DNA of 64,000 bases, taken from assembly GCA_965231155.1 (NCBI GenBank), contig OZ246418.1, positions 238,850 through 302,849 on the forward strand. Direction: 5' to 3'. The notes under the pieces are model-generated. The model worked only from the letters and a program-made list of their open reading frames with translations, was not told where the DNA came from and ran no database searches. This document shows positions 1 through 64,000 of the stretch, in pieces. Position 1 is the first letter of the stretch, and each line of letters starts with the position of its first letter. The DNA comes from an uncultured Candidatus Saccharibacteria bacterium. GTDB lineage: Bacteria > Patescibacteriota > Minisyncoccia > UBA6257 > 2-01-FULL-56-20. A program made the translations under genes and the position numbers.

Positions 1-22
1 TATTTAGTTTTTTCTTACTCTC

Positions 23-469
23 TTAGAAATGCATTCCTCGGCCCATTCCCTTACCGAGTCGTGCCTTGCCATTCTCCATCACCTTCTGCATGACCGAAAG
101 TCGCTGATCAGCCTGAGCCTGAGTAATCACTCCTTTAGTAACGAGTGTTTGAAGATGCGTTTTCATCATAGTCAGATGCGCCTCCTTCATCTTTGCTTTT
201 AACTGCTCAGGAGTAATATTTTTATCAGTAGCAATCTGTTGTAACGTCTTTCCCTCAGCCCAGCCTTTTTTCACCTCATCAACGGTAATGCCTAAAAGCT
301 GTGCCTGGTTCTGAAACATTGCCGTCTGCCGAGTAGCGATTTCATCGGCCGAAAGGTTATTCATCATTCCAAATCCACCGCCCAAACCATGTGCCGAAGC
401 CACCCCCGCACCAAGTAAGCTAAACCCTAACACTGCCGGAACGAAGTAGACAAAAATCTTCTGTTTCAT
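23..469 (-). CDS. Secreted LTXXQ-motif periplasmic protein (Spy/CpxP-like), last gene of ECF sigma operon
   Basis: N-terminal signal peptide (MKQKIFVYFVPAVLGFSLLGAGVASA); 'ITPEQLKAK' LTXXQ-type motif; co-directional with upstream sigma/anti-sigma pair. Confidence 0.5.
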   Translation of the reverse strand: MKQKIFVYFVPAVLGFSLLGAGVASAHGLGGGFGMMNNLSADEIATRQTAMFQNQAQLLGITVDEVKKGWAEGKTLQQIATDKNITPEQLKAKMKEAHLTMMKTHLQTLVTKGVITQAQADQRLSVMQKVMENGKARLGKGMGRGMHF

Positions 470-648
470 AATTTTTAATTTCTATTTTATTTATTCTTTT
501 ATTAATCTTCGCTTCTCTATTCCTAGGCACAGAGATCGAAGATGAGGGATGGGCCGCGACGGAAAGCTTCCTCTCGTTCGACCCTTTCGTCCCGCCCATC
601 CCTCGCCCTATTTACTACAACGAAGGCTTTCTTATGTTGCACTGCCCT

Positions 649-1353
649 CTAACGCGAGGGGAGTCGTCGCACACCAACAGCTTGCACGGTGCCACTACTC
701 TCCGGACCAAAGATGATGACTGCATCCTTAGCCATAAACACTCGCCCTGAGGGCATCCGCGTACTGGAGGTGATAAACACTGTCGATGTTTCTCCTCTTC
801 TTGTTGTTATCAAGAAACCACCAGGGAGGACTTCTTCAATTACTCCTTTGCGCACCTCTTGCATACGAGGCGCTCCGAAATCACGATAAAAACGACCAAC
901 ACCACGGATATGATGCTCCTGTGCGAAATTACGAAATTGATTGTGGAAGTCTGCTCGAGAAATGAGGAAGCCTCCAGCGATAGCGAATGCCACAATACTA
1001 AGTATGGAATAGAGCAGGGGTCGTCGATAGGCGAATGAGTACTTCCTCACCATCACTTCCAAAATAAACATGAATACAAGCACGAAAAGAATGAGTAACC
1101 AGGGCAACGAGCGGAAAAAAAGAATCCAACCACCGAGCCCATAGACTGGCGCAAACCACACTCCCGCCTCGAAGACTTCAAAGATTACAAAGCTGGCGAG
1201 ATAAAGAACGGCGAGGAAAAGAACGCCAACGCCAGTTGCCAAAAGCGCTGCCTGCAAAACAAAATATTTCTTAGAGTGCATGGCGATCCGGCGTTCCTTG
1301 ATTGCTTTTAAGACCTCCTCCTCTACTGTTTTTTTCTTTTCCTCCTCAGACAT
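649..1353 (-). CDS. Membrane protein, putative anti-sigma factor
   Basis: Charged N-terminus followed by several TM helices; start 14 nt downstream of ECF sigma stop; position typical of anti-sigma. Confidence 0.45.
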   Translation of the reverse strand: MSEEEKKKTVEEEVLKAIKERRIAMHSKKYFVLQAALLATGVGVLFLAVLYLASFVIFEVFEAGVWFAPVYGLGGWILFFRSLPWLLILFVLVFMFILEVMVRKYSFAYRRPLLYSILSIVAFAIAGGFLISRADFHNQFRNFAQEHHIRGVGRFYRDFGAPRMQEVRKGVIEEVLPGGFLITTRRGETSTVFITSSTRMPSGRVFMAKDAVIIFGPESSGTVQAVGVRRLPSR

Positions 1354-1366
1354 GTTTTTTAAATAA

Positions 1367-1930
1367 TTATACTGGCTCGACTATTTTCTGGAGTAACAAC
1401 CGCCCTCGACGAAGACGTGAACTGACGGTTGGCACAGGAAGATGAAGAATCTCGGAAATTTCGTTATAGTTTTTATCTTCGTAATAGTAGAGCACCAGCG
1501 GTTCTCGATAGATTGCACCAATTTTATCGAGCGCTTTATCCAACATCCGCCTTACCTCTTCACGTTTCGCTTCGCCATCGGCAGTGTCAGGAGCCACTGG
1601 CTGAGGAAACAAGACATCGAGATCGAAGAAGAAAAGTGGTCCTCGCTCTCTTTTTTTAATGGCGTTGATGAACTCATTATGAGCAATGCGATATATCCAG
1701 GGAGAAAAACGTTGAGAGAGATCGAAACTCTGGATATTCACGTATGACTTTATAAAAACTTCCTGCACGATATCTTTCACCTCTTCGCCACGAAGCAGAA
1801 ACTTCCGCGCGTAACGAGTAATCTTCTCTTCATATCGCGCCACTAATACACCAAACGCTTCGGTGTCTCCACCTTGCACACGTTTAGCAATCTCTTCATC
1901 TGATTCGAGCTCTAGAGAGGAAGAAGCCAT
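1367..1930 (-). CDS. RNA polymerase ECF-type sigma-70 factor
   Basis: Sigma-70 region 2 ('FSPWIYRIAHNEFINAIKKR') and region 4 HTH ('NYNEISEILHLPVPTVSSRLRRGR'). Confidence 0.8.
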   Translation of the reverse strand: MASSSLELESDEEIAKRVQGGDTEAFGVLVARYEEKITRYARKFLLRGEEVKDIVQEVFIKSYVNIQSFDLSQRFSPWIYRIAHNEFINAIKKRERGPLFFFDLDVLFPQPVAPDTADGEAKREEVRRMLDKALDKIGAIYREPLVLYYYEDKNYNEISEILHLPVPTVSSRLRRGRLLLQKIVEPV

Positions 1931-2196
1931 ATAGAGGAAGCTTGCCTATCTTACTACAAAAAAGCAAACCTAATGTTGCTCACTAAGAGAAAAACCCTCT
2001 CTTCAGAGTAGTTTTTGCAACACTAAAGAGGGGGTACGAGAGCTGGGGGTCCGAAGACGCACCCAGCCCTCGCACGAGGATCGCGAGGAGCTCGCCCTAG
2101 GGGGTTAGCTCGACTCGCAGGAGGAATGGAAGATAGCGGGCCGCGCAGCTGAGGAGCTACGCGGATGATACTGCTGCTGAAGATCGAGCAACTTCG

Positions 2197-2649
2197 TCAG
2201 GCTCGCAACGCCTGCGCCTTGAAGATGGTCGAGGCGAAGACGCCGGTATCGCTCGTCTGCTGACCGCCATGTGCCGTCGTCGGAGTTCCGCCCGTCAGGT
2301 GCGCAACCGCGCCAGCCAAGAAGGGGTTCATCGCCACGCTCGGATCGCTCTTCGTCAGACCGCCGCTTTGGGTTTTCGCCACCGATCCGGTGTCGAAGTC
2401 ACTGCGGTCAGTCGCCGCCGGAGAACCACTCACCATCTGGTCGCTCTTCGTCGCGACGTCGAACTGCACTGCCTGGGCTTTGTCCTTGGCATCGGCCACC
2501 AGATCGGGCGGGACGACGCCATGCTCCACCGAAACGCTCGGCGGCGCCTTGGTTGCCGCGGCAGCAGCGGGGTGAGAGGTAATGAGGCCGATGGCCCCAA
2601 CCAAAGCCAGAGTCGAAACTCCGGCCAACCACTGTGAGATACGTCGCAT
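2197..2649 (-). CDS. Hypothetical secreted Ala/Thr/Gly-rich protein inside a GC-rich island (start taken at MRRISQ, inside the longer track ORF 2197..2769)
   Basis: Signal-peptide-like 'MRRISQWLAGVSTLALVGAIGLITSHPAAAA'; local GC about 60% versus about 43% in flanks. Confidence 0.35.
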   Translation of the reverse strand: MRRISQWLAGVSTLALVGAIGLITSHPAAAAATKAPPSVSVEHGVVPPDLVADAKDKAQAVQFDVATKSDQMVSGSPAATDRSDFDTGSVAKTQSGGLTKSDPSVAMNPFLAGAVAHLTGGTPTTAHGGQQTSDTGVFASTIFKAQALRA

Positions 2650-2997
2650 GAGCGACCTCCTTTTGCGAGACAATCTAGTGTCCCGCGGGCTAGGGATGGG
2701 TTGCGCGGAGATTAAGGCCCTCCGCATGGCCCCTCGGCTCCAACAACCTCTTCTTCCACAATGGACCACAGATCCACCACACCACCACGGTCCTCAGCAG
2801 CCACAACAGCCACTCATCTTGCAATCACCAGGACTGCAACCGTTTCCTTTCCATTCCAGTGAGGCGAGGATTTTGGCTCCGTAAGCAGAGCGGGGACAAA
2901 ACTCTCGCCTCACATATTCATTTAAAGTTCTGAGAATAATTCTACCCCTCAGGATAATTTTTGCAATATCTAAGCCCAGGAATGTGGATAACCAGTC

Positions 2998-4086
2998 CTA
3001 GAGAGTAATTAAGCTTTTTCGAGCCTTCGTCAGTTCCTTCAGCTTCCCTTTTTCTATAGCATAAAGGTCTTCGATCCGCACTCCGCCAAACCCTGGAATA
3101 TAAATCCCCGGCTCAATCGAAAAAACCATCCCCTCCTGAAGGAGGTTATTGGTCCGCGGAGAAAGATGAGGTAGTTCATGCACCTGGAGTCCAATGCCAT
3201 GACCAAGGGAATGCGAAAAATCCGGGAAGCCCTGTTTTCTAATATACTCACGAGCCACTAGGTCAACTTCGGACGCCTTCACCCTGCTTGTTATATGTTT
3301 CTTTATATACTCCCCAGCTTCCTTCTGTGCTCCAAGGACCGCCTGATGCATTTTCTTCTGTTTCTCTGAAGGCGTTCCATAAAAAATAGTTCGCGTCATA
3401 TCCGAGCAGTACCCATTTATCTTCGTACCAAAATCGAGAAGAATAAACTCGCCCTTAGATCCCTTGAGTTTTGTCTGACCAGTGTGATGATGCGGTACTG
3501 AGGAGTTTTTTCCGAAGGCCACAATTGTTTCAAATGAGAGTTTTCCTCCCTTACTTTTTATAAATTTCTCCATCTCCCAGGCCACCTCCACTTCTTTTAT
3601 TCCTGGTGTAATAATCTTCAGAATATGCTCAAACGTCTGATCGCCAAGCCAACAGGCCTTCTCAATATTCCTTATCTCCCAGCTTTCTTTAATCACCCGG
3701 AGAGATTCGATATCAACTCCTTTTACTTTAGAAATCGCGCGAGTAAACAACTTATGTTCTGAGACCTTGAGGTCGCTTTCCTCGATTCCCACCGTGCGAA
3801 TCTTCTGCTCTTTCGTAATGCCCTTCAGTAACTCCAAAAAAGAAACTCCGCGTCCTAATTCAACCAGTTCAAAATCCTTCACCTGTTTTTTAACCGCCTC
3901 GCTATATCGTCCATCGGTAAAGATATAGTTTTTCTTTTTAGTAATGAGCAGATAGGCTTCCCGCTCCTCAGTAGAAAAGTTGGAGTAGTCCGTCAGATAA
4001 CTGATGTGGGCTACCGAAGAAATCAGCACTGCATCAACCTTATTCTTTTTCAGTACCTGTCGAATAACAATAATGTGTTTACTCAT
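2998..4086 (-). CDS. pepP: Xaa-Pro aminopeptidase (M24 family)
   Basis: M24 metal-binding motifs 'DFGTKINGYCSDMTRT', 'HSLGHGIGLQVHE', 'EPGIY'. Confidence 0.8.
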   Translation of the reverse strand: MSKHIIVIRQVLKKNKVDAVLISSVAHISYLTDYSNFSTEEREAYLLITKKKNYIFTDGRYSEAVKKQVKDFELVELGRGVSFLELLKGITKEQKIRTVGIEESDLKVSEHKLFTRAISKVKGVDIESLRVIKESWEIRNIEKACWLGDQTFEHILKIITPGIKEVEVAWEMEKFIKSKGGKLSFETIVAFGKNSSVPHHHTGQTKLKGSKGEFILLDFGTKINGYCSDMTRTIFYGTPSEKQKKMHQAVLGAQKEAGEYIKKHITSRVKASEVDLVAREYIRKQGFPDFSHSLGHGIGLQVHELPHLSPRTNNLLQEGMVFSIEPGIYIPGFGGVRIEDLYAIEKGKLKELTKARKSLITL

Positions 4087-4163
4087 TTTTCCATTATAAC
4101 TTCTTACGAAATATCCTGCTTATACGAACACCTTTGAATATTTTTGAGTTCCTGCGAGTTGGT

Positions 4164-4199
4164 AAGTAAAAAAATGCCTCAGCTATAAAGCGCTGAGGC
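4164..4199 (-). terminator. Rho-independent terminator overlapping the 3' end of 4179..4718
   Basis: Perfect 8-bp stem gcctcagc/gctgaggc followed by a T-run on the minus strand. Confidence 0.6.
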
Positions 4200-4718
4200 T
4201 GGGTCACGATTTGTTCTTCGGAGTAATCCTGGACGCCTCTCCCTTTCGGCCGAGCTACTCCACTCCTTCACCCCACGACGGAGATACTCGGGACTGATTT
4301 CGAGCATCTCGCAGATATTTTCAAAGGAGAAGGGCCAGCGACGATCATTGTCCATGATCCACTGTTCAGCATCTCTGAAGAGATCCTTCCCGCGAAATCC
4401 TCTCGCCCCCCAATACTTCTGATAACAATCGAGGGCATCCTGCAGTACTGCGAGCATGAGCCTCTTCTCTCCGCGGACATTACTTCCCCCGCGAAAAGCA
4501 ACGTAGAACTGAGCCGGCAGTATTGTATCCGGCTCAAATAAAATACTACTCTGAACCCCTGCATTGAATGCCATCTGCACTCCTCCTTGATGACCTGGCG
4601 CCATCATACTGAATACTTTTCCCTGAAACAAGCCCCTCACTTCTTCGTGTTTATTATCAAAAAAATCGCCAGACTCAGATGAGGTGGCGAAAGAATCTCC
4701 TATTCGATGGTTCGGCAA
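4179..4718 (-). CDS. Hypothetical protein
   Basis: 179-aa ORF with its own terminator; no recognisable domain. Confidence 0.4.
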   Translation of the reverse strand: MPNHRIGDSFATSSESGDFFDNKHEEVRGLFQGKVFSMMAPGHQGGVQMAFNAGVQSSILFEPDTILPAQFYVAFRGGSNVRGEKRLMLAVLQDALDCYQKYWGARGFRGKDLFRDAEQWIMDNDRRWPFSFENICEMLEISPEYLRRGVKEWSSSAERERRPGLLRRTNRDPASALYS

Positions 4719-4894
4719 GAAAAGCGAAGTAGGAGAAGGAGGGCGATAAAAGAAACTGCAATGACTCCTACTCCCGCCAGGATCCCCCAGACGAAAACGA
4801 TCCCGCTAAGGAGGGCTACCGAAACGAGGAAAACAAGCGGTAGGGATATTTCCGGTGAAAAGGCTCCCTCTTCCTCTTCTTTATATTCAGTCAT
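4700..4894 (-). CDS. Small membrane protein (hypothetical)
   Basis: 64 aa, acidic N-terminus plus two hydrophobic helices; lies between the Cys-rich gene and 4179..4718. Confidence 0.3.
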   Translation of the reverse strand: MTEYKEEEEGAFSPEISLPLVFLVSVALLSGIVFVWGILAGVGVIAVSFIALLLLLRFSCRTIE

Positions 4895-4995
4895 GCGCGC
4901 TCCTCTCTATGGCTAAGAATACCTCTCTCAACAAAGATGTAAAGATCTTTTGTGTTATTGCAATTTATTCTCCCCGCTCCACGAAAAAAACAAGC

Positions 4996-6699
4996 CTATA
5001 CCACCTCGGCCTGATAACACTGCTCACAGTAAACAATCTCCGGACGGTCTGGTGCGTAGGAGGTTTCTATTTCTTTGGCACACTTACTGCAGGTGCGGTG
5101 ATATAGGCGGGGTAGATTTGTCCGGACAAGACGTGCTTTTTGGCGACAACCCTGGCACCTGGTCGGCAGTGGAAGTGTAAATCTCCTCATTAAACTTATC
5201 TCTCCGGGCACAACTCGAAAGGCTTTACCGCACTCTTCGCACCCAATCGTCTCGTTCAATACTGAGTCATTAGTCTTTTCTATCCTGTCTGGAAGATGAG
5301 ATCCTTTAATAGTAATCGAGGGCTGATTTGTCTCTCCCTCATACCAACCAAACCCCTCCCGAGCTGCCTCTTCTTTCGTCTTTGGGAAAAATAACTGGGC
5401 GAGCGTTTCGTTGTAGGCAAATGAAGAAAGACTGCAAGGTAAAAACTCGCCATAAGACCAGATTCTTCCCTGAGAATCAATATAAGGGTTCTTTTTCATA
5501 TCCTCCTCGATCTGTGCCACTAACTTCTCATACACTTCTTTCGGATACTGCTTGTTCAAAATACAGTAGTCTTTACGCTTAAGATTAATACACCCAAATA
5601 CATGCTTCGCAGAAATAGCATAGACTGAGTATTGGTTATCCAGCGCGTCAGGCCAACACTCAAAAGAAAACTTCACATCGCTCGCCCCTTCGCCAATAAC
5701 CGCTCCTTCATATATTCTTTCTGCACCATTCCCCCAACCGGAGTAATCGTAGACATCACGTGCGGCTGGGAAACTCACAAACTGCACAAAACGACCATCC
5801 TCAACACTCGTTATCATGTAGGCATCCTTCACATTCTTCGATTCGTAGACATAATCACCAGTTACGCCCACATTCAGACTATTCCCAACATATACTCTTC
5901 GTGGATGTTTATTCCAAAACTCATAGGCTTTTTTCTGCATGGCTTCCAGAGAAGCACGAGACTGGAGATTCATCTCCTCAAGCTTTTTAAAATACCCTTC
6001 TTTTGTGTATTGCTCATTCCAGATACAGTAGCTCTTACTCCGCAAGTTCACGCATCCAAAACAGTTCGTACAGCCTGTGCAGCTTCGAGAGAACCACAGA
6101 TCGCTACAAGAGTCACACTCCTCAGAGAAAAATGTCTGATAGCACTTACTGCATCCCACATCCTCATAACACAGCTCACTCTCTTTCATTCGATAGCAAT
6201 CGAGTGAGTCTTTAAGTGCATTCAAAAAAGTAGAATAGTAGGCATTTTCACAATAGTCGGCCCAAAAAATAAGATAACTATCTTTGCAGTGACCAAGCGC
6301 GTTTGAGTAATCACAGTTTTTGTTTGTGAGGTAGGCAGCTTCAAGAGCTTGCCAAGGAGTTTTCTCGGCGAGCTCCTTTAGCTGAAGCAAAAACGGTCGA
6401 GAGGGATCATAGTCCATTCCGTACTCAAGACCATCCCAATCATCTGACCACCAACAGGGCATACAGTAGACAGTCTTCTTCTTATCTGGGGAGTAGATAG
6501 TGAGCATGCTCTTTTCACACTTGGCACAGTTACGCTTATAAAGACTCCAGATGTTCGTAAAGGCGAAGCGCCGCATCATTCGACACTCCGGACACCAGGT
6601 CGGCGGAGGAACTGACATTTTTTTATAGAAATCAAAATCCTGGGGTTCGACGGTAAAACTCGCTTTGCAGTTTTGACAACCCTTGGTCTCTGAATTCAT
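4996..6699 (-). CDS. Cysteine-rich multi-zinc-ribbon protein, paralog A (unknown family)
   Basis: 567 aa with >40 Cys. N-terminal CxxC...CPxC ribbon, internally repeated 'FGC(V/I)NL+xKxYCIxNxQYxKExY' units, C-terminal 'RCQGCR...CSKC...CEQC' ribbons. N- and C-termini shared with 6710..8467. Confidence 0.6.
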   Translation of the reverse strand: MNSETKGCQNCKASFTVEPQDFDFYKKMSVPPPTWCPECRMMRRFAFTNIWSLYKRNCAKCEKSMLTIYSPDKKKTVYCMPCWWSDDWDGLEYGMDYDPSRPFLLQLKELAEKTPWQALEAAYLTNKNCDYSNALGHCKDSYLIFWADYCENAYYSTFLNALKDSLDCYRMKESELCYEDVGCSKCYQTFFSEECDSCSDLWFSRSCTGCTNCFGCVNLRSKSYCIWNEQYTKEGYFKKLEEMNLQSRASLEAMQKKAYEFWNKHPRRVYVGNSLNVGVTGDYVYESKNVKDAYMITSVEDGRFVQFVSFPAARDVYDYSGWGNGAERIYEGAVIGEGASDVKFSFECWPDALDNQYSVYAISAKHVFGCINLKRKDYCILNKQYPKEVYEKLVAQIEEDMKKNPYIDSQGRIWSYGEFLPCSLSSFAYNETLAQLFFPKTKEEAAREGFGWYEGETNQPSITIKGSHLPDRIEKTNDSVLNETIGCEECGKAFRVVPGEISLMRRFTLPLPTRCQGCRQKARLVRTNLPRLYHRTCSKCAKEIETSYAPDRPEIVYCEQCYQAEVV

Positions 6700-6709
6700 A
6701 TTCCGCTTA

Positions 6710-8467
6710 TTATACTACTTCCGCTTGGTAGCATGACTCACAGTAAACAATCTCCGGGCGGTCTGGTGCGTAGGAGGTTTCAAAATGTTCGGAGCAAGGA
6801 GTAGCTCCGTGGACGTGAGAGGCATTGTTTTTATAACCATTTTTTCTTGCTTCTTCACCACCACACTCACACTGACGCTCAAAGTAGCGAGGCGGATTAA
6901 CCAATGACGCCCGACGAGCAGCACGACACGGCACGCAGGTTCTTGGTAACGGCAGATTCATCTGTCGTAAAAACTGTAATTCAGAAGCAATGATCCTATA
7001 GGCTCGCTTGCATGAACTGCACTGAATCAATTCCTTTAAAATCTCCTCGCTTACCTCCGCAATGGTCGCTGGCAAACTATCAGCCGTACGTGTTGTCTCG
7101 TACTCTCGGACATCTGGATCTCGCCAAAAAACATTCTTTGCCGTAGCTTCTTCTTTAGTTAAAGGGAAGATTTCTTGGCGGGCGGTTTCATTATAGGCAA
7201 ACGGAGAAAACTCATCAGGACAAAATTCGCCATACTTATATATATTTCCCTTTGCATCCTTATAAGGCAATGCATTCATCTGCTCGATAATCTTCGGCAC
7301 TAAACGTTCGTACTCTTCTTTCGTGTACTGTTTATTCAAGATACAGTACTGCTTTTTCTTCAGAGAAACGCACCCAAAACAATCGGAAGATGAGCGACAG
7401 AAGAATGCGTACTCCATCGCCCGACATGAGGGCCAGGACTCAAAGCAAAACTTTTCCTGATTACATTGATCACCACAGGTCAGACACTCATACATCTGCG
7501 TGGCATTATTCCCCCAAGGACCATAGTCGTAACAGTCTTTTGTGCCAAGGTAAATATTATAAAGATACTTACTGTCCTGGGCGTCGTCTACAAAATAACT
7601 CGACTTCACATTCTTTACATTGTGTAGGTAATCCCCACTCGAATCAATAATCCGAAATCCCCGATAATATTTATTTGGAAAGGCCAGAGAAAACTCCCGA
7701 GTCTTTTTGAGCGCTGTCTGAAGACCACTCCAGGAATCTAGTTTCAGTTCGGCTATCTTTTTTTCATACTCCTCTTTACTGTACTGCTCATTAAAGAAGC
7801 AAAATGACTTCCCTCGTTGATTTACGCACCCGAAACAGTTCGTGCAGTTGGTACAGTTTTTAGAAAACCAGACATCAACACAGGCTTCGCAGTCCTCGGA
7901 AAATACTGTGCGATAGGAGTTATTCACCGACACGCACTCATACGAAGACTGGTTATCATTAGAAAGGGCGCAGTCAAAACAGGCGGTACACGCCGTACAC
8001 TGAGTTGTATAGGCCGAATCTTCCATGCGGTCACCATTAAAACAGAGATAGCAATTTTTAAAATAACCAGCCTGGTCACAGTAGTCAGAATTAACCATCC
8101 CCTGCACACTCTTCGATGGCCAGGGTACGGAGTAGAGCAGCTCTCTGAACTGTTCAAAGAAAGGACGAGAGAAATCATACTCGCGACCGTACTGGAGCGG
8201 GTCCCAGGCGTCTGATTTCCAGTACTCGTGATCGTAGACCGTGCTTTGAATGTTCGGTGGAAAGCCAGAAAATATCTCTTTCCCAGAAGCATCATCTTTC
8301 CGTCGAAAAAGTAGCCGGCCGTTCCGCCAGGCCAGACGCCGTTTTAACCGACACTCTGGACAGAAGGTCGGTGGAGGCACAGCCATCTTTTCATAGAATC
8401 CAAAATCTTGCGGTTCAATACTGAAATTCGCTTTGCAGTTTTGGCAGGTGCGGTTTTCTGATTCCAT
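6710..8467 (-). CDS. Cysteine-rich multi-zinc-ribbon protein, paralog B
   Basis: 585 aa, same architecture and motif order as 4996..6699; identical C-terminal 'ETSYAPDRPEIVYCE(Q/S)CYQAEVV'. Confidence 0.6.
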   Translation of the reverse strand: MESENRTCQNCKANFSIEPQDFGFYEKMAVPPPTFCPECRLKRRLAWRNGRLLFRRKDDASGKEIFSGFPPNIQSTVYDHEYWKSDAWDPLQYGREYDFSRPFFEQFRELLYSVPWPSKSVQGMVNSDYCDQAGYFKNCYLCFNGDRMEDSAYTTQCTACTACFDCALSNDNQSSYECVSVNNSYRTVFSEDCEACVDVWFSKNCTNCTNCFGCVNQRGKSFCFFNEQYSKEEYEKKIAELKLDSWSGLQTALKKTREFSLAFPNKYYRGFRIIDSSGDYLHNVKNVKSSYFVDDAQDSKYLYNIYLGTKDCYDYGPWGNNATQMYECLTCGDQCNQEKFCFESWPSCRAMEYAFFCRSSSDCFGCVSLKKKQYCILNKQYTKEEYERLVPKIIEQMNALPYKDAKGNIYKYGEFCPDEFSPFAYNETARQEIFPLTKEEATAKNVFWRDPDVREYETTRTADSLPATIAEVSEEILKELIQCSSCKRAYRIIASELQFLRQMNLPLPRTCVPCRAARRASLVNPPRYFERQCECGGEEARKNGYKNNASHVHGATPCSEHFETSYAPDRPEIVYCESCYQAEVV

Positions 8468-8494
8468 TATATTTATTAAAAGAATACCATCTTC

Positions 8495-9094
8495 TTAACT
8501 GCGAATCATGCCCGCCTTCTGCAGTATCTCGTACTGATTAGGATTAAAACGTTTGATATACTCGATAATTTTTCCGGTTTTTCTGACCTCGGTGGAAATA
8601 CCTTTCTCCTCTAGGAAAGCGAGAATCTTTTTCTCGGCTTCTTCGGCTTTTAAGGCATCCTCGACCATGAGCTCAACCTCTCCTAGCTCAAAGCCAAAGT
8701 CTGCCTTATCAAGATCAACTGCAAACTCCTGATTCCTATATTTTCGACGCGTGGAGACAACTCGGCAAAAGACTGTATACCCACAAGCCTGCAGTTCTGT
8801 CTCGAGGGAAGATTCTTTAGGTAAATCGAGAGCAGTTTTTATTGCTTCGTCATCCTCAAGCTCTTCATATTGATTAGCTTTTCGCTTATCAAACTCCCAT
8901 TCATTATTAACTGGTTTTTTCAGTTCGAACCTCCCGTTTCTTTTTCTTAACCAAAAGTCCCGAGTGGTCAGTCCGTAATCTGCGGTATCATAATAAGCAT
9001 CATCAATCGTCTTTTCAGAGAGGAGCTGGGCTCCTTCGATTAATTTTTTCTCAGCTTCTCCCTCTAAGCTCACTTTTATTTCTACTTCAATCAT
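8495..9094 (-). CDS. CYTH-domain protein (thiamine-triphosphatase-like triphosphate tunnel metalloenzyme)
   Basis: N-terminal 'IEVEIKV' ExExK motif; 'DAYYDTADYGLTTRDFWLRKRNGRFELK' resembles ThTPase/CYTH core. Confidence 0.7.
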   Translation of the reverse strand: MIEVEIKVSLEGEAEKKLIEGAQLLSEKTIDDAYYDTADYGLTTRDFWLRKRNGRFELKKPVNNEWEFDKRKANQYEELEDDEAIKTALDLPKESSLETELQACGYTVFCRVVSTRRKYRNQEFAVDLDKADFGFELGEVELMVEDALKAEEAEKKILAFLEEKGISTEVRKTGKIIEYIKRFNPNQYEILQKAGMIRS

Positions 9095-9103
9095 ACTTAG
9101 TAA

Positions 9104-9667
9104 CTATTTCTGACGGAGCTGATAGATTTGAGTATCGTAGCCTCTTTTCTCTTCGTCACCACGAGATAATCCTAGAGATTCTAAGGCTAGGAAAAGATCT
9201 TCTTGCACTTGTCCCGGATCAATGTCGTCAGTGGTTAGCTTCTCAAGCTCCACAAACGAACCAAGCTCCGCAACCTCATCAAGACAGATCTCATATTCTC
9301 CAAACCTTCCTTTGCGACGAACTTTTTTTACTTCAACTTGCGGTCGATAGCCCATAATTAATAATATCTGATGAATCGCCTCCGGGTCTTTGACCTCTGA
9401 TTCATACTCAATGTTGTCTAACTCGCTCGAACGTTGTTGCTTGAGATTAAATTCTGCTTTGCCATCTTCACGACGAATTCGAACTACGACATGACCAGTT
9501 TTTGACTCATCCCACTCATGGGTACTTCCTCCGAAAGAGTAGATAACATCGTGCTGATGGATGGGCGCCGAGAGAAAGCAACCTCTTTTTTCAAGCTGAG
9601 TCTTCAACTCCTCGAGACTGGAGACCCTCAGTTTAATTTCGATCTCACGCATATTTTTTGAAAACAC
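9104..9667 (-). CDS. CYTH-domain protein (CyaB-like class IV adenylate cyclase / triphosphatase)
   Basis: 'REIEIKLRV' ExExK motif; 'ILLIMGYRPQVEVKKVRRKGRFGEYEICLDEVAELGSFVELE' matches the CyaB fold pattern. Confidence 0.75.
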   Translation of the reverse strand: MFSKNMREIEIKLRVSSLEELKTQLEKRGCFLSAPIHQHDVIYSFGGSTHEWDESKTGHVVVRIRREDGKAEFNLKQQRSSELDNIEYESEVKDPEAIHQILLIMGYRPQVEVKKVRRKGRFGEYEICLDEVAELGSFVELEKLTTDDIDPGQVQEDLFLALESLGLSRGDEEKRGYDTQIYQLRQK

Positions 9668-9937
9668 TTACTTGTTCTCAGTTTTCGATTCCAAGAGAGA
9701 ACTCACCCACTTCTTCAATTTGAGATAGAGAGCCTTCTCTTCATTAGACAAGAGGATGAGACCAAGTATCAACACTACGGCTGGCCAGGAGGTGAGGATG
9801 AGTTTTAGGTAGGTATCGATAAGACTTAATATATTTGTCAGAAAAACAAACGGATCGTACGACTGCACTAAGATGATAACGAGGATAATCGCCGTGACCG
9901 AAATTCCTGGGTTTTCTTTAATATAGTCTTTAATCAT
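9668..9937 (-). CDS. Small 2-TM membrane protein, first gene of the CYTH/Cys-rich operon
   Basis: 89 aa, two hydrophobic helices; stop abuts the CYTH start. Confidence 0.4.
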   Translation of the reverse strand: MIKDYIKENPGISVTAIILVIILVQSYDPFVFLTNILSLIDTYLKLILTSWPAVVLILGLILLSNEEKALYLKLKKWVSSLLESKTENK

Positions 9938-10053
9938 TACGAATTATTGTAAGGCCTTATTCCTGTTTTTAACATAGAATTGACAGAAACACCTTCTGTG
10001 TCGTCGTGTGAAGCAATATTCCTATTCCTACTCTCATTATATAGAATGAACTG

Positions 10054-11088
10054 ATGCAACGAATTGTGGTCAAAGTTGGCACGAAAGCCATCTCGACTGA
10101 AAACGGAGGCCTCGATGAAACAATCCTCGAGAATCTCGCGGATCAGATTACCGCCCTCAGAAGGAAAGGGGTGGAGGTTGTCCTTGTCACTTCTGGAGCG
10201 GTGGGGGCCGGACGGGGCCTAATCAAAACCAAAGAAAAACAAGTTTTGGCAGCGGTAGGCCAGGTGAAACTGATGTCTCTCTATGCCGAGCTCTTTAGGA
10301 AGCGCGGTCATCTTTGTGCGCAAGTTCTCGTCACTAAAGAAGATTTCCGAGATCGTATTCACTACTTCAACATGCAAAGCTGTTTAGAAAACTTACTGCA
10401 AGAAAAAGTACTCCCGATTGTAAATGAGAATGACGTGATTGCAACCACCGAACTCTTCTTCACCGACAATGATGAACTGGCTGGGCTCCTCGCCTCCCAA
10501 CTCAACGCCGATACGGTTATCATCCTTACCAGCGTCGATGGAGTTCTGGCAGATGGCAAAATCATTCCAGAGATAAATTTTTCTACTATCCAAGAAATCC
10601 AGAAACATATCACTCCAGAGAAATCGACTTTTGGCCGAGGAGGAATGCTTACGAAGTTTGCAATCGCAAAGAAGCTGGCCCTCCAAGGCATTACCACCTA
10701 TATCGCCAATGGAAAGAAATCGAATGTTCTCATTGAACTTCTCAGAGGAGAAGTAGCAGGTACAAAATTTATTCCGCAAAAGAAACTGTCGGCATTGAAA
10801 AGACGGTTGGCCTATTCCGAAGGACTCACTCGAGGAACAGTTGCCGTGAACGACTGTACTGAAGAAATGCTTCTCTCTCAAAAAAAGATTATGAGCCTTC
10901 TACCCGTTGGTATTACAGCTGTTTCTGGAAATTTTAAGAAAGGAGATATTGTAGAGATAGTCACTCCACATAAAAAACGAATTGGTTTCGGAGTAGCTCA
11001 GTACGACTCAGAAAAGGCAAGGTTGGTGATTGGAAAAAAGAATATGAAACCATTCCTCCACTACAACTATCTATTTATTGACGGCTAA
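10054..11088 (+). CDS. proB: Glutamate 5-kinase with C-terminal PUA domain
   Basis: 'KVGTKAIS...VVLVTSGAVGAGRG' amino-acid-kinase N-terminus and C-terminal PUA-like segment. Confidence 0.85.
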   Translation: MQRIVVKVGTKAISTENGGLDETILENLADQITALRRKGVEVVLVTSGAVGAGRGLIKTKEKQVLAAVGQVKLMSLYAELFRKRGHLCAQVLVTKEDFRDRIHYFNMQSCLENLLQEKVLPIVNENDVIATTELFFTDNDELAGLLASQLNADTVIILTSVDGVLADGKIIPEINFSTIQEIQKHITPEKSTFGRGGMLTKFAIAKKLALQGITTYIANGKKSNVLIELLRGEVAGTKFIPQKKLSALKRRLAYSEGLTRGTVAVNDCTEEMLLSQKKIMSLLPVGITAVSGNFKKGDIVEIVTPHKKRIGFGVAQYDSEKARLVIGKKNMKPFLHYNYLFIDG

Positions 11089-11095
11089 GAATTAA

Positions 11096-11449
11096 CTAGA
11101 GATTGAATTCGAGTTGTTGTGGAGTCCTCGAAGTTTTTTTATGTTCTGCGATATCTTCAGTCGATGAAGTAGGTGAGATCTCCTGGGGAGTAGTCTTCTC
11201 CAAAATTTTTTCTACCTCGCGCTTCATACTTTCCAGAATATGCCTGGGAATAAAAATGGGTTCTCTTTGCACGTACAACCGACTCCCAGTCTCTACCACC
11301 CGGCCGTTACGATCGCGAGTAAATTGCAAAGTTGTACCACCATGGATTATTTCAATTGCATTCCCAACCTTCACCCAACAAAATTTCCAGTCGGGAGGAC
11401 AACCTCGTGTCTCTAAAGAGAGATCTCGCTCTATCGGCATCTTTTCCAT
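11096..11449 (-). CDS. Hypothetical protein
   Basis: 117-aa ORF with protein-like composition; the opposite-strand overlap looks non-coding. Confidence 0.35.
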   Translation of the reverse strand: MEKMPIERDLSLETRGCPPDWKFCWVKVGNAIEIIHGGTTLQFTRDRNGRVVETGSRLYVQREPIFIPRHILESMKREVEKILEKTTPQEISPTSSTEDIAEHKKTSRTPQQLEFNL

Positions 11450-11540
11450 ATGCCTTTATTGTACCAAATGGGAGAATGCTCCCTTGTTTGACTTAAACGA
11501 AGAGCGCGTGATAAAAGAACAGGAGAAAGGAGTCTTGCGG

Positions 11541-11771
11541 ATGGAGAAAGCTGTGTGGCAAAAAGAACTCATCCGAGATCTGGTTGGCGACGAACCAAAG
11601 GCGTTCGCTTATGATATCGGAGTGAGCCTTACGACTCTCTACAATTACATGAACGGAAGGCTCCCATCGACAGAGATTCTCTTCCGGATTGCTCGGTACA
11701 CTGGGCGTCCGATGGAGGATTTTCTGCGATCGCCTCAAGTCCAAACAGCAGAACTTCGACGAGTCGGCTAA
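11541..11771 (+). CDS. XRE-family helix-turn-helix transcriptional regulator
   Basis: 'AFAYDIGVSLTTLYNYMNGRLPSTEILFRIARYTG' Cro/C1-type HTH; start chosen at ATG 11541 inside the longer track ORF. Confidence 0.6.
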   Translation: MEKAVWQKELIRDLVGDEPKAFAYDIGVSLTTLYNYMNGRLPSTEILFRIARYTGRPMEDFLRSPQVQTAELRRVG

Positions 11772-11819
11772 AAGCACTAGAACATTTCTAGCGCTTTTTT
11801 ATTTATTAAAAAAAGAAAA

Positions 11820-12290
11820 AGCCCCAGGCACGTTGCAACGTGTGGAGCCTAGTGAGTAACGGTGGGCCGATGAGATCCCCTCGACTTACGCCGAGGAAGA
11901 CTCTGCTGAAGAGCAGTCGTATCGTCGGCGACAAGCCACTCCCTAACCTTCCCTACGACTCCCCGAGCACCCTTCTGCCTCAGAGCCTCCGCTCCGAGAT
12001 TCTGTACCGCCTCCCGCTCGGAAGAACCCGAAGCGCTTAGTCGAATGTCTGGTCCAAGTCCATGACCAGAACGCACAGGAGCCTCCCCTGGCCCCTTGGT
12101 AAGAATCTTGAGACCCATGCAGTCTATGACCGCGTGGGCTGTCCAAACAGTACTTTTCATAATCACCTCGCTGAGCAGAAAATAACACAAAATGATAAAT
12201 CTGTACAGAGCCTGAAAGATCAATCAGGCTCAAGGGAAGTGATCCAAACTTTCGCCACAAAACTCGAATATGCTGGTTTTTTATTCTCCA
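11820..12290 (-). ncRNA. Candidate structured noncoding RNA (identity unresolved) in a GC-rich island
   Basis: ~470 nt with no convincing ORF in any frame; GC well above flanks; terminator-like hairpin plus T-run at its 11.82-kb end on the minus strand; bounded upstream by the 12262-12296 terminator. Confidence 0.2.
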
Positions 12291-12296
12291 TAAAAA
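12262..12296 (-). terminator. Rho-independent terminator of the hydrolase gene
   Basis: 7-bp stem gagctcg/cgagctc followed by TTTTTTAT on the minus strand. Confidence 0.6.
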
Positions 12297-12306
12297 AGAG
12301 CTCGGC

Positions 12307-13068
12307 TTACGCAGCACGAGCTCGCACTTCATCAAGACCAAGGTGATGGCGAATCACTACCGGGAAACTATCATGGGTGAGGCAGTCGGTGTGCACAGTT
12401 TTCCGATGAAGAACCGGATAGATACTGCGCATAGCCTTCGTGCCAAGCACATGATTTGTTACCCCGGGAATGAAACAGCTTTCAGGAGGAGCAATTGGAT
12501 CGTGAGGCGTGGAAATCGTTACGATCCGTTCTCCTTCTTCAGAGAGTCGCTCGCGCATCTCCCTGAAATGAGCCGGCGGATCGCTCGGATCAAAACCGAG
12601 ACGATATCCAGCAAACCGTTGCAATGGCTCGAATGGCGTCCCCCAAATTGGAGAGCCCACTGCCACCACTAAAGGAATGAGTGGCCAGCTTCTTGCCACT
12701 GCTACCGCCTGAATCCCTCCAAGACTGTGACCGGCAAGGGCCATAATCTTTCTTCCTTGAGCGTAGATTGCATGAATCCCTTCTTGCAACAGCTCGAGAG
12801 AATCGTTGAGGGATAGGAGGTTGAGTCCGAGGTACCGATCACCGACCTGCGGAAAAATGACAGAAAACCCTGTTCGGCTCTCAATCGACTCTGCCCAATT
12901 TTGGTAGAGCACTGGATGAGAGCCAATACCTCCCACGAAGACGATGACTTCGTCAGCGGGTCGACGAGCGGCTGGACGACATTCTTTTTCTTCGCCCCCG
13001 CAGTAGAGCTTCCAAGCTCCATGCAACTCCCGAAGGAGTTGCGCCCGAGACATACCATTTTTTGCCAT
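12307..13068 (-). CDS. Alpha/beta-fold hydrolase (lipase/esterase-like GxSxG)
   Basis: 'LAGHSLGG' nucleophile elbow; start chosen at MAKNGMSRAQ (GGAGGAGG Shine-Dalgarno upstream) inside track ORF 12307..13176. Confidence 0.65.
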   Translation of the reverse strand: MAKNGMSRAQLLRELHGAWKLYCGGEEKECRPAARRPADEVIVFVGGIGSHPVLYQNWAESIESRTGFSVIFPQVGDRYLGLNLLSLNDSLELLQEGIHAIYAQGRKIMALAGHSLGGIQAVAVARSWPLIPLVVAVGSPIWGTPFEPLQRFAGYRLGFDPSDPPAHFREMRERLSEEGERIVTISTPHDPIAPPESCFIPGVTNHVLGTKAMRSIYPVLHRKTVHTDCLTHDSFPVVIRHHLGLDEVRARAA

Positions 13069-13172
13069 GACCTCCTCCTTCGAGTTTTTGCTACCCTTAC
13101 TAATTTCATTATACACCACTCGGGAACTTCTTGAATGAAACAAAAAGCCGCATACCTTAGACAAGCAGCGGC

Positions 13173-13421
13173 TCACAGAAGAAGGTCGCCATGCACAATA
13201 TTAGTCATGGCATCCAGCATCCAGTGATGGTGATGCGCACACCAGTACTTTACCTTCCCAAACTCAGAGTGGAGATCTTGACCAACTCTCTTCCAACCAC
13301 AAGTAGGACAAAGAATGATGCTTCGAGAGGAGTCCTCCTCTTCATATCTTTCACCGTCTCGATAGGCCCTGACACCAAATCTTTTTGGTGGAGGGACATC
13401 TCCTTCATCAAGGAAACCCAT
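13173..13421 (-). CDS. Small zinc-binding protein (hypothetical)
   Basis: 82 aa, 'CPTCGWKRV...CAHHHH' Cys/His cluster. Confidence 0.35.
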   Translation of the reverse strand: MGFLDEGDVPPPKRFGVRAYRDGERYEEEDSSRSIILCPTCGWKRVGQDLHSEFGKVKYWCAHHHHWMLDAMTNIVHGDLLL

Positions 13422-13699
13422 AATGACCCTCCTTCCTCTTGTTTTCTCCTGACTCGGTCTATTCGTAGTATATCAAAATTAGATGAAAAACCTCTCCTCA
13501 GGTTTTTCATCTAATTCCCAAGAATAGGGGGATAAAAAAACAACTAGTGCTTCTTTGGTCCTTTCTTCTTTTTGTCGTCGTCGTGATCAGAATGCCCACT
13601 CCCGTGAAGTCGACTAAAAAATACAAGAACACCGAAGAGTATAACGATTTGCCAGAAAACCATATGGGTAAAGTATACCGTTTTTTCTGTATTAATACG

Positions 13700-13740
13700 A
13701 GAAATAAAAACCCCGCGTAGAGTATATCTACAACGGGGAA
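13700..13740 (-). terminator. Rho-independent terminator
   Basis: ccccgttgtagatatactctacgcgggg hairpin followed by TTTTTAT on the minus strand. Confidence 0.55.
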
Positions 13741-13759
13741 ACTGAAAGAGCTAACGGCC

Positions 13760-14044
13760 CTAGGGCTTCTTGGTTGCCCGGGCCGCCTTTGTCCTGGCTT
13801 GGCTGCGTTGCTGTTCAGCTTTATTGGCGACTTTCGCCTGGAGTCCGGGAGGACATCCCAACTCGAGAAGCTTAGAAAGCACCTCCGGGTCAATGCTCGT
13901 TTTCACCGCACAACGAAAGGCCGAGAGCCACCGACTGGTGGCACGCTCCTTGGCTCGGTACAGTTCAGCGAGCGTACGATAGAGCGCCTCAGGATCGTCT
14001 CGAGCCAGGTCGGCAATCGACTGTTTCTTTGTCCGCTGATACAT
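13760..14044 (-). CDS. Hypothetical basic protein in a GC-rich patch
   Basis: 94-aa ORF followed by a clean terminator; local GC elevated. Confidence 0.4.
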   Translation of the reverse strand: MYQRTKKQSIADLARDDPEALYRTLAELYRAKERATSRWLSAFRCAVKTSIDPEVLSKLLELGCPPGLQAKVANKAEQQRSQARTKAARATKKP

Positions 14045-14121
14045 TCTTCCTCCTCGCCATTAGAGATGGGGCTTCAAGTGTTATAAACAATTCTATCCCC
14101 TCTGACAATAGAAAAAGGAGT

Positions 14122-15324
14122 TTAGTTCAAATAACTTTTTATGTCCCTCAAAATTACATCACTCGCAACGGAGTAGGAGTTCGTGCGATCCCTACTATCA
14201 AGTGCCGTGACAAGACCAATTACGTACCCTCGCCAGAAGAGCGGTGAACCAGATCGTCCATGATAAATCTCCATTTTAGTAACAATACTCAGTGGCGTTC
14301 CTTTATAATACTGATCACCTTCTTCAATCTGCACAATTCTTCCAACACTTCCTGTGAAATAGAGTGTTTCAAAATCACTCTGTTTTCCTTCTGTAACATC
14401 TCCGGGGAATCCGTAGGTAAACACTTCTTTATTCGGGATATCTAAGTCCTTGAGTGGCAAAAGTCTGGCATACTCAAACGAAGCAGGGAGCGAGGAGATA
14501 CCAAATGTCGGCGCTTCGTCGGTCAGTCCAACAATTTTCAATAATGCAAAATCAGCCATAAAACTCTCTCCCTCACTCATTCCTAATCGGTCCCGCACAT
14601 AGATCTTTTGCAGTTTATATCCAAGAACTGGTACCTGGGCACTTGGGTTATAGGTAAGAATTTCTTGTTTTGTAGGTAGTACCAACCCCCGAGCAACTCT
14701 TCCCGCACGGCAACTCCGTAAACTAAAATGTAGTGTCACTGAATAGCTATTTCCATTTATCTCCAAATTTGCCTCTTGCTCCTCACGCTCCAAAACGTGA
14801 CGATTGGTAATCACATACCCTCGTGGATCAATAATTACTCCCGAACCTTTCTGTTCAGTCTTCCCGTCCACTCGCGCCCCAGTCAGCGGATTCAAGAAAA
14901 AATAATCATAATCACAAACAATACCAAGAATACTTTGTGGATTGATAGATTGCTCTGAGGGAGGTTCTTTTACGGGAGTTATAGTAGTCGGTGAAGTAGT
15001 TGCTGATGAAGTCTGAGTTGGTAAAATATTTTTCAGAGTGGCCACTGGTTTCAGCGGAGGGACGGATGAATCTACTGAAGGAATTTTGATGTTCAGTTCG
15101 CTCGATGAAGCATTGTCGAAGGTGGGAATATTTTTAGAAGATGAATGGAACTGGAGAGACGAACTGCCCTTCTGAGTCGAAGTCACAACCACTTCCGACG
15201 ATTGTACTTCGAAACCACCTTGATCGTTTTCCACAATATCAATGGATACCTGAGAAGTTCTCAGCAAAAATAAAACAGCAACAAAAAGCACTAGTAGTCC
15301 TCCTAATAAGAACTTTTCTTTCAT
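14122..15324 (-). CDS. Membrane-anchored trypsin-like (S1/HtrA-type) serine protease
   Basis: N-terminal TM, Ser/Thr-rich linker, 'GSGVIIDPRGYVITNRHV' His region and 'HGRSGSPLF' catalytic Ser motif. Confidence 0.7.
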   Translation of the reverse strand: MKEKFLLGGLLVLFVAVLFLLRTSQVSIDIVENDQGGFEVQSSEVVVTSTQKGSSSLQFHSSSKNIPTFDNASSSELNIKIPSVDSSVPPLKPVATLKNILPTQTSSATTSPTTITPVKEPPSEQSINPQSILGIVCDYDYFFLNPLTGARVDGKTEQKGSGVIIDPRGYVITNRHVLEREEQEANLEINGNSYSVTLHFSLRSCRAGRVARGLVLPTKQEILTYNPSAQVPVLGYKLQKIYVRDRLGMSEGESFMADFALLKIVGLTDEAPTFGISSLPASFEYARLLPLKDLDIPNKEVFTYGFPGDVTEGKQSDFETLYFTGSVGRIVQIEEGDQYYKGTPLSIVTKMEIYHGRSGSPLFWRGYVIGLVTALDSRDRTNSYSVASDVILRDIKSYLN

Positions 15325-15528
15325 AACTTTATACTACTACTTCTCGAACCAGAAACAATTCGTGCTGTCTCTCGAGCAGTAAACAAAAAAAATCCCGGTG
15401 CGTATGCCACGGGAAATAAGAATCATCACTCTTTCTTCGAGAACGCTCGACGGAAACGTAGCAATTGACGAGAAGAAATCTTCCGCATATAAAGATTCCA
15501 GCACACATTCTCTATTCCGGAGGAGCTC

Positions 15529-16002
15529 ATGCCACGACAATCGGCTTTTGTGAAAGTTTCCGGAGATGTTTGCACCTCTCCGGTGTTTCTGGAATTTGTC
15601 CGCTCTATCAGCCACAACTACGAAGTAGTTGTCTGTGTCGGCGGGGGAACTCAGATCAACCAAGCCTTCCTTGAAGCTGGCTTGCTAGTCGAAAAATATG
15701 GACCACTGGGCCGAGAAACCAAATCGCTCAGAGAACGCCAGCTGGCTCGAGATGTTCTCGAAGAAAATAAGATTGCCGTGCAAGACGCACTGGAATCACT
15801 GAAAATCTCGGCAACCGTCGTTATCCCCGTATTAGACATTGGCTCCGTTCTCTGTCATGTGAACGGCGATCAGATGATCCGCACGGTCTACTTGGGATTC
15901 GATAAACTCTATGTCGTCACCACAGGCGACAGAGTATCCCAAAAGAGGAAAGAATTTGCCAGCCTCCCTAAAGTCGAAGTTGTTTCCCTCTCACCATCCT
16001 GA
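15529..16002 (+). CDS. Truncated UMP-kinase-like amino-acid-kinase-family protein (157 aa)
   Basis: 'VKVSGDV', 'VVVCVGGGTQINQAF', 'AVQDALESLKISATVV' align to the PyrH N-terminal half; the C-terminal half is absent. Confidence 0.4.
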   Translation: MPRQSAFVKVSGDVCTSPVFLEFVRSISHNYEVVVCVGGGTQINQAFLEAGLLVEKYGPLGRETKSLRERQLARDVLEENKIAVQDALESLKISATVVIPVLDIGSVLCHVNGDQMIRTVYLGFDKLYVVTTGDRVSQKRKEFASLPKVEVVSLSPS

Positions 16003-16090
16003 CCCACGGATGGTTTTTATTTTTCTCAAACTCAATTTGACAATGACCTCACAAAAATCTAATAATTCCTCTTAGAGGAGGATTTTTGAG

Positions 16091-16456
16091 ATGAGGAAAT
16101 TTTTAGGAGTAATGGTTCTCCTGTTCTTTGTGACTCCAGTGACTCTGTCCGCAACAAAAGCGGATGAAAACCTGGAGATCGCCCGAAGAGTCAAGGATGC
16201 GCTTCGGGAAAAATACCTCGCGACGAGGGTGATGGCCGAGTGTCTTAACTCACCAGACTGCGAGAAGGAGTTGGGAATTAAAGTTCCTGCAAGCACTGAT
16301 GTGATGGTCGTCGTTCGCGTGAACTCCCAAGAACTTCATCAGTGGGAGATCTACGTCACTCAACCAGGGACAGACAACCCCCCGGTGCTGGTCCGATTCA
16401 ACTTCTTCACGCAGGAAACCCCTCCCTGTTTGGAAGAGCGCAAGATACCAATATAA
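16091..16456 (+). CDS. Small secreted protein (hypothetical)
   Basis: GAGGAGG Shine-Dalgarno, signal peptide 'MRKFLGVMVLLFFVTPVTLSA', terminator downstream. Confidence 0.5.
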   Translation: MRKFLGVMVLLFFVTPVTLSATKADENLEIARRVKDALREKYLATRVMAECLNSPDCEKELGIKVPASTDVMVVVRVNSQELHQWEIYVTQPGTDNPPVLVRFNFFTQETPPCLEERKIPI

Positions 16457-16574
16457 ACCTGACAGAGACGCTATCTCTTCGGGTTTTTTTATTTTTTAAA
16501 AAGAAAAAACTATCTCTTACTTATACTCCTACTCTCCTGATGGTATAGTAATAAGACTACCTCCTCTTTTCTTC

Positions 16575-18083
16575 ATGCGTAACTTTCTCGTCTCCATCCT
16601 TCGATCAATTGAAAAAGGGCTTTCGGAAAATCCCTACATTATTCGCTGGTGGACACGCTACCCTCGATTATCAAGTTTCCTCCAGAAAAGACTTACCGTG
16701 AGAAGTCGCTATGGCTTCTTTTTTTCCCTAGGAGTTCTCATTAGTCTTTTTATTTTTTCCTACTTTCTGAAAACAGCAAATATACTATTCCGTAATCCAC
16801 TCGAAACTCCTGATATTCGAATTGCCAATCTCTTCCTCGTCTATCGCCATCCAGCAGTTGAGCAAATACTCCTTTTCTTCACCCATCTCGCACACTGGCA
16901 AACGATCTGTAGCCTTGGTGCAATCGTCCTCCTTCTCCTCTTGCTCCAAAAAAGAAAGAGGGAGGCCTGGTTTTTCTTCGGAGGAGTAGCGATGAGTGGT
17001 CTTATTCTTCTCTTATTTAAAAGTTTCTTTCAAAGAAGCCGCCCGGATGAAATCTACGCGCTACTCGTCGAACACAGCCACTCCTTTCCCAGTGGACATG
17101 CAACTCTCTCGGTGGTCTTCTACGGTCTCATCGCCTATGGCCTCATACGACAGACAAATAAACGCGCCCGGAAAGAACTCATCGGACTAGGAGCAATTCT
17201 TTTGATTTTTACTATCGGCCTGTCGCGAGTCTATCTTGGCGTGCACTGGACCTCGGATGTCATTGGCGGTTGGTATCTCGGATCGGCATTACTTGTTTTT
17301 ATCATCACCCTCTTCAAAGAGCGTGAACGGAGTGTACCGCTCATACGAGAAACCTCACCCACAAATAAAAAAATAAAAAGCTTGGCACTCGTCCTACTCC
17401 TTCTCGAGTTTGAATTTGTTTTTCTCCTCTTCCAGAATCAGCCCCTCCTCGAACTCCCCCAACAACAAACAATTTCTTTTAATCTCTCGACCACCACTTC
17501 TTCTAGCCTGGAAACAACAATCCTGAATAATAACTTTCCAAAATTTAGTGAAACATTAACTGGGGAAAAGATGTCGCCAGTTAGTTTCGTAGTCGTTGGT
17601 TCCGAGGAAAAAATAATCACTGCCTTCAAGACAGCCGGATGGTTCTTGGCCGAGAAGCCGAACTTAGGGAATCTCCTCTACCTAGCCTACGCGGCCATCA
17701 CGAATAAACCCTATCCAACTGCACCGGTCACTCCAACCTTTCTCGACGCCCAGCCAGAAGATATGGCTTTCCAAAAAGCGACCGAAGCAAACTCGGTCAA
17801 AGAACGACACCACACTCGTTTCTGGAAAACCAACTTCTCTTTCGAGAATCAACCGTTATGGATCGCCACCGCCAGCTTTGATGCAGGTCTTCGCTACTTT
17901 ATTACTCACCGTATCGCTCCTGATATCGACACCGAGCGCGATTATATAAAAAATGATCTCATGCAAACTGGCATGATCCACGAGATCAAAGAGGTACAAC
18001 TTGTCCGACCAGTCCTAGGGAAAAATCAAATTGGTGATCAGTTTTTCACCAACGGCCGAGCATACCTCATTATTCTTAAATAA
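16575..18083 (+). CDS. PAP2-superfamily membrane phosphatase fused to an LssY-like C-terminal domain
   Basis: PAP2 motifs 'KSFFQRSRPDE', 'SFPSGHA', 'SRVYLGVHWTSDV'; C-terminal ~170 aa resemble the LssY_C domain. Confidence 0.75.
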   Translation: MRNFLVSILRSIEKGLSENPYIIRWWTRYPRLSSFLQKRLTVRSRYGFFFSLGVLISLFIFSYFLKTANILFRNPLETPDIRIANLFLVYRHPAVEQILLFFTHLAHWQTICSLGAIVLLLLLLQKRKREAWFFFGGVAMSGLILLLFKSFFQRSRPDEIYALLVEHSHSFPSGHATLSVVFYGLIAYGLIRQTNKRARKELIGLGAILLIFTIGLSRVYLGVHWTSDVIGGWYLGSALLVFIITLFKERERSVPLIRETSPTNKKIKSLALVLLLLEFEFVFLLFQNQPLLELPQQQTISFNLSTTTSSSLETTILNNNFPKFSETLTGEKMSPVSFVVVGSEEKIITAFKTAGWFLAEKPNLGNLLYLAYAAITNKPYPTAPVTPTFLDAQPEDMAFQKATEANSVKERHHTRFWKTNFSFENQPLWIATASFDAGLRYFITHRIAPDIDTERDYIKNDLMQTGMIHEIKEVQLVRPVLGKNQIGDQFFTNGRAYLIILK

Positions 18084-18084
18084 A

Positions 18085-18112
18085 AAACCGCAGGCTCTAA
18101 AGAGAGTGCGGT
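18085..18112. terminator. Bidirectional terminator hairpin between convergent genes
   Basis: ccgcaggctctaaagagagtgcgg hairpin with A-run upstream and T-run downstream. Confidence 0.5.
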
Positions 18113-18113
18113 A

Positions 18114-18428
18114 CTATTTCTTGTCGTATGTGATCGGCTCGCCGGAAAGCTCGAGCTCGAGATCGGAGTAGATACTCCCCCCGCCATACTCATGGACGGA
18201 GAGAATACGCACGGGAAAGCTCGTTGGCCTTCCCCGGAAAGAACATCCAAGCCTGATCTCTTCCCCAGGCTTGATCTCGCTACTGAGCGAACCGATACAA
18301 ACTCTCTGGAGAACGCACCTCCGAGTCACGATGAGAGTTGCAATCAGTTCTTCCTTTGCCTCGAAACTGATCTCCGCCATAGGGGGCACCTCTGCGGCCA
18401 GTATATGCAACCAGTAGAAGGGAGTCAA
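18114..18428 (-). CDS. Hypothetical protein
   Basis: 104-aa ORF convergent with the PAP2 gene. Confidence 0.35.
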   Translation of the reverse strand: MTPFYWLHILAAEVPPMAEISFEAKEELIATLIVTRRCVLQRVCIGSLSSEIKPGEEIRLGCSFRGRPTSFPVRILSVHEYGGGSIYSDLELELSGEPITYDKK

Positions 18429-18470
18429 ATAAAAAAGGCCTGAAATAGTGAGACTATCCAGACCTAGTAA

Positions 18471-18695
18471 TCACCGGCGAGAATTCTGAGAAGTACGAGA
18501 AGTGGGCCAACTGTTCTCTTGGTAGAGATCCCAAGCAACCCACGGAGAAAAGACGAAGATGCAGACATTGATGAGCAGGCACTCCTGCCAATCCATCGGA
18601 GTCAGAACGGTACCGTTCTTTCGTCGTTCGTGAGCTGCTTTCAGCGTCACGAAGACATAGCAAGTGAGCCACATGGTTCCAAGAATCCAACCCAT
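18471..18695 (-). CDS. Small membrane protein (hypothetical)
   Basis: 74 aa, two hydrophobic segments. Confidence 0.3.
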   Translation of the reverse strand: MGWILGTMWLTCYVFVTLKAAHERRKNGTVLTPMDWQECLLINVCIFVFSPWVAWDLYQENSWPTSRTSQNSRR

Positions 18696-18862
18696 CTTCT
18701 GCTCCTCCTTTGGTTTCTCCCAAACTGAAAAAAGTATCCTCGATATTCATCTTCCAGTCAATGAATCTGAGGACAATAATCGATTAGATCTTTTGGTATA
18801 TTTTTACTCAAAAATAAAAAGGGTAGGAGATCCTAAGATTTCCTACCCAAGAATTAAAACGA

Positions 18863-19132
18863 CTATTCCACCAGAGTCGATCTGGCCTCGACGCAAACGA
18901 CGTCGAGCAGATCGTCGATGCTCTCGAAGGGAGCCTCCCCGAAGTGAGAGGTGATCCTCTCTTCCGGGAGAACAATCTCCACCTCGACCACCCTCTCAAC
19001 TACAATCAGTCCGAGACGGAGCGTCTCCGTCCGGATGAATCGGATCGTCGGTAGCAGAACTGCCTCGCCATCAGGCGAGACAAAAACTACCATCTCGACC
19101 TGTGCCCTTCTTCTCTGAGCTACAACCTTCAT
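18863..19132 (-). CDS. Hypothetical protein downstream of the SPFH gene (possible NfeD-like OB-fold partner)
   Basis: 89 aa, beta-rich composition, GC-rich like the neighbouring SPFH gene. Confidence 0.3.
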   Translation of the reverse strand: MKVVAQRRRAQVEMVVFVSPDGEAVLLPTIRFIRTETLRLGLIVVERVVEVEIVLPEERITSHFGEAPFESIDDLLDVVCVEARSTLVE

Positions 19133-19204
19133 GTCCTTTTCCTTTCTAGCTCCCCCGTTAAACTAGGAAAATTTATACAATTTAAAAAAATATTTGTCAA
19201 TAAT

Positions 19205-19245
19205 GATAAAAAACCGCACGCCTCGAAAGTGAGGGGGGCGGATTA
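19205..19245 (-). terminator. Terminator (member of a repeated AAAAAACCGCAC(R)CCTCGAAAGTGAGGGGGCGG family)
   Basis: Hairpin plus T-run on the minus strand after the SPFH stop; near-identical copy at 20400-20433. Confidence 0.55.
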
Positions 19246-19324
19246 GTTCAGAGGAAAAATATAAAAGAAAAAGCCCAGAACAGCGATTGCTGTTCTGGGC
19301 TTTAAAAAGGATGTGTCTCTGTCC

Positions 19325-20284
19325 TTAGGCCTGGGCAGAGACTCCAGCCGAAGAAGCGTCGTGGTCCCTCCCGTTGGCCTTAGCGTTTGCCATCGCATGT
19401 TGCATGGCAGAGATCTTCCCGATGTCGAACTCGCCGCCCATCCCCATGGGAATGACGACAACATTGCCCGGACCGTTGGCGGCGTCGCGGATGGTATCAC
19501 GCATGTCCATCCGTTCGAGAAGACCCATGATCTCAGCGTGATTGAAGTCATCGCCGAGTGCTGCCTTCATCCCATCGACGACCGTTCTCCGTTGTTCGAT
19601 GTAGGACTTGGCACGAATCTCCTGTCCCTCGGCATGAGCCCTCGCCTCGCCGAGGATCTTCGCCCTCTTGGCGTTGGCTTCGTTTTCTGCCGCCTCGAGT
19701 TCACGTTTCGAAGAAATGACGCGATCAAACGCGGCGCGAACTTCATCGCTGGGCTGGGGTTGGTCGACGAGCACACTCACGACCTCCTGGCCATACTGTT
19801 CGAACCGCTCCTTCAATGCATGGAGAACAGCGTGCTGGAACTCCTCGCGAGAAGAAAAGACTTCCTCCATCGTCATGGTGTTGGTGTGAGCTCGGACGAA
19901 GTTCTCGATGTAGGACATGATCTGCTCTTCGGAATCCTGAAGCTCGTAGACAGCTTCATAGACCTTCTCGAGTAAGATCTTCAGTTGCGCCTTGATCGGA
20001 ATGATCAAGAATGCATTGTCCTTCGTCTTCACGCCGATCTCCTTCGCAAGCTCGTAGGTTCTGAGGTCAGCCTCATCTGCAACTCGACCGAAGGGGAAGG
20101 GCATCTTGAACGATAGTCCCGCCTCCCGATAGCCGACGTACCTGCCGAGGACCTCGATCATCTTCACCGTCTTCTGTTGTGTGATGACGATGCAAGTACT
20201 GAGCCATCCCATGATGACCGACAGGATGATCGGTCCGAAAACCCACCACAGGTTGAACACCTCTTCCTCGTACCCGTTTCGCAT
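19325..20284 (-). CDS. SPFH/band-7 (stomatin/prohibitin/HflC-like) membrane protein
   Basis: N-terminal TM, SPFH core, C-terminal coiled coil 'ELEAAENEANAKRAKILGEARAHAEGQEIRAK'; GC-rich. Confidence 0.8.
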   Translation of the reverse strand: MRNGYEEEVFNLWWVFGPIILSVIMGWLSTCIVITQQKTVKMIEVLGRYVGYREAGLSFKMPFPFGRVADEADLRTYELAKEIGVKTKDNAFLIIPIKAQLKILLEKVYEAVYELQDSEEQIMSYIENFVRAHTNTMTMEEVFSSREEFQHAVLHALKERFEQYGQEVVSVLVDQPQPSDEVRAAFDRVISSKRELEAAENEANAKRAKILGEARAHAEGQEIRAKSYIEQRRTVVDGMKAALGDDFNHAEIMGLLERMDMRDTIRDAANGPGNVVVIPMGMGGEFDIGKISAMQHAMANAKANGRDHDASSAGVSAQA

Positions 20285-20399
20285 GTTATTACCTTTCTGT
20301 TATGTTCTCGGCCCGCCGAATGGTCAGGACTTACAAGAAATTGCTATTGCATATTATAAATTATAAAATTAATTATGTCAAATAAGTTGGTAACTAAAT

Positions 20400-20433
20400 A
20401 AAAAAACCGCACACCTCGAAAGTGAGGGGGCGG
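20400..20433 (-). terminator. Terminator, second copy of the repeated hairpin
   Basis: aaaaaaccgcacacctcgaaagtgagggggcgg, about 90% identical to 19205-19245. Confidence 0.55.
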
Positions 20434-20676
20434 TTAACAAATAAACTTATTTAAAGGCTGAACAGTGGCAAGATCGACTTCTGCCTCCCTTGAATCGGTT
20501 TCCGGACAAGCAGCCCTAATGAGCTTGGTAACCGTGAAGCTGAAATTGATGTCTGCACCGCAGCCACTACAGGTACCAATACCAATCATCTCTCCGCTAG
20601 AAGACAGAAACAACTGAATCCGAGAGACCTCTCCACACCCCTCATGAGTAAATGATACTGGGTAAAACGTGACCAT
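20434..20676 (-). CDS. Hypothetical Cys-containing small protein
   Basis: 80 aa, 'GTCSGCG' motif. Confidence 0.3.
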   Translation of the reverse strand: MVTFYPVSFTHEGCGEVSRIQLFLSSSGEMIGIGTCSGCGADINFSFTVTKLIRAACPETDSREAEVDLATVQPLNKFIC

Positions 20677-20759
20677 ACACTCCTCCCTGTATCGTTAGAC
20701 TACTTACAGTATAAACAGCTTCTTCTTTTTTAACTAACTTAAATAGAAACCTCATTAGA

Positions 20760-20800
20760 AAAGGGGCTTTTGCTTTTCCACAACGGGTTTAAGAAAAAAT
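20760..20800 (-). repeat. Partial copy of the repeated terminator module (core TTTTCCACAACGGGT)
   Basis: gcttttccacaacgggtt just downstream of the gpmA stop. Confidence 0.4.
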
Positions 20801-20819
20801 AATCGATCCAACAAAAAGA

Positions 20820-21446
20820 CTAGACCCGCTCCTCGTTCAGTCCCCGAACTTCTTTAGCCAAAACTTTTCCTTCCTGATCAAGTTCGTAGATATGTACTTC
20901 GCCGGTACCGATCTCTAACTCAGCCACCGCCTCGTCACTCACTCCTTCTAAATATTTCATTAGTGACCGCAAACTATTCCCGTGAGCAACAACAAGCGTG
21001 TTTAAATTATTTTTTATCTTAGAAAAAACCTCGGATGTGTAGTATGGCAGCACTCGAGCATACACCATCTCTAAACTTTCTCCGTTGGGAATTGGTTCAT
21101 CCCAGCTCCGACGAATCCTCTGAAAGACTTCATCGCCAACCAGTTCTTTAATCTCCCATTTATTTTTTCCCGTATAATCGCCATAATCTCGCTCGTTCAG
21201 CGCATGGTGCGATTCTACAGGAATATCCTTATCATCTCGCACAGAGAAAATACCTTGTAGTGTTTCCTTGGCTCGTTGCAACTCGGAAACGTATGCGTGG
21301 TGGATGGGAATATCTTGCAAAACATTCCCGGCTCGTTTTGCTTCTTCGATGCCCTCTTCTGTTAACGCAACATCAGTTTGTCCAGTCCACAAACCAAGCT
21401 TGTTCCATTTTGATTTTCCGTGTCGAACTAAAATAAGGTAAGCCAT
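20820..21446 (-). CDS. gpmA: 2,3-bisphosphoglycerate-dependent phosphoglycerate mutase
   Basis: 'LILVRHGKSKWN' catalytic His motif; start chosen at MAYLILV, 5 nt after the eno stop. Confidence 0.85.
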   Translation of the reverse strand: MAYLILVRHGKSKWNKLGLWTGQTDVALTEEGIEEAKRAGNVLQDIPIHHAYVSELQRAKETLQGIFSVRDDKDIPVESHHALNERDYGDYTGKNKWEIKELVGDEVFQRIRRSWDEPIPNGESLEMVYARVLPYYTSEVFSKIKNNLNTLVVAHGNSLRSLMKYLEGVSDEAVAELEIGTGEVHIYELDQEGKVLAKEVRGLNEERV

Positions 21447-21450
21447 AGCG

Positions 21451-22728
21451 TTACAACAAAAACCGCGAGAAGACCCCTTTCTCGCCAAGCGCTTCTTCGA
21501 TACGAAGCAACTCATTATATTTCGCCGTGCGATCACTGCGACTGACTGATCCAGTTTTTATCTGACCAACACCTAAGCCCACTGCCAAATGGGCAATCGT
21601 CGCATCCTCCGTCTCTCCCGAACGATGCGATAATACCGCCCGCCAGCCAGCCTGATGTGCCATCTCCACCGCCGCAATTGTTTCTGTTAATGTGCCAATC
21701 TGATTTACTTTAATCAAAATTGCATTGGCTGATTTTTCTCGAATACCACGCTCTAAAAATTTTGTATTCGTCACAAAAAGATCATCGCCAACAAGCTGAA
21801 TCTTCTTTCCCAATCGTTCAGTCATTTTCTTCCAACCATCCCAATCGTCTTCGGCCAAGCCATCTTCAATCGAAATAATTGGATACTGATCAATGAGCGA
21901 TGTATACCAATCAATCATCTCCTCCGAAGAAAACACTTTGTTTTCTCGATTAAGATGATATGCCCCGTCTTTGTAAAGCTCCGACGAAGCAACGTCGAGC
22001 GCCAGCGCAATATCCTTGCCCAACGTGTATCCTGCAATCTCTACAGCTTCGGCAATGAGATCTAACGCTTCTTGATTTCCTTGTTTCACATGTGGCGCAT
22101 ATCCTCCTTCGTCACCAACGGTCGTTCCATATCCTTTTTTCGTTAATACCTTTTTCAAAGCATGAAATACATTCACCATCGCCTCAAGCGCCTGATGCGA
22201 CTTCCCAAAACCAATCGGCACAATCATAAACTCCTGAATGTCTGTTGATCCTGCCGCATGTTTTCCGCCGTTAATAATATTGCAGAGTGGCATCGGCATA
22301 AGCGGTGGTCGTTTCTCCTCCATCAGATCCTCAATATACTGGAACAGCGCTCGGTTTTGCGATTTCGCAGTGGCGTGCGCATTCGCTAAAGAAACCGCTA
22401 AAATCGCATTCGCCCCTAATCGTTTTTTATTTTCTGTACCATCAGCCTTAATCATAAGGCGATCGATTCCGGCCTGATCTTCAGAATCCTTCCTGACTAA
22501 AAGATTATTAATTTCTTCCTTAATATTTTTGACTGCCTGCAACACACCCTTTCCTCCATACCGCGTTCCCCCATCACGCAACTCATGCGCCTCGTAGGTT
22601 CCCGTTGAGGCACCAGACGGCACCGCCGCCCGACCGATAGTTCCGTTTTCTAAAATAACATCCGCCTCCACCGTTGGATTTCCTCGTGAATCTAAAATCT
22701 CCCGAGCAATAATTTTTTGTATCTTCAT
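21451..22728 (-). CDS. eno: Enolase
   Basis: Full-length enolase signature including 'SHRSGETED' and 'IKVNQIGT'. Confidence 0.95.
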
Positions 22729-22849
22729 ATATAAAAAGAAAAATAAAAAAAGCGTCCGACACGCAATATGGAATTACTATAATGTTCGTTGTCTTAGAAA
22801 TCAACAACGCCCGTAGAATGAGATGGACTTCATCTATCTATCAAGTTAT

Positions 22850-22920
22850 TTCAGTCATTTCTGAGTAGGCGAGCAATAAAAAAACTCTCAATAATAGAGG
22901 GTCTTTTAATTTCCCACTCC
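22850..22920 (-). repeat. Repeated intergenic terminator module, copy A
   Basis: TCATTTCTGAGTAGGCGAGCAATAAAAAA-hairpin-TCTTTTAATTTCCCAC; overlaps the stop of 22906..23925. Confidence 0.6.
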
Positions 22921-23925
22921 CTCATTCGGTACCTCGTCTTTGGTTATCCTGAATGTGGATAGGATTGCTTGAAGATCGTAACTGCGTGTGGTCAACACAT
23001 ACATCGAAGCTTTACTCATCATGTATGCCGCCTTATAAGACCCTATCAGTGAATTTTCTTCATACACCGTATTCGGACGATCCCCAATTCCTTCCCTTAC
23101 AATTGATTCGGAGTTATCAAGGATCCCGTAGCGAGAGATATCTATGCCATCGAACTCCCTTACTACTTCCCCATTCTCCGTTACGCCTCGTCCGATACTC
23201 GGTTCCCTGGCTGGATCGTAGACCAGTAATCCAAAGTGAGTAGATCCTTCTAGCTTAAAAATGCCTTGCTTTTTTAGATCCACCACAAAGTTCGAGGGGT
23301 ATTTAAACTCAAATCCAAAATCATTATTTCTATAGGTTTTCCAAGTTGAAGTTTCGGGAGATAAATCAAGAGAGTAGTGCTTCTCCGGTATGCTTTTCAC
23401 TAGGAGATCAAAAACCTTAAGAATATCTGGGCGGATGCTTTGAGTTAATAAGTAATCTGTTCCAGGATCGGTGCCTAGGACCAAATCCCCTACAATCTCA
23501 CACCTTGTCTGCGGATTCTTTTTCCTAAAATATGCGCAGTTATTATTCATCCCTCCTCCATATACTACAATCTGATCTTCGTCATACTCACTCGCTTCTC
23601 TCTTTAGGATGTCTGGAGGGGTAAGAATGACTGCTTGTAATGGACTATCTTTTCCTGCAGTAAGACCACCCTCTATTAACATGAGTGGATGACGAATCTC
23701 TTTTACATTCCAACTACTCGGATACTGAAAAACGAAGTTCGTATACTCACTCTTGAACTTATCGAATGTTTTCCATCCTAATCTTGAACCCTCAATACCA
23801 CCCACCGCTACCGGCTCCTCTCCCCAACTATTCCAGACATTAATCCCAAGAAAGCATGCTACGGGGATGCCAATAACAATTATTAAGACGATGAGAATAC
23901 GCTTGATCGAAATCCCTTTATTCAT
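22906..23925 (-). CDS. Membrane-anchored hypothetical protein
   Basis: TM helix 'ILIVLIIVIGIPVACFLGI' then a ~300-aa extracytoplasmic domain; start taken at MNKGISIK because the track GTG start lies inside repeat copy B. Confidence 0.5.
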   Translation of the reverse strand: MNKGISIKRILIVLIIVIGIPVACFLGINVWNSWGEEPVAVGGIEGSRLGWKTFDKFKSEYTNFVFQYPSSWNVKEIRHPLMLIEGGLTAGKDSPLQAVILTPPDILKREASEYDEDQIVVYGGGMNNNCAYFRKKNPQTRCEIVGDLVLGTDPGTDYLLTQSIRPDILKVFDLLVKSIPEKHYSLDLSPETSTWKTYRNNDFGFEFKYPSNFVVDLKKQGIFKLEGSTHFGLLVYDPAREPSIGRGVTENGEVVREFDGIDISRYGILDNSESIVREGIGDRPNTVYEENSLIGSYKAAYMMSKASMYVLTTRSYDLQAILSTFRITKDEVPNEGVGN

Positions 23926-23940
23926 GAAGCTAAGTATACC

Positions 23941-23992
23941 AAAAGACCCTCTATTTATGAGGGTCTTTTGTTTTTCCACAACGGGTACCCAG
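23941..23992 (-). repeat. Repeated terminator module, copy B
   Basis: Perfect 8-bp hairpin agaccctc-tatttat-gagggtct + TCTTTTGTTTTTCCACAACGGGTA. Confidence 0.6.
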
Positions 23993-24068
23993 AAAAAATA
24001 AAAGAAACTTCGTTTCTCTTCGCTATCATCAAAATGAGTGGAACTAAAATTTCGCCAGTTCTCACTCT

Positions 24069-24512
24069 TTACTTTGGGGAAGCAGCCCTCTTCCTTAAAT
24101 TATCCAAAGCCACTCCAACTAACGCCAGTATAAATAACTCTGCCGAACTAACGGCAATAAATTTCTCATGTTTATTCTGATAAAATTCTTCCCTGTCCGA
24201 CTGCTCGTCAGAAATACGAGTTCCTAATATTCTATCCATTCTTTCTGCCGCTACTCCTCTGATTCGATCCGAAGTAGTCATAAGAGCTTCACGAGTAGGA
24301 AACAGGCGCTGCATCTTCCCTAAGATTTCTTCCTCTCTATCGCTGGGCACCTGATGACTTTTGAAATCATAGCCTTCTTCTCTAAACATTAACGTGATCG
24401 CTGTCAGTAGACTGTCTCCATCTTCTGCATCCTCTAGCATTGAAACCCAAGAATTCTCATCTAGACGATCCCCTTCTTCTGGACTGCCTACCTCTGAAAT
24501 TTTTTCTTTCAT
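24069..24512 (-). CDS. Hypothetical acidic protein
   Basis: Start at MKEKISEVG preceded by TTGAAT-18-TAATAA; no known domain. Confidence 0.4.
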   Translation of the reverse strand: MKEKISEVGSPEEGDRLDENSWVSMLEDAEDGDSLLTAITLMFREEGYDFKSHQVPSDREEEILGKMQRLFPTREALMTTSDRIRGVAAERMDRILGTRISDEQSDREEFYQNKHEKFIAVSSAELFILALVGVALDNLRKRAASPK

Positions 24513-24597
24513 TTTTTTTATTATGCCACACCTCCCATAGAATTCAAGTTGGCGAAAATAGAAATGGTTCACAGAATATTAAAACAGCCCTCAAATT

Positions 24598-24682
24598 GGC
24601 CGTTTCGTTCATTTCTGAGTAGACGCGCAATAAAAGACCATCATTAATAGAGGGTCTTTTACTTTTCCACAACGGGTATTTG
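24598..24682 (-). repeat. Repeated terminator module, copy C
   Basis: CCGTTTCGTTCATTTCTGAGTAGACGCGCAATAAAAG-hairpin-TCTTTTACTTTTCCACAACGGGTATTTG. Confidence 0.65.
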
Positions 24683-24694
24683 CAAAGTAATTGG

Positions 24695-25126
24695 CTATTT
24701 TGGTACCGTTCTGAACTTTGGAAGCTTGTCGTGGATTTGATAGTAGTCTCCTTTGTTTTTAGTGAAGATGTGAATACCTTTTTTGATCTTTATTTTTCCG
24801 TCAATGAGTCCTGCTAGAATATATATCTTTGAGCTGCCCTGGTAATCCCAAGTAATTGGAGATCCACAGTTATTACAAAAGGTTCTGGCTACCTTTGGAG
24901 ATGATTTATATTTCTTGATAGTTTTACCTGTTACAGAAATTGACTCTCGTGGAGCAGCCAAAAATGCTCCGTGCATACCATAGTTTTTACGACACTGTGT
25001 ACAGTGACAAAACCAGATGTTATCAAAGGGGTTTTTGAGTTTGAAACGAACCTTACCACAAAGACACGATCCGCTCAGCATTTCCTTCTTTTGTCTCATT
25101 GGCTGCATATGAAAATCATAACACAA
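24695..25126 (-). CDS. GFA/CENP-V family zinc-binding protein (glutathione-dependent formaldehyde-activating-like)
   Basis: 'CLCGKVRF...CHCTQCRK...CNNCGSP' Cys pattern typical of the GFA domain. Confidence 0.65.
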   Translation of the reverse strand: MCYDFHMQPMRQKKEMLSGSCLCGKVRFKLKNPFDNIWFCHCTQCRKNYGMHGAFLAAPRESISVTGKTIKKYKSSPKVARTFCNNCGSPITWDYQGSSKIYILAGLIDGKIKIKKGIHIFTKNKGDYYQIHDKLPKFRTVPK

Positions 25127-25199
25127 CCCTTTTCCTCAAGAGTTTGCATAGGGTACAGAGGTGAAACTGAAAGAACCGTTTGAGAGGGTGTGTGGAAAT

Positions 25200-26474
25200 C
25201 TATTGATCTAGGATTGGTTTAGAATTTAATACCTCCGGAGGGAACTTTCTCCACTTACCTTTTCTTCCGGAAACCATATGCCTTAAAACCATGTGTTCTG
25301 CCTCATCCGAATGGGTTCGAGAGCTCGTTGGCCTAGCTTCTTTCATAAACTTTTCTATATTTTCTTTTAATGTCTTCTCAGTTTCAGGATTTATTTTATC
25401 CGTGCCATCGAACTTTCGTGTATAACTTTTCATCTCTCTCCATGTTTGTGACATGTATTTATCCCATAGTCTCGTTGTTAGAAATGCTGTGTCATCAGGA
25501 GGACAAGGAGCAAAACTTACAACGCCTCTACTTTTAATTTCCTCGGGTAGGTGATCGTAATGATCATTCAATCTTGAAAAGTCATTTTTCAGATCTTCGC
25601 CACGCACAAATGTCTGATCCTCGCGCATAAAAAGAGGGGCTATATTGATGTGTAGTTTATCACTCGAGGTGAAAATGTTACAAAACGGTAAGTAGTACAA
25701 ATAGGATATATCAATTTTGTGAGTTTGTGGGTGAGCAAATGATTCAAATAAATTAGCAGCTGTTCCCATAGAGAAAAAAAGATCCACTGAAAAAATATAA
25801 GAGAAGTATGGAGCAAACTCACTTATAGGTTTTGAGCCAGAAAGTTTCCATCGCTCCAGTACCTTCATCCGAGCTTCTCTAATTACTCCCAAAGAACCCA
25901 TCGCAGAATCTATGGCACTTTCATCAGCCATTTCTTTAGCAATATAATCAACATGGCCTTTTAATTCTTGAAATGATCTTGGTCTACCAATTACCGTGAA
26001 TATTTTTTCAAAGCCCGAATAATCCTCTATTTTTGAGGCAGCGATTTCTTTCCTCCAATTTTTTGCAATATTTCTTTCTATATCTAAAAATTGCCTATTT
26101 CCCCATCTTTTTGAAGCCTCCATCTCTGGAGAATCCTGAAATATTACTCCGGTCTTGCCCTCAAGCTCTACGGTCTTCCCGCCAGAAATAATAGGCCTTC
26201 CGGACATCTCTACTTTTTCATATCCCAAAAGCTCACCAGCAATCAAAGATTGGTGATGGACCGCAACGCAACTCATGTCTGGTGTTTTGCGAGCGATACT
26301 TCCAACTACATCTTCGGGTAGCCTCCCTTTACGAACTTCTTTTTCTAAGTCGGCTAGAGTTTCTACAAAAAATAGAGGAGTTATGTTGTTTAGATAGAAA
26401 TTTTCTAACCACATAGACTCATCATCACTCAGCCCCTGTAAGGCAGATTTATCAAATATAAGAGACGGACCCAT
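25200..26474 (-). CDS. Hypothetical protein (424 aa)
   Basis: Long ORF, no recognisable motif; followed 8 nt later by a small secreted-protein gene. Confidence 0.5.
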   Translation of the reverse strand: MGPSLIFDKSALQGLSDDESMWLENFYLNNITPLFFVETLADLEKEVRKGRLPEDVVGSIARKTPDMSCVAVHHQSLIAGELLGYEKVEMSGRPIISGGKTVELEGKTGVIFQDSPEMEASKRWGNRQFLDIERNIAKNWRKEIAASKIEDYSGFEKIFTVIGRPRSFQELKGHVDYIAKEMADESAIDSAMGSLGVIREARMKVLERWKLSGSKPISEFAPYFSYIFSVDLFFSMGTAANLFESFAHPQTHKIDISYLYYLPFCNIFTSSDKLHINIAPLFMREDQTFVRGEDLKNDFSRLNDHYDHLPEEIKSRGVVSFAPCPPDDTAFLTTRLWDKYMSQTWREMKSYTRKFDGTDKINPETEKTLKENIEKFMKEARPTSSRTHSDEAEHMVLRHMVSGRKGKWRKFPPEVLNSKPILDQ

Positions 26475-26482
26475 CTTTTCTG

Positions 26483-26821
26483 TTATGTATTTCTCTTAGG
26501 ATCAACAACAATAATTCTTCCTTTTGGATCAATTCTTGCCACAAGTTTGGTTCCAATGTGATCGTTTATATAATCAGCTCTGACCAAAACAGCCCAGCTA
26601 CTTCCTGTCATAGCAAGAGCATACTGAAGCATTTCCGCTCCGTCTTCCACGCTCACAGACTCTTCTTGTTTTTCCGGCCGCTTCTGAGGTTCTAGGCCAA
26701 AAGAAATTACGGTTTTATTGGGCTGGCCATTCTGGGGGATTGAGCTGGTTATTTGACCACCCCAACCCATCACGGCAAGAACAGAAAGGAAAGAGGCTAA
26801 TTTGGCTTTAACATTTTTCAT
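26483..26821 (-). CDS. Small secreted protein
   Basis: Signal peptide 'MKNVKAKLASFLSVLAVMGWG'. Confidence 0.45.
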   Translation of the reverse strand: MKNVKAKLASFLSVLAVMGWGGQITSSIPQNGQPNKTVISFGLEPQKRPEKQEESVSVEDGAEMLQYALAMTGSSWAVLVRADYINDHIGTKLVARIDPKGRIIVVDPKRNT

Positions 26822-26926
26822 GACGACTTGATTCTATACCCTGCTCCCAGAATCACAAATCGTCTGACTGGATAAACTGTTTATTCGTTCGGGGAATAAA
26901 AAAGCCGCACTCTGAGAGAACGGCTA

Positions 26927-27283
26927 TTACTTGCTGGCCATGTAGAGAGGGACGCTATCGGCCAAATCTTGAGCGCTAATGCCCAGCTCCTCTGCAAGCT
27001 TCACGGCATTGATGAACATCTTTACCGTAGCTTCTTTGAGGATGGCGTTGTCCATGTGCTCGCTGCCAGCATGATCCCAGCGCTCACATTCGGCTGCCAG
27101 TTTTCCTATGGATTTGCACATATGGAAAACGCTATGACCGACGACGAATACCTTCTTCTGGCTAGGAGAGGCTACCCCTAGCGTTGGGTAGTGCTCCGGC
27201 GTGAAGGTATACCGTGCACCGATATATTCCATGATCTTAGTTAGATCAGTTGATTGAGACATCATTACCCCTTTCGCTGTCAT
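26927..27283 (-). CDS. DinB/YfiT-like (DinB_2 superfamily) protein
   Basis: His-rich four-helix pattern 'GHSVFHM...WDHAGSEHMDNAIL'; conserved promoter/leader module upstream; true start probably the internal MMSQS after the AAAGGGG Shine-Dalgarno. Confidence 0.5.
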   Translation of the reverse strand: MTAKGVMMSQSTDLTKIMEYIGARYTFTPEHYPTLGVASPSQKKVFVVGHSVFHMCKSIGKLAAECERWDHAGSEHMDNAILKEATVKMFINAVKLAEELGISAQDLADSVPLYMASK

Positions 27284-27412
27284 CCTTATACATCAACCAG
27301 AAGCTTGGTTCAACTCCGGTCATCTCTCAGACCATTTCGTTCATTTCTGATTAGGCACGGAATAAAAAACCCTCATAAATAGAGGGTCTTTCATTTTTCC
27401 ACAACTGATACT
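27284..27412 (-). repeat. Repeated terminator + promoter/leader module, copy D (extended form)
   Basis: About 90% identical to 28887-29015 over ~125 nt; contains the ccctc/gaggg hairpin + T-run, then TTGAAC-17-TATAAG and a Shine-Dalgarno. Confidence 0.7.
27285..27313 (-). promoter_or_regulatory. Sigma70-like promoter TTGAAC-17nt-TATAAG inside module D
   Basis: Identical -35/-10 hexamers and spacing conserved in module E. Confidence 0.5.
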
Positions 27413-27415
27413 TAG

Positions 27416-27440
27416 GTGGAGATGGACGGACGGTAGTGGA
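27416..27440 (-). repeat. Direct-repeat copy of the tmRNA 3' end (att-like remnant), copy 3
   Basis: GTGGAGATGGACGGA matches the ssrA 3' end 14/15; the following CGGTAGTGG is shared with copy 2. Confidence 0.55.
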
Positions 27441-27454
27441 AATAGATTCTGTTC

Positions 27455-28273
27455 CTATTCCTTAGGAAGCAGAAACTTGGTTTTGTCCGGTGACAGCAAT
27501 TCTAGCGAAGGGACAACAAATAGCTTGTCTTGCATCTTTGAGTAGTCGTAACTGGTGTTTGTAATCTCATCAATATCAAACGGCCTCCTCAAAACTTCAG
27601 AAGAGAAGGCGTGCTCTATTTCTCCCAATGATGACAGAAGTCCCGCTCCAAATGCTTTTATTCCTTCTTGCTCCTGAACTAAACCGAATTCAACCACAAA
27701 CCAATAGAGACGTTCGAGTTTTGTTATCTCCTCATCATTAGCTGTCCAGGCCAATTTCCCCAGACGTTCAGAAAAATCGGAAAACTCTTTATTCATAAAC
27801 ATTGGAACATGTCCGATTAGTTCGTGAATAATATCTGGCTCGGGAGTGTACTCGGGTTGTGAGCCGTGCCTAATGTACTGAGTACAAAGCATGGTTCGCT
27901 CTCCAAGATAGCTCAAAAAACTTCTGGCATCCACCAGACCTTCTACAGGAGCTAGTCGAAAATTTGCTTTTCGCTCTAACTCTTCCGAGATGTCTTTGAG
28001 CTGAGGAATTCTATCAGGTGATATACCAAGTTCTTTTTTCGCTTCTAAATACACTGATGACGCGTGAACTCTGTGTAGTTTCTCCAGCTTACTAACAACA
28101 AACTCCCAAACCTCGTTTTCTTCTTTGGTGTAAGAAACTGCTGGAATAGTTTTTGCCTTGGCATGTTGCTTGGATAACAAAGCAATCTCATTTCTCCGAG
28201 CTCGGTATTGTTTGTCATTTACCCCAGGATGATCCAGTGGAAGGATAGCTATGTTTTTGTGTTGTATATTCAT
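27455..28273 (-). CDS. phhA: Phenylalanine-4-hydroxylase (biopterin-dependent aromatic amino acid hydroxylase)
   Basis: 'CTQYIRHGSQPEYTPEPDIIHELIGHVPMF' iron-binding HExxGH region and overall PAH catalytic-domain colinearity. Confidence 0.8.
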   Translation of the reverse strand: MNIQHKNIAILPLDHPGVNDKQYRARRNEIALLSKQHAKAKTIPAVSYTKEENEVWEFVVSKLEKLHRVHASSVYLEAKKELGISPDRIPQLKDISEELERKANFRLAPVEGLVDARSFLSYLGERTMLCTQYIRHGSQPEYTPEPDIIHELIGHVPMFMNKEFSDFSERLGKLAWTANDEEITKLERLYWFVVEFGLVQEQEGIKAFGAGLLSSLGEIEHAFSSEVLRRPFDIDEITNTSYDYSKMQDKLFVVPSLELLSPDKTKFLLPKE

Positions 28274-28291
28274 AAATAAAAATTAGTAAAA

Positions 28292-28320
28292 AAACCGCCC
28301 CTGGATTAAAGAGGCGGTTG
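28292..28320 (-). terminator. Terminator
   Basis: ccgcctctttaatccaggggcgg hairpin plus T-run on the minus strand. Confidence 0.5.
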
Positions 28321-28476
28321 TATATTCGTAAGAAAGTGTTCGTTTAACAATACGAAGGAACCCCGCCGTAGGTGGTGTAGTAATAAGAAAAAATGAACAA
28401 TCTCATTGTCATTAGTTTTATCCTACATAATATAAAACACACAAGCAAGTCTTTGCTAGTCTATCGACTAACAGAG

Positions 28477-28500
28477 TGTGGAGATGGGCGGACGGTAGTA
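28477..28500 (-). repeat. Direct-repeat copy of the tmRNA 3' end (att-like), copy 2
   Basis: TGTGGAGATGGGCGGA is 16/16 identical to 29858-29873 at the ssrA 3' end. Confidence 0.6.
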
Positions 28501-28505
28501 GGAAT

Positions 28506-28535
28506 AAAAAAACCGCGCCTAGAAAGGGACGGCTA
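28506..28535 (-). terminator. Terminator after the zinc-ribbon gene
   Basis: ccgtccctttctaggcgcgg hairpin plus T-run on the minus strand. Confidence 0.5.
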
Positions 28536-28886
28536 TTTCTCTTCTACATCCTCCGGGAAAGGGAGACGTTGGCCATGAAGCCTCGCCAAATCGTTGAATG
28601 CTTTTCGATCCGCAGCGGTCATCGGACTGTTGAGTCTGTAGATCGGAGCAATCTGGTTGATTTGGTCTTCCGTCATGCCCGTGGTGTCCACCTGAGGCAG
28701 TGGCCGAACTGGTGGCTCCATCCCAGTTACCACATCAAGCCCACGACCACAAACACAAGTGAATCGACCATGATCATCTTCTGGGAACATCTCTGCTCCG
28801 CAACCAGGACACCTTGGGTTTCCATTCTGTCTGACATATCTATCAGTTTCATCCCAATACGACATGACAACCTCCCTCGCTGTCAT
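28533..28886 (-). CDS. Small zinc-ribbon protein (hypothetical)
   Basis: 'CPGCGAEMFPEDDHGRFTCVCG' ribbon; the conserved leader favours start at MTAREV or the internal MSYWDE after the AGGGAGG Shine-Dalgarno. Confidence 0.45.
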   Translation of the reverse strand: MTAREVVMSYWDETDRYVRQNGNPRCPGCGAEMFPEDDHGRFTCVCGRGLDVVTGMEPPVRPLPQVDTTGMTEDQINQIAPIYRLNSPMTAADRKAFNDLARLHGQRLPFPEDVEEK

Positions 28887-29015
28887 CCTTATACACCAAC
28901 TAGAAACTCGGTTCAACTCCGGTCATCTCTCAGGCCGTTTCCTTCATTTCTGGGTAGGCGCGCAATAAAAAACCCTCACTAACAGAGGGTCTTTTACTTT
29001 TCCACAACGGGTATT
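28887..29015 (-). repeat. Repeated terminator + promoter/leader module, copy E
   Basis: See copy D; hairpin ccctc-actaaca-gaggg, core TTTTCCACAACGGGTATTTG. Confidence 0.7.
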
Positions 29016-29022
29016 TGGGTGA

Positions 29023-29265
29023 TTAATGCTCCTCTCGCCACTTTCGGCGTAAATCCATTAGGGATAATTCCTGGCTATCTATTTCTTTTTGCTGAATAAA
29101 CACTGGGGACCAATCATCATGACTAATACGATTTCCCTCTCCATCATAGGTAGTACTCCCCATTCTTTTTGTTTCTAAGCCCATAGCCCCAAAGCCCTTA
29201 GCATTACTGTTCATAAAAAAAACTTCTCCTTGCTGAGTTTCAGGATGCACAAATTCTTTTTCCAT
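29023..29265 (-). CDS. Hypothetical small protein
   Basis: 80-aa ORF between the 29315 terminator and module E. Confidence 0.35.
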   Translation of the reverse strand: MEKEFVHPETQQGEVFFMNSNAKGFGAMGLETKRMGSTTYDGEGNRISHDDWSPVFIQQKEIDSQELSLMDLRRKWREEH

Positions 29266-29314
29266 TCTTGTATTATATCATCGGTTCGACCTCTGGATAT
29301 CTCTTAAATAAAAA

Positions 29315-29345
29315 GGCCCCTAGTAAAATACTAGAGGCCCTACCT
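29315..29345 (-). terminator. Terminator
   Basis: gggcctctagtattttactaggggcc hairpin plus T-run on the minus strand. Confidence 0.5.
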
Positions 29346-29358
29346 AATCCCAGCCAGT

Positions 29359-29682
29359 TTACGAAAGAACCTTCACACCGGCTTGAGAAAATGCCTTGAT
29401 CTCCTCGAGGACGATCCGGCGTATCGTCTCGTCGTGAATAGTAATGTCTATCCACGGCTGACAAAGTCGTCCGCAAACGCCAGTCGTAGTGAGGAGTGGT
29501 TGTTTGCGCCAGAACCGTTTCCTCCTGGAAACGTGATGAAAGGTACTCGACATCACGCCGATACCGTCATCATTGTTCGTTTGGTGAATCACAAGGGGCT
29601 CACCGAACAAAGCTTGACTCCGGCTGCAAATCCTCGCCAACACTCCAGCAGTCAACGCATCAAAATCTTCGTTTTTAGACAT
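29359..29682 (-). CDS. Hypothetical protein (first gene downstream of ssrA)
   Basis: Start MSKNEDFD with an AAGGAG Shine-Dalgarno and TTGACT-17-TATAAA promoter; terminator after the stop. Confidence 0.45.
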   Translation of the reverse strand: MSKNEDFDALTAGVLARICSRSQALFGEPLVIHQTNNDDGIGVMSSTFHHVSRRKRFWRKQPLLTTTGVCGRLCQPWIDITIHDETIRRIVLEEIKAFSQAGVKVLS

Positions 29683-29858
29683 CCACATCTCCTTACTGAC
29701 TGTTTTATACACTTTTTAAAACATTTAGTCAATATAGCCTCTCCTTTTTAGATTTTCACAACTTCCTCCCACACTAAGTACCCGTTTATCCATCACCCTT
29801 TCCCGTCATCCTCCGCCCTGCAATAAAAAATAACCCAACACGTGGGTTATTTTTTATT

Positions 29859-30191
29859 GTGGAGATGGGCGGAGTCGAACCGCCGTCTAAAGATGAAGGT
29901 CGCGGACCTTCTACGAGTGTAGTCTAGTGAACTAGGCAAATCGATCCATATTTTTTAGTCCCGGAAGCATGAATCAAACTTTTCGGGACGAGCTTCCTTA
30001 TATAAGACCAGGACTAACCTAAGAAGCCCAGGCTAGCTGATCCTCCACCGAGCTAGGCTCGGCTTAGCTTACGCAAAAGCGAAAGCTGGAGCTGCAACGC
30101 GTTGGTTGGCAGTATTGTTTTTTGCCGGTTTAATGAGTCAGCGCTCAACTCGCCAGTTCGGACATCATCTCTATCGAAGCCGGTCATCCCC
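29859..30191 (-). ncRNA. ssrA: tmRNA (SsrA), standard one-piece
   Basis: 5' GGGGAUGACCGGCUUCGA...; 3' tRNA-Ala-like end GGCGGUUCGACUCCGCC-CAUCUCC-A with a G3:U70 pair; tag frame GCC AAC CAA CGC GUU GCA GCU CCA GCU UUC GCU UUU GCG UAA (ANQRVAAPAFAFA*). Confidence 0.85.
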
Positions 30192-30215
30192 ATATGCAAT
30201 TCTCAAAGGACTTTT

Positions 30216-30244
30216 ATAATACATTAATTATGGAGATGAGTCAA
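30216..30244 (-). promoter_or_regulatory. ssrA promoter TTGACT-17-TATTAT
   Basis: Consensus-like hexamers about 25 nt upstream of the mature tmRNA 5' end. Confidence 0.5.
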
Positions 30245-30355
30245 TTTCTTGGATAAATTAAGAAACTCACCTTTGGCAGATTACATAAAAATGTTTATCA
30301 TGAGGACAAAGCTCGACAAACAAAAATGTTTATAAATGTTTCACGATAAACACAC

Positions 30356-31087
30356 ATGACTACACCAGAATTAATTATCTATTTAGAAAGGTGCCAGGAG
30401 TTGGGCATAAGAAAAGAACAGACAATCAGTGCACTGCTCGCTGCTGGTTGGAAACTGCCTCATATTCAAGAGGGGTTCAAAATTATTGAAGCACGTGCCT
30501 TGCCCATGAAGAAGCCGAAAATTGTCTTCCCGACTATGCAGTTATCTCTGTCTTTACTCGGTCTCCTCGTTTTAGGGACAAGTAGCGTGGCACTCTTTTC
30601 AAATTATACGGGGCAAAACGCTAATCACGCAGAGAACCTTCAGGCAAATATTCTCGACGTCCAGACTCCCGAGGAGAAAGAAGCGACCACCATCCAGGAA
30701 CAGATCAACCGAGTTAGTCGTATTACCGATGGGCTTCAGGCCTACAAGGAACTCACCGGAAGCTACCCCTTCAAACTTGATGTCCTTCGAAAAACCGGAC
30801 AAGAAATTCTCGCCTCCTCGACTCAGACTAGCACTAGTACCACAACCCATGATCAGGCCTATCTTCTTGGACTTTATGGCACGAAACCTCTCTATGAAGG
30901 GGACTTCAACGATCTCTTCACAAACTCTCCGTTTGTCTACAGCGCAACGAGTGACGACTACGCCCTTTCTTACGTACTCCAGTGGAATACCCCTCAAGCA
31001 CCTACCATAGAAACTCAGTTCTCTAACGGCTGGAACATCGCCAACAAAGATTCTCTGTCAGTTCCAGAACAGCATGTCGCAGAGTAA
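30356..31087 (+). CDS. Hypothetical membrane-anchored protein
   Basis: Cytoplasmic helical N-domain, one TM, Thr/Ser-rich extracellular region. Confidence 0.45.
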   Translation: MTTPELIIYLERCQELGIRKEQTISALLAAGWKLPHIQEGFKIIEARALPMKKPKIVFPTMQLSLSLLGLLVLGTSSVALFSNYTGQNANHAENLQANILDVQTPEEKEATTIQEQINRVSRITDGLQAYKELTGSYPFKLDVLRKTGQEILASSTQTSTSTTTHDQAYLLGLYGTKPLYEGDFNDLFTNSPFVYSATSDDYALSYVLQWNTPQAPTIETQFSNGWNIANKDSLSVPEQHVAE

Positions 31088-31667
31088 GGAAGTTCTCCTT
31101 AAGGCCCTCGAAGAAGACCTGCGCGCTAACTCTCTCCTGCCACTTCGCGAAGCAAATCTAGTGTTTGGCGAAGGCAGTGTTCACTGTGAGGTTATGTTTA
31201 TTGGCGAAGCACCGGGCGCCAACGAAGATCGCGAAGGTCGCCCCTTTATCGGTCGAGGCGGACAACTACTCCGCAAAAACATTCGCGCCATCGGTTGGAA
31301 GGAGGAAGATGTCTACATTACGAATATCGTGAAGCGTCGGCCACCGGATAATCGTGACCCACTACCCGAAGAAATTGCCGCCTATAAACCGTATCTGACT
31401 AAACAGATTGAAATTATCAATCCTCCGATTATTGTCACCCTCGGCCGATTTTCTATGAATTATTTTCTACCAGAAGCCAAGATCACACGCGATCAAGGAA
31501 AAGCGTTTCGCATTAGTAATCGTGTCATCGTCCCCTTTTTCCATCCAGCCGCGGCCCTTCGTGGCACCACCGTGATGAAACAGTTCGAAACAGGCTTCGT
31601 GCTTCTCCCCGCCCTTCTCAAAAAACTGAAAACGCTTTCTCCAAAGCCGGGCACATCCTCGAGCTAG
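31074..31667 (+). CDS. Uracil-DNA glycosylase, family 4
   Basis: 'GEAPGANEDREGRPFIGRGGQLL' and 'HPAAAL' family-4 UDG motifs. Confidence 0.8.
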   Translation: MSQSKEVLLKALEEDLRANSLLPLREANLVFGEGSVHCEVMFIGEAPGANEDREGRPFIGRGGQLLRKNIRAIGWKEEDVYITNIVKRRPPDNRDPLPEEIAAYKPYLTKQIEIINPPIIVTLGRFSMNYFLPEAKITRDQGKAFRISNRVIVPFFHPAAALRGTTVMKQFETGFVLLPALLKKLKTLSPKPGTSSS

Positions 31668-31703
31668 TTTCAATAAAAGAAGTGATATAATAGAAGGACA
31701 GAA

Positions 31704-32087
31704 ATGGAACCACTACAGCTTCCTCCTTCATCCTCCTTCTCTTATCTGAGCCACCGACTGTGGTATCGGATCAGAATCTTTTTCCATCATTGGTATGTCG
31801 ATGGTTCTTATTTTTTTGGTCATCTATGGATGACGATTTTTCTCGGCCTCGAACGGACTTTTGCACTGCGCATCACCCTCACCCATTTTTTTGAACCGCT
31901 CTACCAAGACTACTCTATTGTTGGTCAGATTATTGGACCAATCTTCCGACTCGGCAGAGTGATCACCGCCGGATTGTTATATCTGATACTCGCCATACTA
32001 TTCCTCGCCCTCTACCTCGCCTGGTTAGCTATTCCCGTCGTACTCCTTCTTCAGGCATTTATCGCTTTCCTTTCTCGACCTTCATAA
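31704..32087 (+). CDS. Small polytopic membrane protein
   Basis: 127 aa, three or four hydrophobic helices; stop abuts the clp-like gene. Confidence 0.4.
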   Translation: MEPLQLPPSSSFSYLSHRLWYRIRIFFHHWYVDGSYFFGHLWMTIFLGLERTFALRITLTHFFEPLYQDYSIVGQIIGPIFRLGRVITAGLLYLILAILFLALYLAWLAIPVVLLLQAFIAFLSRPS

Positions 32088-32089
32088 CG

Positions 32090-34576
32090 ATGACAAAGAC
32101 CACCGACTACACACTTTACTTCGACGATCCCCGACTGCGCATGAGCGCCGCGGGACGATTTCTGACTCGTGTTATCTCCGGAACTGGTTATCTCTTCTTC
32201 GCTGCCTTAACCGCCCTCCTTCTTATTAGCGATATCCTTGGTCTCCAGTTTGCGGGACTCTTTCTTCTTCTCTTCTGGGCTGATCTGCTTATTCACTACC
32301 GAGAAGCCGATGAGAACTTGTCTGAAATTAAAGATGAGAATGGATTAAATATTGGCTCCTTTCTTTCTCCCGCTGCGTTTCACGCGCTGGAACGGGCGGT
32401 GATGATTGGTGGTATGACACACCAGCATTTCACGATTGCCTTCCTTAAGGAACTTCTCCAGGACTCACAGGTTCGAGATATTCTCGCTCGCCTCGACATC
32501 GACCAAAACGCATTACGCGAAAAAATAGAGTCCTGGCTAGCTCAAAAAGTTGAACCAAATGATAATCCTTTCGAAATCACTGTCACTTCGCCAATGCTCT
32601 CTGATGCCTTTCACCGTGCACAGAGCAATTTCCATCGATCTATCCAGCCAGGCGATCTGGTGGCAGCGCTTTTTTCAGTAAAAGATCCCTTCATCGAGCG
32701 TCTTGCTCGTGCCTTTGCAATTACTCCAGAAGGATTAACGGAAGCAATCCTTCTCAGTCGCGCCACCGCGAAGACACACCCAACCCAAGAGAAAAGGTAT
32801 CAAGCAAAGCGTGGCATTATGAATCGTTCCTGGACGAGCCGACCGACTCCGACGCTCGACAAGTTTTCTCGAGACATCACTGAACTGGCCAGCGAAGGTT
32901 TATTAGGGGAACTCATTGGCCACCAACCAGAATACGAAGCAATGGTAAGAGCCCTGACTCGGGCTATTAATCCGAACGCTCTTTTGGTCGGCGAGGCAAG
33001 TATTGGTAAGGACACAATGGTAGAACATCTGGCTGCTGATATCATAAACGACCGCGTGCCAGAACCTTTAGCTGATCGTCGCGTCATCGAACTTCACCTC
33101 TCGGCTATCGTCTCTGATGTCTCGGCCGAGGAGCTTCAGGGACGCCTCCAGAAAATTGTTGAAGAAGCTTTAACCGCTGGCAATATTATTCTTTATATTC
33201 CCCGCCTTCACGATCTCCTCCACACCTCAGGCACGAGTCATCTCTCGGCGATCGATGCACTGGCACCAGTGTTTGAAAAAGAAGCGTTGCCAGTGATTGG
33301 TTCAACCCGCCCTCAGGAGTTCAAACAGTTCCTCGAACCCCGCGCCGATATTCTGGCCTATTTCGAAAAAGTCCAGGTAAACGAAGTCTCTCTCGAAGAG
33401 GCCTATCTTCTCCTCACTCGAGAAGCAAAATCACTCGAAGCCATAAGTGGGGTGACTATTAGCGTGGCCGCACTTAAAAAATCAGTGGTCGTGGCAAAGC
33501 AGTATTTGCATCACCGCCCACTACCTGGAAGCGCCTTAGAACTTCTCAAAGAGAGTGTGGAAAACGCTCACCGTGACCACAAGAGAATTCTTGATCCTGA
33601 GGATGTGGCAAAAACTGCCGAGAGCAAAGTGCACGTGCCAATTCATCGTCCGGAAAAAGAAGAGGCTGACGCCCTGCTTCACTTCGAAGACATTATTCAT
33701 CAGAAGTTTATTGATCAAGAAGAGGCGGTAAAATCAATTGCTGATGCGCTCCGGGAGTATCGCAGTGGCCTGACGCGCAAGAACGGACCAATTGCGTCAT
33801 TCCTTTTCGTCGGACCAACGGGCGTGGGAAAAACTGCACTTTCTAAATTAATCGCGGAGCTGCAGTTTGGTTCCAAAGATCTTCTCGTTCGATTCGATAT
33901 GAGTGAGTATCAGGATAAGAAAAGTTTTGAACGATTCATCGGTTCGGCTGATGGCACGATTCTCGGGGCCCTGACCGAAGCAATCCGCGAAAAACCACGC
34001 AGCGTGGTTCTGCTCGACGAATTTGAAAAAGCTTTTCCTGATATTCTCCATCTCTTCCTTCAAGTATTTGACGAAGGACACCTGACCGACGGACTCGGTC
34101 GGATGGTAAGTTTTGAGAATGCAGTCATTATCGCCACTTCCAATGCGCACTCTCGCGATATCGAGGAAGCCTTGAACGCCGGGCAGCCAATCACGCAAAT
34201 TGCCGAACACTTCAAACAAAAGTTGGTTGATGTTTTCGCGCCTGAACTTCTCAATCGCTTCTCAAAGATTATCGTCTTCAAGAGCTTATCAACTGACGAC
34301 ATCGTGAAAGTCACCAAACTTGAACTCGAAGATTTTGCGTCGATGCTGAAAGAAAAAGAATACACACTCGTGCTCGATGAAGCGGTAATCAAAAAAATTG
34401 CCACCCTTGGCTACGACTCGGCCTTCGGCGCGCGCCCACTCCGCCAGGTCATCGAAGAACATCTCCGGGCACCACTGGCCAAGGCCATGCTTCAGAAAAC
34501 ATTCGAACCAGGAGATACCATCGAAGCCTCCCTCCAAGGAGAGGAGGTGGTGTTCATCAAAAAAGCTCCGAAATAA
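32090..34576 (+). CDS. Membrane-anchored ClpA/ClpB/ClpC-family AAA+ ATPase (D1 Walker A degenerate, D2 intact)
   Basis: N-terminal TM helices, Clp_N-like repeats, D1 'GEASIGKD' (non-canonical P-loop), D2 'FVGPTGVGKT...LLDEFEKA', C-terminal ClpB_D2-small region. Confidence 0.75.
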   Translation: MTKTTDYTLYFDDPRLRMSAAGRFLTRVISGTGYLFFAALTALLLISDILGLQFAGLFLLLFWADLLIHYREADENLSEIKDENGLNIGSFLSPAAFHALERAVMIGGMTHQHFTIAFLKELLQDSQVRDILARLDIDQNALREKIESWLAQKVEPNDNPFEITVTSPMLSDAFHRAQSNFHRSIQPGDLVAALFSVKDPFIERLARAFAITPEGLTEAILLSRATAKTHPTQEKRYQAKRGIMNRSWTSRPTPTLDKFSRDITELASEGLLGELIGHQPEYEAMVRALTRAINPNALLVGEASIGKDTMVEHLAADIINDRVPEPLADRRVIELHLSAIVSDVSAEELQGRLQKIVEEALTAGNIILYIPRLHDLLHTSGTSHLSAIDALAPVFEKEALPVIGSTRPQEFKQFLEPRADILAYFEKVQVNEVSLEEAYLLLTREAKSLEAISGVTISVAALKKSVVVAKQYLHHRPLPGSALELLKESVENAHRDHKRILDPEDVAKTAESKVHVPIHRPEKEEADALLHFEDIIHQKFIDQEEAVKSIADALREYRSGLTRKNGPIASFLFVGPTGVGKTALSKLIAELQFGSKDLLVRFDMSEYQDKKSFERFIGSADGTILGALTEAIREKPRSVVLLDEFEKAFPDILHLFLQVFDEGHLTDGLGRMVSFENAVIIATSNAHSRDIEEALNAGQPITQIAEHFKQKLVDVFAPELLNRFSKIIVFKSLSTDDIVKVTKLELEDFASMLKEKEYTLVLDEAVIKKIATLGYDSAFGARPLRQVIEEHLRAPLAKAMLQKTFEPGDTIEASLQGEEVVFIKKAPK

Positions 34577-34673
34577 TTCGGAGCTTTTTTTTGACAAATA
34601 GAGGCTACTCTTTTATAAATCCCTTAGCCTTCTCTGTCATCGACAGAGAAAAACCGCAACGAAAGGGGTTCTC

Positions 34674-35021
34674 ATGAAACGGATTTTCTCGATTGGAGTT
34701 CTTCTCGGGTTGAGCATGTTCACTGGCCAGGCAGTCGCAGGAAGCGTTCTGGGCCCGCGAATTCTGGAGGAGAAATTCAATCCTCCGCGAACCGCACAGG
34801 TAGGCGTGCCCTACTCCTACGTCCTACCAGCCGAAGACCCGGAAGGAGAGGAGCTCACCTTCACTATCCTGTTCGATCCTCCCGACATGGGAATCGATCC
34901 CGCCACGGGAGAAATTTCGTGGTTGCCGAAACAGAGAGACAAGAGTTGCACGGTCACCGTCGAGGTGTCTGACAGGTTCAAACATCGCGCTGTTCGAACC
35001 TGGGGAATTATTCTCGAATGA
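34674..35021 (+). CDS. Small secreted protein with a putative Ig-like (cadherin/dystroglycan-type) domain
   Basis: Signal peptide; 'GVPYSYVLPAEDPEGEELTFTIL...PPDMGIDPATGEISWLP' fits the He_PIG pattern. Confidence 0.5.
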   Translation: MKRIFSIGVLLGLSMFTGQAVAGSVLGPRILEEKFNPPRTAQVGVPYSYVLPAEDPEGEELTFTILFDPPDMGIDPATGEISWLPKQRDKSCTVTVEVSDRFKHRAVRTWGIILE

Positions 35022-35098
35022 AGACCCCAGACCCCTCCTTAAGCCCTTAACCCAGGGCTTTTTTCTTTGGTTTTATCTTATCGGGCACATAGGGTACA

Positions 35099-35941
35099 AT
35101 GGGGGCATACCTTATTATGCTTCGCAATAATAACTCTCATACTAAGGGGGAGATTACCGTCAAAAAACAGGTGGTAGCCGGCTTTGTCATCTTCCGCCGA
35201 ACCGAAGACGGGATAAAATATCTCCTTCTTTATAAGCGTGGTGAGTACTGGAACTTCCCCAAGGGGCACTTCGAAGAGGGGGAGAAGAGTTTAGATACTG
35301 CTTTTCGTGAAGTCGAAGAAGAAACCGGTCTTAAGAAAGGTGATCTCCGTGTTCTCCCTGATTTTCGTGCCTATGAAAAATTCCACTTCTTCAGTGGAAC
35401 AGAAAAAATCTATGACACGGTTATTCTTTATCTCGCCGAAACCGAACAACCAAAGATTACCATTTCGCCACGAGAACACAGTGGTTATGCCTGGTTCCTT
35501 TATTCTGATGCTACAAAGATTCTCCGACGATATGCGGAAACGAGAAAGGTTTTAAAACAGGCACATGATTTCATCCGTGGAAAAAACAATCCGAAAACTG
35601 GACCACGTACCTCAGGGGAAAATCGTTCTCCCAGAACTTCTCAGAATGCACGACCAAATGTACACTATACACAAAGACCAGGACCACGATATGGCCAACA
35701 ACAAAAACAGTTTTTCCGAGAAGGTAATTCGAGTAGTCAGGGAAATACCCCGCGGCCACACACTCAGCTACCAAGAAGTGGCCAGACGAGCCGGTTCCCC
35801 ACGAGCCAGCCGAGCCGTCGGCAACATCCTCAATTCGTACGACGCCCACAGAATAACCATCCCTTGCCACCGAGTGGTACGCAAAGACGGGAGCCCGGGG
35901 GGTTACCGTTGGGGAGCAAACCAAAAACAAATCCTGCTTAA
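35099..35941 (+). CDS. NUDIX hydrolase (catalytic domain about 35099-35600; the low-complexity C-terminal tail of the ORF is doubtful)
   Basis: Nudix box 'GHFEEGEKSLDTAFREVEEETGL'; the tail overlaps the MGMT-like gene in another frame. Confidence 0.65.
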   Translation: MGAYLIMLRNNNSHTKGEITVKKQVVAGFVIFRRTEDGIKYLLLYKRGEYWNFPKGHFEEGEKSLDTAFREVEEETGLKKGDLRVLPDFRAYEKFHFFSGTEKIYDTVILYLAETEQPKITISPREHSGYAWFLYSDATKILRRYAETRKVLKQAHDFIRGKNNPKTGPRTSGENRSPRTSQNARPNVHYTQRPGPRYGQQQKQFFREGNSSSQGNTPRPHTQLPRSGQTSRFPTSQPSRRQHPQFVRRPQNNHPLPPSGTQRREPGGLPLGSKPKTNPA

Positions 35942-35972
35942 GAAAGAAGGTGTTCAGCTAGGCAAAAAATAA
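35691..35972 (+). CDS. MGMT/Ogt-family methylated-DNA-protein-cysteine methyltransferase DNA-binding domain protein
   Basis: 'PCHRVV' active-site motif and 'LSYQEVARRAGSPRASRAVGN' HTH region. Confidence 0.55.
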   Translation: MANNKNSFSEKVIRVVREIPRGHTLSYQEVARRAGSPRASRAVGNILNSYDAHRITIPCHRVVRKDGSPGGYRWGANQKQILLKKEGVQLGKK

Positions 35973-36029
35973 ATAATAAAAAAGACATTCTTTCCAGAAT
36001 GTCTTTTTTATTTTTGTTTTCTTAAGAAA

Positions 36030-36386
36030 CTACTTAGCCAGTAATCCAGACTTCTCGAGCACAATTTTGAAAACTTCTGGATGATCTTTGGCGAGCATGG
36101 CCAACGTCTTTCGGTCGAGCTTGATATCTTTCTTCTTCAAGCCTCCAATCAATTTACTGTAAGAGACACCGGCAGCCTTGGCAAACGCGCTGATGCGGAC
36201 ATTCCAAAGGGCACGGAAGTTACGCTTCTTCTCCTTGCGACCGCGGAACATACGCGACTCGGCGTGGAGTAAGGCTTCTTTGGCGGCTCGCTCCTTAGAC
36301 TTGCGACCCCACTTAAAACCTTTAGTCTTCTTTAAGACTTTGGCTCTTTTTCTATTGGCGGTAGTACCTCGTTTAACTCGTGGCAT
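36030..36386 (-). CDS. rplT: 50S ribosomal protein L20
   Basis: Full-length L20 signature. Confidence 0.95.
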   Translation of the reverse strand: MPRVKRGTTANRKRAKVLKKTKGFKWGRKSKERAAKEALLHAESRMFRGRKEKKRNFRALWNVRISAFAKAAGVSYSKLIGGLKKKDIKLDRKTLAMLAKDHPEVFKIVLEKSGLLAK

Positions 36387-36394
36387 AGTAGTTT

Positions 36395-36568
36395 CTAGTA
36401 GTTAAGTATTCGCTTCTTTGGATAGTTCAGCCCCTTACCCTTGGCCTTACTCTTGATCAACTTGGTTGATTTGCGAGTGCGATTGTGGCCAGCCGCCATC
36501 GGCCGACGAACAACCTTGCCATTCTTGGTAATTCTGATTCGCTTGCTTGAGCTTTTAGTTCTCGTCAT
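36395..36568 (-). CDS. rpmI: 50S ribosomal protein L35
   Basis: Hand translation MTRTKSSSKRIRITKNGKVVRRPMAAGHNRTRKSTKLIKSKAKGKGLNYPKKRILNY; below the ORF-track length cutoff. Confidence 0.8.
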   Translation of the reverse strand: MTRTKSSSKRIRITKNGKVVRRPMAAGHNRTRKSTKLIKSKAKGKGLNYPKKRILNY

Positions 36569-37078
36569 TTTTTAGTAGTTGCTACGATTGTCGTTCCAAA
36601 CCCATTGCCGTTGGCTTTGATATCACTAATAAACTTATACGGCAGTTCGATGAGCGCGAGATAGGCCTGCAATTTTTCTTTAGCCCAATCTCGATTTCCC
36701 TTTTCTCGTCCGCGAAGGCGCATACGAATTTCTACAGGATGACCTTCTTCCAAGAACTCAATCGTTCTCTTCAGCTTCACCTGCAGATCGTTCTGAGCCA
36801 TACGGACGCTAATCTGCACCTGCTTCAGACCTCCTCCTTTCTGACTCTGGCGCTCTTTCTTAGCTGCCTTCTCTCGCTCATAGCGATACTTATCAAAGCT
36901 AATGAGCTTGGCAACTGGTGGTACAGCGCTTGCAGATACCTCGATCAGGTCTAATCCCTGTTCCCGAGCCAGAGTTAAAGCCGCTTCTCGGCTCATTACC
37001 CCTAGGCTCTCCCCCTGACTACCAATAATGCGTAGTTCTGGGGCGGTTATTTGGTTGTTGATCCTGTTTGTATCGATG
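36565..37078 (-). CDS. infC: Translation initiation factor IF-3 (non-AUG start; exact 5' end uncertain)
   Basis: IF-3 N- and C-domains; the conserved N-terminus 'NRINNQITAPELRIIGSQGESLGV' continues upstream of the first ATG, implying an AUU/AUC/AUA start as in other bacteria. Confidence 0.85.
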
Positions 37079-37226
37079 GTAGGAAGGATGGCTATATCAA
37101 AAAGCGTATTGCTTTAGGATGCCATCTATTCTACAGAAAACGGGGAAAGAGTCAAATTTTAAGGAGAGGCCTCTCTGCTCAAAATTTCTGTTTGACACGC
37201 TCTTCACCATCCCCAATAATTCAAGC

Positions 37227-37910
37227 ATGTCCACACAATCATACGAAGTAGAAATTAAGAGTCTTCTGGGTAGCAAGGAAAATGCCGATGCTCTTAAAAA
37301 GCGGTTGTTCGAACTCGACCCACACACTACCCTTGTCTCGACCAACAAACAACTTAATCACTATTTTGTAGGTGGTGATCTAAAGAAGGTCTTCGAGAAT
37401 GTTGGCCCCCTACTGAAACCAGAAGAGAGGACGCGCTTAGAAAGTCTTCTTCAGAATATCAAAGACTTTTCTTTACGCACTCGAAACAAGGATGGCGAAG
37501 TGATCTTTGTTCTCAAGATTTCCATGAATGACGAAACGAGCGCCAATGGCGTGAAGCGATTAGAGTTTGAAGCAACCATTCCAGATCTCAGTCTCGAAGA
37601 ACTCGATAAAAAAATTCTAGATGCCGGCTTTTCCTATGAGGCCAAGTGGTCTCGAGAGCGGGAGGAGTATAAGTACAAAGACACAACCGTCACGATTGAT
37701 AAGAATGCTGGCTATGGCTATCTCTCCGAGTTTGAACTTATGGAAAGTGACGAAAATAAAATTCATGAAGCGAAAGATCGTTTACTGGCCTTAATGAAAG
37801 AACTCGGTGTCGAGGAGCTTGATCAGGCTCGCTTGGCGAGAATGTTCGACTACTACAATACACACTGGGCTGAGTATTATGGCACGGACAAAGTATTCGA
37901 AGTATTGTAA
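37227..37910 (+). CDS. CYTH-domain protein (third triphosphate-tunnel enzyme in the window)
   Basis: 'YEVEIKSLL' ExExK, 'RLEFEATIP', 'YKYKDTTVTID' CYTH beta-strand motifs. Confidence 0.7.
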   Translation: MSTQSYEVEIKSLLGSKENADALKKRLFELDPHTTLVSTNKQLNHYFVGGDLKKVFENVGPLLKPEERTRLESLLQNIKDFSLRTRNKDGEVIFVLKISMNDETSANGVKRLEFEATIPDLSLEELDKKILDAGFSYEAKWSREREEYKYKDTTVTIDKNAGYGYLSEFELMESDENKIHEAKDRLLALMKELGVEELDQARLARMFDYYNTHWAEYYGTDKVFEVL

Positions 37911-37922
37911 CCATGTAAATTT

Positions 37923-38900
37923 ATGGCTGAAAAAAATCATCCAGAATATCAGTATCTCAATCTCCTCCAAGACATTCTCGACCATGGCGCCGAGAAAAAA
38001 GATCACAACACAGGGACACCGCTACGAAGTGTCTTTGGGCGACAGATTCGTTTTGATCTCAGTCAGGGATTTCCCCTTTTGACTACTAAGCGCGTCTACT
38101 GGAATGGTGTTCTTCATGAACTAATCTGGTTTTTAACTGGCCAGTCGAATATTAAATACTTGGTTGATAATAAAGTTCATATTTGGGACGACTATCCCTA
38201 CAAAATTTATAATAAGGCAGCGACTGAAGGAAAAGTTCCTGCGTTAGAGCAAAAAGATTTTGTTGATAAGATTGCAAACGACACAGAGTTCGCAACACAA
38301 TGGGGAGAATTACCAATGATCTATGGAGAACAGTGGCGACGATGGCCTGGAAAAAATGGCCGGAAAATTGACCAGATGGCCTGGATTGTCGACACCTTAA
38401 AAAGATTCCCCGACCGGAAACATACAGTGCTCTCGGTCTGGAACCCAGAGTATCTTTATTCCATGGCTCTCCCCGGAGAAGCGCTCAGCTTTCCTCTCTG
38501 TCATATTATGATTCATTTCAATGTAGCCAATAATAAACTCTCCTGCCAGCTCTATCAGCGCAGTGCGGATATGTTCCTGGGGGTACCATTCAATATTGGT
38601 AGTTACGCGCTCTTAACTCAAATCATCGCCCATATTACTGGCTATGAACCGGGTGAGTTCGTGCATACGTTTGGCGATGCCCATATTTACGGCAATCACT
38701 TCGAACAAGTTAAAGAACAACTCTCGCGAGAACCAAAACCATTTCCAAAAGTGATTATCGATCCATCCTTGAAAAGTATCGACGACGTTCGCGCCGAGCT
38801 TATATCCCTTACTGAGTATGATCCGTGGCCAACACTCAAAGGAGAGTTGACGGTCGCTGGTGGTTTTGATGAGAAAGATCGACTGCCCTCTTCTTCATAA
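37923..38900 (+). CDS. thyA: Thymidylate synthase
   Basis: Active-site region 'PLCHIMIHFNV...LYQRSADMFLGVPFNIGSYALL'. Confidence 0.95.
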   Translation: MAEKNHPEYQYLNLLQDILDHGAEKKDHNTGTPLRSVFGRQIRFDLSQGFPLLTTKRVYWNGVLHELIWFLTGQSNIKYLVDNKVHIWDDYPYKIYNKAATEGKVPALEQKDFVDKIANDTEFATQWGELPMIYGEQWRRWPGKNGRKIDQMAWIVDTLKRFPDRKHTVLSVWNPEYLYSMALPGEALSFPLCHIMIHFNVANNKLSCQLYQRSADMFLGVPFNIGSYALLTQIIAHITGYEPGEFVHTFGDAHIYGNHFEQVKEQLSREPKPFPKVIIDPSLKSIDDVRAELISLTEYDPWPTLKGELTVAGGFDEKDRLPSSS

Positions 38901-38902
38901 AT

Positions 38903-39391
38903 ATGGAAAATCAACCAACTGTTTCTATTATTGCAGCAGTGAGTCAGAATGGAGTTATTGGCAAAGATGGTGGACTGCCCTGGAAGATTTCAGCGGACTT
39001 AAAAAGGTTTAAGGAGATCACTACCGGACACCCAGTGATTATGGGTCGCAAAACATTTGAGTCTATTGGTCGTCCCCTGCCAGGAAGAACCAATATTATT
39101 GTTACCCGAGATGGAAGCTATCAGGCCGAAGGATGTCTTGTTGTGACCTCTCTAGAAAAAGCTCTTCAAGAAGCAAAGCAAGCTGAATCCGAAGAGATTT
39201 TTATTATCGGTGGGGGAGAAATCTACACTCAGGCCTTGCCTCTTGCAGATACTTTATATCTGACGCTCATTAATGCTGAAGTGAAAGGAGATGCATTCTT
39301 CCCAGATTACTCGGAATTCAAAAATGTCGCCTTCTCTGAAGAGGGCGCTGAAGGTGAGTGGTCTTACGTTTTTCTTAAGCTCACAAGATAA
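38903..39391 (+). CDS. folA: Dihydrofolate reductase
   Basis: 'IIAAVSQNGVIGKDGGLPWK...VIMGRKTFESIG' DHFR signature. Confidence 0.9.
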   Translation: MENQPTVSIIAAVSQNGVIGKDGGLPWKISADLKRFKEITTGHPVIMGRKTFESIGRPLPGRTNIIVTRDGSYQAEGCLVVTSLEKALQEAKQAESEEIFIIGGGEIYTQALPLADTLYLTLINAEVKGDAFFPDYSEFKNVAFSEEGAEGEWSYVFLKLTR

Positions 39392-39398
39392 CCTTTTC

Positions 39399-39983
39399 CT
39401 AGCTTTTCTTTTTGCGAACCTCTTCGGTCAATTTTGACGCAAGTGGACTCATCTGTCCCGCATACTTGTTCCCCTTCTTGCTACGATACGGCACATCAAC
39501 TGGTGAAGACATTTCTTCAAAGGTAAAGGCGCAGATGCGCATGCCTGGATATAAGGCGACTGGCAGGGTTCCTAAGTTTCCCAATTCCATCGTTGGCCTC
39601 CCAGTCCAGCCAGGATCAAAAATTGAAGCGGTGCCGTGTACGATAATGCCTAGCCGACCCAAGGAGCTTCGTCCTTCAATCCGGCCCAAGATATCATCAG
39701 CTAAGTCCAAATTTTCAATAGTGGTAGCCAACGCAAAATCACCAGGCTGCATAATGAACGACTCTCCTTTCTTCACTACGATCTCTCTCATAATCTTCTC
39801 GGTGTCAATTGGACCATTCAGGTCAATAAAGGGATAGGTGGAGTGTTTAAACACTCGAAAGGAATGACCAAGGTGCAGATCAATAGAACATGAGCCTAAC
39901 TGTTTATTTAAATCAGGCTTTGGCTGGATGGCGATACGACCACTCTTGAGGGCTTTTTTAATATCTCGATCGGATAAAATCAT
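39399..39983 (-). CDS. dcd: dCTP deaminase
   Basis: Full-length Dcd similarity (MILSDRDI...). Confidence 0.9.
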   Translation of the reverse strand: MILSDRDIKKALKSGRIAIQPKPDLNKQLGSCSIDLHLGHSFRVFKHSTYPFIDLNGPIDTEKIMREIVVKKGESFIMQPGDFALATTIENLDLADDILGRIEGRSSLGRLGIIVHGTASIFDPGWTGRPTMELGNLGTLPVALYPGMRICAFTFEEMSSPVDVPYRSKKGNKYAGQMSPLASKLTEEVRKKKS

Positions 39984-39990
39984 GGGGAAA

Positions 39991-40809
39991 TTATATCACG
40001 TTATTTAGGACGTAAAAATTCTCATACAGCTTGGCCACGAGAATAGGCCCCGTGCCACCTGGGGTGGGCGTGTAGCTTACCTCTGATTCCCCAACTTCCT
40101 CTGCGTTGAAATCCCCGACCATCCTACCCTCGTAGTCACCATAGCCAAAGTCGACAACCACCGCCTTAGAACTCAAGTCTTTTGCCGAGAAAAGTCTGGC
40201 CGAACCTGTACCACTGATGATTAAATCAAAATCTTTGAGCTGAGTTTTCACATCGCCACTTGAGCGATGAAATGTCTCCAACTGCAGAACTTTATTTTCT
40301 AAAAAAAGACTAATTGGTTTTCCAACAAGAAGTCCAAGGCCGATCACCGCGACTCTGCTTTCAGCTAGATTTATTTTTAACTGACTGACAATTTCTTCGA
40401 CCACCGCCACGGCTGGTGGATGGATCTTATTCTCGCCATTCTGAAAAGCCTGAGAAGCTTCCTCTCCCAAGACATCAACATCTTTTTCAGGCGATACTAC
40501 ATTCAGAATATTCTGACGGTCAATATGCGCAGGCAGTGGCAACTGAATCAGAAGCCCGCCGCATTTTTCATCTGCAACAATTTTTTCAATCTCTGACTGT
40601 AATTCGCTTTCAGAAACTGTCTCTGGGAATTTGTGCAACTGGAAATCAACTCCCAACTCCTGACCAACCTTTTCTTTCTGCCGGATAAAACTGGCCGAGG
40701 AAGGATCATCACCAACCAAAATGGCCGCCAAAAACTTTTTGGGAACTGACTGTTTTTTTAACCGCTCAAGAATCTCCTTGGCGATTGCTCGGCCATCAAT
40801 AATCGACAT
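39991..40809 (-). CDS. folD: Bifunctional methylenetetrahydrofolate dehydrogenase/cyclohydrolase
   Basis: FolD N-terminus 'IIDGRAIAKEI' and C-terminal NAD(P)-binding 'PTPGGTGPILVA'. Confidence 0.9.
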   Translation of the reverse strand: MSIIDGRAIAKEILERLKKQSVPKKFLAAILVGDDPSSASFIRQKEKVGQELGVDFQLHKFPETVSESELQSEIEKIVADEKCGGLLIQLPLPAHIDRQNILNVVSPEKDVDVLGEEASQAFQNGENKIHPPAVAVVEEIVSQLKINLAESRVAVIGLGLLVGKPISLFLENKVLQLETFHRSSGDVKTQLKDFDLIISGTGSARLFSAKDLSSKAVVVDFGYGDYEGRMVGDFNAEEVGESEVSYTPTPGGTGPILVAKLYENFYVLNNVI

Positions 40810-42072
40810 CTAAATATATTTTGCAGTCTTATACTTCAATGGAAACTTCTTACACAACCGAAGAACTTCCTTCTTCACATTCTTATTTTCTAAAAGCACT
40901 TCGGAAATAAGGGTGGCTACTATTTTCATCTCTTTTTCTTTCATCCCGCGAGAAGTGAGGGATGGAGAGCCGAGGCGGATGCCTGAAGGATCAACCGGCG
41001 AACGAGCGTCATACGGAATCGTATTTTTATTCACAATAATGCCATTCTTTTCTAAACGTTCACTGGCTTCTTTCCCGCTAATCCCCTTACTCATGACATC
41101 AACCAATAGAAGATGGGAGTCGGTTCCGTCTGAAACAATCCGCCAGCCACCCTTCTGCAATGCAGAGGCTAGCTCTTTAGCATTCTTAACCACCTGCTTC
41201 GCATACACCTTAAACGCTGGTTGCGATGCCTCGAACAAGGTTGTTGCCACTGCGGCAATCTGGTTGGCATGAGGACCACCCTGTAGTCCTGGAAACACTG
41301 CTTTATCAATAGCTTTCGCGATATCTACTCCAAGTTCTTCAGCAATTACAGATTTTCTCGAAGAGAAAATGAGTGCAGAACGAGGACCGCGCAAGGTTTT
41401 ATGAGTAGTCGTCGTCACCACATCGGCATAGGGGAAAGGACTTGGGTAGGCACCGCCAGCGATTAGTCCAGCGATATGCGACATATCAACCATCAGATAC
41501 GCTTTGACCTCATCAGCAATTTTTTTAAATTCTGCCCAGTCGATTTTCCGAGGATAGGCAGTGAACCCAGCGACAATAATCTTTGGCTTCTCAATTCTCG
41601 CCTGATCTAAAATGGCCTCGTAATCGAGTGCCTCACTCACCTTGTCTAGGGTGTACGGCACCGACTGCCAGGCCTTGGCGGTGATACTCACCTTATGTCC
41701 ATGTGTCAGATGTCCTCCCATATCCAGCTGTAAGCCCATAATCTTTTCTCCCAGTGGCACTAAGCCAAGATAAACCGCCAAGTTGGCCGGAGATCCAGAA
41801 TAAGCTTGGACATTCACCGCCCAGTTCTCGGGCGCGAGCTTAAACGCCTTCAGAGCACGTGCCTTCGTTAAATCTTCGATCTGATCGATATACTCATTGC
41901 CTCCGTAGTACCGATGGGCTGAGTAGCCTTCCGCGTATTTATTAGTCAGTGGTGAGCCGAGCGCCTTCAGCACATCCTCAGAAACAAAGTTTTCCGAAGG
42001 AATAAGGTTGATACTCTCATTCTGTCGCTGAATTTCTTTTTTCACGAGCGCAAACAGTTTTGTGTCTTTCAT
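40810..42072 (-). CDS. glyA: Serine hydroxymethyltransferase
   Basis: PLP site 'VTTTTHKTLRGPRSA' and overall SHMT colinearity. Confidence 0.95.
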   Translation of the reverse strand: MKDTKLFALVKKEIQRQNESINLIPSENFVSEDVLKALGSPLTNKYAEGYSAHRYYGGNEYIDQIEDLTKARALKAFKLAPENWAVNVQAYSGSPANLAVYLGLVPLGEKIMGLQLDMGGHLTHGHKVSITAKAWQSVPYTLDKVSEALDYEAILDQARIEKPKIIVAGFTAYPRKIDWAEFKKIADEVKAYLMVDMSHIAGLIAGGAYPSPFPYADVVTTTTHKTLRGPRSALIFSSRKSVIAEELGVDIAKAIDKAVFPGLQGGPHANQIAAVATTLFEASQPAFKVYAKQVVKNAKELASALQKGGWRIVSDGTDSHLLLVDVMSKGISGKEASERLEKNGIIVNKNTIPYDARSPVDPSGIRLGSPSLTSRGMKEKEMKIVATLISEVLLENKNVKKEVLRLCKKFPLKYKTAKYI

Positions 42073-42209
42073 TGGCGTAAATATGAATTAAAGATAGTGA
42101 TTGCTAACAGATTATTACCAATAAAAGTTTCCTAGATCATGGGATTGTTCTGCTTTCCACTATTATTAACCGCTTTTACCAAATCGGCAAATCAAGTCGA
42201 TATTCTCTA

Positions 42210-42815
42210 TCAACCAAGCAACAACTTCATCTTCCTCTCAAAATCATCAAATCCGGTATATCTTTCTGCAAATAAACCGAACGCTTCAGCGCCCGCGACA
42301 TTTCCCTCGTCGTCATCCCAAAACATAGTATCTTCTATTTTTTGATCGATGGCATCGAATATACTCTGAAAAAATTCAGATTCTGGTTTCTTAGCACCAA
42401 CAAATGCCGAAGAAAACACCCCGTCGAACCATTGGCCAAGCCCTCTTCTATTAATTAAATCTCCGGTGCGATACTTCTCGTTGTTAGTCGCGAGATATAC
42501 TTTTATATCAGCCTCTCTTATTTTTTCTATAAGAATTTTAAAACGTTGATCAATACGGTTGTGTTTCTCTTGAAACCAGAACTCAAGCAACTCGTCCGAA
42601 CTCCCCTCCCATCCCCAGATGGGAATTACTTTTTTGAGTTCGTCTTTGAGGTCGGCTTGGCCGATCACACACAGCGGAAATCTTGTCTTAAAAAATGGGG
42701 TAATCCGATCGAGGGGAATATGGAGCTTCTCGGCCAGTCGTTCGCTAAATCGCTCGCTCTCTACAATCATTCCATCAGCATCTAAAATGATAGCTTTCAG
42801 TTGTATATCTTTCAT
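42210..42815 (-). CDS. HAD-superfamily hydrolase
   Basis: Motif I 'ILDADGMIVESE' and downstream HAD motifs. Confidence 0.65.
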   Translation of the reverse strand: MKDIQLKAIILDADGMIVESERFSERLAEKLHIPLDRITPFFKTRFPLCVIGQADLKDELKKVIPIWGWEGSSDELLEFWFQEKHNRIDQRFKILIEKIREADIKVYLATNNEKYRTGDLINRRGLGQWFDGVFSSAFVGAKKPESEFFQSIFDAIDQKIEDTMFWDDDEGNVAGAEAFGLFAERYTGFDDFERKMKLLLG

Positions 42816-42911
42816 GAAATCTTTATAGGGGAAATTATACCATCAACGACTATTTTTTTGAGTGATGAGAATCAGTAAGGCGAATAAAAAATCCCCGATT
42901 GGTTCGAGGAA

Positions 42912-43502
42912 TTACTGTTTCTCTAAATGAGGGAGGTGATGTCGGATGGCCAGAATCACCTGGGAACGCTCGTCTGGACTAAGAAATATATCCTCTGAAT
43001 CTTCAGAGCGCCGACCGAAATATTTATCGACAAAGACCTTCCCAAGGAATTTCACGGGATAACGATACCGTGGTCTCAGATGACAGTGAGCGTAGGCTAT
43101 CGGAGGAGTTACCTCCAACCCATTATTCATCTGACACGAGAAGTTGATGACTTCGGAACCGAAGGCTTGTTTGGTGGCTTCGTCGAAAAGCCTCAGGGCC
43201 TTGAAGAAATCAAGTTGCTCTTCCGCGGTTAAATCCGAGGTGAGACTAGGACTCAACCGCTTCAACCTGAGAGTCGATCGACCAAGGAAATACTGCTTTG
43301 AACTCAAAAACACTCGCCAGTACTCTGTCTCGAAGATGAGATCATCACTTTTCAGAAGCTCGGTGGTGTTCTTCACCACATACGACAAAGCCACCGAAGG
43401 GAGGCTGGCCGTACTATGCTTCTCGAAAAAAAGAGGACCCCTCTCGACGAGAAGAAAGCCCAAAAACACGAAGGGTATCGCCTTAATAACACGACTCCTC
43501 AT
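42912..43502 (-). CDS. Signal-anchored protein with a HIT-like 'HCHLRP' motif
   Basis: N-terminal hydrophobic segment; 'AYAHCHLRPRY' resembles a histidine-triad motif; weak. Confidence 0.35.
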   Translation of the reverse strand: MRSRVIKAIPFVFLGFLLVERGPLFFEKHSTASLPSVALSYVVKNTTELLKSDDLIFETEYWRVFLSSKQYFLGRSTLRLKRLSPSLTSDLTAEEQLDFFKALRLFDEATKQAFGSEVINFSCQMNNGLEVTPPIAYAHCHLRPRYRYPVKFLGKVFVDKYFGRRSEDSEDIFLSPDERSQVILAIRHHLPHLEKQ

Positions 43503-43576
43503 CTTGTCCTCCCAATTTGAACAGCTTTTTTTCTTATATCACAAAAGCTCCTGCCTTACCACGAGAGAAAATTGTC

Positions 43577-43651
43577 TGGGGTGCCTATCGGGATTCGAAC
43601 CCGAGATAACAGGACCACAACCTGTCGTGTTGCCACTACACCATAGGCACC
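43577..43651 (-). tRNA. tRNA-His (GUG) with encoded G-1 and CCA
   Basis: Hand-folded cloverleaf: acceptor GTGCCTA/TAGGCAC with G-1:C73, anticodon loop TTGTGGT, T-loop TTCGAAT. Confidence 0.85.
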
Positions 43652-43709
43652 ATCTATAAGTACTTCCCCATTCTACTTACTTATTGAAAACTTTCAAATA
43701 TTCTAGCTT

Positions 43710-45581
43710 TTGACGGGAGGGTTGCTTTTCCGTAGAATGGCTACTATGTCTAATCTCTTCAAGAACATCCTTGGTGCCATCGTCACCCTGATCCTCATCT
43801 CGGTGATCTTTTCAATGTTCCTCAGCCCAACGACGACCACTAAAAAGATCAGTCTCAATGAACTAGCTAAGGCGGTTTCGAGCGGTGAAGTGGTGAAAGT
43901 CTTGGTCAGTGGTGAAACCATGACCGCCACTTTCAAAGATGGCCACACGGCGACTGCCAAAAAAGAACTGGAATCAGGCGTCACAGAAACTTTAAAAAAC
44001 CTAGGAGTCGCCGACTCAGCACTCCAAGCAGTCAATATTAGCATCGAGGAAGAATCCGGCTGGCAGTTCTGGGCCAGCATCCTTATCCCAACACTCCTCC
44101 CTCTTATCGTTATTGGCATCATATTCTGGATTATGCTCCGACAGGCCAAAGGTGGCATGAATCAAGCATTCACTTTCGGCCGAGCTGGCATAAAACTCTC
44201 GATGCCCAAAGAGCGAGTGGTTTTCAACGATGTGGCTGGCCTCAAAGAAGCCAAAGAGGAGTTAGTAGAAATTGTTGATTTCTTAAAAAATCCAAAAAAG
44301 TTTTTAGATCTTGGCGCCCGCATCCCTCGAGGTGTTCTCTTGGTCGGTATGCCAGGAACCGGAAAAACCTTGCTGGCCCGCGCCGTTGCCGGAGAATCTA
44401 ATGTCCCCTTCTTTCATATCTCCGCTTCTGAATTTGTAGAAATGTTCGTCGGTGTTGGAGCAGCCAGAACTCGCGACGCTTTTGCCACTGCCAAAAAAGC
44501 CTCTCCTTCGATTCTTTTTATCGATGAAATCGACGCCGTCGGACGACAGCGTGGGGCCGGACTTGGTGGAGGCAATGACGAGCGCGAACAGACTCTGAAC
44601 CAAATCTTAGTGGAGATGGATGGTTTTGATCGCGAGACTCAGGTGATTGTTCTTGCAGCCACGAACCGCCCCGACGTACTCGACCCGGCGCTGATGCGTC
44701 CAGGACGTTTTGACCGGCGCGTGATTCTTGATATGCCCGATCGCAAAGACCGCGAAGCAATCCTCAAGATTCATGGACGCGACAAAGCGCTCGATCCAAA
44801 TATCAATTTAGAAAAAGTAGCCGCCCGCACTCCAGGCTTTGCCGGTGCAGATCTCGCGAACATTATGAACGAAGGCGCACTCCTGGCTGGCCGAAAAAAT
44901 CAAAAAACAATTCTCCAACAAGATCTCTTTGAAGCAATTGAAAAAGTTATTCTTGGACCAGAAAGAAAAAGCCGCGTGGTCTCAGATAAAGAAAAAGAAA
45001 TTACTGCCTACCACGAAGGAGGTCATGCCTTGGTGGCTGCCTCCCTGAAAGACGCCGACCCGGTACATAAAGTTTCTATTGTCAGTCGTGGTTTTGCCGG
45101 AGGCTACACCATGAAACTCCCCACCGAAGATCGCCATCTCAAAACTAAGCATCAGTTTTTGGCTGATATCGCCGTGGCGCTCGGTGGTTTTATTGCTGAG
45201 AAACAAACATTCGGCGACACCACCACTGGTCCTTCGAACGACCTGAAGCATGCTTCGGAGATGGCCCGCCAGTTAGTGACCAAATACGGCATGAGCAACC
45301 TTGGACCAATCACCTTTGGGAACTCTCAGGAGATGATCTTCTTAGGACGCGAACTGACTGCGGAGAAAAACTACTCTGAGAAAACAGCGGTTGATATTGA
45401 TGGAGAGATCCACAAGATCATCCAGCAGGCCTACGATGCAGCGCAGGATATCTTGAAAAAACACAAGAAAGCTCTCCAGGCGATTGCCGAAACTTTAATA
45501 GAAAAAGAAACTCTTGAGCAGGAAGAGTTCGACGAAGTACTGAAACCATTCAATATAAAACCGAGCGGCTTTTCGGCTTAA
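43710..45581 (+). CDS. ftsH: ATP-dependent zinc metalloprotease FtsH
   Basis: TM pair, AAA module '[17 protein letters not shown]', zinc motif 'HEGGHA'. Confidence 0.95.
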
Positions 45582-45904
45582 TAAATATCGTCCTTTGTTG
45601 CGTCACAGGTGATCATCTCTCCTTTTTTAATATCGCGAGCTGCAACATCTCGTTGCTTTTTAAGATCCTGAAATGTGTTGGGGTTCTTTGAGTGATTTAC
45701 ATACCGTTCTGGCTCTCCGTATAAATAAATTCGCCCCCAATGTTCGTGAGTAAATTTTTTTTCACTTTCCAATAAAGCCTCATATTCTAAGGATGTTAAT
45801 GCTTTTAAATGATACTGAATAACGACTTCGCCCTTCTTAAAATCACACCCGGCATACACTCCTTTTCCTTGAATACTCCCAGTGCCGATAAATAAACTTT
45901 TCAT
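45578..45904 (-). CDS. SET-domain protein (putative lysine methyltransferase)
   Basis: 'GKGVYA', 'VNHSKNPNT' (NHSCxPN-like) and C-terminal 'CDATKDD'; start moved to ATG 45904 because the track GTG start overlaps the tRNA. Confidence 0.6.
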   Translation of the reverse strand: MKSLFIGTGSIQGKGVYAGCDFKKGEVVIQYHLKALTSLEYEALLESEKKFTHEHWGRIYLYGEPERYVNHSKNPNTFQDLKKQRDVAARDIKKGEMITCDATKDDIY

Positions 45905-45911
45905 AATAGGG

Positions 45912-45983
45912 TGCGCCCGCTTGGAATCGAACCAAGGACCCACGTCTTATAAGGGCGTTGCTCTACCACTGAGCTACGGGCGC
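45912..45983 (-). tRNA. tRNA with anticodon UAU (Ile, AUA-decoding) by hand fold
   Basis: Acceptor GCGCCCG/CGGGCGC, D-arm GCTC/GAGC, anticodon stem ACGCC/GACGT (one mismatch) with loop CTTATAA, T-arm CTTGG-TTCGATT-CCAAG. Confidence 0.7.
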
Positions 45984-46017
45984 AATATTCTTAGTGTACT
46001 ACGCAAAAATCAGAAAG

Positions 46018-46623
46018 CTACTTTCGCTGGCCGATGATAGCGTCAAAATTATTCATCGCTTTCTGTGCTTCCTGATCGAAATTATTAATAGCCACCACTT
46101 CACTATTTATCTGAGTAATCAACTTATTGATGGCCTGCGTCTGTCCATAAGAGACTCCCGAAAAACGAAGCTTTAAAGTCTCTAGAAGTTGCGCTAGAGA
46201 ATCACTATAACTGACCAAACGAGTGATCATGGCAAGGCGACTACTAATTGCCTGCAGCGCTTCGGTACGTGCCGAGTCGGAGGAAATAGAATCGAGAGAC
46301 TTTGTCATCGTTTCTAACTCACGCGAAAGGGCCAAAGCCTTCTCCTTGATTTCCTTGTTCTGAAGAATCAATTGGTCGGTCATCTCCAGGGCTTTTCCAT
46401 AACTTCCTGTCCGATCAAGCTTGTTTATCTCCTCTAACGAACTTGCTGATTTCTTTGAAAGATCGACAATCGACTGAGAGATCAACGCCCCTTGCATTCG
46501 TGCTTCTATAAAAGAAGAAGAAACCCCTCCAGAAACCGAAGCAAGATAGGTGAGTATACTTCCCCCCACCACCATCACGAAGAAAGCGATAATAATCTTT
46601 GTTCGATGCGATAGTTCGTTCAT
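46018..46623 (-). CDS. Membrane-anchored coiled-coil protein (hypothetical)
   Basis: N-terminal TM 'IIIAFFVMVVGGSILTYLA', remainder predicted helical. Confidence 0.4.
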   Translation of the reverse strand: MNELSHRTKIIIAFFVMVVGGSILTYLASVSGGVSSSFIEARMQGALISQSIVDLSKKSASSLEEINKLDRTGSYGKALEMTDQLILQNKEIKEKALALSRELETMTKSLDSISSDSARTEALQAISSRLAMITRLVSYSDSLAQLLETLKLRFSGVSYGQTQAINKLITQINSEVVAINNFDQEAQKAMNNFDAIIGQRK

Positions 46624-46889
46624 TTGAATATCATTAGTTCTACCTAATTCACATTAAATAATCAAGGACTCAGAGTTTACCATGCTGGCCCTATCCCAAA
46701 GGCATAGCGGCCAGCATGGTAAACTCCTAGTTAAGGGCATACAGAGCAGACACACAATATCTTAAACCTCGACTGGCGGGCACCTAAGAAGGTATTGAAG
46801 CCGGAGGAAAAGTAGGCTACATTAAGTCTGTTCTCAGTAGAATGAACTTTATTAAGTAAGTCTCTAAAAGTTCGTTTCAGTGAGTAAAG

Positions 46890-46963
46890 GCGGGTATCGT
46901 ATAATGGTCATTACTTCAGTTTTCCAAACTGAAAACAGGGGTTCGATTCCCCTTACCCGCTCC
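46890..46963 (+). tRNA. tRNA-Gly (UCC)
   Basis: GCGGGTATCGTATAATGGTCATTAC...anticodon loop TTTTCCAAA...GGGGTTCGATTCCCC...TACCCGCT. Confidence 0.85.
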
Positions 46964-46999
46964 TATACGCATTCTATTTATTAACCCTTTTTTATTGCA

Positions 47000-47263
47000 A
47001 TGCCTAAAAAACAAAACCAGGAAGAACGGACTGAAGAATTCAAAGTCACCGGAGAAGAGGTTCTTATTAAAGTCAAAGAACTTATTAAAGAAGGGAAGTC
47101 GCGCCGAATCATTATCAAGAATGAGAAAGGTAAAACGATTATTGAGATTCCCTTAATAGTTGGTGCAGTTGGCACTTTCATCGCTCCGGTCTTGGCGGCA
47201 GTTGGTGCGATAGCTGCCGTACTCACCAAATGCACGATTGTGGTGGTTCGGAAAAACCCCTAA
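47000..47263 (+). CDS. Small membrane protein (hypothetical)
   Basis: 87 aa, charged N-terminus, hydrophobic C-terminal helix hairpin. Confidence 0.4.
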   Translation: MPKKQNQEERTEEFKVTGEEVLIKVKELIKEGKSRRIIIKNEKGKTIIEIPLIVGAVGTFIAPVLAAVGAIAAVLTKCTIVVVRKNP

Positions 47264-47266
47264 AAA

Positions 47267-48466
47267 CTACCCGAGCCTGTAAAGCTTGTGTTTGCCAATT
47301 TTGAGAGTGTCTCCTTTTTGAACTTTATATTTCAGATCTTTGACTATCTGATCGTTAATTTTTACTTGTCCTTGTTTTATTAGTTGTCCCGCTTCGCTGT
47401 TGCTTTTCGCTACTCCAATCTGAACTAATATCGGCACCGTACCACGAGATAGCACGTCTGGAGATATTACTACTGTTTCGTAATCAACGAGCATTGTCTC
47501 TCCCCTAGATTTTCTCCTGAAACTTTCCTCGGCTACTTTAGCCTTCTTTTCACCGCATACTTTTTTCACAATTTCGAAAGCCACTCGCGCCTTTGCCTCC
47601 TTAGGATTAAGACTAAGAATTTCTTTTTTTTGGACGAGGGGAATTCTTGTGCAGTTTATAAACAAAACCTCAGTCATCTCATCGGGTTGGTTCATGATCC
47701 CTTCGTATATTTTCTCTGGTGACGAAGAAAGAAATACTCCCGTTCCCCGACTCTTCGACATCAATTCGCCGGTCTTTGGATTCTCCATGAGATTCACGAC
47801 CAAGACAAACTTGTCTTTTCCTTTTAGTCGTTTGACGAGCGTTCTGCCTGCTAAGGCATTAAATGTTTGATCAGTGCCACACAATTCAACATCAACGTTT
47901 AAAGCAACACTGTCGTAACCTTGCATGACTGGATACAAGAATTCATGGAGGTAGATAGGAGTATTATTCTCCCAACGCTTGGTAAACATATCGCGCTCGA
48001 TCATCTGTTGCACAGTAAAGTTGCTCGCCAGGGAAAGTACATCAGAGAAAGAAAGCTTACTCAGCCACTTACTATTATAGACAATTCGTGGAGGATTTTT
48101 CTTGTCTTTGAAATTAAGAAGGGGCTTGATCTGAGCAATCCATCCTTTTACGTTCCCCTTAATTTGGGTTGCAGTCAGCTGTACTCGAGTAGCCTGACGA
48201 TCGGTGGGATCGCCAATCTGGGCAGTAAAATCACCAACTAGGATTATCACCTCGTGTCCAAGCTGTCGTAACTCTTCAAGGAGCATATAGTTCTTAGCAT
48301 GACTTAAATGCAAAGAATCTGATGTGGGATCAGCACCAATATATATCTTTAATCTCTTTCCCGAAGTCAAAACGGCGATAAACTCCTCTCTTCCAGGAAG
48401 GATATTTGTGACGACACCACGATCTAGTACTTCTTCAATTTTTTTTCTATCAGTAATGACTTTCAT
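47267..48466 (-). CDS. tyrS: Tyrosyl-tRNA synthetase
   Basis: Class I 'LHLSHAK' (HIGH-like) and 'LMSKSRG' (KMSKS) motifs, C-terminal S4 domain. Confidence 0.9.
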   Translation of the reverse strand: MKVITDRKKIEEVLDRGVVTNILPGREEFIAVLTSGKRLKIYIGADPTSDSLHLSHAKNYMLLEELRQLGHEVIILVGDFTAQIGDPTDRQATRVQLTATQIKGNVKGWIAQIKPLLNFKDKKNPPRIVYNSKWLSKLSFSDVLSLASNFTVQQMIERDMFTKRWENNTPIYLHEFLYPVMQGYDSVALNVDVELCGTDQTFNALAGRTLVKRLKGKDKFVLVVNLMENPKTGELMSKSRGTGVFLSSSPEKIYEGIMNQPDEMTEVLFINCTRIPLVQKKEILSLNPKEAKARVAFEIVKKVCGEKKAKVAEESFRRKSRGETMLVDYETVVISPDVLSRGTVPILVQIGVAKSNSEAGQLIKQGQVKINDQIVKDLKYKVQKGDTLKIGKHKLYRLG

Positions 48467-48519
48467 GGGCTTATTCTAACTAAAAACGCCGCTCAGAGAA
48501 AGCGGCGTCTTCTATATTC

Positions 48520-49104
48520 CTACTTTCTTGGCTTCACAATCTCATCAATCAAGCCATACTCCTTAGCCTCCTCTGGGGTCATCCAGAAATCACGATCGGT
48601 GTCTTTCTCAATCTTTTCGAGTTTCTTGCCAGTATGTTTGGAGATAATCTCGTTCAGGCGATGCTTCACCCGCAAGATCTGCTTGGCGGCAATTTCAATT
48701 TCCACAGCCTGCCCCTCAGCACCACCCATAACTTGGTGAAGTAAAATTTCTGAGTTGGGTAAGGCGAGACGCTTCCCTTTTGCCCCAGCACCAAGAAGTA
48801 CTGCGCCCATCGAAGCGGCCATACCAACACAGATGGTAGATACATCTGGCTTGATGTGCTGAATGGTGTCGTAGATTGCCAAGCCAGCAGTCACCGATCC
48901 ACCTGGCGTATTCAGATACAACTGAATATCCTTCTTAGGATCTTCGTGCTGGAGGAACAAAAGCTGGGCGATGATAACGTTCGCAACCTGGTCGTTGACT
49001 GGTCCGCCTAGAAAAATAATTCTCTCTTTAAGAAGTCTGGAGTAGATATCATAGGCCCTCTCTCCAAACTGTACTTTTTCAATAACCGTTGGGATTAAGT
49101 TCAT
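48520..49104 (-). CDS. clpP: ATP-dependent Clp protease proteolytic subunit
   Basis: '[15 protein letters not shown]', catalytic 'MAASMGA'; start at MNLIPT abutting the ppa stop. Confidence 0.9.
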
Positions 49105-49105
49105 A

Positions 49106-49645
49106 TTAGTCGTGTGTTGGTTTTTCTTGATACATTTTCTGAGCTCGTAGAATTTCTTCACGAGCCTTTTCAGCATTCTCCCAGTCCCCTAGCTCAACCT
49201 TCTTTCCTTGCAAATCTTTATACACCTTAAAGAAGTGTGCAATCTCCTTCAAAAGGTGTGGGTTGGATGACTCGATATCCTTAATGTCTTTGACTGCATC
49301 CAATCGTGGATTGTCTTTCTGAACTGCCAGAATTTTGAAATCCTCCTCTCCCCCATCAATCATTTTGAGTAGTCCGATTGGTCGAGCCGCCACCACGCAG
49401 CCAACAAAAACTGGTTCGCCACCAATAATCATAATGTCTAAGTGATCACCATCCTCGGATCGGGTTTCTGGAATAAATCCATAATCAAGCGGATAAAACA
49501 CTGGTGAGTACAAAACTCGATCAAGCTTAATGATTCCCAACTCTTCATCAAATTCATATTTATTGTGACTGCCCTTGGGAATCTCAACAACCGCGTTCAC
49601 TACTTCTGGATATTTTTTGCCAATCGGTACGTTGTGTAATGACAT
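49106..49645 (-). CDS. ppa: Inorganic pyrophosphatase
   Basis: '[11 protein letters not shown]' and family-I PPase colinearity. Confidence 0.9.
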
Positions 49646-49682
49646 ATTTTTTATTAAAAAAATAATTATTTTTTTCTACAGA

Positions 49683-50906
49683 CTACTCGTCCTCTTCATC
49701 TGGAGGAGCCACCACAACTGGTGCATCCTCAACTACGCCGGCCACTCCCCCTTCCTGAGCTTCATCTGGATGAGCTTGTGAACGCACATCAATCTTCCAG
49801 CCGGTGAGACGCGCGGCTAAACGAACGTTCTGTCCACCACGACCAATAGCGAGACTCAACTGATCCTCGCCGACATACACACGAGCTTCTCGGCGTGGCA
49901 AGATCTCCACGCTCTTTGCTTTGGCTGGAGAAAGTGAGGCGCCCACAAACTTCTCGGGATCTTCTGACCACTCAATAATATCAATCTTCTCCTGACCAAG
50001 TTCGTTGTTCACTGCCATCACACGAGTTCCTCTCTGACCGACACAGGCGCCCACTGGATCAACTCCCTCAACGTGCGAAGCAACCGCAATCTTTGTGCGA
50101 TTTCCTGGTTCACGTGCAATCGACTTTATTTCGCAGGTACCATCAGCAATTTCTGGCACTTCAAGTTCAAACATCTTGCTCACAAAATTTGGATGAGAAC
50201 GAGAAAGAATAATTCCTGGTAAACGAGTGTCCTCCTGAACTGCCAAAACCAAAAATCGTAATCGTTCCCCCGGTCGGTAGTGTTCGCCAGGAATTGATTC
50301 GTTAGCAAACATCACACCAACTGCCCGACCCAAATCAATATAGACATGTCCACGTTCAAAACGTTGCACCACACCACTTACCACCTGACCTTCTTTTGTT
50401 CTCCATTCATTTAAAATGGAATCTCTTTCTGATTCACGCAAGCGCTGTAAAATAACTTGCTTTGCAGCCTGCGCGGCGATACGTCCAAAATCCTCATGAG
50501 ACTCTAGTGGAAAAGTAACCTCGTCACCCAAAGCCAATTCTTTTTCTGGAAAAAGTTTCTTGGCTTCATCGATCATAATGTGACGCTCAGAATTATATCG
50601 AGGAAGTTTTTCTTCGTCTGAAAGAAATTCAGATTCATCCCTCCTTCTTGGTTCAAATACTTCTGGCTCTTCTCCTTCTTCGGCGATGCGTACGGAATTC
50701 TCATCAACAACTGTTTTCACCTGCCAGAAAGACATCGTGCCAGTTTTCGCATCAAGCTTTGTTTTAATAACCTCTCCCCTTTTTCCATATTCTTTTTTGT
50801 ACGCAGAAGCAATTGCCGCTTCGACTGCCTCTAAAACTTTCTCCGCAGACAATCCTTTTTCGTCGGCCACCTGCTGAACTGCTTTTCCGAGATCTTTAAG
50901 ATTCAT
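49683..50906 (-). CDS. nusA: Transcription termination/antitermination factor NusA
   Basis: N-terminal domain, S1 and tandem KH domains. Confidence 0.9.
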   Translation of the reverse strand: MNLKDLGKAVQQVADEKGLSAEKVLEAVEAAIASAYKKEYGKRGEVIKTKLDAKTGTMSFWQVKTVVDENSVRIAEEGEEPEVFEPRRRDESEFLSDEEKLPRYNSERHIMIDEAKKLFPEKELALGDEVTFPLESHEDFGRIAAQAAKQVILQRLRESERDSILNEWRTKEGQVVSGVVQRFERGHVYIDLGRAVGVMFANESIPGEHYRPGERLRFLVLAVQEDTRLPGIILSRSHPNFVSKMFELEVPEIADGTCEIKSIAREPGNRTKIAVASHVEGVDPVGACVGQRGTRVMAVNNELGQEKIDIIEWSEDPEKFVGASLSPAKAKSVEILPRREARVYVGEDQLSLAIGRGGQNVRLAARLTGWKIDVRSQAHPDEAQEGGVAGVVEDAPVVVAPPDEEDE

Positions 50907-51211
50907 TAAAATTAATTATATAAGGTTTAAAAAATCCGCTTAAACGCGGATATAATATCGACCTTATCCACAATATCATAGAAAAACTCTCTGTCAACTA
51001 CTCGAGTTTACTTTCCTGCCCCTATCCAAAAGGCATAACGGCCAGAAAAATAAGCTCTTCGTTTATGGCAGGCAGGCCCAATGATCTGAAAGGTAACAGT
51101 CTCGAATAAGTGGTAGACAGGTCCGTAAGGTTCTAAAGAAACGAAAGTTTCGAACTACGGTAAACGTAATCCTGTCTCTCTATATAATGAACAAAAGCTC
51201 TCATTAGGCTC

Positions 51212-51607
51212 TCAAGCAATATTTTCATAGTGGTTATAGGTATAGGTCTTTGCCCCTGGATCAAGAGAGATGGCAATCAGGTCTATCCGCCATCCCTTCT
51301 CCGACTCAATCAGCTCCTGGTGTTGGTTGGCAAACCAGGAACAAACCTTTTTAAGCCTCATAAGCTTTCCTTTTGTGAGGTTATCCTCTGGTTTTAGCTG
51401 ATAAACATTTTTGTTTATCAAAGTTTTTACTTCGAAGAATACCAGCTCTCTGTCCCTAGATATTCCTACTATATCTATTTCTCCGAAATTCTTCCTATAG
51501 TTTCTCTCAATAACCGAGAATCCTACTGATTCTACTATATAACAGGCAATATTTTCACCTATTCTTCCTATATTATCCTTGTTGCCAGATTCTTTTGCCA
51601 TAAGCAA
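51212..51607 (-). CDS. YraN-family (UPF0102) endonuclease-like protein
   Basis: 'GENIACYIVESVGFSVIERNYRKNFGEIDIVG...FFEVK' family motif. Confidence 0.75.
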   Translation of the reverse strand: MLMAKESGNKDNIGRIGENIACYIVESVGFSVIERNYRKNFGEIDIVGISRDRELVFFEVKTLINKNVYQLKPEDNLTKGKLMRLKKVCSWFANQHQELIESEKGWRIDLIAISLDPGAKTYTYNHYENIA

Positions 51608-52170
51608 TATGTTTAGCGCTAAACAATTTCTTCTATATTAGTGTTTATCATCCAGTACGGATGATATATAGATACTAAAGATATTCATAATATTCCATTA
51701 AAATGTTTGTCGACAAACAATACTGGCTATTTTATTGGCTCAATCGATCGATTGAGCCAATAAAATGTTTGTCGACAAACATTTTTCCACTATATCCTGG
51801 ATAATTACCATAATTTGTTTAGCGACAAACACTTCTATCCGCGTATATAATGTTTATCGCTAAACAACATATTTTTGATAAACATTTTTGTTTATCAAAT
51901 AGTCCCTATAGCAAAAAAGAGCCTAAATTGTTTGCCGGATAGGGAGCACCTATCAAACCTATCTTTCACATAAACCTTAATATAGTTGTTATATTTTGAC
52001 AACTATAAACACAATTGTTTATCATATTCTGGTATCTCCAAAAAGCTCTAGAAACAGAATTGTTGGTCGATATTCTGATTCTAGGAAAACAACGTAAAAA
52101 AACACCTCACAAAAAAATCCCTTCTCACTGCAGGAGTAATAAGTTGATTTTTCTCATCTTCATTTCTACA
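51608..52170. promoter_or_regulatory. AT-rich intergenic region dense in palindromic operator-like repeats (TGTTTA/TAAACA half-sites)
   Basis: TGTTTAGCGCTAAACA, ATGTTTGTCGACAAACAT (x2 flanking a 32-bp perfect palindrome ttattggctcaatcgatcgattgagccaataa), TGTTTAGCGACAAACA, TGTTTATCGCTAAACA, TGATAAACATTTTTGTTTATCA, TGTTTATCA x3. Confidence 0.4.
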
Positions 52171-52172
52171 AT

Positions 52173-52514
52173 ATGACAATGCTTACTGAACAAGAAATCG
52201 AAAAATATAGAATCATTTTAGAAGACGAGCGAAAGAAGTTGGCACAAGAAGTGAAGGGTGACGAATCTCCTATCGAGTTTGAAGATGAAGCGACAGAAGA
52301 CTTTGATGCAGAAGCTGATGAGGCAGAAGAATTGGGAAATGAATTGTCTGTTGGAGATACGGTGCGCGAACGACTGAATCAGGTTGATGAGGCTCTGGAG
52401 AAAATAGAAAACGGCACATATGGAATTTGCGAAGAGTGTGGCCGAGTGATCTCTGAGAAAGTTCTTCATGTAGCCCCTGAATCAATTTTGTGCGCCGAGT
52501 GTAAGCAACGATAG
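52173..52514 (+). CDS. DksA/TraR-family C4 zinc-finger protein
   Basis: Acidic coiled-coil N-terminus and 'CEECGRVISEKVLHVAPESILCAECK' zinc finger. Confidence 0.7.
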   Translation: MTMLTEQEIEKYRIILEDERKKLAQEVKGDESPIEFEDEATEDFDAEADEAEELGNELSVGDTVRERLNQVDEALEKIENGTYGICEECGRVISEKVLHVAPESILCAECKQR

Positions 52515-52544
52515 TTTCTCCGCTTTCCTTTTTTATAAAAAATT

Positions 52545-54071
52545 ATGAGCGTCCAGAATCTGGCGACGCTTTATTCCGCCGAGCTCGAAGGTGTTGATGC
52601 ACGGCTTATTGAAGTTGAGGTCGACCTGAATGTTGGCCTCCATTCGTTTACGATTGTTGGTCTGGCTGACAAAGCACTGAACGAGGCGAAGGAGCGAGTA
52701 AACTCAGCGCTCAAGAATTCTGGCGTAAAACCACCGAACCAAGAAAATCGGAGGATTACCATAAGCCTCGCACCAGCTGATGTAAAAAAATCTGGTTCGC
52801 AGTATGATCTGGCGTTAGCGCTTGGATATTTAGCGGCGACAAAACAGATTGCCCCATTCGATACAAAAAATAAAATATTCGTCGGCGAGTTGGCGCTTGA
52901 TGGACGCGTTCGTCCAGTGAGTGGTGCTTTGAGTATTGCTGAGATGGCCGGACGCCTGGGATTTTCTGAAATATATTTACCCACAGAAAATGCTCACGAA
53001 GCTTCCGTGATTAAAAATATTTCGGTTTTTGCCGTGTCTCGATTACAAGACGTTATTGTACACCTGGAAAATAAATCCCTTCTTCATCCGACGGTCTTTA
53101 CGCACGAAGCAGAGGAGAGAATTTCGACGATCGACTTTTCTGAAATTAAAGGGCAGGGGAATGCCAAGCGTGCACTACTAATTGCCGCAGCTGGCGGACA
53201 TAATGTCCTCCTAGTGGGTAGTCCGGGAGTAGGGAAGAGTCTTCTCGCTCAGGCGCTTTCCGGAATTCTTCCACCACTGAATCTCGAAGAAGCAATTGAG
53301 GTAACAAAAATTCAAAGCGCCTCAGGACTTCTACCTAAAGGGCTAATTACTGACCGCCCATTTCGCGCTCCTCATCACACGGCCTCATCCGTGGCGATCG
53401 TGGGCGGTGGACCACAACCAAAACCTGGAGAGATAAGTCTCGCCCACCGCGGTGTTCTTTTTCTGGACGAGGTTCCGGAGTTCCAGAGAAATGTATTAGA
53501 AGCGTTGCGCCAACCATTAGAAAGTGGGAGTGTGAACATCTCGAGAGCGAAAGGAACACTCACCTTTCCGGCGCGCTTTTCCTTGGTTGCCGCTATGAAT
53601 CCCTGTCCGTGTGGTTTCTTTGGCGATCAGGAAAAAGAATGTCGTTGTGGCGCATATGAAGTGATCCGTTATCAGAAAAAAATATCCGGCCCACTTTTAG
53701 ACCGTATCGACTTACAGGTCAGAGTTCCTCGAGCCAAAATTGAAGAATTACAAAAAAGGAATGAGGGTCTAAAAGAAAACGCAGATATTAGGGAGCAGGT
53801 AACGCGCGTACGTCAGATTCAAGAAAAACGATTTCGTTCTCTCCCGATTCAGGTCAATGCTGAAATGTCCTCAAAACACACTGAGGAGTTCGCGCCCCTC
53901 ACTCCGCAAGCTCACGACTTTATGTTCTCTCTCAAAAACCACCACCTCTCTCCCCGGGGTTATTATCGACTACTAAAAACCGCCAGAACTATTGCCGATC
54001 TGGAAGAAAAAGAAATTGTTGACCTTCCCCATGTGGCTGAAGCGTTTAGCTATCGATTGCGAGAAGAGTAA
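52545..54071 (+). CDS. comM: YifB/ComM-family Mg-chelatase-like AAA+ ATPase
   Basis: Lon-like N-domain, Walker A 'LVGSPGVGKSLLA', Mg-chelatase ChlI-like core. Confidence 0.85.
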   Translation: MSVQNLATLYSAELEGVDARLIEVEVDLNVGLHSFTIVGLADKALNEAKERVNSALKNSGVKPPNQENRRITISLAPADVKKSGSQYDLALALGYLAATKQIAPFDTKNKIFVGELALDGRVRPVSGALSIAEMAGRLGFSEIYLPTENAHEASVIKNISVFAVSRLQDVIVHLENKSLLHPTVFTHEAEERISTIDFSEIKGQGNAKRALLIAAAGGHNVLLVGSPGVGKSLLAQALSGILPPLNLEEAIEVTKIQSASGLLPKGLITDRPFRAPHHTASSVAIVGGGPQPKPGEISLAHRGVLFLDEVPEFQRNVLEALRQPLESGSVNISRAKGTLTFPARFSLVAAMNPCPCGFFGDQEKECRCGAYEVIRYQKKISGPLLDRIDLQVRVPRAKIEELQKRNEGLKENADIREQVTRVRQIQEKRFRSLPIQVNAEMSSKHTEEFAPLTPQAHDFMFSLKNHHLSPRGYYRLLKTARTIADLEEKEIVDLPHVAEAFSYRLREE

Positions 54072-54172
54072 CCTTGCTAATCTTCTTTGTGCTGAAATGT
54101 CTCTCTGAAGAAGGTTGCAATTGGGTCATAACTCTTGTAGAAAGAAGACAGAGTGCTTGAAAGGAGGAGGTT

Positions 54173-54646
54173 ATGCGCACCGCTATGTTGGTGACTACCT
54201 TTTTGTTTCTCTCTGGATGCTCCCTCGTTGCTTCCACGAGGGGACAGGAGCTGACGGTGAGCGAGCCTAGCTTGGTTGGCCCATCGCCAGTGGCCATCGA
54301 GGTCACTGAGTTCTACTACGGAGAGAGGACCAGGGAGGCAGTGGCATTTTATGCCAACTTTCTCAGCTTCCTCGAAGCAGAGTGGCGTCAAGCGTGTGCC
54401 ACCGGAAGATCGATTAGCACCGCCTGTCTCTACCAAAACAGACGGATATCGATAAGCCACAATGGCCACGTAGCGATGGTGGCGATCATTCCACCGATCG
54501 TCACCGAGGAAACCATACTTCCGCAAGTGGCAACGGCCGACGATGTCGAGAGGGAAACGCCAGTCTTTGCAGCCAAGAGGATGGCCCACGAGACGGCCCG
54601 AGCCCTTGGCCTCCTACGGCCCCTTCTTCGAAAATACCAACGCTAA
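54173..54646 (+). CDS. Lipoprotein (hypothetical) in a GC-rich patch
   Basis: AGGAGG Shine-Dalgarno; lipobox 'LFLSGCS'; terminator downstream; the antisense ORF 54077..54589 is rejected. Confidence 0.5.
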   Translation: MRTAMLVTTFLFLSGCSLVASTRGQELTVSEPSLVGPSPVAIEVTEFYYGERTREAVAFYANFLSFLEAEWRQACATGRSISTACLYQNRRISISHNGHVAMVAIIPPIVTEETILPQVATADDVERETPVFAAKRMAHETARALGLLRPLLRKYQR

Positions 54647-54659
54647 GTTGATCTAGAGA

Positions 54660-54697
54660 CCCACGCAAAATTTCTGCGCAGGGTCTTTTTTTATCTG
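54660..54697 (+). terminator. Rho-independent terminator
   Basis: gaccc...gggtc hairpin followed by TTTTTTTAT. Confidence 0.5.
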
Positions 54698-54752
54698 CCA
54701 TATCAGCACAATCTCTAGCTATTTTTTTGTCTCCGAGTTAAAAATAAACGTA

Positions 54753-56582
54753 ATGTCTTCTTTAAATCCTCAACAGAAAAAAGCAGCGGAATCACCAGCG
54801 GGACCACTCCTCATCGTCGCCGGAGCGGGAACCGGAAAAACACATACTCTGACGCATCGTTTTCTACATCTTATTGAAAGTGGTGTCTCGCCAGATAATA
54901 TCTGCGCCATCACCTTCACCAATAAGGCGGCCAAAGAAATGTCTGAACGTATTAGAAAAACGGTACCGCATCTTCCGGCAACACTTGGCGTTTTTCCTTA
55001 TGGCTATATTGGAACTTTCCATGCACTCGGCGCAAAAATTCTTCGTCGTGAGACGCCTGCGTTCGGACGAAAAAAGAATTTTGCTATTTTTGATGATGGT
55101 GACAGCTGGAGTGTTATTAAAAAGATCGCCAAAAAATATGCTGACGAAAAACCAAAGTTAATGCCGGGGGAGATTGGAGAAACAATTACTCATATTAAAA
55201 ACGGCATGCTACCAATCGAAGAACTCGAAAATGATCAAAGGATCGACCGACAACTTCTTCTGCAAGCCTACCACGAATACGAAGCCTCTCTTGAAAGACA
55301 GAATGCCTTTGATTTCGATGATCTTTTGGAAAAAGTAGTTCGGTTATTTTCTACCGCTCCGGAAGTTCTTCAGAAATATCGAAAACGATTCACTCATCTC
55401 TTGGTCGATGAGTATCAAGATATCAACAATATCCAGTATGAGCTGATTAAACTCTTAGCGGGGGAGTCGCGCAATATCAGCGTGGTCGGTGATCAGAATC
55501 AAACGATTTATAGTTTTCGCGGTTCGAACATTAATATCTTTCTGAACTTTCCTAAAGACTGGCCGGGAAGTCAGGTGATTGTCCTCGAGGATAACTATCG
55601 TTCGTCGGGAAATATTCTTGAAGCCGCCTCCACGCTGATTGCTCAAAACAGCATCCGTCTTGAAGAAGCGAGTGGGAAACTCCGCGCCGTGAATCCACCA
55701 GGTCCAATGATTCAACTTTACGAAGCTTCAAACGAAGAGGAAGAGGCTGAGTGGGTTGGAGGAAAAATACAAAGCGCGATTATCTCGGCAGAGATGGAGA
55801 ACAGCCCACAACAAACAATGGCGGTGCTCTATCGAACGAATGCTCAATCTCGGGCCATCGAACAAACACTTTTGGCCCGCGCCATTCCTTATCGAGTCTT
55901 TGGCGGACTGAAATTCTACGAACGACTAGAAGTTCGTGATGTGATTGCCTCGGTACGCTACCTCTCAAATCCTGAAGACGAGGTGAGCAAAACACGCCTC
56001 GAGAAAAATATTACCAAAACTAAGTTCAAACTATTTGCCGAAAAAGCAGGGGAGATAAGAGAGCTAAAACCAACCCAGGCGATCACGGCCTTTATGAGAA
56101 CTGTTAGTTATATTGAACACCTCGAAAAACATTATCTGAATGTTTCCGAACGACAGGAAAATATCATGGAGCTTCTTCGATTTGCTCAAAACTTTTCAAC
56201 CCTAGAAGATTTTTTAGAACAGGTCAGTCTTTTGCAATCAACCGATCAGATAAAAGGGGAGACTCCTTCAAACCTTCCGCCAGTTACCCTGTCGAGTATT
56301 CATCTCGCGAAAGGCTTAGAATTTGACGAGGTTTTTTTGATCGGCGTAAACGAATCGATCTTGCCTCATGCCCGCTCCTATGGCACACTGGCCGAGCTCG
56401 AAGAAGAACGACGACTCCTCTACGTGGCAATGACTCGCGCCAGAAAGAAGCTATCCATCAGTTTTCACGATCTTCCTTCTCGCTTCTTATCCGAACTCCC
56501 TCAGGAGCTTCTCTCAATCGAAAGCCGAAATGGTGAGATAAGAGACTTCGACGACGAGGAACGGTACATCACCTTAGATTAA
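54753..56582 (+). CDS. UvrD/PcrA/Rep-family ATP-dependent DNA helicase
   Basis: Walker A 'AGAGTGKTHTL', motifs 'LVDEYQDIN', 'VGDQNQTIYSFRG', 'HLAKGLEFDEVF'. Confidence 0.9.
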   Translation: MSSLNPQQKKAAESPAGPLLIVAGAGTGKTHTLTHRFLHLIESGVSPDNICAITFTNKAAKEMSERIRKTVPHLPATLGVFPYGYIGTFHALGAKILRRETPAFGRKKNFAIFDDGDSWSVIKKIAKKYADEKPKLMPGEIGETITHIKNGMLPIEELENDQRIDRQLLLQAYHEYEASLERQNAFDFDDLLEKVVRLFSTAPEVLQKYRKRFTHLLVDEYQDINNIQYELIKLLAGESRNISVVGDQNQTIYSFRGSNINIFLNFPKDWPGSQVIVLEDNYRSSGNILEAASTLIAQNSIRLEEASGKLRAVNPPGPMIQLYEASNEEEEAEWVGGKIQSAIISAEMENSPQQTMAVLYRTNAQSRAIEQTLLARAIPYRVFGGLKFYERLEVRDVIASVRYLSNPEDEVSKTRLEKNITKTKFKLFAEKAGEIRELKPTQAITAFMRTVSYIEHLEKHYLNVSERQENIMELLRFAQNFSTLEDFLEQVSLLQSTDQIKGETPSNLPPVTLSSIHLAKGLEFDEVFLIGVNESILPHARSYGTLAELEEERRLLYVAMTRARKKLSISFHDLPSRFLSELPQELLSIESRNGEIRDFDDEERYITLD

Positions 56583-56584
56583 TT

Positions 56585-57355
56585 ATGCAAAAACTTGGCC
56601 AACACTTCTTAAAAGATACGAAAGTTCTCGAGAAAATTGCGGGGCAGATTGACGCAGGAACAACTCATATTATAGAAATTGGTCCAGGACATGGAGAACT
56701 CACAAAACAGTTAAGAATTCAAAATAAAAAAGCTAAGATTATCTCTATCGAGAAGGACTCGCGTCTGGCTCAATCTCTCACAGAATACTTTTTTGATGAC
56801 CCTCTTACAGAGATTGTGGAGGGCGACGCCCTAAAGATACTCCCTTATATAATAGAAGCGCGCAAAAATGAACTTGAGAAGTACACACTTATAGGAAATA
56901 TTCCCTACTATATAACTGGTTATCTTCTAAGAACCGTCAGCGAACTAGACGCTTATCCCGAAGAGACCACCCTTCTGATACAAAAAGAGGTGGCTGAACG
57001 AATCACCTCGCACCCACCAGAGATGAATCGGCTCGCCGCCAGTGTTCAGTTCTGGGGAGATCCAAAAATTGTACTCACTGTGCCGCCCGGCGCTTTTAAT
57101 CCACCTCCGAAGGTTGATTCTGCCGTTATTAATATCCTCACCAAAAAAAATTTTCCAGTCGATAAGGCTCGATATTATGAAACAGTTCGTCTCCTTTTCG
57201 CTCAGCCAAGAAAAACTATCCTCAACAACCTGTCCGAGAAAATCTCTAAAAAAGAATCCTCTGAGCTTCTGGAGAAATTAGACATTCCACTCGGAGATCG
57301 CCCCCAAAACCTCTCCATAGAAAAGATTGTAGCAATTACCGAAAAACTTTATTGA
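56585..57355 (+). CDS. rsmA: 16S rRNA (adenine1518/1519-N6)-dimethyltransferase
   Basis: 'LGQHFLKD', SAM motif 'IIEIGPGHGELT', 'IGNIPYYIT'. Confidence 0.9.
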   Translation: MQKLGQHFLKDTKVLEKIAGQIDAGTTHIIEIGPGHGELTKQLRIQNKKAKIISIEKDSRLAQSLTEYFFDDPLTEIVEGDALKILPYIIEARKNELEKYTLIGNIPYYITGYLLRTVSELDAYPEETTLLIQKEVAERITSHPPEMNRLAASVQFWGDPKIVLTVPPGAFNPPPKVDSAVINILTKKNFPVDKARYYETVRLLFAQPRKTILNNLSEKISKKESSELLEKLDIPLGDRPQNLSIEKIVAITEKLY

Positions 57356-57435
57356 TAGAAGGTGGCGATGGGCTGTGTATATCCCAAACTAACTCACGGG
57401 AGTTTTTTTGACATACAATATAGAAGTAACATCAA

Positions 57436-59307
57436 TTGCTTTTTTCTATGCTCGACGACTCAAGAAAATGGACTCTTATCGTGCTTGGACTTGTGCTCAT
57501 AGTGAGCGTTTCTAGTTTTTTCTTCACCGGATTCTCACCAGAAAAAAGACCTGGCCAACTCGATATCACTGGGACAAAAAACCAAAACTCCTCACCCTTA
57601 AGGAGCGGCTATCAAACGGGGAACTCCTCGGGACAGGAAGCTGCGATAATGGAACCAGTGAGGCTCCCATCTTCAAACGCCACTGAAAATTTAGCCTATC
57701 TTCTTTCTAATAATACTGCCATCTCCTACCAGGCTGGAGTGGCTACGAAAGGCGCCTTCGCTCCGGTTTCTAAAGAGGCAGTGAGTGCGGCGGTTACCCT
57801 TGTCGCCACCAAGGCATTAGAAGAAACAAATGTCACTCCCTCCACTTTTGTAGTTATCGAAAAACCAACCATCAAGGAAGTAGAAACATATTTTGAACAA
57901 GTTACAAAGATTCTCAAAGAAGAGGCAACTAATCCAGCCGTTGATCAGGTAGCGAAGAATGGAATAACTCTGACGAAGATACGTGCGGCTCAGGCCGTTT
58001 TCGCAACACAGGAGAAAAAAATCCTTGCCCTCAAGGTTCCAAAGAATTTTTTAGAAGTTCATAAAAAACTTCTTTCACTCACAAGAAATTACCGTTTGTT
58101 CTTTGAAAGCGCAGCCCACTACAAAGATGATCCGCTAAAGGCAGTATTCGTAGTTCAAAATAAACAACCACTACTGGCTCGACAGGGGAATGATCTGGTT
58201 AATGAAATAAAGAAACTCACCACCAAGAAGGCAGCGCTTACACCAACTCCTCTTGAAGAACTTTTAGGAATCAAGAAGGTTGAAGCCCAACAAGCAGTTT
58301 TTGACGCCACTGTTTTCGGCCAGGCCATAGCGAACTTTGCCGAAGACGTAGCCTTCTACGCAGAAGACCTGGCTAACTGGGCAACAGAATACGCTCAAAA
58401 AATACTCGAGTGGACGAGAAAATTAGCTACTGAACAGATGAAAAACACTCTCATACAACTTTTTGTGAAACAGACCGTTGGGTGGGTAAATGGCGGGGGA
58501 GAGGCTCAGTTTGTAACCAACTGGAAGCTTTTCGCTCAAGATGCAACGGCTCGAGGAACACAAAAAGGATTTACCGAAATTTCTGACTCGGCATGCGCCA
58601 CATTTGGACCATCAATTATCAGACAGCTTGGTGATTCTTATAACACCTTTTATCGTCCAGAAAATTGCCGTAAAAGCCCCACCGGAGAAGCTCTCGGTCA
58701 GTTTAGAGATAATAACTTTTTTGATGGAGGGTGGGGAGCGTATGGCTTAGCAATTAGTCCGAAAGGAAACTACTTCCAGAGCTATGTCGAGAACTCAACA
58801 AAGATTGGAGAACTTGCGGCTGAAGAAAAAGAAGCGGCCCAAAATGATGCCTTGGCCAATAGTGGTTTCAAATCAACAAAAATCTGTATCGACACTCCAG
58901 GAACTCCTGCACCAGATCCAGATGGGAGCTGTCCAGATGGTTCCGAACCGATAAATACAACCCCCGGAGTGGCACTGAAGGCAACGCTCGACAAAGCGCT
59001 TCAGGCTCCTGTGGATCGCATCGCAAACGCCGATGACTTGGTTGATTTGGGTTTTATTCTCTCCAACTCAGCACTTTCTAATATAGTAAGCGCCAAAGAA
59101 AAGGGTCTTTCCGGTCTCCTGGGTGGTGGCAATATAGCTGGTAGTCCAACTGATCCAGCCAATCTAAACCTGGAAAGTACCTGCGCCTCCTATGAGGAAA
59201 ACTCCACTGAATACTCCAGTTGTATGCTGATCGCCGGTGCTTCTACCGGATCAGCTTCACAAATCATCACCAATTTAGATAATCAGATTACGACTGCTCA
59301 GCAGTAG
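57436..59307 (+). CDS. Large signal-anchored extracytoplasmic protein, paralog 1 of a tandem pair (unknown family)
   Basis: TM 'WTLIVLGLVLIVSVSSFFF'; ~250-aa block 'LEWTRKLATEQMKN...FGPSIIRQLGDSYNTFYRPENCRK...DGGWGAYG...DGSCPDGSEP' shared with 59408..61864. Confidence 0.55.
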   Translation: MLFSMLDDSRKWTLIVLGLVLIVSVSSFFFTGFSPEKRPGQLDITGTKNQNSSPLRSGYQTGNSSGQEAAIMEPVRLPSSNATENLAYLLSNNTAISYQAGVATKGAFAPVSKEAVSAAVTLVATKALEETNVTPSTFVVIEKPTIKEVETYFEQVTKILKEEATNPAVDQVAKNGITLTKIRAAQAVFATQEKKILALKVPKNFLEVHKKLLSLTRNYRLFFESAAHYKDDPLKAVFVVQNKQPLLARQGNDLVNEIKKLTTKKAALTPTPLEELLGIKKVEAQQAVFDATVFGQAIANFAEDVAFYAEDLANWATEYAQKILEWTRKLATEQMKNTLIQLFVKQTVGWVNGGGEAQFVTNWKLFAQDATARGTQKGFTEISDSACATFGPSIIRQLGDSYNTFYRPENCRKSPTGEALGQFRDNNFFDGGWGAYGLAISPKGNYFQSYVENSTKIGELAAEEKEAAQNDALANSGFKSTKICIDTPGTPAPDPDGSCPDGSEPINTTPGVALKATLDKALQAPVDRIANADDLVDLGFILSNSALSNIVSAKEKGLSGLLGGGNIAGSPTDPANLNLESTCASYEENSTEYSSCMLIAGASTGSASQIITNLDNQITTAQQ

Positions 59308-59407
59308 GGGAATTTCTGTTTTATTTTTGGTTGTGTATATCTGAAACGCTCACGAAAGAGTCGGTTTTGCCCTATAATATAGAAGGTGGAATACGTTTCG
59401 CCCTCTT

Positions 59408-61864
59408 ATGCAACCGGATCTTAAAAAACTGATTACGGCATTTTTGGGAGTAGCACTCTTAAGTAGTGCTTTTAGCCTTGCTTTTATGCACTCCGGCGCC
59501 TTCCAGAATGAAAACGGAACAAGTAATGCTAACGGAGGTCTAACCCAGGAACAACGAAATGCATTCGCAGACATTTCTCTGGTTACTCCTCCCTGGAGAA
59601 CCTCTCAGGCTTTCAGCACTTCCGAGCCTGATATATTTACTTCTTCGAATCTGACTGAAAACTTTTCTCAGGCTCTTTCAAATGGAGTTTTTGAGGCTGC
59701 CAACAAAGAAAAGGCCTTTGATCAAGATAGTCTTAGTCGTGCAGTGGAAAAAATACAGTCCCGTATTTTTGAAGAGCCTCAAGTTCCTCTCCGCGATATC
59801 CAGATGAACGACAAGGCCAGCTGGGAAGAAAAAGTTGGCTATGTGAAAAGTGTTCGGGACATTATCAAAGAAACTGCTGAAAATCCTCTCTATAAAAATC
59901 TTGGTACAACAAAACTGGACACCGAACAAACCGAGGCGCTAAAAACTCTTTTCGAAAAACAACGAGGGCAGATAGTAACACTGAAAGTTCCAAAGGTAAT
60001 GGTGCCACTACACAAGGCCCTTCTCTCTTATAATTCTGGAAATCAAAAATTCTTCGAAGGACTAGGGGCATATGAAAAAGACCCGGTAAAAACTCTTCTG
60101 ATGCTTCAGCACAGAGAAGAACTACTTGGCGGTTATGCCACCAAGCTGATTGCCGAGCTCGACAATGTTGGTCCAGCCCTCAAGGTAAGTTATCTGGAAG
60201 AAAATAAGCCCTCTTGGATTCAGGATAGCGTTCTCTCCCTCTTTGCACCAAAAGTGGCTTACGCGACTGCACCGGTTATCGATTACTCAAACCTGGCGAA
60301 CGCGATTGCCAGCTTTATTGGTGATGCTATCAAGTATGCAAAAGATGCAGCCCACTTTATTAAAACCGAACTTGATGCCGCTCTGAAATGGGTGCAGACA
60401 CAACTCGAATGGGCAGAAAAGTTAGCCACTGAACAGCTGAAGAATGTCCTTGTTCAGTTGATGGTCCGCGCCTCTGTGGCCTGGGTAAACGGCGACGGCT
60501 CACCTCAGTTTGTAACCAACTGGCGTGTCTACACTGATGATGCCTTTGGCCTGGGGGTTGGAAAGGGCCTCGATGAAATCTCTGACGAAACCTGCGGAAT
60601 GTTTGGGCCTTCTATGATCAGACAGCTTGGCGATTCTTATAATACTTTCTACCGCCCCTCGAACTGTCGACAAACAGAAACCGGTCGAGCGTTAAGCACT
60701 TTTAGGAACAATAATTTTCAGGATGGAGGATGGGGGGCTTATGGTGTAGCCGTTAGTCCAAGAGGGAATTATTTCCAGAGCTATGCGAGAAATGCCGAAA
60801 AGATAGATCAGAGCGCCGAAAAAGAAGCTGAAGCAGCAATCAGTGACGCAATGGCTAGCAATGGATACAAACCAACCAAGGACTGTCCCGAATATGCCAG
60901 ACAAGCTCTCTCTAGTGAAGATTCAGCAAGTAGTCCTGCTGAGGGAGGTGAATTTTCTACAGACCCTCTTCCGGACGGAAGTTGTCCAGATGGTTCGGAA
61001 CCTCAGAACACCACGCCAGGAGCGATTATTGGCGAGGTTGCGAACAAAGCCTTCACTATCCCTGGTGATCGCATCGTAACTTCACAAAACCTTATTAGTC
61101 TTGGCTTCACCCTGGCAAACGGCGCCCTGACAAAAGTTATGACGGCAAAGAACAAGGGGCTCACAAGCCTAAACGATGGCGCTGCCCTCGGAGCTGCCGG
61201 AGAAAATGCCTCTTACAACCTTGCAGATACATGTTCTCGTTTTGCCTCTGGCACTCCTGGAAGAACCGACTGTCTCAATAATGTTGGTGCGGCCGAAGAG
61301 GTACAGACAAATCTTGATCTCAGAAATGCCAGCACTTCTAGACAGGCAGCTGATGATCAAGCACTGAGCAACCTGAAGAGCGATGCTGATAGTATCGCCC
61401 AGAACATAAACTCAACGATTTCTATTAATACAGAAACTATGTCTGTTATTAATGAACTCACTGTTGATCCCGATCTTCTTGGTCGAGTGATCCATATCTG
61501 CGGAAATCTAGGATTAAGCGAGCCTGGGCAGGAACGAATTCCTGAGGCACGAAGTCTTCAGGCCGACCTAGCGCAGTTAGGTCAAAACATCCCAGGAACA
61601 AATGTTGATAGAGATCTGATGGCAGCTCACCTATCAATCCTGAATCAGTCTAGAGATGCGAATCTACTACCAAGTTTGTTTACTCAGTTCACTACGAATT
61701 ATGGGACTGTTGCATCAACAACTGATGCCCTTTCTTTTGCCCAGAATCGCCGTGTCGCTGTCCGCCAGATTAAAGTCCAAGCCGAAGCCACCATCGCCAA
61801 GGCTTGCGATCCTTCGACTCCGTTTTCGACTTCCACAATTCCTGCCCTCATCCAGAACCCATGA
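59408..61864 (+). CDS. Large signal-anchored extracytoplasmic protein, paralog 2
   Basis: Same conserved block as paralog 1 ('LEWAEKLATEQLKN...FGPSMIRQLGDSYNTFYRPSNCRQ...DGGWGAYG...DGSCPDGSEP'), plus a longer C-terminal region. Confidence 0.55.
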   Translation: MQPDLKKLITAFLGVALLSSAFSLAFMHSGAFQNENGTSNANGGLTQEQRNAFADISLVTPPWRTSQAFSTSEPDIFTSSNLTENFSQALSNGVFEAANKEKAFDQDSLSRAVEKIQSRIFEEPQVPLRDIQMNDKASWEEKVGYVKSVRDIIKETAENPLYKNLGTTKLDTEQTEALKTLFEKQRGQIVTLKVPKVMVPLHKALLSYNSGNQKFFEGLGAYEKDPVKTLLMLQHREELLGGYATKLIAELDNVGPALKVSYLEENKPSWIQDSVLSLFAPKVAYATAPVIDYSNLANAIASFIGDAIKYAKDAAHFIKTELDAALKWVQTQLEWAEKLATEQLKNVLVQLMVRASVAWVNGDGSPQFVTNWRVYTDDAFGLGVGKGLDEISDETCGMFGPSMIRQLGDSYNTFYRPSNCRQTETGRALSTFRNNNFQDGGWGAYGVAVSPRGNYFQSYARNAEKIDQSAEKEAEAAISDAMASNGYKPTKDCPEYARQALSSEDSASSPAEGGEFSTDPLPDGSCPDGSEPQNTTPGAIIGEVANKAFTIPGDRIVTSQNLISLGFTLANGALTKVMTAKNKGLTSLNDGAALGAAGENASYNLADTCSRFASGTPGRTDCLNNVGAAEEVQTNLDLRNASTSRQAADDQALSNLKSDADSIAQNINSTISINTETMSVINELTVDPDLLGRVIHICGNLGLSEPGQERIPEARSLQADLAQLGQNIPGTNVDRDLMAAHLSILNQSRDANLLPSLFTQFTTNYGTVASTTDALSFAQNRRVAVRQIKVQAEATIAKACDPSTPFSTSTIPALIQNP

Positions 61865-63810
61865 TCTCAACACTCTCTTCCTGGAAAAAGTTTTTCGTTA
61901 TAGGCCTTCTTTTTTTAGCCCTCTTCTCTCAGGCTCTCTCTCCTGTACACGCAGCCAGTAGCACAGTTAACTTCCAGGCAGTGGCCAAAGAAGGACCAAC
62001 GACAAATCCTTGTGCGTGGAGAAGTCCTTCAACTTGGCCGGCCTGTTTCCTGGTTGCCGCTGCGTATCCCATTGGACTACTCGTCAGCTTCGGAGCTTAT
62101 CTTGTTGAGTGGGGGCTTATCATCAACTCTGAACTCGCCTACACCGAGATGATCAAGGGGGGATTTGGTGTTACCTTGGGAATTACGAACCTTTGTTTCG
62201 TGCTGGCTATTATCGTCATCGCCATAGCCACCATTATTGGCTACGAGTCGTATGGGATGAAAAAGAATCTGTGGAAGCTCATTGTGGCAGCTTTGTTAGT
62301 GAACTTCAGTTTGGTTATTTGTTCGGTCATCATTAGCTTCTTCGATCAGTTCGCCTACTACTTTGCAAGTAAGATGGGAAATCAAGGGTCAGGGCATTCT
62401 GGAGTTTCTCTCCAGTTGGCCAATATGTTCCAGTTAAACAAACTCGCCGCTTGGAGTTTCGGTGGAACATTAAGTAGGGTAGGCGCCTTCGTGGCAGTAC
62501 TTATAGGAATTCTATTGGCCGAGATATTGATCTTCTTCACCCTGATGGCGGTGGCCTTGAGTCTCATCGTTCGTTACTTCTATCTCTCGATTCTCATGAT
62601 TCTCATGCCTATCGCCTGGCTCAGCTGGGTAGTTCCAGGAATGCAAAAACACTGGAGCTCGTGGTGGGAAAAATTCATTCAGTGGGCGATCAGTCCAGCA
62701 CTCCTTCTGGCCTTTCTCTACATCGGCCTCTCTATTATGTCGAGCACCTCGACCACCGATACGCTTCAGCGATGGAACATTGCAGGGCGAGGTGGGGCTG
62801 GAGATGTCATAGATAATGTAGCCCCGCCAGAAGGAGGTGGTCCAGGATTCCTCGAGACTATTATGAAGATGTCAGTTGGACTGGCGTTGACCTGGGGTGG
62901 TATTGTAGCCGCCAACTCCGCTGGCGCGAAAGGCGCAGCCACCATTGTTGGCTGGGGAAATAAAGCGGGTAAGGTGGCAAAAAATCGTGCCACAATATTT
63001 GGGAAAAGAGCAGCAACTTATCGTCTACGACGACCCCAAGGGAGGGCCACAACCGAACGCATGCAAACCCTAGGAAATAACAGCAACAGCGCCTTCCTTA
63101 GAACCATTGCTGCTCCGGTCAGAATGGCTGGCACTGCGCTCTCGAATGCCAGAATAGAAGGAGAAAAAACACTCCACGAGTCAGAGAAGGCATACAAAGA
63201 TATGCCATTAGTAGAACAGGCACGACGTTTTGGCTCGACTCGTTTCGAAGACGAGGGTGCTCGATTTGCCATTCTTCACAATATTTACAAACCAATAGAA
63301 GAAGCCGAGAAGAAACAACGCGACCTTATTGAGAAACGAGAAGAAATCGAAAAGAGGAGAACCAAGGTTGACACCGAAAGAAGACGAACCTTCATAGAAA
63401 AAGGCGAAGGCTCGGCTGAGTACAAGGCTGTCACCGAACGGGCAACGAAGATAGAGAACGAATACACAGAGGTGAATGGAAATATTACGAAAGCTCATGC
63501 AGAAGTTGTGAAAACCCAAAAACTTCTTGATTTACTACCGAAGAATGCTCGCGAAGATCTCGGAACATTTAGCAATCTAACCAGCCTGCCCGGTCGCGTA
63601 GGAGATGTGAAATATACAAACACCAAATATGGAAGAATGTTCGTCCTTTATGGCGAACATGAAAAGAAACATAAAAAATCGCTCGAAGACGAGCTCAAAG
63701 AACGTTTTTCGAAAAAAGAAGATGACCATGGGGATGGTCACGACGCAGCGGGAGGTCATCCGGCGCCACAAGCTCCCACCTCAGGAACAGCAGACGAAGC
63801 CCATCACTAA
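61861..63810 (+). CDS. Polytopic membrane protein with a long charged coiled-coil C-terminal tail (VirB6/TrbL-like topology)
   Basis: ATGA start/stop overlap with the upstream gene; signal peptide 'MISTLSSWKKFFVIGLLFLALFSQALSPVHA'; at least 6 TM helices; K/E/R-rich ~250-aa C-terminus. Confidence 0.5.
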   Translation: MISTLSSWKKFFVIGLLFLALFSQALSPVHAASSTVNFQAVAKEGPTTNPCAWRSPSTWPACFLVAAAYPIGLLVSFGAYLVEWGLIINSELAYTEMIKGGFGVTLGITNLCFVLAIIVIAIATIIGYESYGMKKNLWKLIVAALLVNFSLVICSVIISFFDQFAYYFASKMGNQGSGHSGVSLQLANMFQLNKLAAWSFGGTLSRVGAFVAVLIGILLAEILIFFTLMAVALSLIVRYFYLSILMILMPIAWLSWVVPGMQKHWSSWWEKFIQWAISPALLLAFLYIGLSIMSSTSTTDTLQRWNIAGRGGAGDVIDNVAPPEGGGPGFLETIMKMSVGLALTWGGIVAANSAGAKGAATIVGWGNKAGKVAKNRATIFGKRAATYRLRRPQGRATTERMQTLGNNSNSAFLRTIAAPVRMAGTALSNARIEGEKTLHESEKAYKDMPLVEQARRFGSTRFEDEGARFAILHNIYKPIEEAEKKQRDLIEKREEIEKRRTKVDTERRRTFIEKGEGSAEYKAVTERATKIENEYTEVNGNITKAHAEVVKTQKLLDLLPKNAREDLGTFSNLTSLPGRVGDVKYTNTKYGRMFVLYGEHEKKHKKSLEDELKERFSKKEDDHGDGHDAAGGHPAPQAPTSGTADEAHH

Positions 63811-64000
63811 CGATCTACTTTCTCCACTAAACTACACACACCTACATGCCAGAAGATACACAAATGACCAATGAAGAAATCCGCGAGATGCTTGTCACGG
63901 CACCAGTCTGGGACAGTATTGTGTGGGATGCTATTCAGGAAGGAGATTACGCGCTCGTAGAGTCTCGTTTTGCAGATCTTCTTAAGGGTGAGTTGGAAAG

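Follow-up and report, generated by a model that had tools for sequence, protein, structure and literature searches.

The terminal locus and its paralogous genes

The end of the window, the whole stretch of 64,000 nucleotides that was analysed, raises the question of which apparatus two large related proteins and the membrane protein encoded directly behind them belong to. The initial annotation had described the pair (A and B) as secreted paralogs and had compared the third protein (C) to the VirB6/TrbL subunits of type IV secretion or conjugation systems. Open reading frame analysis of the window places all three genes in the same direction, with the following features.

57448..59307, + strand: gene A, 619 aa from the ATG at 57448 as the gene callers have it; the shorter paralog, with a TM helix (aa 10-28), an N-module, and V-E-A at the AxA position (nt 58279-58287)
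58396..59124, + strand: conserved core of gene A, aa 317-559
59408..61864, + strand: gene B, 818 aa, full-length family member
59429..59485, + strand: TM helix of gene B, aa 8-26
59648..60181, + strand: helical N-module of gene B, aa ~81-258
60257..60265, + strand: A-Y-A of gene B, aa 284-286, accompanied by a hydrophobic stretch
60395..61177, + strand: Cys-containing core of gene B, aa 330-590
61220..61807, + strand: C-terminal helical domain of gene B, aa ~605-800
61861..63810, + strand: gene C, 649 aa, extended VirB6/TrbL-like polytopic membrane protein
63846..64000, + strand: 5' end of the next operon gene, which runs off the window and encodes a Pro-rich protein of 734 aa in full

The maximal open reading frame of gene A (57436-59307) starts at a TTG and encodes 623 aa. 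The claimed paralogy is borne out by BLASTP, in which A and B are 38% identical over 664 columns (E 1e-135). The similarity is concentrated in the shared block (B330-590 and A317-559), where 57% of residues are identical (139/243), compared to about 28% for the N-terminal half; the motif strings quoted earlier for this block are found, and the six Cys of A align with the first six Cys of B. A has no counterpart of B's C-terminal helical domain. As previously stated, one hydrophobic helix lies near the N-terminus of each protein, at aa 10-28 in A and aa 8-26 in B, and is preceded by basic residues. The paralogs are better described as membrane-anchored with a large extracytoplasmic part than as secreted.

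Downstream genes and the VirB6-like membrane protein

It had been noted that the window ends ahead of any ATPase gene, and this is correct. The continuation of the locus was found on an 18-kb Logan contig, which matches 12,140 nt of the window with 0 mismatches and reaches 6.1 kb beyond the window end, one gene past virB4. The gene order is rsmA, A, B and C (these two translationally coupled), the Pro-rich 734-aa protein with one hydrophobic segment (aa 208-226), prgI/virB3, trsD and virB4. PrgI, TrsD and VirB4 are thus encoded on the same strand, 2-4 genes downstream of C. PrgI/VirB3 matches PF12666 with 32.1 bits (cutoff 27). The TrsD protein, which resembles the N-terminus of VirB4, matches NCBIfam TrsD NF041427 with 3.8e-9, under its curated cutoff, and also has a precomputed match to PF26593 (TraC-like) and a VirB4_plasma N-terminal match of 9.3e-12. 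The VirB4-type ATPase, for which the initial annotation had proposed to look downstream, lies outside the window and after PrgI and TrsD on the identical contig; it matches NCBIfam conju_CD1110 (7.7e-116, 388 bits, cutoff 325), as well as P-loop_TraG, AAA_10 and DUF87. Gene calls on the 18-kb contig include neither a relaxase nor a coupling protein, and the 20 kb sampled upstream contains housekeeping genes. In four syntenic loci (L002, L004, L006 and L031), PF18895 T4SS_pilin genes are located 2-3 genes past virB4.

The description of gene C given previously also stands. Its start codon (ATG 61861) lies within the ATGA at 61861-64 that overlaps the stop of B. The protein begins with a signal-peptide-like segment (aa 11-29, ...ALSPVHA|AS), and a 19-aa scan lists strong hydrophobic segments at aa 61-79, 108-126, 140-158, 210-228 and 276-294. 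A further visibly hydrophobic stretch, unlisted as separate by the scan, follows right after aa 228, giving at least 6 hydrophobic helices; together with the signal-peptide-like segment they cover aa 11-294. The putative coiled-coil tail, earlier put at about 250 aa, measures 254 aa (aa 396-649, nt 63046-63807), with K/R/E/D accounting for 35% of its residues, and is presumably cytoplasmic.

C has a precomputed match to PF19590 (TrbL_3, E<=1e-5). By hmmscan against current copies of Pfam and NCBIfam, no significant family, and no TrbL family, was found for C. The same Pfam copy returned no PF19590 match for homologs of C, even those with a precomputed match, suggesting that this copy probably lacks the model. 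Among 33 homologs of C, 2 match TrbL PF04610 (4.3e-6), 2 match TrbL_4 (1.4e-6), and 5 match NCBIfam CD3337/EF1877, families of the monoderm ICE VirB6 type (2.4e-5). The lack of an hmmscan family for C, and an hhalign comparison with A. tumefaciens VirB6 that reaches only E 0.07, would suit a locus unrelated to secretion in which C is a transporter among housekeeping genes, the case that the initial annotation had itself named as refuting its proposal. This reading is refuted by the PrgI, TrsD and VirB4 genes that follow on the same strand; the TrbL and ICE VirB6-type matches also oppose it, as does the conservation of the operon in all fetched Patescibacteria loci with enough flank, and its probability is negligible.

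These findings support the first reading of C as part of a type IV secretion or conjugation-like apparatus that would matter to an episymbiont, since the downstream genes are those of the monoderm-type T4SS described in Patescibacteria (Quinonero-Coronel et al. 2025, PMC12102498), including the essential cluster SEML1_0006-0019 of Southlakia epibionticum (Wang et al. 2023, PMC10633639). The locus shares with these systems the chromosomal location, the monoderm MPF_FATA type, the VirB6-like polytopic protein, the separate TrsD (VirB4-N-like) gene and PrgI/VirB3 ahead of VirB4, the lack of a relaxase among the genes covered by the contig, the nearby ksgA/rsmA (and dnaA in relatives) and the VirB2-like pilin genes, the last known here from syntenic operons of relatives. 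Very probably, therefore, the three genes stand at the promoter-proximal end of a chromosomal T4SS operon of monoderm type (MPF_FATA-derived) in a Paceibacteria-like member of the Patescibacteria, which are ultra-small CPR bacteria, and C is its VirB6-like polytopic platform. The Gram-positive conjugative T4SS of pCF10 (PrgH/VirB6, PrgI/VirB3, PrgJ/VirB4, PrgF/VirB2-like) likewise combines a VirB6-like protein, PrgI and a CD1110-type VirB4 in a monoderm envelope; it differs in lacking an A/B-like gene, and it transfers DNA by conjugation with a relaxase and a coupling protein of its own.

Size and distribution of the A/B family

The initial annotation could assign the shared block to no known domain, and A and B indeed have no match above threshold in Pfam and NCBIfam. 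The block is not confined to this genome, however, but belongs to a very large family. A profile search returned 4,516 cluster representatives at E<=1e-3, all without annotation, of which 595 remain at E<=1e-30. In all fetched family loci with enough flank, the family gene sits between rsmA and a virB6-like gene, and PrgI, TrsD and VirB4 follow. The family gene and the virB6-like gene have adjacent locus tags in three NCBI MAGs, and their stop and start codons overlap or nearly overlap in several genomes. Only this genome carries two copies, in tandem; the other fetched family loci have a single gene. The family gene is absent before virB6 in Saccharimonadia-type loci (L029 and S. epibionticum SEML1_0013) and in L028, indicating that, unlike the loci described here, not all Patescibacteria T4SSs have the two-module gene between rsmA and virB6. 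The T4SS itself is already known; the A/B component family is undescribed, and the papers on Patescibacteria T4SSs consulted here mention no such two-module component.

Relatives range from 487 to 1,296 aa and have C-termini of variable length, and occasional members show weak C-terminal matches to PKD and galactose-binding (F5/8 type C) domains. Together with the tandem duplication and divergence in this genome, and with the absence of a PrgB-type adhesin from published surveys (PMC12102498), this variability would be expected of surface adhesins or exported effectors outside the machine, which merely share the regulation of the T4SS or serve as its substrates. Such a role appears improbable. 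Across 49 diverse members the core is far better conserved than the ends, with W, C, F, G and N positions that are invariant; this conservation and the fixed place right before virB6 are typical of stoichiometric machine subunits and not of effectors. A and B are likely to be integral T4SS components, from a family that is specific to this T4SS type.

A function in opening the cell wall for the T4SS was also considered, as monoderm VirB1 analogs are large and N-terminally anchored, and VirB1 homologs are seldom found beside virB4 in Patescibacteria (PMC12102498). That A and B are hydrolases of the VirB1/PrgK type is nevertheless very improbable: more than 60 members scanned contain no lysozyme, SLT, CHAP, M23 or peptidase domain, the core has no invariant acidic residue, the positions without variation being D225/P226 in the N-module followed by W, C, C, F, F, G and N, and related loci have a separate LysM-M23 gene nearby.

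Two-module architecture and proposed export

Members of the family consist of a helical N-module, anchored by the TM helix, and a core that contains Cys and is predicted to be all-alpha, with a short hydrophobic stretch and an almost invariant AxA between them. In 151 representatives, Ala occupies position -3 in 143 and position -1 in 148; the exceptions are all residues that the -3/-1 rule of signal peptidase permits. In a Wolfebacteria locus (L030) the modules are encoded by separate genes, of 288 aa (E 1.8e-22) and 497 aa (E 9.8e-89); the 497-aa core protein begins with a classical signal peptide whose last residues, A-N-A, align on the internal AxA. The equivalent stretch in the fused A and B proteins is internal and shorter, and its AxA is 95-98% conserved. 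The predicted structure is all-alpha and almost free of strands (AF2 pLDDT 71 overall, which is moderate, and 60-90 in the core), and the single N-terminal TM helix with basic residues ahead of it and the conserved Cys pairs count as support for export. From these sequence features we infer that the core is exported and is probably cut, or at least hinged, at the AxA. The N-module would form an N-in membrane anchor with a helical ectodomain of roughly 180 aa, and the core an exported all-alpha unit of about 300 aa stabilised by the conserved cysteine pairs.

The same topology bears on a different role, in which A and B are bitopic wall-spanning scaffolds that brace the channel, replace VirB8/PrgL or VirB10 in function and form no VirB5-like cap. 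An N-in bitopic protein with a large ectodomain fits VirB8 and VirB10, the synteny with virB6 is strict, and in Patescibacteria VirB8 homologs are rarely detectable and another protein may substitute (PMC12102498). However, VirB8/PrgL proteins have an NTF2-like alpha+beta ectodomain, and membership of A and B in that family was rejected since, despite the fitting anchor, their predicted fold contains almost no strands. Also, the T4SS cluster of S. epibionticum already has an NTF2-like protein (SEML1_0012), the split core is an ordinary signal-peptide protein ill-suited to a membrane-anchored scaffold, and a more suitable candidate for a VirB10-type protein is the Pro-rich 734-aa neighbour. The scaffold role is considered unlikely.

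Possible role as a VirB5-like subunit

The explanation preferred here for the locus as a whole is a T4SS operon with a VirB6-like C, in which A and B supply an exported, VirB5-like subunit on the outer face of VirB6; taken together, this account is somewhat favoured. On the VirB6 platform, the core would assemble at the extracytoplasmic face and serve as a stalk, tip or adhesin subunit, much as VirB5/TraI/TrbJ, encoded directly upstream of virB6, does in diderm systems. There it could assist the VirB2-like pilins known from syntenic operons, or make contact with the host cell.

Several likenesses are consistent with this role. In the diderm VirB5-VirB6 stalk (R388 TrwJ/TrwI, PDB 7o3v; pKM101 TraC, 1r8i; pTi virB5-virB6), the VirB5 gene also lies immediately upstream of virB6; in pTi, virB5 precedes the gene at the VirB6 position as the family gene precedes virB6 here. 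Like diderm VirB5, A and B are predicted to be exported proteins of all-alpha fold in which a long helix follows a signal-peptidase-type site, and VirB2-like pilins occur in operons of both types. In Bacteroides conjugative transposons (MPF_B), the gene of TraI, reported to be VirB5-related (PMC4027160), likewise adjoins that of a VirB6 homolog (TraJ/VirB6); the equation of TraI with DUF4141 rests on gene position in published tables. DUF4141 matches recur in the A/B family at the AxA and the following helix (best 2e-5, 24 bits; A 14.9 bits). None of them reaches the 30 bits of the Pfam gathering score, and since they lie over a signal-peptide-like stretch, composition may account for part of the match; they do not establish homology. 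One family member matches TrbJ_Ti with E 0.041.

Compared to diderm VirB5, A and B are 3-4 times larger, are fused to a membrane-anchored N-module, are Cys-rich and occur in a monoderm; the size and the membrane anchor are counted against a VirB5-like role. They have no significant profile, sequence or fold match to VirB5 or known T4SS subunits, including no hhalign match to A. tumefaciens VirB5 and no sequence match in PDB, and the best Foldseek hit of the fold against PDB has E 0.19. In pCF10 no VirB5-like protein could be found (preprint 10.64898/2025.12.18.695078). The VirB5-like role, taken by itself, is a tentative proposal of low confidence.

Elements upstream of the paralogs

The regions upstream of A and B are colinear, with a mean column identity of 77% in pairwise alignment, and contain the following elements.

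57355..57365, + strand: first exact copy of ATAGAAGGTGG, overlapping the rsmA stop codon (TGA 57353-55)
57374..57430, + strand: upstream region of A, a degenerate promoter-like or leader element with TGTGTATATC (57374-83), then TACAAT (57414-19) and ATAGAAGTAAC (57420-30)
59332..59389, + strand: upstream region of B, with TGTGTATATC (59332-41), TATAAT (59373-78) and ATAGAAGGTGG (59379-89)

The initial annotation had reported an 11-mer upstream of both paralogs, at 57360 and 59381. Its recurrence holds, with those positions off by 2-5 nt: the window contains two exact copies of ATAGAAGGTGG, at 57355-57365 and 59379-59389. With 1 mismatch allowed there are 4 matches against 0.88 expected, a number reached in 3/100 shuffles, so that the recurrence alone is borderline. 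The B copy lies within a 16-mer, TATAATATAGAAGGTG, which another species has, letter for letter, in front of the orthologous gene; in the colinear position ahead of A stands the degenerate TACAAT-ATAGAAGTAAC at 57414-57430. A simple sigma-70 scan did not call the upstream element of A, as it has no good -35. Judged from these sequences, the 11-mer belongs to a promoter-like element and does not represent a ribosome-binding site common to the two genes. With its own element of this kind and no C-terminal domain, A may represent an alternative variant of the B-type subunit.

Organization of the terminal locus

The end of the window contains three open reading frames, which lie at the positions first assigned to them:

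57448-59307, A, 619 aa from the ATG chosen by gene callers; the frame is open from a TTG at 57436 (623 aa)
59408-61864, B, 818 aa
61861-63810, C, 649 aa, with its ATG start inside the ATGA 61861-61864

The proposed paralogy of A and B is borne out by BLASTP (38% identity over 664 columns, E 1e-135). This identity is unevenly distributed, reaching 57% (139/243) in the block of residues 330-590 of B and 317-559 of A, and about 28% in the N-terminal half. The final ~180 residues of B are absent from A, and the first six cysteines of B align with all six cysteines of A. Each protein has a single N-terminal hydrophobic helix preceded by basic residues. The N-terminus of C is signal-peptide-like (…ALSPVHA, then AS) and is followed by five further strong hydrophobic segments, with one more visible just after aa 228, and by a tail of 254 residues, 35% of which are K/R/E/D.

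A precomputed match to PF19590 (TrbL_3) is recorded for C and for many of its homologs (P0008-P0104). With hmmscan against Pfam, PF19590 was found neither in C nor in 33 homologs, including those with the precomputed match; the model is probably absent from the Pfam copy used. Homologs of C also match TrbL, TrbL_4 and the monoderm ICE families CD3337/EF1877 and Mbov_0396, and these matches lend independent support to the VirB6-like identity of C.

Downstream genes and identity of the secretion system

Exact-sequence look-up of C retrieved an 18.4-kb contig (L001), and all 12,140 bases that it shares with the window are identical. An 808-kb NCBI contig likewise encodes proteins identical to those of the locus. 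Five genes follow C on this contig.

Genes following C, in L001 coordinates where given
Window 63846-64000, continuing L001:11986-14190: Pro-rich protein (12% Pro), 734 aa
Beyond C: PrgI/VirB3, 174 aa, PF12666 above threshold
Beyond C: 252-aa protein matching TrsD and the VirB4 N-terminus
Beyond C: VirB4 ATPase, 573 aa, NCBIfam CD1110-type VirB4 (7.7e-116, above the curated cutoff)
Last of the five: two-TM protein, 290 aa

The VirB4-type ATPase, for which a check of the downstream DNA had been proposed, is thus present beyond C. The initial reading of the locus as a secretion apparatus is supported by PrgI, TrsD and VirB4 downstream, together with the TrbL-type matches of C and its homologs. 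Patescibacteria are reported to carry a monoderm-type type IV secretion system (T4SS) comprising VirB4 with a separate TrsD, PrgI and VirB6, without relaxase and with ksgA nearby (PMC12102498), and the locus belongs to this known system. Southlakia epibionticum, the sole species tested, requires the system to grow as an epibiont (PMC10633639). The upstream part of the window is of housekeeping character (ClpB-type ATPase, IF3, ThyA, DHFR, FolD, SHMT, FtsH). The locus itself is mostly confirmatory, as the kind of system was already known.

VirB4 is encoded here by two genes, the 252-aa TrsD/VirB4-N-terminus-like protein and the 573-aa ATPase, which lie 2 nt apart (L001:14836-17318, about 66696-69178 in window coordinates, past the window end); such a TrsD-plus-VirB4 arrangement has been reported as typical for Patescibacteria. 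The 734-aa Pro-rich protein has one hydrophobic segment (aa 208-226), and family searches with it gave no match. Its conservation in close relatives is limited to the N-terminal ~450 aa, and in other genomes unrelated ORFs of 400-720 aa occupy the same slot. It is possible that this protein is a wall-spanning, VirB10-like component.

Size, distribution and gene order of the A/B family

A word-indexed homolog search with B, and then with an 8-sequence profile, returned 7 relatives, all from Patescibacteria MAGs. When this profile was run exhaustively with HMMER, it recovered 4,516 cluster representatives at E<=1e-3, 595 of them at E<=1e-30, which overturned the view of A and B as an orphan family. 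All named members are annotated as 'hypothetical protein'. Neither A nor B has an above-threshold match in Pfam, NCBIfam or PHROGs, and the conserved parts of the family received no Pfam or NCBIfam assignment in more than 60 members scanned. A tblastn search with one family member as query found no relatives on plasmids.

Loci of relatives were collected by exact protein look-up, by scanning GTDB species genomes with a pattern built on a 10-sequence subset of the family alignment (15 loci), and from the VirB6 side. Every family locus with sufficient flanking sequence shows the series uvrD, rsmA, one copy of the family gene, virB6-like gene, variable ORF, prgI, trsD and virB4; VirB2-like pilin genes lie a few genes beyond virB4 where the sequence reaches that far. 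The family-gene stop and the virB6 start overlap or almost touch in several genomes. The taxa labelled in the pattern-scan loci are Paceibacteria/Paceibacterota, Liptonbacteria, Minisyncoccia and MAGs labelled 'uncultured Saccharibacteria', and the loci found from the VirB6 side add Wolfebacteria and Nomurabacteria. The family is confined to Patescibacteria-type T4SSs and is not universal among them: virB6 is the first gene, with no family gene ahead, in a Saccharimonadia-type locus with a divergent pilin array (L029), in locus L028 and in S. epibionticum.

Among the fetched loci, two family copies occur only in the genome of the window. Neighbour-joining places A below the clade formed by B and its orthologs, so A is either an old duplicate that other genomes have lost or a recent, fast-evolving one.

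Several features of the surroundings were also observed. The string of ComM/Mg-chelatase-like gene, a variable position, uvrD, rsmA (ksgA) and T4SS operon, seen at 52545-57355 of the window and in related loci L002-L024, is kept across genomes whose T4SS proteins are just 25-45% identical. In another locus (L031), the operon adjoins rnpA-rpmH-dnaA, in keeping with the origin-proximal position reported for it. In some genomes the otherwise conserved operon is interrupted by small unrelated genes (L002:16872-17228; L030:11037-11465): a 23S_rRNA_IVP family gene separates prgI from trsD, and a PDDEXK_3 gene precedes prgI. In one assembly of the P0005 genome (L007:15858-17560), virB4 was called in two pieces of 243 and 318 aa, probably through an assembly error or frameshift; the gene is intact (573 aa) in the sister assembly L006.

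Modular anatomy and the split form

An AlphaFold2 model of B from 8 sequences was unusable (pLDDT 54), and one from 49 sequences was of moderate quality (pLDDT 71). The latter is nearly all helical.

Segments of the AlphaFold2 model of B (49 sequences)
aa 5-29: TM helix
After the TM helix, before the N-module: disordered linker
aa 82-258: helical N-module, confident (pLDDT 85-95)
aa 260-297: low-confidence stretch
aa 293-360: 68-residue helix
To about aa 580: Cys-containing core (pLDDT 60-90)
aa 605-800: C-terminal helical domain, confident

Across 49 diverse members, the invariant residues are D225 and P226 in the N-module, and W359, C396, C420, F432, F437, G440 and N454 in the core. The core has no invariant acidic residue, and this speaks for a structural family and against an enzymatic one. 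Between the two modules lies the motif [L/F-L/I-x-x-L/I-F/L-G-I/V]-K-x-A-H-A, which contains the AxA. Its -3 position is Ala in 143 of 151 representatives (otherwise V, T or S) and its -1 position is Ala in 148 of 151 (otherwise G), exactly the residues permitted by the -3/-1 rule of signal peptidase. B has A-Y-A at aa 284-286, and A has V-E-A at this position.

The rsmA-virB6 slot of a Candidatus Wolfebacteria genome (GCA_024654025.1; L030:5613-7995) holds two genes. The first product (288 aa) covers family-profile positions 7-268, the TM helix and N-module (E 1.8e-22), and the second (497 aa) covers positions 298-762, the core (E 9.8e-89). The 497-aa protein begins with a classical signal peptide, MNRIITKAILGFLIFLMIFALPGLFLKTEKKANA followed by VLALL…, and in the alignment the A-N-A of this peptide coincides with the AxA inside the fused proteins. 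Similarly, in a Nomurabacteria locus a gene for a 275-aa N-module precedes one for a 1,001-aa protein that has a signal peptide and is too divergent to match the profile. The split form with its own signal peptide suggests that the core originated as an ordinary protein exported by Sec and that some lineages still have it as such. In A and B this core is fused behind a membrane-anchored module, with a signal-peptidase-type site kept, and the fused and split history would identify the core as an exported protein.

Possible role of A and B in the secretion system

Published surveys of Patescibacteria list VirB4, TrsD, VirB3, VirB6 and VirB2-like pilins, with VirB8 seldom found and no extracellular tip or adhesin; in open-access literature text, no description of an A/B-type component was found. 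What is new here is that the first T4SS gene or genes belong to a very large, unnamed two-module family, which in Paceibacteria-type lineages is tied to virB6. Export is predicted for A and B, and their order directly before the VirB6-like platform gene, with translational coupling, is fixed. The family is probably an integral extracellular component of the Patescibacteria-type T4SS, and its core may work at the extracytoplasmic side of VirB6, serving as a stalk, tip or adhesin subunit. With its fixed position before virB6, predicted export and fused/split modular history, the family is a specific candidate for the extracellular part still missing from this system.

Whether this component has a VirB5-like role is a narrower question, and such a role seems rather unlikely. 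In R388, VirB5 takes a stalk/tip-type role on the VirB6 pentamer (reviewed in PMC12857230), and pTi virB5 has the same gene position as the A/B family gene, before virB6. Sub-threshold matches to DUF4141 recur exactly at the AxA and helix site (0.017 for A, others down to 2e-5), the best score in the family being 24 bits against a cutoff of 30. DUF4141 proteins adjoin traJ/VirB6 in Bacteroides elements, and on this gene order they are equated here with TraI of CTnDOT, which has been reported as homologous to VirB5 (PMC4027160). A few long family members also have weak C-terminal matches to PKD or galactose-binding-type domains. As hints of VirB5, both kinds of match are weak, and those to DUF4141 overlap the signal-peptide-like stretch and may be compositional. 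Foldseek and a PDB sequence search returned nothing for the family, and profile comparisons by hhalign with the single sequences of VirB5 and VirB6 from A. tumefaciens were not significant. For these reasons, A and B were not filed as VirB5 family members.

A speculative scheme, about as doubtful as the VirB5-like role itself, would make A and B the missing VirB5-type stalk/tip subunit. Here, a pro-protein fused to the membrane-anchored helical module would be released at the internal AxA by signal-peptidase-type cleavage, and the freed core would assemble on the VirB6 platform and nucleate or cap the VirB2-like pilus used on hosts. The tandem paralogs would then be alternative tips.

Other identities were considered separately. 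Cell-wall hydrolases were rejected because the domains are missing, and VirB8 on the predicted fold. A single weak match to NCBIfam CPR_pilus_PamR was found; a relation to Pam pili was rejected, since these are Ig-like, assemble by donor-strand exchange (preprint) and are unrelated.

Upstream repeat and other features of the window

The 11-mer noted upstream of both paralogs indeed has exactly two copies in the window (57355-65 and 59379-89). The upstream regions of A and B are colinear over about 80 nt (TGTGTATATC … TA(C/T)AAT-ATAGAAG…), and a 16-mer of B, TATAATATAGAAGGTG, recurs without change ahead of the orthologous gene of one further species (L006/L007/L012), whose protein is 42% identical. 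The element looks like a -10 box with transcript start; a simple sigma-70 scan did not call it, for lack of a good -35. A shared ribosome-binding site was rejected, as 18 nt separate the end of the 11-mer from the ATG of B and the colinear copy of A is degenerate. The exact copy at 57355 overlaps the rsmA stop, 66 nt upstream of that degenerate copy; it may have arisen by chance or be a second, incomplete version of the element.

An ORF of 153-157 aa (54173-54646, + strand) that separates the ComM-like gene from uvrD starts with a lipoprotein-like signal, MRTAMLVTTFLFLSGC…, and has no Pfam match on record. Rfam matches at gathering score identify a tmRNA gene and three tRNA genes:

29857-30191 (-), tmRNA
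43580-43650 (-), tRNA
45912-45983 (-), tRNA
46890-46961 (+), tRNA
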